Part shown: in pieces, positions 1 through 64,000 of the stretch
Layout of the letters: each line of letters begins with the position of its first letter
Numbering within the stretch: the stretch's first letter is position 1
Assembly (NCBI RefSeq): GCF_028641065.1
Contig: NC_073401.1
Coordinates: 3,286,001 to 3,350,000 of the forward strand
Source of the DNA: Leucoraja erinacea
Taxonomy: Eukaryota
DNA length: 64,000 nucleotides
Reading direction: 5' to 3'
Position numbers and translations under genes: made by a program
Notes under the pieces: model-generated
Databases searched by the model: none
Told to the model about the DNA's origin: nothing
Seen by the model: only the letters and a program-made list of their open reading frames with translations

Positions 1-668
1 AACCACTGGTTTGCCACAAAAATAGGATGGCCGGGTTACAGTTTGCCAAGAAGTACTTAAAAGAGCAACCACAGTTCTGGAAAAAGGTCTTGTGGACAGA
101 TGAGACGAAGATTAACTTAACCAGGACGATGGCAAGAGCAAAGTATGGAGGAGAGAAGGAACTGCCCAAGATCCAAAGCATACCACCTCATCTGTGAAAC
201 ACGGTGATGGGGGCGTTATGGCCTGGGCATGTATGGCTGCTGAAGGTACTGGCTCACTTATCTTCATTAATGATACAACTGCTGATGGTAGTAGCATAAT
301 GAATTCTGAAGTGTATAGACAGATCCTATCTGCTCAACTTCAACCAAATGTCGTAACACTCATTGGCCGGCGGTTCATTCTATTGCAAGACAATGATCCC
401 AAATATACAAGCAACAAAGTTATCAAAGCTAAAAAATTGTCATTTCTTGAGTGGCCAAGTCAATCATTCGATCTGAACCGAATTGAGCATGCCTTTTATA
501 TGCTGAAGAGTAAACTGAAGGGTACTAGCCCCCAAAACAAGCATAAGCTAAAGATAGCTGTAATATAGGCCTGGCAAAGCATCACTAGAGAAGACACCCA
601 GCAATTGGTGATGTCCATGAATCGCAGACTTCAAGCAGTCATTGCATGCAAAGGATATGCAACAAAAT

Positions 669-1478
669 AGGGAGGTTGCAGAGCAGTCAAGATCACGACC
701 CGTGACCCGTACTGTTGAAACGCTACGCCTTCTGGAGTACAAGCGATGAACGTCAGGTAAGCACTTACTATTGCTGCCAGTACAGTCTTACAGTCTGTCC
801 CAGCATCCGGACTCCACGCTGACTGATTCCATTCGTGGACCCAGGGCCACATGTGACTCTGGGTGGGTGGAGGGACCAGACTGTCCCCAACTCTGCTGCA
901 GCTGACGGGGACGTTGCCAGGTTTTTGTTCCCGTGTGTCCGCTGCCAGACCGGCAGCCCCGTTTCACCCAGCCTCGTGTGTGGCGCTGCCGACCCACAGC
1001 CCGTGACAGTGGGGCCACACAGGGGGAGCCGGGGGCGGGGGGGTCGTGGCGTGGCCGCAACAGCGCTGACCCCGGGGGGGGGGGGGGGGGGGGGGGGGGG
1101 GAGTGGGGGCTGTCCTGAGGGATGCGCACCTTCGGCCGCTTACACCTTGGTGCTCGGGTTCAGAGCAAAGATACTAAAGCATTTGGTTCAGAGCGTTCAG
1201 TCACCCTCCAGCAAGGACTTGCCCTAAATATGCCGGCACGCTGCTCTTTCGCAAGTCAGTGAGCAGCAGTGATTTTGGCGGTTCTCACTTACGGTTACCA
1301 CTATTTCCACAATTTGTTACAGCACAGAAATTGACCATTTTGGCGATTTTTAACAGGTACGAACGTTTGTGTGGCATGTGGTACTAGTGTATGCCGGAAG
1401 CTGCCTTGTACTCCAGAAGGATTGAGCTACTCCGTGCGTCACGCCCTTTGACCTGATGACCTTACGTGCAACCACCCT
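669..1478. mobile_element. Non-autonomous DNA transposon (AGGG...CCCT termini, AT TSD; ISL2EU/Harbinger-related)
   Basis: TIR AGGGAGGTTGCA / TGCAACCACCCT. It is inserted in the last Tc1 codons (AAA TAC TAA), which fixes the TSD as AT. Confidence 0.8.
1166..1185. mobile_element. P-like TIR-end mini insert (putative excision footprint), 20 bp
   Basis: GTTCAGAG|CAAAGATACTAAAGCATTTG|GTTCAGAG, perfect 8-bp duplication. Confidence 0.75.
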
Positions 1479-1762
1479 ATACTAAACATGACTACTTTCA
1501 TTTACATGACATTGCTGTGTTCCAAACATTATGGTGCCCTGAAATGGGGGGACTTGTAAAAACACTGCTGTCATTTCTACATGGTGCAACCAAAATGTAT
1601 ATAGAAATGGCCTTTATTAAAATCTGACAATGTGCACTTTAACCGCATGTGATTTTTTTTCTATTACAAATCTCAAATTGTGGAGTACAGAGGCAAATAA
1701 ATAAATGATGGGTCTTTGTCCCAAACATTATGGAGGGCACTGTACAAAGCACTGCTTATTAC

Positions 1763-2035
1763 TTTAGTTTAGGGAAACAGCACAGAAACAGGTCCTTCGG
1801 CCCACAGAGTCCACACCGACCATCGCGCTATCCTACACACACTAGAGACAATTTTACATTCAAACCAAGCCAATTAAGCTACACACCTATTCGTCTTTGG
1901 AGATTGGAAGGGAACCGAAGATTTCAGAGAAAACCCACGCGACCACGGGGAGAATTTACAAATTCCGTACAGACAAGCACCCATAATCAGGATCAAACCT
2001 GGGTCGCTGGCACTGTAAGACAGAAGCTCTACCGC
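1763..2035 (-). repeat. HE1-like tRNA-derived SINE
   Basis: Reverse complement of the SINE at 2270-2590, with a (TTTAG)n tail. Confidence 0.8.
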
Positions 2036-2269
2036 AGGGAGGAAATTGACAACCTTTTCTCACCATACATTGCGGATGGTATCCTCCAAGGAAGTTGATG
2101 GTTTATCACAGTTTGTGCTCTATGAATTCACACATTACAAAAGATTCTTGTGGAACTCAACACTCTTAACTGGTCAATAACAAACTTGCATGACTTTTTT
2201 TCTTATTATAATGTGGCAATAAATACAACTTCAGAAGCTTAGAGTTTGCTGCACATTTCATTGTCATAG

Positions 2270-2590
2270 AGGGCGGCACAGTGGTGCAACGTTAGAGTTG
2301 CTGCGTCACAGCGCCATGGAACCTGGTTCGATCCTGACTGTGGGTGCTGTCTGTACGAAGTTTCTACATTCTCCCTGTGAACGCTTGGGTTTTCTCCGGG
2401 TGCTCCGGTTTCCTCCCACACTGCAAAGACGTACAGGTTTGAAGGCTAATTGGCTTCAGTAAAATTATAAATCGTCTCTAGTGTGTAGGATCATGTTAGT
2501 GTACAGATTAGTCGCTGGTCAGCTCGGACTTGGTGGGCCGAAGGGCCTGTTTCTACGCTATATCTCCAAAATCTTTAAAGGCTAAAGTCT
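2270..2590 (+). repeat. HE1-like tRNA-derived SINE
   Basis: GGCGGCACAGTGGTGCA A-box, GGTTCGATCC B-box, CR1-like 3' end GGGCCGAAGGGCCTGTTTC, CTAAA tail. Confidence 0.85.
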
Positions 2591-3361
2591 AAAAAGAAAA
2601 AGGATATATATGGGCTCTTTGGCCCACTAAGTCCACACTAACTTTCAAGCATTCATTTTCACATGAATCCGACACAATTAGACCTACGCATGTTACCATC
2701 AATCAACTCTCCATCTCTCAGATGCTACCATTTCCCCACATACCTACAGAGATCAATTAAGCTCCCAACCCACTTTTGGAATGTGGAGAAATTGGGCCGA
2801 AGGTCCCATCATTGTGCTGACCCCAAATCCAGAGCAACCAAAGGAAACCACATAGTTACAGTGCAAACACCACATGCAGCGCACACAAGGCAAGAATTGG
2901 ACGTGAACAGTTACAAATGAAGCAGCCACCCCACAAGCGTGCCACTGTACTGCCCCATATATGGCTTGGTACAAAATGTAAAGACTCAATTAATCGATGT
3001 TTTGACATCCTTTTGGTTTGGTGCAGTGAATCCATTCAAATTGTATTCACTGCAAATCACTTATGAAGCAAAAAAAAAAAGAAAATGTTGTAAAAACTCA
3101 GCAGGTGGAGCAACAACAGCAGGAGAAATTCAGATATTTAGCATTTTTATATACTCAATTATATAGGCATGATAGTGTGCACTCTTTGTTCTCATGAATC
3201 AGTACTCAAAACTGGCTACACCCTGGCCCCTTTGGTTATTTCCTTATCCTCAGATTTTCAGACAAAATGAGCATCATTTACTTGTGTTTTAGCAGTTTTT
3301 TTTAAATAATTTTACAATTAAAACATTTTCCTTAAGCAAACTGCAAAAAATCTAATAATCC

Positions 3362-4947
3362 AATAGAATGCCGGCTAACAACAACATCGTCAGCGCGCTG
3401 GCTAGCGAGGCTGGAGTAAGGCACACATTCTCCGTGTCCAAGCACGATGTGAGGATGCCTCTGACGCGTGTGAACACGAGGAAAGCTGTAGGCCCATCTG
3501 ATATATCTGGGTGAGTACTAAAGTCTTGTGCTAATCAGCTAGCTCCAGTATTCACCACAATATTCAACCTCTCCCTGGCCAAGTCCGTGGTCCATGCCTG
3601 CTTCAAGAGGTCCACTATTGTACCAGTGCCTAAGAATGCCTCTCTAGCCTGGTTGAATGACTACCGACCAGTGGCCCTCACCTCAGTGGTCATGAAATGC
3701 TTCGAGAGGCTGATCAAGAACTCCATCTGCACCTTCCTCCCTCGCACCATGGACCCGCTGCAGTTCGCATACCGTCCAAACAGATCCACGGATCATGCGG
3801 TCTCCCAGGTTTTGCACACCACTCTCTCTCACCTTGACAGTCAGAAGGGGGGCTATGTGAGGATACTATTCATTGATTTCAGTTCAGCTCTCAACACCAT
3901 ATTCCCCACCAGACTTGCTGAGAAGCTGCTGGAACTGGGACTGAACACTCCCCTGTCTCCTGGACTTCCTCACCACCAGGCCCCAGGTGGTCAAGATGGG
4001 AAGACATACCTCAACCCCCTCACCCTGAAGACAGGATCCCCCCAGGGTTATGTCCTCAGCCCCCTACTGTACATATATGACTGTGTGGCCAGGTTCTGCG
4101 CCAACTCCATCATCAAGTTTGCTGATGACACAGTGGTGGTGGGCCTGATCTCCGATAACGATGAGAAGGCCTACCTGAACGAGGTGGCTGACCTGGCACT
4201 CTTGTGTCAGAAGAACAGCCTCCTCTTGAATGTCACTAAAACTAAGGAGCTAATTGTGGACTTTAGAAGGGCACAACAACCGAGGACGTACACGCCACTG
4301 GGGATAAATTGGACTACTGTGGATAGGGTGACCAGCTTTAAATATCTGGGAGTCCACATCACAGAGGGTCTGACATGCACAACACACACTGCCGCACTGG
4401 TCAGAAAGGCAAGGCAGCGCCTTTACCACCTCAGGCAGCTGAGGTAATATCTGAGGATCCTTCAATCCTTCTACTCTGGTGCTGTAGAAAGTATCCTGAC
4501 CGGAAACATCTCGATCTGGTTTGGCAACAGCTCTGCCCAATGCAGGAAGGCTCTGCAGAGAGTAGTGCATTCGGCCGAATGCACCATGGGAACTATACTC
4601 CCCCCCCCTTGCAGGATCTATACACCAGGATGTGCAGATCCAGAGCCAGCAAGATCATGAAGAACCCATACCACCCCAGCAACAGACTGTTTCAGCAGCC
4701 ATGGTCAGGCAAGCGCCTCCGCTGTCACGCTGCGAAAACAGAGAGGATGAGACGGAGTTTTTTCTCACAGGCCATCAGGACTGTAAACTCTGATCTCACT
4801 GGAGCGTAATTACTGTTGTGTCTTTTAAAAAAAAATGTAAATACTGGTTCTGTTCTGTTCTGTTGTTTTGCACAATCCCGCAGGCATTGTCACTTTCATT
4901 TCACTGTACATCTTGTACGTGTATGTGACAAATAAAGTTGACTTGAG
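3362..4947 (+). mobile_element. Rex1/Babar non-LTR retrotransposon, 5'-truncated, degraded RT
   Basis: ORF 3587-4447: [58 protein letters not shown]. 3' end AATAAAGTTGACTTGA. Confidence 0.9.
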
Positions 4948-5904
4948 ATTGTGTGTAACAAACATTTGGTGTGCAATAGGAACACGAATATAGTAGCAGA
5001 ATTTCTGGGAGGGGGTCAGAGCCACAATCCCCCTGGATCCATACTTAGATCTGACACTCAAAATCTAGAATTCAACATGTGGCCTGAACAGAACAAGGAT
5101 TCCAAAGTCACACCAAAAAGCCCAAAACCTAATAAAGTCTTTACCAAATGGCAAACCCTATACCTAATATTACTGAATATAAAAGCTGCAACAGGAGAGC
5201 TACCATACCTAGTATAGATCTTAATAATTTGTAATTTAAAAGCAAAACAAAGTACCAAACACAGTTAAAAGCAATTAACTAAAGCAAACTCCACACAAAG
5301 TTTTAAAACATTAATTATTTAAATAAATTAAATGAAATGTATACCCCCTTCAACTATAAACAAAAAAAAAACACATTAAATTAACAGGATGTCAGACCGT
5401 ATAACACAATGCAAAAGTACAATTCCTCAACGTGATCCTGGGGACTATCAGAAGGACCAAGGTCTGTCACTGCACTCAACCAGCAGCGTGAATTGATAAA
5501 TGCCATCTTCCAAATCAACATATCAAAGGCGTGTTCAACGATTCATCCAGAAGGGTTTTGAAAACAATGCAGTTTCAACAACTGAACTGCCATGAGATCA
5601 GGCGTTGTATTTTTCAGCTCAAATGCAACACGATGAACTTCCGGGTCACAAGACAACAAAAATGGCACAGCTCCATCTCCTTAACTTGTAGCAAGGTGGG
5701 ATTAATGTAGGGATTCAGTAATATGCAGGAGTTACCAAATTAGAACACAAAGTCAGCAATTCTGACCCAAAGCACTATATTTTGAATCTCAGCACAACAT
5801 TTAGAAATTTTTAATTCAATTAATTGAAATAAATTTAGAATAAAAGGCTATCATAAGTAATGCAAGCAAAAATTACTGCATGATCATCAACTTCACCCAT
5901 ACCA

Positions 5905-6085
5905 GCCAGAACTGCTGCCTCAGCACCAGGGACCCAGCTTTGATCCTGACCTTGGGTACTGTCTGTGTGGAGTTTGCACGTATGCCCTATGACTGCGTTG
6001 GTTTCCTCCAAGTGCTCCAGTTTCCTTCCATATTCCCAAGAACTGCCTATCCCACTGAGTTACTCCAGCATTTGTGCCCACCTTC
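5905..6085 (+). repeat. SINE fragment plus Penelope-derived terminal repeat fragment
   Basis: Similar to the 2270 SINE; CTGAGTTACTCCAGCATTT motif. Confidence 0.6.
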
Positions 6086-6725
6086 AATTAACCAATATTC
6101 TTCAAGAAAGGAAATGAAACTTGCCCCATTCAGGCCTATCTACATACTCAAGAAATATTAATGTGGTCAACTCAAGCTTCTCTCTGAAATGGCTTCGGAA
6201 GCTACTTAGTTAAAAGAGACAATAAACATTCCTTTGCTTATGACATCACCAATCCATAAGAAACCTCTTTTTTTTTCCAATTACGCACCAGGAGTTGCCA
6301 CATCATTTATACTTAATAGCTGAACACAGCCAGCCCAGACTGCTTAAGTGATCTGCAACCTGCGATTGTCTAATGAAAATTTCAGATTGCAGAACAAGAA
6401 AATATTTAAAAGATCAACAATAAAGAAAATTAAAAAAATAAATAATGCAAAAAAATTACAAATTGTTGGTTTTAGAATCAATATCTTGATATTGTTGAAG
6501 AATAAACTGAGGGGGAAAAGAACATTAAGGCAAGGCTAAATATCGACACAGAATTCCCTGGCATTAACAAGTCATTAATCTTACCACTGTGCATAGGCCA
6601 AATGGCAATAGTTTATTATTGTGCACCAAGACAATGAAATATTTTGTATCATGTGACATCCAGGCAAATTATACCATACGTGAATAAATTAGATACTGCA
6701 AATGAGAAAATAAACTGAGTTTTAT

Positions 6726-7290
6726 AGGGTGATTTCACGAAAGGTCACTGGAGCGTAGATCCGCACCCACGTGACCGAAAATCTCAAGTGGAGTACATGC
6801 TATACATCCGGTACATGTTAGTGAATGGGAAAACACGCACTTTCCCACCAGTTAAAAACATCGAAAACGGCCAGTTTTTGAGCTGCAATTTACTGTGCCA
6901 GTCGGGGTGACCGTGAGGCACAGCTACCTAGATTTACAGTCCAAAAAAAAGATAGAAACTAAGGTAAATTAAAGAAGGAGCTGAAGGTGCCAAACAAGCG
7001 GAAGTGAACAGCGGACATTTGCCGTGGAGATTTAAAGGTCCAAAATATCGGGAATTATCGCGTTTGCTCGCTGAATTTCATAAAAAAAGTAAGGCAAACG
7101 CGATAATTCCCGATATTTTGGACCTTTAAATCTCCACGGCAAATGTCCGCTGTTCACTTTTTTTATCTTTATTCATTTGTTATATGAGAAGTTTTAAAAG
7201 TGAAAAATCCCTCAGTAAAATTGCAAAATCGCCCATGGTTCTCGGGTGGGTTTTAACATGCAAAATGAAAACGCTTCTGACGCTACATTT
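6726..7290. mobile_element. AT-TSD MITE family copy, partial, with internal perfect inverted duplication
   Basis: AT|AGGGTGATTTCACGAAAGGTCACTGG start is homologous to the 8259 copy; right TIR not found. Confidence 0.7.
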
Positions 7291-8258
7291 ACCATTTAAA
7301 TAATGGTAAACTATCAATGCATGTTGAAATAAATTTTACTCAGATGCAAGCTAAGGAATGGGATAATTGTCAGCTGTCAGTTGGACAAAATTAGGACATT
7401 TTATTATTTTCCAAAATATATTTCTCAATGTTTCTTGTTTAAAGCCTGCACATTCACCCAAACTACTTATTTATTTAAGGTACACAAAAAAGCTGGAGAA
7501 ACTCAGCGGGTGTAGCAGCATCTATGGAGCAAAGGAAATAGGCAACGTTTCGGGCCGAAACCCTTCTTCAGACATCTGCAGTTCCTTGTTAAATACTTAT
7601 TTATTTATTTCTTTATCATCTAATAACATCAGCAGGCTTGTCTGTTATTAGATGATAAAGAAATAAATGAAAGTCAGATAAAATAAAATGCAAGGGCCAC
7701 AATGAGGTGGATTAGAAGATCAAGATGTCATCCCGAGTATGTGTTCCTGAATCTGATGGCATGCTCTTTTGAGCTTTTGCATCGTCTATCCGATGGGAGA
7801 GTGGCAAAGAAAGAATGGCTGAGGCAATAGTGGTCCTTGATTATGTTGGCTGTTGGACCGGCACTGAATAAAGTATAGATAGTCTCTAGTGAGGACATGT
7901 GTCTTCTCTGGTTCCTTGGGTATGATCTTCTCCTGATATGGCAGTTATTGGCTGATAACATGGAAAGATGGATAGTTTACAAATTGATCCATTGCTTCTG
8001 CTGTTTACACTAGTCTTTTGTGTGCTCCTGTTGCATGGACTAACGATTTTCAAAATATCCGTTTCCACTAAAGGCTAGAAATATCAGTATAACCTAAGCA
8101 TATTTTTTTCACATAGCTGAGCACACCACTTTCTTCAAACTGCCTAGTAGTGTCTGCCCATGACAAGGCTTAGAGTGGATTATCAGCTTTTGGGTCTAAC
8201 ACAAGCCTTGTGAACGAGGTAGTCTGCCCAGAATGAAACAAGGGCAAACCATATGAAT

Positions 8259-9127
8259 AGGGTGGTTGCACGAAAGGTCACTGGGTCATAGGGCTCGACG
8301 CACGGAGCCGCTAAATCCAACTGGAAGACATCCTTCACTTCCGGTATGTGTTATTAATGCTAGAAACGCGTACTTTACTACCTGCTAAAAACCGCCAAAA
8401 TGTTGAATTTTTGCGCTGAAAAAAATTGTGGGAGTCGGGGTAAGTGTGAGAGAGACATGTACCCAACTTTAGAATTCCAAACGTGAAGTGAAATGAAGGT
8501 ATAGAGAAGCGGGAACTGAAGGGACTACAGCAGCTAAAGTGCTCGATAAACATTGAAAATATCGGGAATTATCGCGTTTGCTCACTGCATTTCATCAAGC
8601 AAGGCATTATTTGTGTTTTTTCTTGATTCCTTTGGTATCTAAAAATTCTCAGAAGTGATAAATCTGGATGTAAATTTTTCTTCCGATGCGTTTTCATTTT
8701 GTATGTAAAAACCCACGAGAACCATGGGCGATTTAAAAAAATTCCAGCCAGATTTATCACTTCTGAAACTTTTTAGATACCAAAGGAATCAAGAGAAAAA
8801 CACAAATAATGCCTTACTGTTGATGAAATGCAGTGAGCAAACGGCCAATGTTCGCCAAGCACTCTGGCTGTTGTTGTCTCTTCAGCTCTCGTTTCTAATT
8901 ACCATAATTTCTCCTCACTTTTGGAATTCTGAAGTATGCTAAATGTCTCTCATGCTTACCCCGATTTCCATAATTATTTACAGCGCAAAGATTGACAATC
9001 TCAGCGGGTTTTAACGGCGCGTTACGCTGGAAACAGCGGTAAGTGCCTACCTGCAGTTCATCACGTGTATTCCACTTGGAGTAGCCTAGCAGTACGGGTC
9101 ATGGGTGCCGTGCCGTGAAACCTCCCT
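8259..9127. mobile_element. AT-TSD MITE (ISL2EU-like), complete, with long internal palindrome
   Basis: AT|AGGGTGGTTGCACG ... CGTGAAACCTCCCT|AT; internal inverted repeat ~8575-8667 vs ~8748-8842. Confidence 0.82.
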
Positions 9128-10199
9128 ATAGGCCTTAGACCAGGAGAGAAAACCAACATTGATGTGTTTGTTCTTCCAGTGAATTTGAAGGACTTTACAC
9201 AGCCGTCAACTGTAGTATTTTACCAGTGCCTTGACATGCCTGTAGTAGGTAATCCATCCTCAAAAGGATAGAGGGCCCCTGTTCCCTGGTGGACAATCAA
9301 TTTTGTGTCAAATCTGAGGTCTTAATCTTCAAACTCTTTTAGCTGAAAAAAATTACAGTGGCTAAGCCACACCATCTGTTATTTAAATATAATTGAAGAA
9401 ATGAAAATCAAGTAACAAAGTTGAAAATTAATTTGTATTTGTATATGTCCCTTGCCCTTCAACACTGAAAGAAATGGAGCTGATGAGGCTGCACCATAGT
9501 GGACAGATTCTCCAGTCTGGGACCTGGAGAACTGTAAAACCTTGTGCAGGGAGGAACTGCAGATGCTGGTTTAAACCAAACAGACACAAAATGCTGGAGT
9601 AATTCAGCAGGTCAGGCAGCATCTTTGGAGAAAAGGAATAGGTGATGTTATGGGTCATGACCCTTTTTTAGACACTACATCACTACGGGAATATACAAGT
9701 ATATTCTGCAAATTCAGGCAAACACCTAATATGACCATTTTAACAAGGAAGGGGAAAAGTACTGGTACTCCACTATCACTGTTCCTCAGGAAAACTCAGG
9801 CCTATCTTCAATTTGCATTCACTAACGTACTAAAGTATCTTGAGCACACTTTATCTTGAGTCATGGATTCCTTTAACTAATCATGGGACAATGTAAAACA
9901 AGCAAAGTCTATCTCTCAAGTGTAACAACAAGCTGAGAATAAGAATATCAATTAAGAGCAATTGAAGTTTTGTTTGGTTCTTTGAGTGAAAGCATTGTCC
10001 ATTCTGCACTCTTTAAACCATGAGATAATACTACATTAGTTATTGCCGTGCAAATAGAACTCTGCTTGTAATCAAATATTTTTCCCATTTCTGTTAGTAA
10101 TACAAAGATTCTTAATTTAACTCCTGTCACTTCATTCTGTATCAATAGAGAGTAACAGGATTGTAGTTGGTACATGTAGGAAGGAACTGCAGATGCTGG

Positions 10200-11020
10200 T
10201 GGGCATGTGTGGGTGGGGAGGGGTGGTGTGGGCAGATGGGAGGGGTGTGGACGGGGTGGGGGTCAAAGGCGAGGGGGGGGTATGGGCGGGGGGCTGTGTG
10301 GGGGGGGGGGGTCTGTGTGGGGGGAAAACGGGGGTGTATGGGCGGGGGGCTGTGTGGGGGCGGGGGCTGTGTGGGGGGGGGGTGGGGGCTGTGTGGGGGC
10401 GGGGGGGGATTGTAGGGGAGGGGGGGATTGTAGGGGAGGGGGGGGGGGGTGTGTGGACGGAGGCAGAAACTCAGGGAAAAGTTGGGAGTTGTTGAGAAGA
10501 GGGGGATATCATGGGGGAGGGGGGCAGGAGGCTACGAGGGGATCCAGAGGGGGAGGGGCTGGAGCTGGCGGTGTGATGGGGACTCACAGCGGGCGCTGGT
10601 CACTGGTCATTCTCCTCCACCGGGATCAGAGTCTCCGCTTTCCGTTTGGCGACATCTCCCGCACCACGCCGCTTCCGGTCCCTCCAAAAATTGTGTCTGA
10701 TTGGACACGCCGCTGGCCACCCGCAGCGTCCCTCAGCTCCAGTAAAGATGCAGGAAGGGGCGGACCATCCCGCGGAGTGACAGGAGAGACTAATCCATGC
10801 TGCGCTGACAGGCAGGAGAGGAGATCGATCTCCACGCGCAGTTTTTAAGATTTTTAAACCTCGCTAACTTTTACAATAGACCACCAATCGGAACGAAACT
10901 TGGTGCACTCAGCACAGCACAGCAGAATGGTGAGAGAGCTCGCAGAAAATCATAGCACTATCACGTACCGTTTTTGTGCAAATAGAAAGACCGCACAAAC
11001 CGGAAGAGCACAAGATTTAC
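10200..11020. repeat. Unclassified GC-rich non-autonomous element with G-rich low-complexity tract
   Basis: Abrupt GC-rich block with (GGGGGCTGTGT)n-like repeats inserted into a Penelope-derived repeat; no coding similarity. Confidence 0.45.
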
Positions 11021-12002
11021 TGGTGCTAAAATAAAAATTGCTATCCTTGATCTAGGTTTACAGTACGTACATAATAAAGAGTCAAGGGACCACTTCACAC
11101 AAATACAGGTTTGGGAGTCACAAATCCATGCAATCCAAGGCAGACTGGATGGCACGTGAAGTATGCGGTCAACCATAATCCTACCTATTCACACCACAAC
11201 TGAACTCTGGACATGATGCTACATCGATTTTGAAATCACTCAAAGTGATGCAATTTGCCCATCTCGTTAACATCTGACAACTGTAAATTTTCTGAACATG
11301 TATCAAAGATCCTCATTCCCCTAGAACCCTTATTTTACGAAGACTTCCTCATGTGGAAAATGTCATCCAACTATTTTTTATATTCCTATAGCTGCATTCC
11401 ACAACTTCAACCTAACAGTTCTTATCTTCAGTTTAACCTGCACCACAGTGAATACTTTTTAGTGTTTGTGTAAACCTCAGGATATCTGGCCGCACAAACA
11501 TACAAGTTAATAGAAGTAGATCGAATCACTTCCTTTTGACATTCAATAGCACTACTATTGTTGAACCCACTACCATGATCATCCCAGGGGGGTCACACAA
11601 AACCAGAAATTTGTGTGGGAAAGAACTGCAGATGCTGGTTTAAACCGAACGAGTAACTCAGCAAGACACGCAGCATTTCTGGAGAGAAGAATGGGTGACA
11701 TTTTGGGTCGAGACCCTTCTTCAGACCAGAAATTCAATTGGACCAGTCACATAAATATAGTAGCACCAAGTACAGGTCAAAGATTGAGGATACCTTGTGA
11801 TTCACAGCACAAACCACCTAAACTTTCAGCTTTTCATAAGCATAAATCAGTGACGTGCATTGACCTGGTTGAGTGCAGCTCCAACGTAACCCAGCAGAGA
11901 TTTGCTTGAGAGGGGTGCACACTGCACCATACACCTCCTGCTTGAGGAGTCCTTCGGAATTGTGCATGACCTACTTCCGCTAAGAAATGGAAGGTGCCTG
12001 TG

Positions 12003-12300
12003 TTTAGTTTAGAGATACAGCACAGAAACAGGCCCTTCGGCCAACCGAGTCCGCACCGACCAGCGATCCACACACACTAACTCTATCCTACACACATAGG
12101 AACGATTTACATTTATACTAAACCAATTAACCTACAAACCTGTACGTCTTTGGAGTGTGGGAAGAAACCGATCTCGGGAAAACCCACGCAGGTCACAGGG
12201 AGAACGACAAACTCCGTACAGACAGCACCCGTAGGTAGGATTGAACCAGGGTCTCTGGCGCTGCACGGTCGCACCTTTACTGCTGTGCCACTGTGCGCCC
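12003..12300 (-). repeat. HE1-like SINE
   Basis: Reverse complement of the 2270 SINE. Confidence 0.85.
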
Positions 12301-12544
12301 CATGTGATTTCTTTCCGCAGGAAAAATACATTGCACGCCAGATGCCACAACAGAGTGATGTCTTGGTCTAATGGCAAAGTAGTTCAAACCAAGCACAGGC
12401 TACACTCTGTGCACAGATTTAGCTTATTATTTTCCTCAGTTCCCCTTCCTCAATACCTTGATTACTTGAATTCACCCCCCACCATAATCAGCATCACTAA
12501 CTTCAACCCATTTCTCCTCATCATCATCCTCCCAATCCCCATGT

Positions 12545-12573
12545 CTGAAGAAGGGTTTCGACCAGAAACGTTG
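12545..12573 (+). ncRNA. Minimal hammerhead ribozyme-like motif in a Penelope-derived repeat
   Basis: CTGAAGA-AGGGTTTCGACCA-GAAACGTTG: CUGANGA, stem II, GAAA. Confidence 0.55.
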
Positions 12574-13182
12574 CCCATTTCCTTCGCTCCATAGATGCTG
12601 CCTCACCTACTGAGTTTCTCAGCCTTTTTGTCTACCACCATCCTTATTAGTTCCTTTACCCGTCACTCATCTTCCATCCCATACAGCTCCCCGCCCCTTA
12701 CCTTGGGTAGCACATTCCCACTTCCTTTTCTGCTCAATTTCCATGCACCCACTCCATCCCTGTTGATCGTCAAACTCAGGCTGTTTATTTGTGTGACTTT
12801 GTTTAACGTGGAGAGATGGTGCAGAGACAGCTACCCCACGGTCCTCGACAGATCTGGGTCAGAATCCAGTGGCATGGAGTCCAAGATGACCGGAGACCCT
12901 TTTCTGCTGCAGCCTTCATCCGCCTTCCCAGCCATTGTGACGCTCCACTAAGGTCAGCCATCGTCCTCCGCCTGTTCCACCGTTGAGGTCTTGGTTGGAT
13001 TGCTCTTTGTCAGAGACCTCCCCCTCGACCTTACAGCCATGGAGCATAGCTCCAAACGGCATCGTTCTCAGGATCTCAGATCCACACAAGCTTCTCCACC
13101 ATGACAAGGTGACAATCCACCCATCATCATCATCACTGGAACAAAATGTAAAATCATTCCTCCACCACATCAAGGAGCACCA

Positions 13183-13462
13183 AGGGCAGCACAGTGGCAT
13201 AGTGTTAGAGTTGGTTCAATCCCGACTGTGGGTGCTGTTTGTACGGAGTTTGTATGTTCTCCCCGTGACCGCCTGGGTTTTCTCCGAGATCTTCTGTTTC
13301 CTTCCACACTCCGAAGACGTACTAGTTTGTAGGTTAATTGGCTTGGTAAAAATGTAAATTGTCCCTGGTGCGATTAGGATAGTGTTAATGTGCGGTGATC
13401 TCAGGTCGGTGCGAACTCGGTGGGCCGAAGGGCCCGTTTCCGTGCTGTATCTGTAAACTAAA
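13183..13462 (+). repeat. HE1-like SINE
   Basis: Similar to the 2270 SINE, internally deleted head. Confidence 0.8.
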
Positions 13463-13726
13463 CACTCGAGGAGTGTCCTCACCACTGAGCGTTCAATGGT
13501 TCAAGATTGCCTCTGCACATTAAAATTGAAGTTACAGAGAAACAAGGATGTAAATTAAATGCTAGCTTCAATGACAATGCCTGAATATATAAATTTATAA
13601 TATATAAAAACATTCCTCTTTCCATTAACTCTACAACAGGATCGTCTTGTATTTAGCTCCCATATTATCACAAAATTGCTGAAATGTGGTTTCTTCCAAA
13701 TAGTGCTTCCAAACCCAATTTTTTTT

Positions 13727-14098
13727 AACCTGAAATAGAATTCCAAATTTTCTGGGTACCGACTGCGCACGTGCGGGGAGATGGCGTACCTACCACGTCA
13801 CCGGTGCCATTTTCAATTGTAATGCGGCTAACGGGCCTCCCCCAACTGCGCAGGCGCGGATGATCGTAAATGTACAGGTACATACTTTTTTTCCGCAAAT
13901 CATCCTGCGGGCTTGATTGGACCCTTTGGAGTCTCCCCGCGCATGTGCAGTGGGCCCGGATTCCGCGCTTGCGCAGTTGGGGCGGCAGTCGCACATGCGC
14001 AGTTGGGGAAGGCTTACCGGGCCAGGAAATTTCCCGAAATTATTTTATTTCCCTAAAATTACCCGAAGACAACCGGAATTTCCCGAATTTCAGGTAAT
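13727..14098. mobile_element. Putative MITE with short TIRs and internal TGCGCA(G/T)TGGG repeats
   Basis: ACCTGAAAT ... ATTTCAGGT inverted ends; CpG-rich interior in an AT-rich context. Confidence 0.45.
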
Positions 14099-15242
14099 TT
14101 CCTTCAAAATTGAAACACTGTTTCCATGTTACTATAATTATGGCCTTTCCTACCTACCCTAATCACATTAATAATTGGACATGGCCATTCTTTAATCCCA
14201 ACCCTTTATCAGCCACTTGACACATCCTATCAGAATAAGGCTTAGCAATGTGGGGATATTGTGGCATTCGTGTCTTACTGACTTTTATGCAAAACAAATA
14301 CTATTTTAACTTTCTCTTTTAAAAAACTGTCATTTGCTTTTCACCTGAACCTAAAAAGCTTCCTTCCAGAGATCTCATCTTCCTTCACTCCCTGTACATC
14401 ACTTGTAGTTTACATCCAACTTCACCTAGCAATGCCTTCTCAGATTTCGCCATCCTCTTTCACAGTCGGCATCCTCAATTTTATTACTCATCTACAGAAT
14501 TAAAACAGCAAACACAACCAGATAAATTTCATCTTGATTCTACTTTCCTACCTTAGCTCTATATCTTTTATATACTCAATCTATTCTTCTCAATCTCAAA
14601 TGCATTAATTGACCAAACATCACCAACATGTAGGATGTGAGACTTTTGGATGCTACATTTTCATTCATTCAGAGATGAATGGAAAAATTGCTTAGTTTCA
14701 TTCCCAATTGAACAAGCTCAAACTATAAGATGTCCACTTTTCCTGATGAATCCCCAGAATGAAATATTTCCTCGCTGACTACCCTTTCCAATGCTTTAAC
14801 ACTATTAGAACATCTCAATCTCCCAATGGAGGATAATTCAACAAGCGACGTTTTTGCAAATAATGCACTCCAATTTCACTCTGTGAAGTGCTGTTCACCT
14901 TCCAAGGACTAATAAATACTAGTCTGCAATGATTAGGGCTGCAAGGATTCTATTCGAAAGGATGCCTGATCTAAGCCTTGATATTCCTTGGTACTGCGGG
15001 AAAGTGTAAGCATTCTTTGCAAATATCATCAACATTAATCATAAAACTGCTGTGTTACCATAAAACCTATCCAACTCACATGTCCCTTAGGGAAGGAAAT
15101 TTACTGTCTTACCTTCCCGTTTATATGGACTGCAGGCACACAGTACTGAGTTTGGCGCTTCATTTTGAAATGGACTGACAAGTTACTGTAATAGCCATCC
15201 ATCATTTCAAAATTTGACAGATTCATTCGCACAGAATCATAC

Positions 15243-16392
15243 CATAGAAACATAGAAATTAGGTGCAGGAGTAGGCCATTCGGCCCTTCGAGCCTGCACC
15301 GCCATTCAATATGATCATGGCTGATCATCCAACTCAGTATCCCGTACCTGCCTTCTATCCATACCCCCTGATCCCCTTAGCCACAAGGGCCACATCTAAC
15401 TCCCTCTTAAATATAGCCAATGAACTGGCCTCAACTACCCTCTGTGGCAGAGAGTTCCAGAGATTCATCACTCTCTGTGTGAAAAAAGTTCTTCTCATCT
15501 CGGTTTTAAAGGATTTCCCCCTTATCCTTAAGCTGTGACCCCTTGTCCTGGACTTCCCCAACATCGGGAACAATCTTCCTGCATCTAGCCTGTCCAACCC
15601 CTTAAGAATTTTGTAAGTTTCTATAAGATCCCCTCTCAATCTTCTAAATTCTAGAGAGTATAAACCAAGTCTATCCAGTCTTTCTTCATAAGACAGTCCT
15701 GACATCCCAGGAATCAGTCTGGTGAACCGTCTCTGCACTCCCTCTATGGCAATAATGTCCTTCCTCAGATTTGGAGACCAAAACTGCACGCAATACTCCA
15801 GGTGTGGTCTCACCAAGACCCTGTACAACTGCAGTAGAACCTCCCTGCTCCTATACTCAAATCCTTTTGCAATGAAAGCTAACATACCATTCGCTTTCTT
15901 TACTGCCTGCTGCACCTGCATGCCTACCTTCAATGACTGGTGTACCATGACACCCAGGTCTCGCTGCATCTCCCCCTTTCCCAATCGGCCACCATTTAGA
16001 TAATAGTCTGCTTTCCCGTTTTTGCCACCAAAATGGATAACCTCACATTTATCCACATTATACTGCATCTGCCAAACATTTGCCCACTCACCCAGCCTAT
16101 CCAAGTCACCTTGCAGTCTCCTAGCATCCTCCTCACAGCTAACACTGCCCCCCAGCTTAGTGTCATCCGCAAACTTGGAGATATTGCCTTCAATTCCCTC
16201 ATCCAGATCATTAATATATATTGTAAATAGCTGGGGTCCCAGTACTGAGCCTTGGGGTACCCCACTAGTCACTACCTGCCATTGTGAAAAGGACCCGTTT
16301 ACTCCTACTCTTTGCTTCCTGGTTGCCAGCCAGTTCTCTATCCACATCAATACTGAACCCCCAATGCCTTGTGCTTTAAGTTTGTATACTAA
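15243..16392 (-). mobile_element. CR1 (HER1-like) LINE, 5'-truncated, relatively young
   Basis: ORF 15355-16434 is open: SGVPQGSVLGP, KFADDTKL, RPHLEYCVQFWSP, RLRGDLIETYKI. (TTTCTATG)n tail. Confidence 0.95.
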
Positions 16393-16454
16393 TCTCATAC
16401 CTTTTGCCAATGTCCAAGACATCCTCAGTACCATCCCGTAGTACCGTAGAGGTC

Positions 16455-16631
16455 AGTCTGGCGTGCTGACCTCTACCGGGCTGAGGTGAGGCGGCAACTC
16501 TCAGAAAGGTGCCGTGGTACTCTGGCGCGCTGACCTTCACGGGGCTGAGGCCAGACGACGACTCTCAGATCAAACCCGACAAGGGAGGTGCAGTGTTAGT
16601 CTGGCACGCTGACCAGGCGACAACTCTCAGA
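16455..16631. repeat. Degenerate tandem repeat, ~3 units (TCTGGCGYGCTGACC...AACTCTCAGA)
   Basis: Three recurrences visible directly. Confidence 0.6.
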
Positions 16632-17044
16632 CACCTCCTCCTACTTATCCTTGGACCATGATCCAACGGACTTTGGAAGCCGCCGACTCCGGTAGGAGGG
16701 GGCCGACTCTGGTGTCCACGCCGCTGAGGACATCCCGCAGCCCCGACGTCGGACTTGTATCACCCTGGCGAGCGGTCCTGGACATCGGGCCGCCCGTAGC
16801 TGCAACTGCGGAGGGCTTGGGGAGGCCCTGACCACGAGGAACAGTGGAGGAAGAGACTGACTTTGGGGCCTTCCCACACAGTGGGAAACTTTGATTCTGC
16901 TGTGTGGGGATGTTTTATGTCAAATTCTATAGTGTGTGTTCTTCATACCCTTTCCGGCTTAATCACTCCCTTCACCACCTCCAGTTTAAATTCCAGTTGG
17001 AATATTTTGGAGGACCCAAGAACCAAGAGCAAGACGAGCACTAG

Positions 17045-18845
17045 GCCTTAATATCACACACCATTCTGATTACATTACTTCCGGCTTTCTGCCCTCCGAA
17101 GCCTCCAACCATATCGTTCCCCAGCCCCGCATGGCCCGATTTTAACTTCTCCCCAAAATCCACTCACAAAACGGCCCTGGCAGACCCATTGTTTCTGCTT
17201 GTTCATGTCCCACGGAATTTATTTCCACATACCACGACTCCATCCAATCCCCCGCCACCCCCCCCGGTTCAATCCCTCCCTACATATGTCCAAGACACCT
17301 CACACGCCCTTCGTCTATTCAATGACGCCAATCGTCTCTTTGTTTTCCACGCCCCCACTACCTCATCTGTACTATGGATGTCCACTCACTCTACACCTCC
17401 ATCCCCCACCAGGACGGTCTTAAACCCTTCCATTTCTTCCTCGACCACAGAACAAGCCAATTTCCGTCTAACACTCTCCTCCATCTAGCAGAGCTGGGGC
17501 TTATCCTTAACACCGTCGCCTTCGTCCACTTCCTCAAAGGCGTAGCGATGGGCTCTCGCATGGACCCCAGCTATGCCTGCCTCTTTGTAGGACACGTCGA
17601 AGAAACACTGTCCCAGGCGTACACTGGCCCTATCCCTGAACTCTACCTCCGCTACATTGACAACTGCATGTACTACCTCTTGCACCCATGCAGAACTCAT
17701 GGACTTCATCAACTTGCACTCAAATTCGCTTGGACCATCTCCAACACCTCCCTACAGTTTCTAGATCTCATCGTCTCCATCACGAGACAGAATATCGACT
17801 GACATCTATTACAACCCCACTGACTCCCATAGCTATCTAGACTACACTTCTTCCCACCCTGCTTTCTGTAAAGACTCCATTCCCTACTCCCAATTCCTCC
17901 ATCCACACCGCATCTGTGCCCAGGGTGAGGTTTTCCATATCAGGCCATCGGAGATGTCCTCATTCTTACGGGGGGTTCCCCTCATCAATTATAGATGACG
18001 CCCTCACTAGGGTTTCCTCGATATCTCGCAGCTCAGCTCTTGCTCCCCCCCCCATTCGTAACAAGGACAGAGTCCCCTTGTCCTCACCTTCCACCCCATC
18101 AGCCATCGCATACAGCACATAATCTGATATTTTTGCCACCTCCAACGGGATCCCACTATGAGCCACATCTACCCATCAGCCTTTTCTGCTTTCTTCAGAA
18201 ACCCTGGTCAACTCGTCCCTTCCCACCCAGACCAACCCCTCGCCAGGTACTTTCCCAGCAACCGCAGAACATGCAACACCTGTCCATTTATCTCCCCCCT
18301 CAACTCCGTCCAAGGACCCTGGCAGTCTTTTCAGGTGAGGCAAAGGTTCACGTGCACCTCCTCCAACCTCATCTACTGTATCCGCTGTTCCAGGAGTCGC
18401 TTCCTGTATATCGGTGAGACCAAGGGCAGGCTCGGATATCGTTTCGCTGAACACCTCCACTCAGTCCGCTTAAACTTACCTGATCTCCTGGTTGCTCAGC
18501 ACTTTAACTCCCCATCCCATTCCCAATCTGACCTTTCTGTTGTCGGAGTGAGGCCCAGCACAAATTGGAGGAACAGCACCTCATATTTCGCTTGGGTTGC
18601 TCACACCCCAGCAGTATGAACATTGACTTCTCCAAGTAGCCCTTGCTTTCCCCCTCTCTCTCTCTCTCCATTCCCTCCCCCTTCCCAATTCTCCCACCAG
18701 TCTTATGGTCTCCGACTACATTTTATCTCTGTACCGCCCACTCCCCTGACATCAGTCTGAAGAAGGGTCTTGACCCGAAACGTCACCATTCCTTCTCCCC
18801 AGAGGTGCTGCCTGTCTCGCTGAGTTACTCCAGCATTTTGTGTCA
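17045..18845 (+). mobile_element. Penelope-like element (RT + GIY-YIG endonuclease), frameshifted, with terminal repeat
   Basis: MDVHSLYTSIPHQDGL, GVAMGSRM.PSYACLFVG, YLRYIDN; GIY-YIG NLIYCIRCSR..LYIGETKGRLGYRFAEHL; hammerhead motif in the 3' repeat. Confidence 0.92.
18757..18784 (+). ncRNA. Minimal hammerhead ribozyme motif of the PLE terminal repeat
   Basis: CTGAAGA-A-GGGTC-TT-GACCC-GAAAC-GTC. Confidence 0.65.
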
Positions 18846-20465
18846 AACTAGTACTATCCCAGTCTACATCGTGCACAATATGAAAAACAAGCCCTCTCAG
18901 TAATGAAGTGGTATCAAAGTCAGGAAGGAATGGATCTGGAGTCCTCAACATTGCTATGAGCTTTAATAACAGCATCAGAATAAATGTGGGTAAAGGAACG
19001 CTCTGATGTTTACCGCCTACTGCTCTCATTCAGTTAATGTCAGTGATCCATTTCAGAAGATGCACTAAGAGTGGCATGGGCAGCGTATACCATTGGTTCA
19101 GGAGCTTCAAAATCTATCTCAGTAGCACCATGAATAACCAAGCCCAGAAATAAAGCTGCCATGGAGACACAAAAGGGACTGAAGATGCTGAAATCCTGTG
19201 CAACAATCAAACTGCTGGAGGAACTCAGAAATCAAGCAGCATCTGTGGAAGGAAATGGACAGACAATGTTTCAGGTCTGGACTGTTCTTCAGACTGAAGT
19301 GTCCAAACCCAAAAGGCCACCTCTCCATTTCCCTCCACAGATGCTACCTGACGTGCCAAGTTCTTCCAGCAGTATGTTTTATGATATAGCTGCCATACTG
19401 TTCTTAAGATTGTGAATCCATATTATTTAAAAATTGATTTGACATCTTTCCATTCTATGATTAGTGTTTTTCCCAAGACAGTAATGTACTTGACCCGTGT
19501 ACTTTTTGCTACATTTCATTATTACAAATATAACAATTGAAATCACGACCAATTTGGATGATGGAACAGCAAATATTATCAGGCAATGGGAGCACATGCA
19601 GTATCCATAATAAATTATTCTGACCTAAATAAAGTACTGATTGAGACCAGTAAAGGATGACCTGATCCCAAATATGTTTTCACAAAATATACACTAGATC
19701 AGAATCTAATCATACCTATCGTCAGGTCACATCATCTTTAGATCAATTATCCAAACTTCAATGAGGATTCATATGCAACACAATCACTGTGCGAAACAGG
19801 ATAGATTCAGAAAATATAAAAAATGGGTATCCACAAGACACTAAAGGCAAATAACAGAATAATTACAAGTCATGTGAACATGAATATGTGTTGAGATGTC
19901 ATGGCCAATATCCCTTCCTTAGCTCACAATATTAAAAGAACTGACCTTTCATAGAATTACAATATGTTCCTGCTGCAAGCATACTGGTTGCATTATTTGT
20001 AATACATTATTTTCAAAACGCTGTAGATTTATATTCCTAAAAACAATTCGAGTATGTGGAAAATTCAGGTTAAACATAGTGTACCATTCCAGGTACTTTA
20101 TTTGTTCTAGTATGTTCAAGTATGGAGACCAAGGACTGGCTTTAAAGACCATCACCGCCTACCAACAAACAACCCCACGGAGATGGACTGTGGGAATGCG
20201 TGTCCTTGCAATACCACACCAAGATTTGGTTCGATGGGATGCAATTATTCAATTGTTTACTGATGTGTGCAAAGCTATTCAACATCCTCGGCCTTCTACC
20301 CTGGAGTGACTACAACCCGCAGAAATACACAAACGTACAGCCAGACCATTGAAATATGGCGTGTAAATTAATCAATGAGAAACAGAGGTGACTTTTAAAG
20401 AGTTTGTCCAGTCTCGTAGCCGTAGCTGCTGGGTATTCGACATCTATGGCCCACTGTCCAAGCAG

Positions 20466-20590
20466 CGCCGGGGGAGCCTGTCTCCCCGGTCCCAGCCGGT
20501 CCCAGCCCGCCGGGGGAGCCTGTGTCCCCGTTCCCAGCCGGTCCCAGCCCGCCGGGGGAGCCTGTCTCCGTCTCCCCGGCCCAGCCCGCC
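20466..20590. repeat. 42-bp GC-rich minisatellite (~2.8 copies) at the start of SUDS3 intron 1
   Basis: Unit CGCCGGGGGAGCCTGTCTCCCCGGTCCCAGCCGGTCCCAGCC starting at 20466, 20508 and 20550. Confidence 0.85.
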
Positions 20591-20661
20591 CGCCCGCCTT
20601 GGTACGCGAGGCCCACCACCCGGCGGCAGCAACCGCCCGCCTCGCCTTCCGCGCAAATCAC

Positions 20662-20773
20662 CTTCATCCGAGTCACGGCAACGGACGCTGCGCTCGTCCT
20701 CGTCGTCCACGCTATCCAGCTCCTCCTCGTCGTTGTAATAGTCCACAATGGGCGAGAGGAGAGCGGCGGACAT
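20662..20773 (-). CDS. SUDS3: Sin3 histone deacetylase corepressor complex component SDS3, coding exon 1
   Basis: MSAALLSPIVDYYNDEEELDSVDDEDERSVRCRDSDE matches the vertebrate SUDS3 N-terminus (human ...[34 protein letters not shown]). 112 nt ending GAAG|GTGATT (phase-1 donor), in a CpG island. Downstream exons were not found in the window. Confidence 0.9.
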
Positions 20774-21122
20774 CTTACCCCCCTCTCCTCCCCCTATCCC
20801 CCCTCTCCCCTCACACCCTCCCCCTATCCTGGCGCTCTCTCCCTCCCCCTATCCTATCCTCCCTCCCTCCTCCCTCTCTCCCTCCCGCCCGCCCGGCCGA
20901 CCGGCGCTCTGCCTGCGGGGGCCTTGCGCTTAAACCGCCCACACAATCCGCCACCGTCGCCGCCGCCCGGTGACTACACGAGGAGCACCACAGCCGGTCA
21001 CCCCCGGCGACGAGCAGCAATCGGCGTCCGAGCGAGACGGAGATGGGAAATGGCCATCAGGCAGTGATGGGGACAGCTCTCCCGGGTCCTCGCGGCGCAG
21101 TGTGGCAATAGGCCCTTCAGCC

Positions 21123-21142
21123 CAAAGATGATAGAAGCGGAA
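21123..21142. mobile_element. One-sided P-like TIR remnant (putative footprint), 20 bp
   Basis: CTTCAGCC|CAAAGATGATAGAAGCGGAA|CTTCGGCC (7/8 TSD); removing it restores the common repeat motif AGGCCCTTCGGCCCAAC. Confidence 0.7.
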
Positions 21143-21198
21143 CTTCGGCCCAACTTGCCCACAGCGGCCAACAATGTCCCAGCTACACTAGTCCCACC

Positions 21199-21231
21199 CA
21201 AATATACTAGAGCAAGAGTCTACGATCTTTG
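21199..21231. mobile_element. P-like TIR-end mini insert (putative excision footprint), 33 bp
   Basis: GTCCCACC|CAAATATACTAGAGCAAGAGTCTACGATCTTTG|GTCCCACC, perfect 8-bp TSD. Confidence 0.82.
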
Positions 21232-22873
21232 GTCCCACCTGCCATATCCCTCCAAACCTGTTCTATCCATGTACCTGTCTAACTATTTCTTAAACATTGG
21301 GATAGTTCCTGCCTCAACTACCTCCTCTGGCAGCTTGTTCCATACACCCACCGCCCTTTGGGTGAAAAAGTTACCCCTTGGGTTCCTGTTAAATCTTTTC
21401 CCCTTCACCTATGTCCTATGACCTATGTCCTCTGGTTCTCTATTCCACTACTCTAGGCAAGAGACTCTGTGCATATACCTGATCTATTCCTCTCATCATT
21501 GTATACACATCATCCTCTTGTGCTTCAAGGAATGGAGACCCAGCCTATTCTGCCTCTCCCTATAGCTCAGACCTTCGAGTCCTGGCAACATCCTCGTAAA
21601 TCTTCTCTGTACCCTTTCCAACTTGACACCAGTCCCAGTCCTGGGATCTTTCCAATTCATGCTGACATTCTACACTGAGCTATTACCCTCCCTATATGAG
21701 AGACAAAATGTCATGTCAATCACGAAACAACTTAATTCTATCTCCTAATTAATGCAACAGTTCACATAATCTTGTAACTTTTATAACCCCTGTGGCGGAT
21801 GACATCAAAGACTGATCAGTCTGAAGGGTCCCGACTCAAAACGTTGTATGTCTATTCCCTCCACAGATAAAAACACAAAGTGTGTAGAAAGGAACTGCAG
21901 ATGTTGGATTACACTGAGGATAGATACAAAAAGCTGGAGTAACTCAGCAGGATAGGCAGCATCTCTGGATAAAATGAATTTGTGGCGTTTCGAGACTGGA
22001 GGCTAATGCCTTCTGAAGAGCGGTCTCAACCCGAAATGTCACCTATCCTCTCCAGAGATGCTGCCTGGCCCATTAAATTACTAAAGACTCAAATTGATTG
22101 AGTAACTCAACGCAGGCAGGACCTCCGGAGATAAGTGATGTTTTGAGTCAGGACCCTTCTTCAGATGGTATTAGCCTCCACAGATGCTGCCTGACCTGCT
22201 TTGTTCCAGAGCAGAAAAAAAACATTGATTTTTTTTTGCTCAAGATTCCAACAGCTGCAGTCTCTCCCTCTCTCTCTCTCACATAGTAACATAGAAAATA
22301 GGCGCAGGAGTAGGCCATTAGGCCCATCGAACCCATTCAATATGATCACTCTCTTAATGAATTATTTTCCAATGTCATAGGTCCAAAATGTCTCTCACTT
22401 GACCTGCTGAATGTTTTACTATTTTGATTATTTTATGATGTTTTCATTTCAGATTTTTTACAAATCACAATAAAAGATCGAGATGAGTACGTTTCCCCAG
22501 TTTACTTAAGTTTTTAAAGTTACCAGTTAAAGCCAAGCTGTCTGCTTATTAGCACAAAGGAATACGTGCCTCCCACTGCTTAAAAAGTGTACATACCAAC
22601 GTTAAAGTTAATTCTGACAAATCCTAGTGCAAACCAAGTTAACTATTTTAACATCTTCCAAATAGCGTAGCATACTTTGCATTTAAAAGACCATCCTGGT
22701 TATTTTGTAGTGGCTGAAGGAGCTTAACAGTGACGGCAATAATATGACCCCCGTCCACAAATTGTGGAGTGGACGGTCCATCCACGACATTGGATTGTCC
22801 TATTTTCTATTATGCATGCACAAGAAAATGCAACTGCACTTAGGAAGTTTAAAAATGACGCAATGGTCAAAAG

Positions 22874-24832
22874 ACAATAGGTGCAGGAGTAGGCCATTCG
22901 GCCCCTCGAGCCAGCACCGCCATTCAATGTGATCATGGATGATCGTCCACAATCAGTTCCTGCCTTCTCCCCATATTCACTGACTCCACTGTCTTTAAGA
23001 GCCCTTTCTAGCTCTCTCTTGAAAGTATCCAGAGAACCGGCCTCCACTGCCCTCTGAGGCAGAGAATTCCACAGACTCACAACTCTGTGTGAAAAAGCTA
23101 TCCAAAAAGTTAAACTGTGGCCCCTGGTTCTGGACTCCCAACATCAGGAACATGTTTCTTGCCTCTAGCATGTCCAAACCCTTAATAATCTTATATGTTT
23201 CAATAAGATATCCTCTCATCCTTCTAAATTCCAGAGTATACAAGCCCAGCTGCTCAGCATGTGACAGTCCCGCCATACAATACAATACAATACAATTTAT
23301 TTTATTCTGGGAATTAACCTTGTGAATCTACACTGCACTCCCTCAATAGCAAGAATGTCCTTCATCAAATTTGGGAACCAAAACTGCACACAATACTCCA
23401 GGTGTGGTCTCACTAGGGCCCTGTACAACTGCAGAAGGACCTCTTTGCTACAACACTCAACTGCTCTTGTTATGAAGGCCAACATGCCATTCGCATCCTT
23501 CACTGCCTGCTGTACCTGCATGCTTACTTTCATTGACTGATGAACACGGACCCCCAGATCTCGTTGTACTTCTCCTTTTCCCAACTTGACACCATTTAGA
23601 TAAAAATCTGCCTACCTGTTTTTGCTACCAAAGTGAATAACCTCATATATTAAACTGCATCTACCATGCATCTGCTCACTCGCCCAACCTGTCCAAATCA
23701 CTCTACATTCTCATAGCATCCTCCTCACACTTCACCCTGCCACCCAGCTTTGTGTCATCTGCTAATTTGATGTTACTTTGAATCCCTTCATCTAAATCAG
23801 ATCTATATTGTAAATAGCTGTGGTCCCAGCACTGAGCCTTGTGGTACCCTACTAGTCACTGCCTGCCATTCTGAAAGGTAGCCGTTAATCCCTACTCTTT
23901 GTTTCCTGTCTGCCAACCAATTTGCTATCCATGTCAGCACTCCACCCCCAATACCGTATGCCCTAATTTTGCCCACTAATCTCCTATGTGGGACCTTATC
24001 AAATGCTTTCTCAAAGTCCAGGTACACTACATCCACTGTCTCTCCCATGTCCATTTGCCTAGTTACATCCTCAAAAAATTCCAGAAGATTAGTCAAACAT
24101 GATTTCCCCTTTGTAAATCCATGCTGACTCGGACCGATCCTGTTACTGCTATCCAAATGTGCGACTATTTCATATTTTATGATTGTCTCCAGCATCCTTC
24201 CCGCCACCGATGTCTGGCTAACTGGTCTATAATTCCGTTTTCTCTCTCTCGCCTTTCTTAAACAGTGAGATAACATTAGCTACCCTCCAATCCACAGGAA
24301 CTGATTACTGAATCTATAGAATGTTAGAAAATGATCACCAGTACGTCCACAATTGCTAGAGCCACTTCCTTAAGTACCCTGGGATGCAGACCATCAGGCT
24401 CTGGGGATTTATCAGCCTTCAGTCTCACTAGTCTACCCAACACCATTTCCTTCCTAATGTGGATTTCCTTCAGTTCCTCCGTCACCCCAGATACTCTGGC
24501 CACTAGTACATCAGGAAGATTGTTTGTGTCCTCAGTGAAGACGGATCTAAAGTACCTGTTCAACTCATCTGCCATTTCCTTGTTCACCATAATAAATTCT
24601 CCCTTTTCAGTCTTCAAGGATCCAACTTTGGTCTTAACTAATTTTCTCCTCTTCACATACCTAAATAATCTTTTACTATCCTCCATTATATTCTTGGCTA
24701 GCTTACTTTCGTACCTCATCTTTTCTCCCCGTATTACTTTTTTAGTTCTTCTGTTGCTCATTAAACATTGCTTCCCGCTCATCTTTGCTATGTTGTACTT
24801 CTTCTCTTTTACTTTTATATTGTTCCTGACTT
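22874..24832 (-). mobile_element. CR1 LINE ORF2 (RT region), degraded
   Basis: NYRPVS.TSV.G, SQHGFTKGKSCLTNLLEFFE, VYLDFEKAFDKVPH, VPQGSVLGP, RPHLEYCVQFW. Confidence 0.92.
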
Positions 24833-25560
24833 CATAAGTTCATATGTTCATTTATTGTCACATACACCAATTGGTGTAGTGAAATTCACTGACCATGTCA
24901 GTCAAACAATTTTTAAAAAAGCAACAGACTCAGAAAACACATTTTTACATAAACATCCATCACAGTGACTACTACACATTCCTCACTGTGATGGAAGGCG
25001 AAAATAAAGTTCCAAGTCCTTCCCTTGTTGTTCTTCCTCGGTCGGGGGCCTCGAGTCCCCCGTTGACGGGACGGTCTTGACTCCCGTAGCCGGCGGCGTT
25101 CGGGCCCTCAGCGTCGAGGCGTTCGGGGGGATGTCAGCTCCCTGGCGCCGAGCGATCAAACATCACGTCGGGGCAGGACGAACCTTCTGCGGCATTGGAG
25201 CTCCCAACTAGCCTCTCCCGAGACTGCGCGCCCTTGATGGTAAGTCCGCAGGCTGCGGTGGGAACGATCCCAGGCAAGGGGTCCGCTCCGATGGTAAGTC
25301 CGCGCCCCGTGGTGGGGCTCACGATAATCCAAGGTGGCTTCCAGTTCCATCGATGTTAGGCCGCAGAGCCCAGAGAATGTGATCCGAAAATTGATCACCT
25401 CTCCGGGAAGGTAGGAACTTGAAAAACAAAAGTTTCCCCCTCTCCCCCCACATAAAACAAACAGAAGAACATTAAAACAAACTTTAAACAAAACGCTAAA
25501 AATAACAAAAGGGATGAAAAACGAACAGACTGCCGGCAGGGCTGCCATCTCCCTCCTCCG
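24833..25560 (-). repeat. GC-rich non-autonomous retroposon inserted in CR1
   Basis: Starts AGATGGCAGCCC, T-rich tract, GC-rich body, TGACAATAAA tail; architecture shared with 41140-42000 and 42890-43620. Confidence 0.65.
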
Positions 25561-25589
25561 ATGCCCGGACCCCTTGTCAGCACAGGTCA

Positions 25590-26161
25590 CTCCTTACTCC
25601 CCTTGGAATCTTACTTCCTCTTTGGAATGAACTGATCCTGCACCTTCTGTATTATTCCCAGAAATACCTGCCATTGTTGCTCCACTGTCATCCCTGCTAG
25701 GGTATCTTTCCAGTCAACTTTGGCCAGCTCATGGCTCCATAGTACCCTTTTGTTCAACTGTAACACTGGCACCTCTGATTTACCCTTCTCCCTCTCAAAT
25801 TGTGGATTAAAACGTACCATATTATGGTCACTAACTCTTAATGGCTCCTTAACCTCATGTTCCCTTATCAAATCTGGTTCATTACACAACACTAAATCCA
25901 GAATTGCTTTCTCCCTGATAGGCTTCAGTACAAGCTGCTCTAAGAATCCATCATGGAGGCACTCCACAAACTCCCTTTCTTGGGATCCAGTACCAACCTG
26001 ATCTTCCCAGTCTACCTGCATGTTGAAATCTCCCATAACAACTGTAACATTACCTTTACGATATGCCAATTTTAACTCTTGATTCAACTTGCACCCTATA
26101 TCCAGGCGACTGTTTGGGAGCCTGTAGATAAGTCCCATTAGGGTATTTTTACCCTTACAAT
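25590..26161 (-). mobile_element. CR1 APE endonuclease region (continues at 30184-30310 beyond the P-like insertion)
   Basis: ORF 25611-26264: GLIYRLPNS, VVMGDFN, FLEQLV..P.R..AILDLVL.N, SDHNMV.F. Confidence 0.88.
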
Positions 26162-26262
26162 CAAAGATTATAGAGGAGCAAGATAGACCACTCCTCGAAA
26201 AACGCGTAGTATGACGTGTGTGATTGTCGACGCCATTATTTGAGGCATTTTGTTGGGCTGTC

Positions 26263-26372
26263 ATGGCGTCCTTATCTAAATGTTCATCTCACTGCTCTGC
26301 TATCAACTGTTCTAATCGTAAATCTAAACGACCAGAGCTGTCATTCTTTAGGTTCCCCGATAAAAAAGAAAG
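26263..26372 (+). CDS. THAP zinc-finger N-terminal exon of a transposase (remnant)
   Basis: MASLSKCSSHCSAINCSNRKSKRPELSFFRFPDKKER|GTAAG: C-x4-C ... FFRFP THAP signature, Kozak-like GTCATGG, canonical donor. Too short for the ORF track. Confidence 0.82.
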
Positions 26373-26711
26373 GTAAGAAAATATTATTATTATTTTTTGT
26401 CGATATTCTGTCGTGAAAATTTTATTTTCTGTTCTCCCATCAACGGCCATTGGGAAACTAGGTTTGTCGGTACATTAGAAAGTTATTAGACTTATTTTTA
26501 TTAGATCTTTACTTACCACAATAATAAAGACAAGTTTAACACTTCTGTACGTTTTTGGTTTTGTTCTTGTAAGGGATTGGTCTCCAAAATATGGCCCGCG
26601 GGGCACATTAGGCCCAGTGACCAGGAGATTTTTTGAGCTCAGACTCGAGTCCGAGAACGCGGCGGCTGTTACCCATTATATCCCTCGAATTGTCGTGAAG
26701 AAGGGTGCAAT

Positions 26712-26744
26712 CAAAGATTATACAACTCAGCTCTATCATCTTTG
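26712..26744. mobile_element. P-like footprint, 33 bp, nested in the P-like element
   Basis: GGTGCAAT|CAAAGATTATACAACTCAGCTCTATCATCTTTG|GGTGCAAT, perfect TSD. Confidence 0.82.
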
Positions 26745-26787
26745 GGTGCAATGGTGGGCCGGGGGGTTCAGTGGCGGCGGCCGCATT

Positions 26788-26823
26788 CAAAGATACTAGA
26801 GTAGCTCTGCTCTATAATCTTTG
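26788..26823. mobile_element. P-like footprint, 36 bp
   Basis: CAAAGATACTAGAGTAGCTCTGCTCTATAATCTTTG; flanks GCCGCATT/GTCGGAAT match at only 5/8. Confidence 0.6.
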
Positions 26824-27397
26824 GTCGGAATGGGACGGCTGAACGTTATAACATGCTATCGTTCCACCCTCCCTCTCCCCCCTTCTCCCTCCTCCCCCTT
26901 CTCCCTCTCCCCTCTCGATCCCTCTCCCTTCTCTCGATCCCTCTCTCCCCTCTCTTCCCTCGATCCCTCTCTCCCCTCTCTTCTCTCGATGATCTTTGTA
27001 AGAAGATTTTAATAAACTCTTCTACATTTAAGGTAAATTGACATATGAGGCAAAAAGCATCGTCAATATACAGGTCTCTCCACACAACTGAAAACAATTG
27101 CACTTAAGTGATATGTCATCCATTGTGCAGGCATGTAGTTATGATAATTTCTCTCTATATTTAAATTGTCTCTTTTTTTTATCAACAACAAAGAGATATA
27201 AAAACGCAGTGAGCAGCAACAAGAGGCACAGCAAGAAAGAATTATACTCATCTTTGACATTTAAAATGTTGTTATATTTTAAGAAATTTTAAACTTTAAT
27301 AAATCATTTTTCCACTTTTCATGCCTGCGTGTTCTTCATCACAATGGGAACCTAATGGGCAGGAATGGATACTCTGTGGGAGTATCTTGCTTCTGCC

Positions 27398-27414
27398 CAA
27401 AGATAGGATCTTCG
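27398..27414. mobile_element. Short P-like footprint, 17 bp
   Basis: CTTCTGCC|CAAAGATAGGATCTTCG|CTTCGGCC (7/8 TSD). Confidence 0.55.
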
Positions 27415-27456
27415 CTTCGGCCTCTGCACTCGTATCCACAGATCCTATAGCGGGAC

Positions 27457-28262
27457 AAACATAGAAACATAGAAAATAGATGCAGGAGGAGCCAATTTGG
27501 CCCTTCAAGCTAGCACCGCCATTCATTGTGATCGTGGGTGATCGTCCCCTATCAATAACCCGTGCCTGCCTTCTCCCCATATCCCTTGACTTCACTAGCC
27601 CCTAGAGCTCTATCTAACTCTCTGTTAAATCCATCCAGTGACTAGGCCTCCACTGCCCTCTGTGGCAGGGAATTCCATAAATTCACACATTTCTCTGGGT
27701 GAAAAAGTTTCTTCTCACCTCAGTCTTAAATTACCTGCCCTTTATTCTAAGACTGTGGCCCCTGGTTCTGGACTCACCCAACATTGGGAACATTTCTCCT
27801 GCATCTAGCTTGTCCAGTCCTTTAATAATTTAATATGTTTCTATAAGATTCCCCCTCATCCTTCTAAACTCCAGTGAATACAAGCCTAGTCTTTTCAATC
27901 TGTACTCGTATACAGTCCCACCAACCCAGGGATCAATCTCGTGAAACCTACGCTGCAGAAGAACCTCTTCACTCTATACTGAAATCCTCTTGTTATGAAG
28001 GTCAACATTCCATAGCTTTCTTTACTGCCTGCTGTACCTCTAAGCCAACTTTCAGTGGCCGGTGTACAAGGACGCCCAGGTCTCGCTGCACATCCCCCTT
28101 ACCTAACCTAACTCTATTGAGATAATAATCAGCCCCCTTGTTTTTGCCTTCAAAGTGGATAACCTCACATTTATCTATAGTATACTGCACATGCCATGCA
28201 TCTGCCCACTCACTCAACCTGTCCAGGTCACCCTGCAACCTCCTAACATGCCCTCTTATGTT
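27457..28262 (-). mobile_element. CR1 3' fragment nested in the P-like element
   Basis: LQGDLDRLSEWADAW..., CATAGAAA tail. Confidence 0.88.
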
Positions 28263-29466
28263 CATTGTGTGAAATTGTGATTTGTTAACTGCACAAAACT
28301 AATGCAAATGGCGATTTATTTATTATTGTATCTATGTTGGACATTTTGCTCTTTGGTGAAGCAGGGGTGGGGCTATCATTGTGTTACATACGTTAAATTG
28401 TACATCACTTTCACTGGTTAGCTGATATGCTGAACACTGCAATCCTGTATAACTCGCGCACAGAATAATGTGAATTGTGTAAATCTTATCCCAACGGGTC
28501 CCACTTAGTCTATTGATTGTGTATAAGCTGCAAATTTTGTCCTTTGTTTGAAATGTGTAGAATTTGACATCACTTTTATTGATTATCTGATATTCTAAAT
28601 TCTGCAAGCCTGTATATGTCGTGCACAAAATGATGTAAATAAAAATTGTTTTCCTTGTTTAAGAAGTTCAATTGAGAATTATTTGAAATTGTGGGAGTTG
28701 GTACAAAATACTGTTGACCCACAAATGTGTTGATATGAGACATTCACGTTTAAAAAATCCATGTCTCAAAAAAAGCAAGAAGGTGCCCGTGTTATTTGAC
28801 CAACTTGCCAGCTGAATTTAAATATACACAATACACAATACAATTTATTTGTCACTTGAACCTCATAGAGGTTGTTGGAGCCCCCGGCGTGCGCTAGCAA
28901 AGTGTCGCAGCCGTTTAAGCCACGCCGGGCGATGATGTAAGGCCCCGCTCCAGGTCATCCTCGACCCCGCTACTCGGGCGGAGGAATTCGCCGTTGTGGA
29001 AGCCCCGAAAAGCGGTCTCCAAGCAGGGACCCGCAGGCTCCGATATTACTGTCTGCCAGGCCTGCGGTTGGAGCCTCCGAATCTCCGGGGCTCGGGTCAC
29101 AGCAGCGCATGGGTACATATGTAGGTATGTATGCATTAGTTTTGCTCCTAATTCCCTTTTCCAAATCATTAATATATATGGTAAACAGTTGCAGCCCCAA
29201 CACCAAGCCTTGCGGCAAAAAAATCCAGAAGATTAGTCAAACATGATTTCCCTTTCATAAATCCATGTTGACTTGGACAGATCCTTTTACTGCTATCCAA
29301 ATGCCCCATTATTGCATGTTTAATAATTGACTCCAGCATCTTTCACACCACCAAAGTTGGGCTAACTGGTCTGTAATTTCCCGTTTTCTCTCACGCTCCT
29401 TTCTTGAAAAGTGGGATAGCATTAGCTATCCTCCAATCCACAGGAGCTGATCGTAAATCTATTGAT

Positions 29467-29618
29467 NNNNNNNNNNNNNNNNNNNNNNNNNNNNNNNNNN
29501 NNNNNNNNNNNNNNNNNNNNNNNNNNNNNNNNNNNNNNNNNNNNNNNNNNNNNNNNNNNNNNNNNNNNNNNNNNNNNNNNNNNNNNNNNNNNNNNNNNNN
29601 NNNNNNNNNNNNNNNNNN
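29467..29618. other. Assembly gap (N run), flanked by (TA/TG)n microsatellite
   Basis: 152 N. Confidence 1.
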
Positions 29619-30015
29619 TATGTGCATTTGTATGTGTGCATATGTATGTGTATGTGTGTATATATGTGTGTGTATAAATATATATATATGCATATATTTA
29701 TTATTACTATATAATTATATATATAATTGCCTTTATGGTTTATGTACATCATCTTACAAGACAAATAAATTAATAGTGATGATTTAAATCAAAGTTGCTT
29801 CTGATACATGAGAATAAACTTTATTATCTCTAACTTGCCTCTCACACACAGACACACATTCATATAAATATATTAAATATATATACGTTAAATTTAATTT
29901 TGTGCAGTGTGTGTTAAAGCAATACAAGGGAAACTGCACAATGCAATGCAAGGGAAAACACGCAAAGGAGGAGGCTGTTACCGCTACAAGATACTCGAGG
30001 ATCTTTGATTTGGAT

Positions 30016-30046
30016 CAAAGATTATAGCGGAACTCTATAATCTTTG
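30016..30046. mobile_element. P-like footprint, 31 bp, near the right end of the P-like element
   Basis: ATTTGGAT|CAAAGATTATAGCGGAACTCTATAATCTTTG|CTTTGGAT (7/8 TSD); preceded by another TIR-end remnant at ~29987-30007. Confidence 0.75.
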
Positions 30047-30832
30047 CTTTGGATCTCAGCGGGTGGCAAACCGGAAGTCGCGTGTCGCATTAAGAAATGG
30101 CGGCCGTGACGTTCCGTCACGTACTACACGTCAGCCCAGTGAATTTCGGAAGAGTGGTCTATCTTGCTCCTCTAGGATCTTTGCTTACAATTCCTTAGTT
30201 ATATCCATACTGACTTCACATCTCCTGTTTCAATGTCACCCCTTGCAAGGGACTGAACTTCATTCCTCACCAACAGAGCTACCCCACCCCCTCATTATGG
30301 AAGTTTAAAAGCGAAGGGTCATAGCGCCCACAGTAAAGTGTAACAAATGTGGGACCTGAATGTGGAATCACTTTCTTGTCTCGAGCAAATGAGGTAAACA
30401 CCTTTTTTAAAGGCGTTTCTAAATATTCCAATTTGTTGGGGCGTCAGAAGACAGACAATGCAAGGAGTCCAAGAAAGAAATTGCCATACCTCCTACCCAT
30501 GGCTGACACCCTCCTTCCTTCCTTCAGAATCTCAAACATTTTTTGCCTGGATCAATCTTAGTTTAAACACAAAAAGCAGGAGTAACTCAGTGGCACAGGC
30601 AGCATCTCTGGAGAGAACGAATAGATGACGTTTCGGGTCGAGACCCTTCTTCGGACAACCTTAGTATATTTTGTTTGAGGCCCATTATATTTAATTCATT
30701 TGCTTTTGCACTAATTTTCACAATTATGTATCATTTATCGCTCCGGACCACACCAGAGGCAGCGGCTCACCTTTTTTTCTCAACTTTCTCCCCACCTTCT
30801 ACAATTAGTCTGAATTGCACATTACAACCTAG

Positions 30833-33800
30833 TGAAGTGGCACCTGCTGGGGCCTTGGGGTAGTCAAACCCTCGGATTGGCTACCCCAGTCACATGGGTG
30901 CGGGAAGGAGGTTTTGCGCGCTTTTGATTAAGCCCATTCATTCGGAGCACCACCACCATCGTTGATTTAGCCGTCTCACAGACTCGTGTTGTTTGTTTAA
31001 CCGTTTGAAATAAAGTTAGTTAAATCAACTCACAGTCTCGACTCCACTAAACTGGTGACCCCGACGCGCCCAATCGTTATTGGACGCCGACATGCAAGCC
31101 GCTGCCATTCCCGACGGTGTTCCCCATGCTCAACAGAGCGCCGTCGGCCTCAAGCTGCCGATGTTCTGGCCCGAACAGCCTCAGATGTGGTTCGCCCACG
31201 TGGCGGCACAATTCCACCTTCGTAACATAGTGGTGGACGATACGAAGTACTTCCACGTCGTCAGAGCACTCACGCAGGAGACGGCTTCACTGTTACTGCC
31301 TTTCCTGCAATACCCGCCGGCGATCGCTAAGTACGAAGGCCTCAAAACCCTCCTTCTTCACACTTTCAGGCTCAGCCACCGGGACCGCGCCGCCTGCCTC
31401 CTGCACATGGACGGGTTGGACGATCGCAAGCCGTCCGTGCTGATGGCAGAAATGCTTGCTCTCATGGACGGCCACCGTCCGTGACTGCTTTTTGAACAGA
31501 CCTTCTTGGAGCAGATGCAGGACGACGTCTGCCTTATGCTCGCTGGCGCTGATTTCACCGACCCCCTGCAGCTCGCCGAACGGGCTGACGAACTTTGGCT
31601 GGCGAAACAACAAGATGGCGGTGCCATCAACCAAGTTTCCATGCCAGCACGCCATTCGCATCGGCGTGACCGCGACGATGCCCCGCCCACGGCTTCCACC
31701 GCAGAGCCATGGCAGCGCGCCGTAACCCAGGGTAAGCACAAATGGTGCTTCTATCATCCCCGCATGGGGGCGCTGAAGTGCTACGCTGCCGTCAACCCTG
31801 CTCGTTTCAGGGAAATGCTTCGGCCGATCGTCTGCAGAGGCAATCACGATCGGCCCAAACAACCGCCTCTACGTCCGCGACCATCGCTGTAGCAGACGCT
31901 TCCTCGTCGACTACGGGGCTATAGTCAGTATCCTCCCGCCGACCGGACGCGACACCCATACTGGTAAGCGGGGCCCAGTGCTCTCGGCCATCAATTGGAG
32001 CACCATCCGTACTTACGGCACGTGGACCCTCTCGCTTACGTTCGACTCCCGCCCGTATGAGTGGACGTTCATCGTGGCCGACATCGCTCAGCCGCTCCTG
32101 CGTGCCGACTTCCTGCGTACGTCCTCCCTCGTCGTTGATGTGCGGGGCGGGCGCATGACTTCGTGATCAGCCCTTGGCTCCCTGATCCTGCGGCCCCCCG
32201 CCCCCACCCAGCACACAGCTCAGTGTCGTCGCCGAGGTTGATGGCCCCTACGCCTCCTTACTCACCGACTTCCCTGAGCTCCTCACTCTCTGTTTCAACG
32301 GGGCAGCCCCCAAACATGGGGTCGTGCATCACATGCCCAATGTGGGCCCTCCAGTATGTGTCCTGGCGCTCCTTCTGCCACCGGACAAGCTGCGCATTGC
32401 CCGGAACGAGTTCCAGCTAATGGAGCACATGGGGATTGTCCGGCGCTCGGACAGCCCTTGGGCATCCCCACTGCACATGGTTCTCAAAGCATCTAGTGGG
32501 TGGAGACCATGCGGGGATTACCGGCGTCTGAACGCCATGTCCACAGCAGACCGCTACCAGGTGCCCCACATTCAAGACTTTTCTGCACACCTCGAGGTTG
32601 CTGCTTTCTTCTCGAAAGTCGACCTCATCCGGCGCTATAATCAAATCCCCGTTCACCCGGACGACGTCCCTAAAACTGCGACAATCGCCCCGTTCAGCTT
32701 GTTCCAGTGGCTCAGTGTGCCTTTTGGATTAAAGAACGCCGTGCAGGCATTCCAGTGGCTTATGGACCAGGTCAGGCGGGGTCTGCCGTTTGTATTTATC
32801 TACCTGGACGACATTCTGGTTGCCAGCCCCACACAGGATGAGCATATCGCCCACCTACAGACCCTTTTCCAGCACCTCCTCGAGCACAGCCTCATCATCA
32901 ACCTCGCTAACTGCCAGTTCGGCCTCTGTTCCATCTCCTTTCTGGGGCACAGCATCACACCCCAGGGCGCTGCCCCGCTACCCTCAAAGGTCGAGGCCAT
33001 TCGGCAGTTTCCCCGGCCACACACTGTGAAGGGGTCGCAGAGGTTTGTCGGCATGGTGAATTTTTATCACCGTTTCGTGCCGGCAGCTGCCAACATCATG
33101 CGCCCCCTGTTCCAGTGCCTGGCAGGCAAGCCGTGGGAGTTTGAATGGTCCTCAGAGGCGGATGCGGCATTCGAGAGTGCTACCATACGCTACCATGTTG
33201 GCCCACCCACGGGCCTCCGCCCCCACGGTTCTCACCGGATGACTGGACACAGCTGTGGGCGGCGTCCTGGAGCAGTCCGTGGTCGGACGCTGGCCTTTTT
33301 TTGCAGTCAACTACGCGCCCCTGAGCGCAACTACAGCGCCTTGGACTACGAGCACCTGGCGTTGTACCTGGCCATCATACACTTTCGATATTTCCTGGAG
33401 GGCCGGGTACTCACTGCCTTTACGGACCACAAACCCCTTACCTTCGCCTTGGGTAAGATCTCCAACCCGTGGTCTGCCCGCCAGCAGCGGCACCTCACCT
33501 ACATATTGGAGTTTACCACAAACGTCCAGCAGGCAAACTTAGCACCGTTGACGACGTCTTGTTCCTGCCCTTCCCTCCGTTTCGGGTGCGGACACATGGA
33601 TGGTGGACTGCTGCACGGCTGTTTCTGCATGGATGGCGGACAGCTGCACGGCTGTTTCTGCCCTCTAGTTGGGCGATGTCCCATGTGGAGCTGCGGGCAC
33701 CGTGGTCCTTTGCGATGTCTCGCCCCCATCGTCCCCACCAGTTGGCGTCGCCACGTTATCGGTTCCATCCGCGGACTGGCCCATCCATCCATACGGGCGA

Positions 33801-34881
33801 CCTCTGAACTGGTGGCGGCCAAGTTCATATGGCACGGGCTCCGCAAGCAGGTGGCGGCCTGGGCACGTGCCTGCATCCCCTGCCAGACCTCCAAGGTCCA
33901 GCGGCACTTGCACCCTCCGGTGCAGGAGTTCGACGTTCCCGTGGACTGGTTTCTTCATGTCCATTTTGACCTGATGGGCCAATTGCTGCGGCGCATCTAC
34001 TCACTATCGTGGACCGTTTTACGCGGTGTGGCCAGAGGCGATCTCGCTCTCGGACACCTCCGCCACGGCTTGTGCTCGGGCCCTGTCGGCCAACTGGATT
34101 GCCCGGCTCGGGGTTCTGTCCGATATTTCCACTGACACAGTTCACCTCTGCCTTATGGTCTTCCCTCGTCCAGCTCTGCGGGACACAGTTACACCATACC
34201 ACCGCCTACCACCCATAGGCCAATGGACTGGTCGAACGTTTTCACAGACACCTTAAATCAGCGCTGAAGGCTCACCTGTCCGGACTGGTTGGACCAGTTA
34301 CCGAGGGTACTCCTCGGTATCTGCACCGCCCCCAAAGTAGACTTGGCAGCTTCCTCTGCCGAGCTGGTGTACGTCTCGGCCCTGCGGGTGCCCGGGGATT
34401 TTCTCCACGCCACCCCCGGGCAGGTGGACTCCGCCCCGGCGTTGCTGGCGAGCATCCGGGAGCTGTGAGCGGGCTAGCTGCTGTGCCTATTTCGCAGCAT
34501 GGTTTGCCTGTAGTTCATGTGCCGTCGGCTTTGCAGAATCGTGCTTATGTTTTTATTTGCAGGGACGCCCACCGCTCTCCCTTGCAGCGGGTCTACGAGG
34601 TGCTGTTCCGGGTGCTGCGATCCGGCGTCGCCACCTTCACCTTGGACGTGGACAGCCCAGTAGTGGTCACACTGCCCCGACGTAGAGGTCGTCCGCCGGC
34701 CGTTCCAGCTGCACCAGTTGTGCCTGTTACCCCCGACCCAGTTGTTCCTGTTCTTTCCACCCCGTTGCCCGTTCCTGGCCCTGTTCAGCTGGTCCAGAGT
34801 GTTACGCCCGCCGCGCCTCCGCTGACCACGCGTTCTGGTCGTTGCCTCCGGGTCCCTGCTCGGTTCCATACCTCGGGTTCT

Positions 34882-34924
<43 letters not shown>

Positions 34925-35147
34925 CGGGATCCTGTAATGGGGTAGTCGAACCCTCGGATTGGCTATCCCAGTCACGTGGGTGCGGGGAGGAGGTTTTGCG
35001 CGCTTTTGATTGAGCCCATTCATTCGGAGCACCACCCTTGTGGTAGCAACATCGTTTATTTAGCCGTCTCACAGACTCACGTTGTTCTTTGTTTAACCGT
35101 TTGCAATAAAGCTCGTTAAATCAACTCACGGTCTCGACTCCACTGAA
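30833..35147 (+). mobile_element. Gypsy/Ty3 LTR retrotransposon, full-length but frameshifted
   Basis: TSD CTAG on both sides; 5' LTR 30833-31051; PBS TGGTGACCCCGACG (tRNA-Trp) 31053-31066; gag (KLPMFWPEQPQMWF); protease; RT (SPWASPLHMV, WRPCGDYRRLN, YLDDIL); RNase H (TDHKPL); integrase (H..AHP...C..CQ, TAYHP..NG.VERFH); poly-G PPT; 3' LTR 34933-35147. Confidence 0.95.
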
Positions 35148-38100
35148 CTAGTTTCAATGGTAACAGCTCCTGACCCCGAAACGTCACCTATCCATGTCAT
35201 CGAGAGATGCTGACTGACCCATTGAGTTAGTCCAGCACTTTGTCTCTTTTTGTAAACCAGCATCTGCGATTCCTTGCATCTAGATGTAACATTGATCCTG
35301 TTTCCCTCTCCACAGACGATGACTCACTGAGCACTCACAGTAATTTCTGGTTTTATTGCACATTTCAAACAATTGCACGATTTTGGCTTTCATCACAATT
35401 TCTTTCGACTTTCATTAACATTAACATTGCTGGCAGGGCTAAATTTGGCTGGCTTTGGCCATTAATTATGAAAGTAGCAACTGGCATTCAGCCATTTGGA
35501 CAACATTGGTTGACGTGAATCGGTGCCATTCTGTACATTTCTACTCACTTTCACTTACAGCGGGCACTGTAGAAATACTACCAATGCCATCTTCAAAAAC
35601 TCATCTAAATTGACCAGAAGAATAAACAAACCAACATCAACAAGACCAACATCCATCTTTTGACGACCTGGTTTCATTTCATTCATGTGGCACCAATGGG
35701 GAAGTCACATCAGTTGTATGCCTGACATCAGATTCCCAAAAGAAGCACTCTGCTTGAAGTTCTGTTACAGAAAGACATTACAAACTATCAGTGGAAAAGA
35801 TTAAAGGATCTCAAAACTTCCTTAAAAAAATACATTGTATTGACTCCTGCAAATCCCTGGCCCATGATTACTCTAAATAGAGCCTTTAGAATAGCACTGC
35901 AAACCTCATACCAAGAGGTCAGGAGCATACAGGAAGCAAGCAAGAACCACAGATGATTTGCACCACCTCAAGCCATCCACCAAATCATCCCATCAGGAAC
36001 CTCCTTCCCCATCTATCTAAAGTCTATGGATCCCACAATTACTTCATCAGTCAGCACAGAATCACAATGAAACAAGATATCTCTAATCCAGCCTTCCACA
36101 TCCAGTCCTGGTTGGAGCAGATAAGACGTGATTATGGGTATCTGGTTGAGTCTGGAAATATCCAGCTCTTTACTTCTCCTGACAATTACTCATACTAGAC
36201 CCTCAGCAGTAACAATAAAGACTGCTCTAATCTGAACCCTAGTACAACATACTTCAGAGTAGAAATCAGCAAAGGGCATCTGCTTAAATATTCCTTTTAT
36301 ACTAGCCATTAAACCCTATCATAATGTATGTGTTTGGGAAATAATATGTTAAAATCCAGACGTGTGAACAGACATAATTCATTTTGCCAATGTATTAAAA
36401 CATTAACATTTACACAGATTTACAGCATATCAATTAAAAAAATCACTCTATTGGTCCATGGCACTATGTGTGCTTTTTGTCAACCTATTCCATCCCTCCA
36501 CGACCAGTAAGAATGAGAATAGGAGGTGTCAAGAATCATCATCACCTGCAGTTTCGCTCCAAGTCACACACTATCCTGACTATATTGCCAATTCTTCTCT
36601 GTTCCCATTTCCAAATCCTGGACCTCTCTACCCAAGAGCATTGTTGCACTAGTGAAATTGCAACACTTCGTGAGTGCAGTTACTCCCACATTCTCAAGGT
36701 AATTATGGATGGGTAACCACTACATCTTGGAAATAAAAGAAGCAATTTAAGTAGTCTTTGGATAACCTGACTGTCTATTTCCTTTTGTGGCCAGGCATGG
36801 AATTTTGTCTGTTGGCACTCCTTTGAAGCATCTTCAGAAATCAAAAATGCCATATAAATAGAAATTATTGTTGAATAATTTGGCAGCTCCTTGGAATTCC
36901 TCTAGGAGACTCACGCCAATACTTCCCTTTCTTCTATTGACTTGGTATGTTCAAGACTTCCTGCAATCAAAGAGCAATGAGACATGTTTATTGCACAACC
37001 AACTGAATGTTAAAGTACTCATCGAGTTCACTTAAGTGTATATGTTTTAATGAGCTCAGTTAGATCATTTAATTAGTGAAATTGTGCAGAGTACTTAATT
37101 TTAGAATGACAATCTTATAAGTACATCTGCATTACTTCCATCAAGATAAATAAAATATCCACATCCCTTGTACTTGGTCATCAGGTTAAAGACAAATGAT
37201 CAAAATCAGAAAATAAACCAGCAGTTTATTTCTCATGTCTAGTTTTGGATTTGCTGCTGAAAGAGTGAGTGATATTCAGCAGTCAGAAGGTTTCGCAACA
37301 ATTTACACTTCCTGTCCACGCCTTACTTCCTGTTGTCATGATTGGAATATAAATAATTTGGGAATTTAATTTCAGCAGTAAACTTCAGGCTTGACTTTTC
37401 TATTTTGCATTTGCAAATTCAATTATTTTGGATAATTCTAATTTTACAGTTGAGAAGCGTCTTTTATATCAACATTTATAAATTAAAATTGCTCTGTACT
37501 TTTTCCCAAAATCAAGTAATTTTCACCAGTATACTGTACATTGGATGACCATTTCATTGCTCATGTGAGTTTTGTTCATGCTGACATTCAATGTTTTATG
37601 GAATTTGTAAGGTGGAGATGGTTTTTAATACAGGGTACTAAAATTAATTGGAAGGTTGCATTGATGTGGCAATACTATAGAAGTAATAATCCACTAAGCT
37701 AGACAGATAACTCAATTAATTAACCTTTAAGATTCCACTGTCAAGTTTTTAATTTATAAGCCAAAAGTAAGTTTAAGTAAAATTATAATTGAAACTGCTA
37801 ACTTTGACATAAATGCCAAACTAATTTTAGCATTCAATAAGGAAGAAAAACTTGTTTCCTTATCCAGTTTAGAGATTATATGACTTCAGTTATGCATGCT
37901 TGAGGCTGACTTACTCTTGTCCTCCAAAGTGGTATTTCAAGCTACTCAACCAAGGCAATGAGAGTTAAAGAATGCTGACCTTGCAAAACACTTACAAATG
38001 GTGAGAAAACATATTATTAATAAAACTGAATTAAACTGAGTCTATTAGAGTGAGCAGTTGTAGAAATTAAGTAAGTGTAAGTTCCTCAGCAGATTCAAGC

Positions 38101-38669
38101 TCCATCTTAAAACGTTTCAGTGCTTTAAATTGTTTTATTTCACTGTAATAAAATTGTGTTATCTGCAATTTTTTCATGTACATCTAATGTGTTCGAATTT
38201 TTAATCAACTATTAGTGATCTTCCTTATTTATATGGAAACGGGGAGAATATTTTGGAAAATAATCCAGTATGTGTAGTACTGCTAAAATGGGGCTTTGTT
38301 TTAAAATTAGCTTTCCTTTCTTAGGCAGTCTTTATTTTATTAAGAAGTTGTTTTATGTACTGTGCTCTTCTTATTTGGATAACATCTTGATGCAGCTCAC
38401 AATTCTAATTCCAGCTGTGTACCTCTGCTAATGGATTTTAAGAAAACGGACAGCAAAGAATAACCAAAAGTTCTCCATTCAATACGATCATGGCTGAACT
38501 GTCACATCAATTTCCTACCAATTCCTCAAAATACTTAATTCTTTTGATGTCCCAAATTATGTCTCTTATTTGCATGTGCTCACAACCATAGCTCTCTGGA
38601 ATAAAAAAAATCCAGAGGTTTATAATCCTCTGAATGAAGAGTTATTTCCTCATTTACTTCTATGCAACT

Positions 38670-38805
38670 TCTTCTTGCGTATGGCATGCACAGCCTAATG
38701 TTGTAGGGCAACTTGTTCTATTTGATCTTATTTGATTGTGCACGTTGGGTTGATTGCATTAGTCGAAACAGGGTGGACCATGTGAAGGTTGCAATCTCCC
38801 ACCCC
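38670..38805 (-). repeat. Short ~135-bp retroposon with (AAG)n tail
   Basis: Flanked by the 11-bp duplication TCTATGCAACT (38659 and 39853); the second copy is split by the following DNA transposon. Confidence 0.6.
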
Positions 38806-38810
38806 TCTAT

Positions 38811-39852
38811 GTAGGTATGTTACAAAACCTATCTGAATCGTCGTTGAAAATCTGCCCCAGCCCGTGTGTGTGATTTTGGCGCTGTTTTGAGGGGGCAGGT
38901 TTAAAAAGCGATTTTTACTAGGCTGTTGCAATCGAAAATGTTCAGCCTAGTAAATCAGTAAAGAAAAATCGCTGAAAGACCCCGTCGCAAAAGGTAATAT
39001 TAGTTTTTATGGCCTTGTATGATAGTTATAGTAGTTTAAAAATCACTCTCTAAACCCGCGACCTCTCGCAGCCCCAGGGTTTTATAAAGCAAACAATTAA
39101 AGGTATGTACCTTATTTTTACATTAAAAAGGGCTTCTTTAGAACCCTTTATACAAAGTTACTATTGCGAGTAGCTAATTTTGGGCTCTTTATATCCCGCA
39201 GTATTTTTCTGGGCATTTGAGGGCACTAATCTAGCGCAATGTGAACGTTCTAAACCAGCGCGTTCCACAGGAACCCACTGGAAAGCTGATTTAAAATGGA
39301 CTTTAATTTACAGCAATTGAACACTAAATTCCTTCCATTTGGCCTATAAATTAATGTAAATGAGATTTCAAAATCATGTTTTATTGAGAATTATTTATGA
39401 ATATTATTTGGACACTTGGGCTATTTAAAAATGTTAATCATTTATTAAGAAATGGATAGATGTTTAGATCTAGTAATTGAAGTTTGAAATTAGCTACACT
39501 TGGGTAACTAACTAATTATATGTTTTAATTTCAGGTCATCCAAGTAAGATTATTTTATATTTGTTTCAGAATGGTTCAATCTACGATAACTGAAAATTTC
39601 ATTCAGTTCTCTTAATTTTTAAGAAGGTTATGGCCTTTTGACAGCACACGATCACAGCTTTTTTGTTATGTCCATAGAAAATCAATTGGGAACAAAATGC
39701 TAATTTCCGAGTATGAAAATGGCCATACCTTTTTAAATACTTGAGATATGAAAGTGAATTAGGTGTCAAATTAAACTTCTTTTTATGCTTTATCTGATGG
39801 GATAAATTACAGACTTGATTTTTTAAATGTCAAAATTTTGTAACATTGCTAC
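38811..39852. mobile_element. Non-autonomous DNA transposon, GTAG...CTAC termini, 5-bp TSD
   Basis: TIR GTAGGTATGTTACAAAA / TTTTGTAACATTGCTAC; TCTAT on both sides. Confidence 0.75.
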
Positions 39853-41139
39853 TCTATGCAACTGCTTCACTTCTTTAGAATAAGGCTCTTACATTAGATT
39901 GTCCAGCTTCTCAGCATCTCCCTGCTACACCCTCTCAGAATGTCATGTTTCAGTGATATCCTTTACCAAACTTCAGAGATTAAAAACCCATCCCATTCAA
40001 TATCTCAAACAAATGCAACAACCTGAGAGCGGTTTGTTGGTTGTCCTTTGTAGCCTGTTTATTCTTCATCAAATACAAGGACGTATGCGTCAAATTGCAT
40101 GCCAGGTAGGGTTTCACCAAATCTCTTTAAAAAATCATTAAAATACTCTTAATCTTATACAACGACTCAATTACAATCATCCAAGTACAACATATTGCAC
40201 ATACTGAAAATCTGAAATGAAATTAAAATGAAGATAATACTCAACAGGTCAGACATGAACTGTGGAGAAGAAACTAATCAATATTTAATCAACAATGGGT
40301 GCACCATAGAAAGCATTTTATTACAGCTGCAACATAGAAAGCATTTTATCCGGATGCATCACAGCTTGGTTTGGGAACAGAAATTTCTATCCAGCATAGT
40401 TAATAATTATCAATACATTTATGATATGAATATCATGCTGTGGTTGTTTCTGATTGTACATTAGAGAGGAGGTGAAAAATCACCATAAAATCGTGTATCA
40501 ATGAGAAGAATCACCATAAAACCGTGTATCAATTAGGTATTTTGTATATTACACAAAAAAGCTGGAGAAACTCAGCGGGTGCAGCAGCATCTATGGAGCG
40601 AAGGAAATAGGCAGAAACCCTTCTTCAGACTGATCGGGGGCGGGGGTGGGCGGGGACAAGAAAGGGAAAAGGAGGAGGAGCCCGAAGGCTGGGGGATGGG
40701 AGGAGACAGCAGGGGGGCTGAGGAGGGGGAGGAGACAGCAAGGACTAACAAAATTGGGAGAATTCGATGTTCATGCCCCCGGGATGCAGACTACCTTTGT
40801 ACATTATTTCATTGCCTTCTATTGTTGGAATTCAATGGCCATCAATATCACACAACATTTTGCTTTTTATAAGATCGTTGACTAATGGTTCTGACCCTTG
40901 CATTCGGGGACAGTTTCTTCCCAGCTATTATCAGGCAACTGAATCATCCTACCACCACTAGAGAACAGTGACAAACTACTATTGGCCTCTTTAATGACCC
41001 GCAGACTGTTCTTGCTTGGACTTTGCTGGCTTTACCTTGCATTAAACGTTATTCCCTTATCATGTATGTATAGATTGTAAATGGATCGATTGTAATCATG
41101 TCTTTCTGCTGACTGGTTAGCAAGGAACAAAAGCTTTTC

Positions 41140-42000
41140 AAAGGTTCAAAGGTTTCTTTATTAGTCATCTAGGTGTAGTGAAATTCTTGTTGCCAATGCA
41201 GCACATAAAAAAGAATATAAACATGACAATAATTAAGAAATTTAACATAAAAAACATCCCCCCACAATGGTTGCCATTATGAGGGAAGGCACTAAGTCCA
41301 GTCCCATCCCCATGTCCACCCATAGTCGGGCCTATTGAGGCCTCCGCAGTCGCCACTACGGAGGTCCGATGTTCCAGGCCGTTCTCGCCAGGTGATGGTG
41401 CTCTGGTGTCGGGAGAATCCTCTCAGCGGCATGGGACACCTGGAACGGCCGCCTCCTTACTCGAGACTGCGGCTTCCGAAGCCAACAAGGCCACGCCGGA
41501 TGGAGCTCCACTACTGCCGATCTCGTCGCTAGATACCAGACTACCGGTGAAAGGTTCAGCGCTGCCGCCCGCAGCTGGCCGCTCCGCAGACCCGCAGCTC
41601 CGCGATGTTTTACTCGGCGGTCTTCAGCTCACCGGAACTCCAGCGCGGCGACCCGGGCAAGGCATCGCCGCTCCACTCCGCGATAGCGCTCCAGCGCTGT
41701 GCCGCCGCCGAAGCCGAGGTTCTGGGCGGTCCCCTCAGGAAACGCCGCTCCAGGCCCGCTGGTAGGCCACGAGGACGGGTCGACGGTGCAGCCCGGAGAA
41801 AAGCTGCCTCTCCGACCAGGTAGGGACCCTGAAAAGTAGTTTCCCCCCCCCTTCCCCCTACCCCCACCCCCCACATAAAAAAGACTAGAACTCCAGAACA
41901 AAAACACTTTAACTAACTAAAAATAAAAAAAAGAGATGAAAAGACAGACAGCTGCAGGCTGGGCAGCCATACCCGTACAGGACGGCACCCCCTACTTGGT
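41140..42000 (-). repeat. GC-rich non-autonomous retroposon
   Basis: Same architecture as 24833-25560; inserted in a Rex1-type 3' tail. Confidence 0.65.
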
Positions 42001-42889
42001 ACATGTGACAATAAACTAAACTGAACTGAATTACAGATAAAACGGTTTTAAGTTGTAAGGAATGTTAGGTGACAGTTGCGGGCTAATGGTGAGAACCATC
42101 TAAAGCAAATATTGGTGGGGTCGAACAAGAAACGTGGAGGGCAGGATTGGGGGATATGTAAATAGCATAAAATAACTGAGATTCTAAAATTATCAAAACA
42201 AACTATGTATACATGCAAACATATAATTATGCATTATGGAATAATCCTTCTGGGAGAGATGAGAGGGAAAGATGTTTGATGGCATCAGTTTGAGATGTTA
42301 GAAATTACAGAATGGGGTCAGGAGGAGGTAAAATACATAATCCTATCATTATTCTTGCTGGGAAGAGAGGGGCAAGTGTGGAGATGTGGGAAATGCAGCA
42401 TCTTTGTTGAGAAGCTAATACACTTTGGTGGAGGAAGAATAGCAGGTGAGGATAAAGGAAGATATATGGGGAGCATTCTGAGGCAAGTACTGGACGTTTT
42501 GCACCTTATGCAGCATCTGTTTAGAGGAACCATCAGTTTCTGATCACAACATTTTCTTTTGATCTTTCTGAACAATCAGCAATCCCAGTAATTTAAACCT
42601 TTTATCTCTAATTGTTCCCATTTCTCATGAAAAATAATCAAACTAAAAGGTTATCTTTATTATTTTTTTTTACAGGCACACTGCCAGTAATAGTGGGAAT
42701 TTGCAACCTTAGAGAGAATGAGGAGCTCAAAGAAATTAGCATAGCAAACAAAACAATTGGAGAAAGTAATGAGACTAAAAAGTGATAAAGCTTCGGGACT
42801 TGAATCTTAATGTTTTGAAGGAACGAGCAATGGAGGTGTTCTGTTGGTCATCTATCAAAATTCCATATGTTCTAGAACAGTTACTAAAG

Positions 42890-43622
42890 ATTACTAAGTT
42901 TCTTTGTGTGTCTTGTGTGGGGGGTGGAGTGGGGGGGTGAGGGGGAAACCACTTCGGTCGCCTCCTCCATGGAGAGGCGACTTTTTCCAGGTCGCCTCCT
43001 TGGTGCCCTAACAACGAGGATCGGGCGGCCTTTCCCGGAGACTCTCGGCGTGGAGCGGGCGAGCCCTCGCTGGGGCAAGCCAGAGGGGAGCGCTCCGTTT
43101 CGCTGGCCCGCGCAGCCGGCAGCCTGAAGCCGCGGTCTGCAGAGCTCCGGCTGGCGCGGCGTCTGCAGCCCGGGATCCCTCGTGGGGGACCTGGGAGAAG
43201 AAGGAGCTTCCACCGCCGGCCCGCGGCCAACTTCTACCGCGGACCCGGTGTGGACTTGCCATCACCCCTAGAGGGGAGCTTCGACCGCCGGCCCTGCGGT
43301 CTGTGGTGCTTCTGGCTGCGGCGGGGACTTTAAATCTTCGACCGCCGGCCTGCGGCCTACACCAACCTAAAGCCGCGGTCTCCGGTGGGGAAGAGCCGAT
43401 CCTGGACTGACTCTGGACTCTGGTCCCGACCACGGGGGGAAATGGAGGAGGACTGGCCAAATTTTGTGCCTTCCACCACAGTGATGAATGCTGTGGTGGA
43501 TGTTTGTGTTAAATTTTTATTGTGTATTGTGTGTTCTTTATCATTGTACCACTGCTGACAAATTCATTTTACTTGCACTTTATGTGCAATGTGATGAATA
43601 AAACTGATTGTATTGATTGTAT
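42890..43622 (+). repeat. GC-rich non-autonomous retroposon inserted in an old CR1
   Basis: GGGGAAAC motif, GC-rich body, CCTTCCACCACAGTG motif (also at ~16870 and ~24960), AATAAA and (TTGTA)n tail. Confidence 0.65.
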
Positions 43623-45039
43623 TTATTGTAAGGTGGCAAATAAAGACCCCTCAATTTAAGAAAGGAAAAAGAGAGAAAGTGGGGAACCACAGATTGTTAA
43701 CCTAACATCAGTAGAAGGAAAGATTATGATTATTCACATGGTAGAAAATAGAAATAGAATTGTGAAGAATAAATGTGGATTCATGAAAGAGAAACCATGT
43801 TTGATAAATGTGTTGGAATTTTTTGAACTTGTAACTAGCAGAATAGAAATACGTGAAGGAGTTTATGTGGCTTATTTCGACTTTGAGCTGGCCTTTGATA
43901 AGGTGCCACACTCGAGATTTTGAAATGAGTTTCCATGACAATACATTGCACAGAGATGAACAGACAGAAAGCCAATTGGAATACATGATACATAATCTAT
44001 AACCAGAAACAACCACAGCATGATATTCATATTGTAAATGTATTGATAATTATTAAGTATTCTAGATAGAACTTGCTGTTCAAAATTAATGTTAAATATC
44101 TATAGATACAAAGTTGAAAGGTCATTGGGGGATGGAGAAATATTTAGTGTTGGAATTGATATGTGGAAGGGGACAATCAAATAAAACACACCAAGCCACA
44201 ATTGTAGGTCATAGTCCACCTACACATTTTCCAGAACTAGCTTCCTAATCTTTAAGTGAGTCACTCTGTTCGGAAGTGTCACTGATCAGTGAATCACTTC
44301 AGGCTAGAGAAAGTAATTGACTCACTGAAAGTGCGTAATTCCAATGGAGGAACTGGTTTTTATGCAAATATGTTTAAACACTGGTCATCGGGAAGATTAT
44401 GAGAAGCCTTGTTTATCATCCCTAGAAAAGAATCCTTTAAAACAATAACATGTTTCTTTGCAGATCTAATTAAATTTGTATGAAAAGTGAATGAAGGTTC
44501 CAGATTTTAAAGGAAAGTATCCATTTTAATGGATGGCAAGCGCAGTTCAATACAAACTAAACTCACATCTAAGATAAAACCATCAGCATATCACATTTTA
44601 AATTTCAGCTCCAAATTGTTAACAAGCAATTGTTAATAGCTTTGATGATAAGTAAAACCCAGAACTAAAATTGAAACATTGTGCAAACTGTAATATTCAC
44701 AATTAAGAATCATGGATAGATCACTTTACTCAATCCCCAATATAATCTTTCATGTTTTGTTCTGCTATGGATTGCATGGCTTTGTCCAAGTAACTATTAT
44801 TCACATGTAATCTTTGACTCCAAGTGCCTACAGCTGTTTAGTTCCTAAGAACATTTATCATTTTTGCCCTGATGGCAATGTGCAAGCACTTACAGCAGGA
44901 ATCGCAAGATAATGATGAGGAGTGGAGAATCATACTGATTAGCTCCTTATCTACAAGACATGGCCAGTTGCAGAAATGATGGTAATGCTGCCTTGGTTGC
45001 TTGCTCAGTCTGCTAAAGGCTATTGGAAAACAGCTGCAC

Positions 45040-46066
45040 ACTATGATATAAAACGTGGCAGTTGATTGATGGGCCGTAAATAAAGTTTTAGGTTTAATAT
45101 GGGGTACATGAACTCATGAAAGGTTGAAAGTGGTATCGCCCATGGATCGGTGCTTCTTTCCACGTCTGTCCATGTTTGTACAGCTAGTTTAGACTCGGGG
45201 AAAGGAAATGTAATATTAAACTGACTACATCCAGTGAGTCTGACGTCCACCATCACAAAGTGCGCTGAGAGGCTGGTCATGGCGCACATTAAATCTAGCA
45301 TCCCAAACAGCCTTGATTCCCTAGTTTGCCTAGCATTGCAATAAGTACATGGCAGACTCTACATCGCTGGTCCTACATTAATTGCTGAAATCTGGATAAC
45401 AAGGACATCCACGGCAGGCTCCTATTTATTCATTATATCTCCAGCTTCAACACCATAATCTCAACCAAATTCATCTCCAAATGCATGATTTGTAAGTTTG
45501 CAGGTGACACTAAAGTAGGTGCTATAATAGACAATGAAGATGGTTATCAAAAAATACAGCAGGGTCATCAACTGGGCAATTGCTGAAGAATGGCTGATGG
45601 AGTTTAATGCAGATAAGCGTGAGGTATTGCATTTTAGGAAGTCAAACCAGGGCAGTACTTTTGAAGCGAATGGTAGAGTGCCGCGCAGTGTTATAAAGTA
45701 GAAGATCTAAGACTAGAGTCAGTGATGAGCCTATTGATTGATCTGGTCAAGGTTGCTGGAATAGTAGGTTTCCTAAAATCCAATGTCAGAGCTCTGGTGA
45801 TTGTTGTAAAGCAGATGGATCTAGGAATAGTTACACATAGTTCACTGAAAGTGGTGTCACAGGTGGATAAGAGTGGTAAAGGTGGTATTTGGTACATTGG
45901 CTTTCACCAGTAAGAATACTGTATAGAAGTTGGCTCACTATGTTACAGTTGTACAGGATGACTTTGTCCTGTGTTCTGTTTGATTGCTCTGCTATAGGAA
46001 GGACGTCATTAAGCTTGAAACAGTGCAGAGATTTACAAGGATGTTGCCAGGTCTCAAGGGCTTGAG
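45040..46066 (+). mobile_element. Old CR1 RT fragments with an embedded Rex1-like fragment (~45230-45480)
   Basis: Degenerate GSVL, KFAGDTK and FTRMLPG motifs. Confidence 0.65.
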
Positions 46067-46070
46067 CTAA

Positions 46071-46600
46071 AGGGGGGTTGCACGCAGTCGAGGTCATGAC
46101 CCGTAACCCGTACTGTTGCCATGCAATGCCAAATGGAGTACACTCGGTGAACTGCAGGTGAGCATTCAGCACAGCAGGCCCTTCTTCGAGCCCAGCATCT
46201 GGACTGGTTGCACACCCCTGGACCCCAGGCCATCTATCCCTGCGGCCAGGTGTGGGAGGAGGAGGAGGGGGTCGGGGAAGGGGGTTTGGCGGTATTGGAA
46301 GAGATTGGGGTGCCGATGCAGCGTGGTCAGTGACTGGGTGGGCGGAAAGAGCAGTCCGTCCCCAACTCTGCTGCAGCTGACATTGCCTGGAGCCGCGGCT
46401 CCGCTCCACCTTGGCCCCGGCCCCGCTTGACCCCGGCGTGTGTGGGCGCTGCCAACCCACAGCCCCGTGACAGTGCGGCACAGAGGGAGAAGGGGCGGAG
46501 GGCAGCTGTGGCCAGACAGCGCGGACCTGGGGGGCAGAGTGGAGGCTGTCCGGAGGGATGTGCTCCTTCGGCCGCTTACACCTTGGTGTCCCCCTCCCAT
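46071..46600. mobile_element. Partial copy of the 669-1478 MITE family
   Basis: AGGGGGGTTGCACGCAGTC...ACCCGTACTGTTG and GC-rich core (CCCAACTCTGCTGCAGCTGAC...CCTTCGGCCGCTTACACCTTGGTG) shared with 669-1155. Confidence 0.75.
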
Positions 46601-47686
46601 TGGAATTGTGCAATATGGTTCATACTGCAGCGAGTCTTTTAACTTACACTTGAATACAATATATATGCTTTAAATTGGATTGGAGCATTTTTGAAAGGGG
46701 CGAGGCTGTGCGATCACTGATCACTGGCCTTGGGGGTACCCGGTGGGGGAGTGGAGCAACCGAGTGGGGAGAGGGTGTGGAAGAAGGGGGTCCTCCCTCC
46801 AAGGGTAGGAACTTTTTTTAATTTGATGTATTAAAATCATGTTTTAGTGCACTGTGGAAGTATGATTTCAATGTTTTTTGTATAAAGTATTTTGAAGAGG
46901 TAACTTTTTAAGGGGTAACTTTATCCACACAAAGGGTGATGGGTGTATGGAACAAGCTGCCAGAGGAGGTAGTTGAGGCAGGGACCATCCCAACATTTAA
47001 GAAAAAGTTAGACTGATACATGGATAGGACAGGTTTGGAGGTATGGACCAAAAGCAGGTAGCGTAGCTGGAACATGTTGGCGGGTGTGGGCAAGTTCGCC
47101 GAAGGGCCTGTTTTCACACTGTATCACTCTATGACTACAGTATACCTCCACCATGCATTAATGCTTCAAAATCAAGTGATCGAGTTTTATTGCCATATAC
47201 TCAAGCATAGAAACATAGAAAATAGGTGCAGGAATAGGCCATCGGCCCTTCGAGCCAGCACTGCCATTCAATATGATCATGGCTATTCATCTAAAATCAG
47301 TACCTCTTTCCTGTTTTTTCCCCATATCCCTTGATGTTGTTAGCCCCAAGAACTAAATCTAACTCTCTCTTGAAAACATCCAGTGAATTGGCCTGCACTG
47401 CCTTCTGTGGCAGAGAATTCCACAGATTCACAACTCTCTGCGTGAAGAAAGTTTGTCCTCCATCTCAGTCCTAACTGGCCCTCCCCTTTATTCTTAAACT
47501 GTGACCCATGGTTCTGAACGCCCCCAACATTGGGAACATTTTTCCTGCAGTTACAGTAAGTGAAAATCTAGCAGGCAAGCAGGATGCTTTCTCCAACCAC
47601 CCCCATTTGAAGTCCACTATCTTCCACCGTTTCTACTCAGTGCTTGGTACTTACTTCCAGCAGCCACTGGTTGTCCTCCAGGATGC

Positions 47687-48175
47687 ACTCTCTCTCCTCT
47701 CAACCCCCCTCTCCCTCTCCCTCAATCTCTCCCCTCCATCTCTCTTTCCCCTCTCTCACCCTCTCTCTGTCTCTCCTCTCACCCCTCTCCCCTTCCCTCT
47801 CTCTTCTCTCCCCCCCCTCTCCTACCCTCTCTCTCTCCTCTCTTCCCTCTTCTCCCCCTCTCCTCCGTCCCACCTAACTCTCCCCCCCTCTCTCTCTCTC
47901 TCTCTCTTCCCCCTCCCTCTCTATCTCCCCCTCTCTCCCTCTTTTCTCTCTCTCTCTCTCTCTCCACACACTCTCTCCCCTCTTTCTCTCCCCCTCTTTC
48001 TCTCCCCTCTCTCGCTCTCACCTCTCTCTCTTCCCCCTCTCTCTCCACCTCTCTCTCCCCCCTTCTCCCTCCCTCCTCACTTCACCCCCCCTCCTCTGCT
48101 CTCCCCCCTCTCACACCCTCCTTTCTCTCACCCCCTCTCTCTCCTGTCCCCCCCCTCTCTCTCTCCCACCTCCCT
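47687..48175. repeat. CT-rich low-complexity tract
   Basis: Polypyrimidine (CT)n-like sequence. Confidence 0.9.
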
Positions 48176-48179
48176 TTGA

Positions 48180-48555
48180 GAGCCTGTCCCTTCGGCACAG
48201 AGACTCTCGCGGCAGCGGCGCTTCCGACGGCCCGGGACACTCGCACTGTCCGGAGTGCTCCATGGCCGAAGCTGCAGTGAGCGACTCGCTAGCCGCGCAA
48301 ATACTCATCAGCCCCGCAAACACTCACCAGTCCCGGCTCCCCACATCTGTATCCGCCCGCTGCTTCCATCCCTCCCTCAGCCCCGGCTCTCCAACACCCG
48401 CGGACCATGCAGTTTATCCGAGTTTTGACATTTTTGTTGATCACCGAATTTCTCACCACAGAGCGTGAGGAATTTCTGATCAGCGTGAGGGCGTGAGAGT
48501 TTGCTTGAGCCAGGGCGTGAGTCTCACACTCAAAGCGTGAGAGTTGGCAGCCCTG
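48180..48555. mobile_element. hAT-like MITE end (CAGGGCTGCCAAC terminus on the minus strand)
   Basis: Subterminal GCGTGAG repeats and terminal GTTGGCAGCCCTG; other end not identified. Confidence 0.5.
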
Positions 48556-48989
48556 TTACATACACTGTCTTTTATCCACGGTAAGGGAATCAAGAACCAG
48601 GCAGGAGACACATGTTTAAGGTGAGAATGGCAAGATTTAACAGCAACCTGAAGGGCAACCCATTATCATTTTCACCGTTTTCAAGAGAGTTAGATTTAGC
48701 TCTTAGGGCTAAAGGAATCAGGGGATATGGGGGGAAAGCAGGAACGGGGTACTGATTTTAGATGATCAGCCATGATCATTTTGAATGGCGGTACTGGCTC
48801 GAAGGGCCGAATGGCCAATTCCTGCACCTATTTTCTTTCTATGTTTGTACACCTTACACTTCCATATCTCGGTGTCTCCCTTTCCTCAGACTCTCTGTCT
48901 GAAGAAGGGTCTCGACCTGAAACATCACCCCTTCCCTTCTCTCCAGAGACGCTGCCTGTCCCGCTGAGTTACTCCAGCTTGTTGCTTTG

Positions 48990-49620
48990 GTGTCGAGTTG
49001 TCGATGAGAGGCCGGTGCTCGAGCCGCTGGGTGCGCGCGCTGCCGCCGGCGCGGGGCGGGGTGGCAGTTGGGGCGCGCGCGCGCATCTCTGGCTCGCGCC
49101 CGGCGGCGCGCACGAGCGGCCATATTGGTTGTGGCGACGAGCGCCCGCTGGGCTGCGCCGGAGTGGAGACTGGATGGCAGGAGGAGACGGCGGCCCGTCT
49201 GCCCGCTCACTAGCACAGTGACCCGTGAGTGTGTGTGTATATGTGCCGGGGCCGCTTGTGCCCGCCGTGCTCCCCGAGGCAGCGGCAGCGACGGCTGTCA
49301 GCGCCCGTGTGTTTATGTGTGGGAGGAGGGCGGACGGCGCTTCCGCCTGCGCTGTGTGGCCTTCACCAGGAAGTCGAGTCGTGCTCTGTCTGTCCCGCGA
49401 GCGGTAGTGGCGGTGGCAGGCAGGCAGGCAGGGAGGGAGGGGTTCACCGAGTTGCAGGCCCACTTGTCAACTTTCGCCCCACAGTACAGGGGGGTATCGG
49501 CGCCGAGGAGCAATTCCCTCGCCTGCCCCGCCTAGGGTTTCCTCCGACCAGTTAAGCCTCGGTAACCCGCCAGGGCGGGTTCGGGACCTTGCTCAGCGCT
49601 GGTGGGGCAGAGAGAGGACG
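48990..49620 (+). promoter_or_regulatory. CpG island; probable promoter and non-coding first exon of a + strand gene (possibly TAOK3)
   Basis: Unique CpG-rich sequence with GC boxes, NRF1-like GCGCGCGCAT and ETS CAGGAAGT; candidate donors CCC|GTGAGT (~49225) and CTCG|GTAACC (49562). Gene identity rests only on human SUDS3/TAOK3 head-to-head synteny. Confidence 0.6.
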
Positions 49621-49639
49621 TGGACGGACGGATATCAGT

Positions 49640-50200
49640 GGATGGAGCTAGGGTGTGGAGGGATATGGGGAGGTGAAGGTGTGGAAGGACAGGAGTAGGT
49701 AGGGCAGAGAAAGACAAGGTGGGTGAGGGGAGGGAGAGAAAGGTGTGGGAGAAGGCAAAGAGAGAATGGGACAAGGGTGGGAGGGGGCAGAGACCAGTGG
49801 GTGAGAGCAGAGATGGGTGGGTGAGGGTAGAGAGATTGGGGTGGGTGGTGGCAGAGAGAGAGGACACGGGTGGATGGGGCAGCGAGAGAGGGACAAGTGT
49901 GGGAGGTGGCAGAGAGGGACATGGGTGGGAAGTGGAAGATAAAGGGACATGGTGGGAGAGGGGCAGAAAGAGGACACGGGTGGGAGGGGGCAGAGAGAGG
50001 GACACGGGTGGGAGGGGGCAGAGAGATGGATGGGTGGGAGGTGGACTGGGACAGAAGGGGACTAGGGCGAGAGGGGGACGTGGGTGGGAGGGGGCGGAGA
50101 GGGGGACTGGAGCGGGAGGAATCAGAGGGGCCCAAGGACAGGAGCATGGAGAGGGGACTGTGGGGTGGGAGTGGACAACAGGGGAAAGGGTGGGTATGGG
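49640..50200. repeat. GA-rich degenerate tandem/low-complexity tract
   Basis: Recurring GGGTGGGAGGGGGCAGAGAGAGGGACAC-like units. Confidence 0.8.
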
Positions 50201-50836
50201 TGCTGAGTGAGAGAAGAGCCAGCAGTGGACTGTTGAGGCCGGGTGTGAGCAGAGACCGAGTGGGTGGGGGGGGTCTGAGTCGGAGTGCTGTGGGCCAAGT
50301 TGAGTTTGTTGCCATGTGCACAGGTACAAGAAAATTGTGCTTGCATCGCAGGTACATAGACAGCATCCTGAAATTATACGAGACAGTGCATAGAAAAGCT
50401 GTGCATTAGTGCAAAACACAATGGAAAAGAAAAACAAGTTTGTGGTAGTGCAAGGGGTGGTTGGGATAGGGTTGTTCAGTTCGGTTCAGAATATGGTGGT
50501 TGTAGGAAAGTAGCTACTCCTGAATCTAGTGGTGTGGAACTTCAGGCTTCTGTACCTCCTGTCTGACAGTAGCAGCGAGAAGAAGGCAAGGCTTGGATTG
50601 TAGGGATCCTTTGCTCGATGCTGCATTCTTAGATCAGCGTCTCATGTAGATGCTTTATATGATGGTGTGAGCTTTCACCATTCTCTGTGGCCTCTTGCAT
50701 TATTGTGCGTTTGAATTGCCATGATGCAACTGTCTGTTAGAATGTGTATCAAGCAACTGCAGATGCCAGTTTAAACTAGATGGACACAAAAAGCTAGAGT
50801 AACTCAGCGGGACAGGCAACATCTCTGGAGAGGAGA

Positions 50837-51440
50837 ATTTTTTAAACTTTCAAAATAGACTTTATTCAGATAATAAATATACAATACATGAACCGTGCAA
50901 AAAATTCATCTGACATTTTCGGAGGCTTTACAAAATATTCAATACATTGCTCAAATTTCACATATTTATCCCTCATCCTTGCCACATGTAGCCCACTGGC
51001 GTGGAATCCCTTCCCTTATTTTGAGGGGCGTCTCCACACTCCAGCAGCGGAAGGAACCTAGACTGTGGTCCTCTCCCACCGAGCCTTGGCGTTGGCACGA
51101 GCTTACTCCGGCAGTCTGCAGCGGGCCAGTCAGCAACATTCCCCGACGGACAACTCGCTCCGCTAGGTGGTGAACGATGCTTAGGCAGACCAAAGAGCGT
51201 CTTTCACTGAGTTGATGACCTTCCAGCAGCACTCGATGTCAGTCTCTGAATGCGCCCTGGGAACAGTCCGTAAATCACTGAGTTTGTGACGAAGCTGTTT
51301 GGAATAAACAGTGACAGGGACCCTTGCAGATCTCTCCAGACTCTCTTTGCGAATCCACACTGGAAAGAGGTGGGCAACCGTCTCCTCTCCATAGCAGCCA
51401 TCCTGAAGTCAGCGTGCGCTGGTAGTGAGTCAGTCAGATC
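50837..51440 (-). mobile_element. Tx1/L1-like LINE 3' fragment
   Basis: C-terminal CCHC region (CGFAKRVWRDLQ..VTNSVIYGLFPG, WKVINSVKDALW); AATAAA and A-rich tail; CTCTGGAGAG duplicated at the flanks. Confidence 0.7.
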
Positions 51441-51444
51441 TTTC

Positions 51445-64000: not shown

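Follow-up and report, generated by a model that had tools for sequence, protein, structure and literature searches.

Two probable P-element excision scars beside the SUDS3 start of Leucoraja erinacea and a sampled enrichment of such scars near CpG islands

Two short inserts resembling P-element ends lie upstream of the SUDS3 start in the window, the whole stretch of 64,000 nucleotides of Leucoraja erinacea DNA analysed here. Are they excision scars of a transposon, and did the promoter attract that transposon? To our knowledge, what is known of promoter and origin targeting and of the long staggered cut comes from a single P element, that of the fly, and the described vertebrate P homologues that we know of are domesticated or integrate poorly. 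The locus is made of the following features:

20662..20800, minus strand: exon 1 of SUDS3 with an approximate 5' limit (ATG at 20773, donor at 20662), located in a CpG island
21098..21630, minus strand: decayed LINE 3' end hosting both inserts, which decodes as the ORF2 C-terminus
21123..21142, plus strand: scar 1, 20 bp, very probably a one-armed P-element excision scar whose other arm was lost
21115-21122 and 21143-21150, no strand: target duplication of scar 1, 8 bp, 7/8 identical
21199..21231, plus strand: scar 2, 33 bp, two arms head-to-head (20+13 nt)
21191-21198 and 21232-21239, no strand: target duplication of scar 2, exact 8 bp, a recurrent target within the host repeat
1166..1185, plus strand: additional scar of the window, 20 bp, with an exact 8-bp target duplication

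The inserts announced by the original prediction at 21123-21142 and 21199-21231 were confirmed, each with an 8-bp target duplication (TSD). Scar 1 is flanked by CTTCAGCC on one side and CTTCGGCC on the other, a 7/8 match, while scar 2, a member of an end subfamily recurring at other loci, is bounded by two exact copies of GTCCCACC. Their starts are separated by 76 bp within a joint span of 109 bp, and they lie 350 and 458 bp from the SUDS3-like ATG (20773, minus strand), bearing out the distance of ~350-460 bp upstream given originally. This position is ~320-430 bp past the observed RNA 5' end, at the outer edge of the CpG island; the stretch from 20662 to ~20800 is covered by RNA, namely contig X17 and raw reads X23, both spliced at the 20662 donor. 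The identity of the gene comes from a genome search, in which an exon ~48 kb downstream on the same strand hits the Sds3 Pfam domain above cut-off (E=0.003); none of the 56 ORFs of the window matched this domain. The scars are probably neutral for SUDS3. Intron 1 of the gene contains a GC-rich tandem repeat at 20450-20590, where run X1 skips 93 bases. The 60 kb of C25 flanking the window hold no further TIR-arm match, hence the scar richness of the window is local.

Both inserts interrupt a LINE that we take to be a CR1. Among the 40 best-scored of 945 candidates, the locus itself is the only full-length match (146 bases). Reading of 30 repeat loci revealed 26 without both inserts and 3 with a different scar at site 2. 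Site 1 is filled in 4 copies, the locus included, versus 36,110 empty ones, and site 2 is filled in 22 places, several of them in non-island DNA. The site 1 counts and the 26 loci empty at both sites put the inserts outside the CR1 subfamily consensus, as had been supposed. The uninterrupted copy reported near 60310-60380 holds for site 2, where the MAFFT alignment with 60290-60630 leaves a 29-column gap, but not for site 1, which is misaligned. Segment 60290-60630 was discarded as empty reference given this misplacement of site 1 by MAFFT and the better empty copies available among the genome matches.

In organism A, scar 1 is found in two runs belonging to separate studies; organism C has it too, and organism B shows it as far as base 21140. 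Organisms B and C both have a C at 21130, as does the family end. Contigs spanning scar 1 reach 30 letters beyond it, the bridging rule being 31 letters. Run X11 bridges scar 2, and in X1 overlapping contigs cover it. The check for presence/absence polymorphism proposed at the outset gave no empty allele among the matches listed, which is weak evidence against such polymorphism.

A P transposon resides in the same window:

26162..30183, plus strand: non-autonomous P element of 4 kb with the same ends as the scars, a 32-bp TIR (30/32) and an exact 8-bp TSD
26263-26372, within 26162..30183: THAP-like exon 1 of this element

The element aligns with transposase loci at up to 97%. Its 36-aa THAP exon, the first exon being the only query, hits PF05485 with E=5e-4 and 21.3 bits, below the cut-off of 23.9. 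The 773-aa frame of locus L037 carries PF12017, PF21787, PF21788 and PF21789, all above cut-off, and has Drosophila P transposase as its sole PDB match (E=1e-42). The architecture of P transposases, with HTH, split RNase H and GTP-binding insertion domain, was thus recovered. Six open P-transposase frames of 772-773 aa are all found on small unplaced contigs (L018-L023), which suggests recent activity or a cluster. P superfamily elements end in the terminal motif CANRG; CAAAG ends adjoin transposase frames in L037, L042, L044, L045 and L054, one end being seen per locus. No complete autonomous copy, with both ends and TSD, was found within the 10-kb stretches around transposase loci. Exact ends of one type number 593 genome-wide and the TSD is 8 bp long in 18 of 21 paired intact elements. 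The match of the inserts to ends that flank P transposase frames supports the P superfamily as their source, in line with the P-like identity first assigned to them, and both are very probably genuine P-element excision scars.

The interior of the window element has passenger scars at 26712-26744, 26788-26823, 27398 and 30016-30046. These are copied in many family members, including transposase-coding ones (L037-L042), and inflate raw scar counts. The family also has short MITE-like members, L116 and L228, of ~390 bp and with an end variant of 19 nt. A further group of P-transposase loci (L046-L049, L053, L055) lacks scar-type ends within 5 kb and is possibly another subfamily with different TIRs, and the long frames without ends of L036 and L043 may be domesticated copies.

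The head-to-head end pattern is found at 732 exact sites compared to 0 for the reversed pattern, showing that it is not due to chance. A looser pattern gave 5,386 strand matches; 64 distinct sites among the first 100 lead to an estimate of ~3,400 sites, passengers included. Junction classes were scored by eye at the first 50 of 272 sites. Joining through the terminal GC (2-bp overlap) accounts for 31 of these, several being passenger copies, followed by blunt junctions of 18+18 or 20+20 (5), a 2-bp slip (5), trimmed junctions (4), other inserts (3) and a 1-bp overlap (2), and none of the 50 runs on into the next TIR bases. Arm length has a sharp limit at an internal GAGC/AAGC, and TIR variants with 18, 19 or 20 bases up to this motif give scars of corresponding length. 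The joins imply overhangs of 18 and 20 nt, not the fly-like value of exactly 17 nt; overhangs of 18-20 nt with a nick fixed to the internal GAGC landmark would be the simplest reading of the junctions. At L089:1500-1560 and L116:1500-1940 the end of a new element comes immediately after a scar and uses its duplicated target, a re-insertion at the old site. Scars of L002, L263 and L007/L009/L256/L259 have non-matching flanks and are possibly rearrangements or deletions between two ends. An 8-bp TSD with at most one mismatch is present in 63 of 66 scars, whose target consensus is the palindrome G-T-Y-N-N-R-A-C, and the target motif is palindromic over 14 bp. In the available part of PMC2577343 the Drosophila P element has the target core ATRGTCCGGACWAT, which resembles the scar palindrome.

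The distribution of scars relative to CpG islands was sampled with one scar type, of which all 66 exact copies of 34 bp were taken. From these, 1 scar without TSD and 6 with flanks duplicated in another locus were left out, and the remaining 59 were compared to 189 control points in 63 stretches, mostly 700 kb away. Repeats were masked by all-versus-all BLAST of ~1.5-1.9 Mb of DNA, and some of the islands counted as unique may be mid-copy repeats. A non-repeat CpG island lies within 500 bp of 28/59 scars and 16/189 controls (p=3e-10). Strict island thresholds give 14/59 versus 7/189, central control points alone are near such an island in 4/63 cases, and 29/59 scars have none within 1 kb. A second set, from C1, retained scars with at most 1 TSD mismatch (14 of 42 removed; the 28 kept still hold a few passengers). 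An island is near 9/28 of them (p=0.0014) or, unfiltered, 11/42 (p=0.003); against C1-only controls (3/36) the p value is 0.023 with loose and 0.09 with strict thresholds. Many scar-adjacent islands resemble gene starts by eye. ATG-to-donor candidates are found near 14/59 scars versus 3/189 controls; in most cases the scar precedes the ATG by 200-800 bp. Two islands were verified as coding starts in the PDB, ARL8 at 269 bp from the scar and MAPKAPK2/3 at 669 bp. Of 259 island ORFs, none was assigned to a Pfam family above cut-off. The uniform distribution that was to speak against the original prediction is therefore not what this sample shows: the enrichment of scars at gene starts with CpG islands is about 5-fold and exceeds target-motif effects. 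This enrichment likely reflects a fly-like promoter preference.

Could the target sequence alone explain the doublet, the CR1 tail carrying good P targets? When the emptied LINE tail is scored with the motif, the scar 2 site ranks 1 and the scar 1 site 5 of 452, and site 2 was also hit outside islands, as seen above. However, filled rates of ~1e-4 at site 1 and <1e-3 at site 2 mean that a double hit is not to be expected if sequence were the only factor. Nor is the island enrichment predicted by the motif: weighting control positions by it raises the expected island share from 6.6% to 7.4% only. As the only cause, we regard this explanation, to which we give hardly any credit, as refuted; what it does account for is which base pair was hit inside the region. 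At SUDS3 the promoter seems to have determined the region and the sequence the exact base pair. A rather improbable, though more serious, alternative is that insertion was near-uniform and that elements in open chromatin were excised and end-joined more often, crowding scars at promoters. The intact elements speak in its favour. In the outer flanks of the first 70 of 593 ends, on C1-C2, 4/70 ends are near non-repeat islands versus 20/402 control sides, which is no enrichment, and scar sides, with 25/118, are above the intact ends (p=0.006; 10/68 for scar sides of C1-2, p=0.096). Flank CpG density of intact ends equals that of controls (p=0.44). The promoter bias of insertion put forward originally is thus visible in both scar sets but not in intact ends, whose background level implies that the pattern is shaped by selective removal of large insertions from promoters or by excision that is easier at promoters. 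Excision bias nevertheless leaves unexplained that intact and scar sides of C1 pooled are still up about 2-fold, at a borderline level (10/95 versus 20/402, p=0.054), and that scars cluster. Within 1 kb of the 59 sites there are 12 further scars, where the control density of 5 scars in 624 kb predicts 0.95 and a reversed-sequence control gave 2 matches, and neighbouring scars often belong to different subfamilies. This clustering is denser even than that of scars and element ends together in controls (8 in 624 kb), which argues that insertion was also biased. Second scars occur at 8/30 island and 2/29 non-island sites (p=0.08). A neighbour within 120 bp is found for 3/59 scars versus 0.11 expected, so that doublets like the one at SUDS3 recur and the SUDS3 pair, one example of a genome-wide scar pattern, is ordinary.

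The doublet could also have arisen from one element that hopped locally, over the 76 bp between two good targets, in one chain of events. This is unlikely, yet the best placed of the alternatives: the arm of scar 1, with its C at 21130, has 15 nt in common with the right-hand arm of the scar 2 subfamily, and P elements are known for local hopping, at 50-150 kb in the part of PMC7776569 available. Scar 1 fits another end type too, however, with one insertion and one substitution, and the mixture of subfamilies among neighbouring scars elsewhere does not favour a single hopping element. A local hop would leave the genome-wide enrichment unexplained and is compatible with the best explanation. 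We give very little weight to the view that the inserts are not scars but extreme internal-deletion derivatives or tiny mobile MITEs. The inserts do have TIR arms and TSD, and in a dedicated search for run-on arms 19 of 72 matches listed extend beyond the point where arms usually end, an outcome expected of aborted gap repair. Those 19 nonetheless represent <1% of the ~3,400 sites, and arm length stops sharply at one position. Furthermore, junctions differ per locus, with templated insertions like those of fly donor-site products in the accessible text of PMC2895639, one-armed forms exist, and identical flanks recur only as passengers in other repeats.

We favour, with a probability of about 0.7, the explanation that elements with a likely preference for the open flanks of CpG-island promoters inserted next to the SUDS3 start and were later excised, intact copies being lost from promoters. 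The transposase would pick a region of open promoter chromatin, a cause that the observed enrichment suggests, and within it the best palindromic target, here in the CR1 tail according to the site statistics, generating the 8-bp duplication seen at the scars. A staggered-cut excision, to which the junction classes point, would keep ~18-20 nt of each end on the chromosome as 3' overhangs. Microhomology end joining with trimming could then yield the 20+13-nt scar and the one-armed 20-nt scar. Kilobase insertions in promoters would be purged or excised and scars of 20-40 bp tolerated, which is consistent with the contrast between intact ends and scars, so that scars, not intact elements, would mark promoters. 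A broader proposal is made tentatively, at slightly below even odds. The family may be a vertebrate P transposon that was mobile until recently and is possibly still competent, with a second-strand nick placed by GAGC and 18/19/20-nt overhangs that track TIR indels. The ~3,400 fixed scars could record, like a fossil map, where promoters were open or replication origins lay in the germline, intact copies having been purged from those sites.

Compared to the Drosophila melanogaster P element, as described in the available parts of the sources cited, the skate family shares the transposase domains, a THAP first exon (THAP-like here), a TIR of ~31-32 bp and an 8-bp TSD (PMC7776569; PMC2895639; PMC2577343). 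A palindromic GT..AC target core and promoter-proximal enrichment, here of scars, are also common to both (PMC7776569; PMC2577343), as are donor-site end-joining products with long TIR arms kept, microhomology and templated insertions (PMC2895639). The skate family differs in TIR sequence and in its arms of 18, 19 or 20 nt according to TIR variant, the fly overhang being 17 nt (PMC7776569), as well as in the thousands of scars fixed in a vertebrate genome and in intact copies that are not promoter-enriched. Zebrafish Pdre2 / zfTHAP9, in the sections of PMC10983969 and PMC7776569 at hand, is likewise vertebrate P-like with an 8-bp TSD and internally deleted copies, but has 13-bp TIRs, ~50 copies and an enzyme that excises but did not integrate, whereas the skate family counts 593 exact ends of one type and six open frames of 772-773 aa. 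Overhang length, a footprint census and promoter bias are not among the results reported in those sections on Pdre2. Repeats are LINE-dominated in PMC10115646, whose available part does not mention P elements. The literature search, with Repbase/Dfam, subscription journals and supplements outside its scope, brought up no paper describing P-element scars, or a promoter bias of such scars, for cartilaginous fish; those sources may already list the family.

Thousands of natural scars make it possible to test in a vertebrate the choice of P targets by promoters or origins, and the comparison of scars with intact copies provides a gauge of the strength of selection against promoter insertions. They also render the positioning of the internal nick testable, with the intact-looking transposase frames offering the enzyme. 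Elsewhere in the window, the 4 kb at 31000-35000 have ~60% GC and a high CpG ratio, and are possibly a retroelement or a long island.
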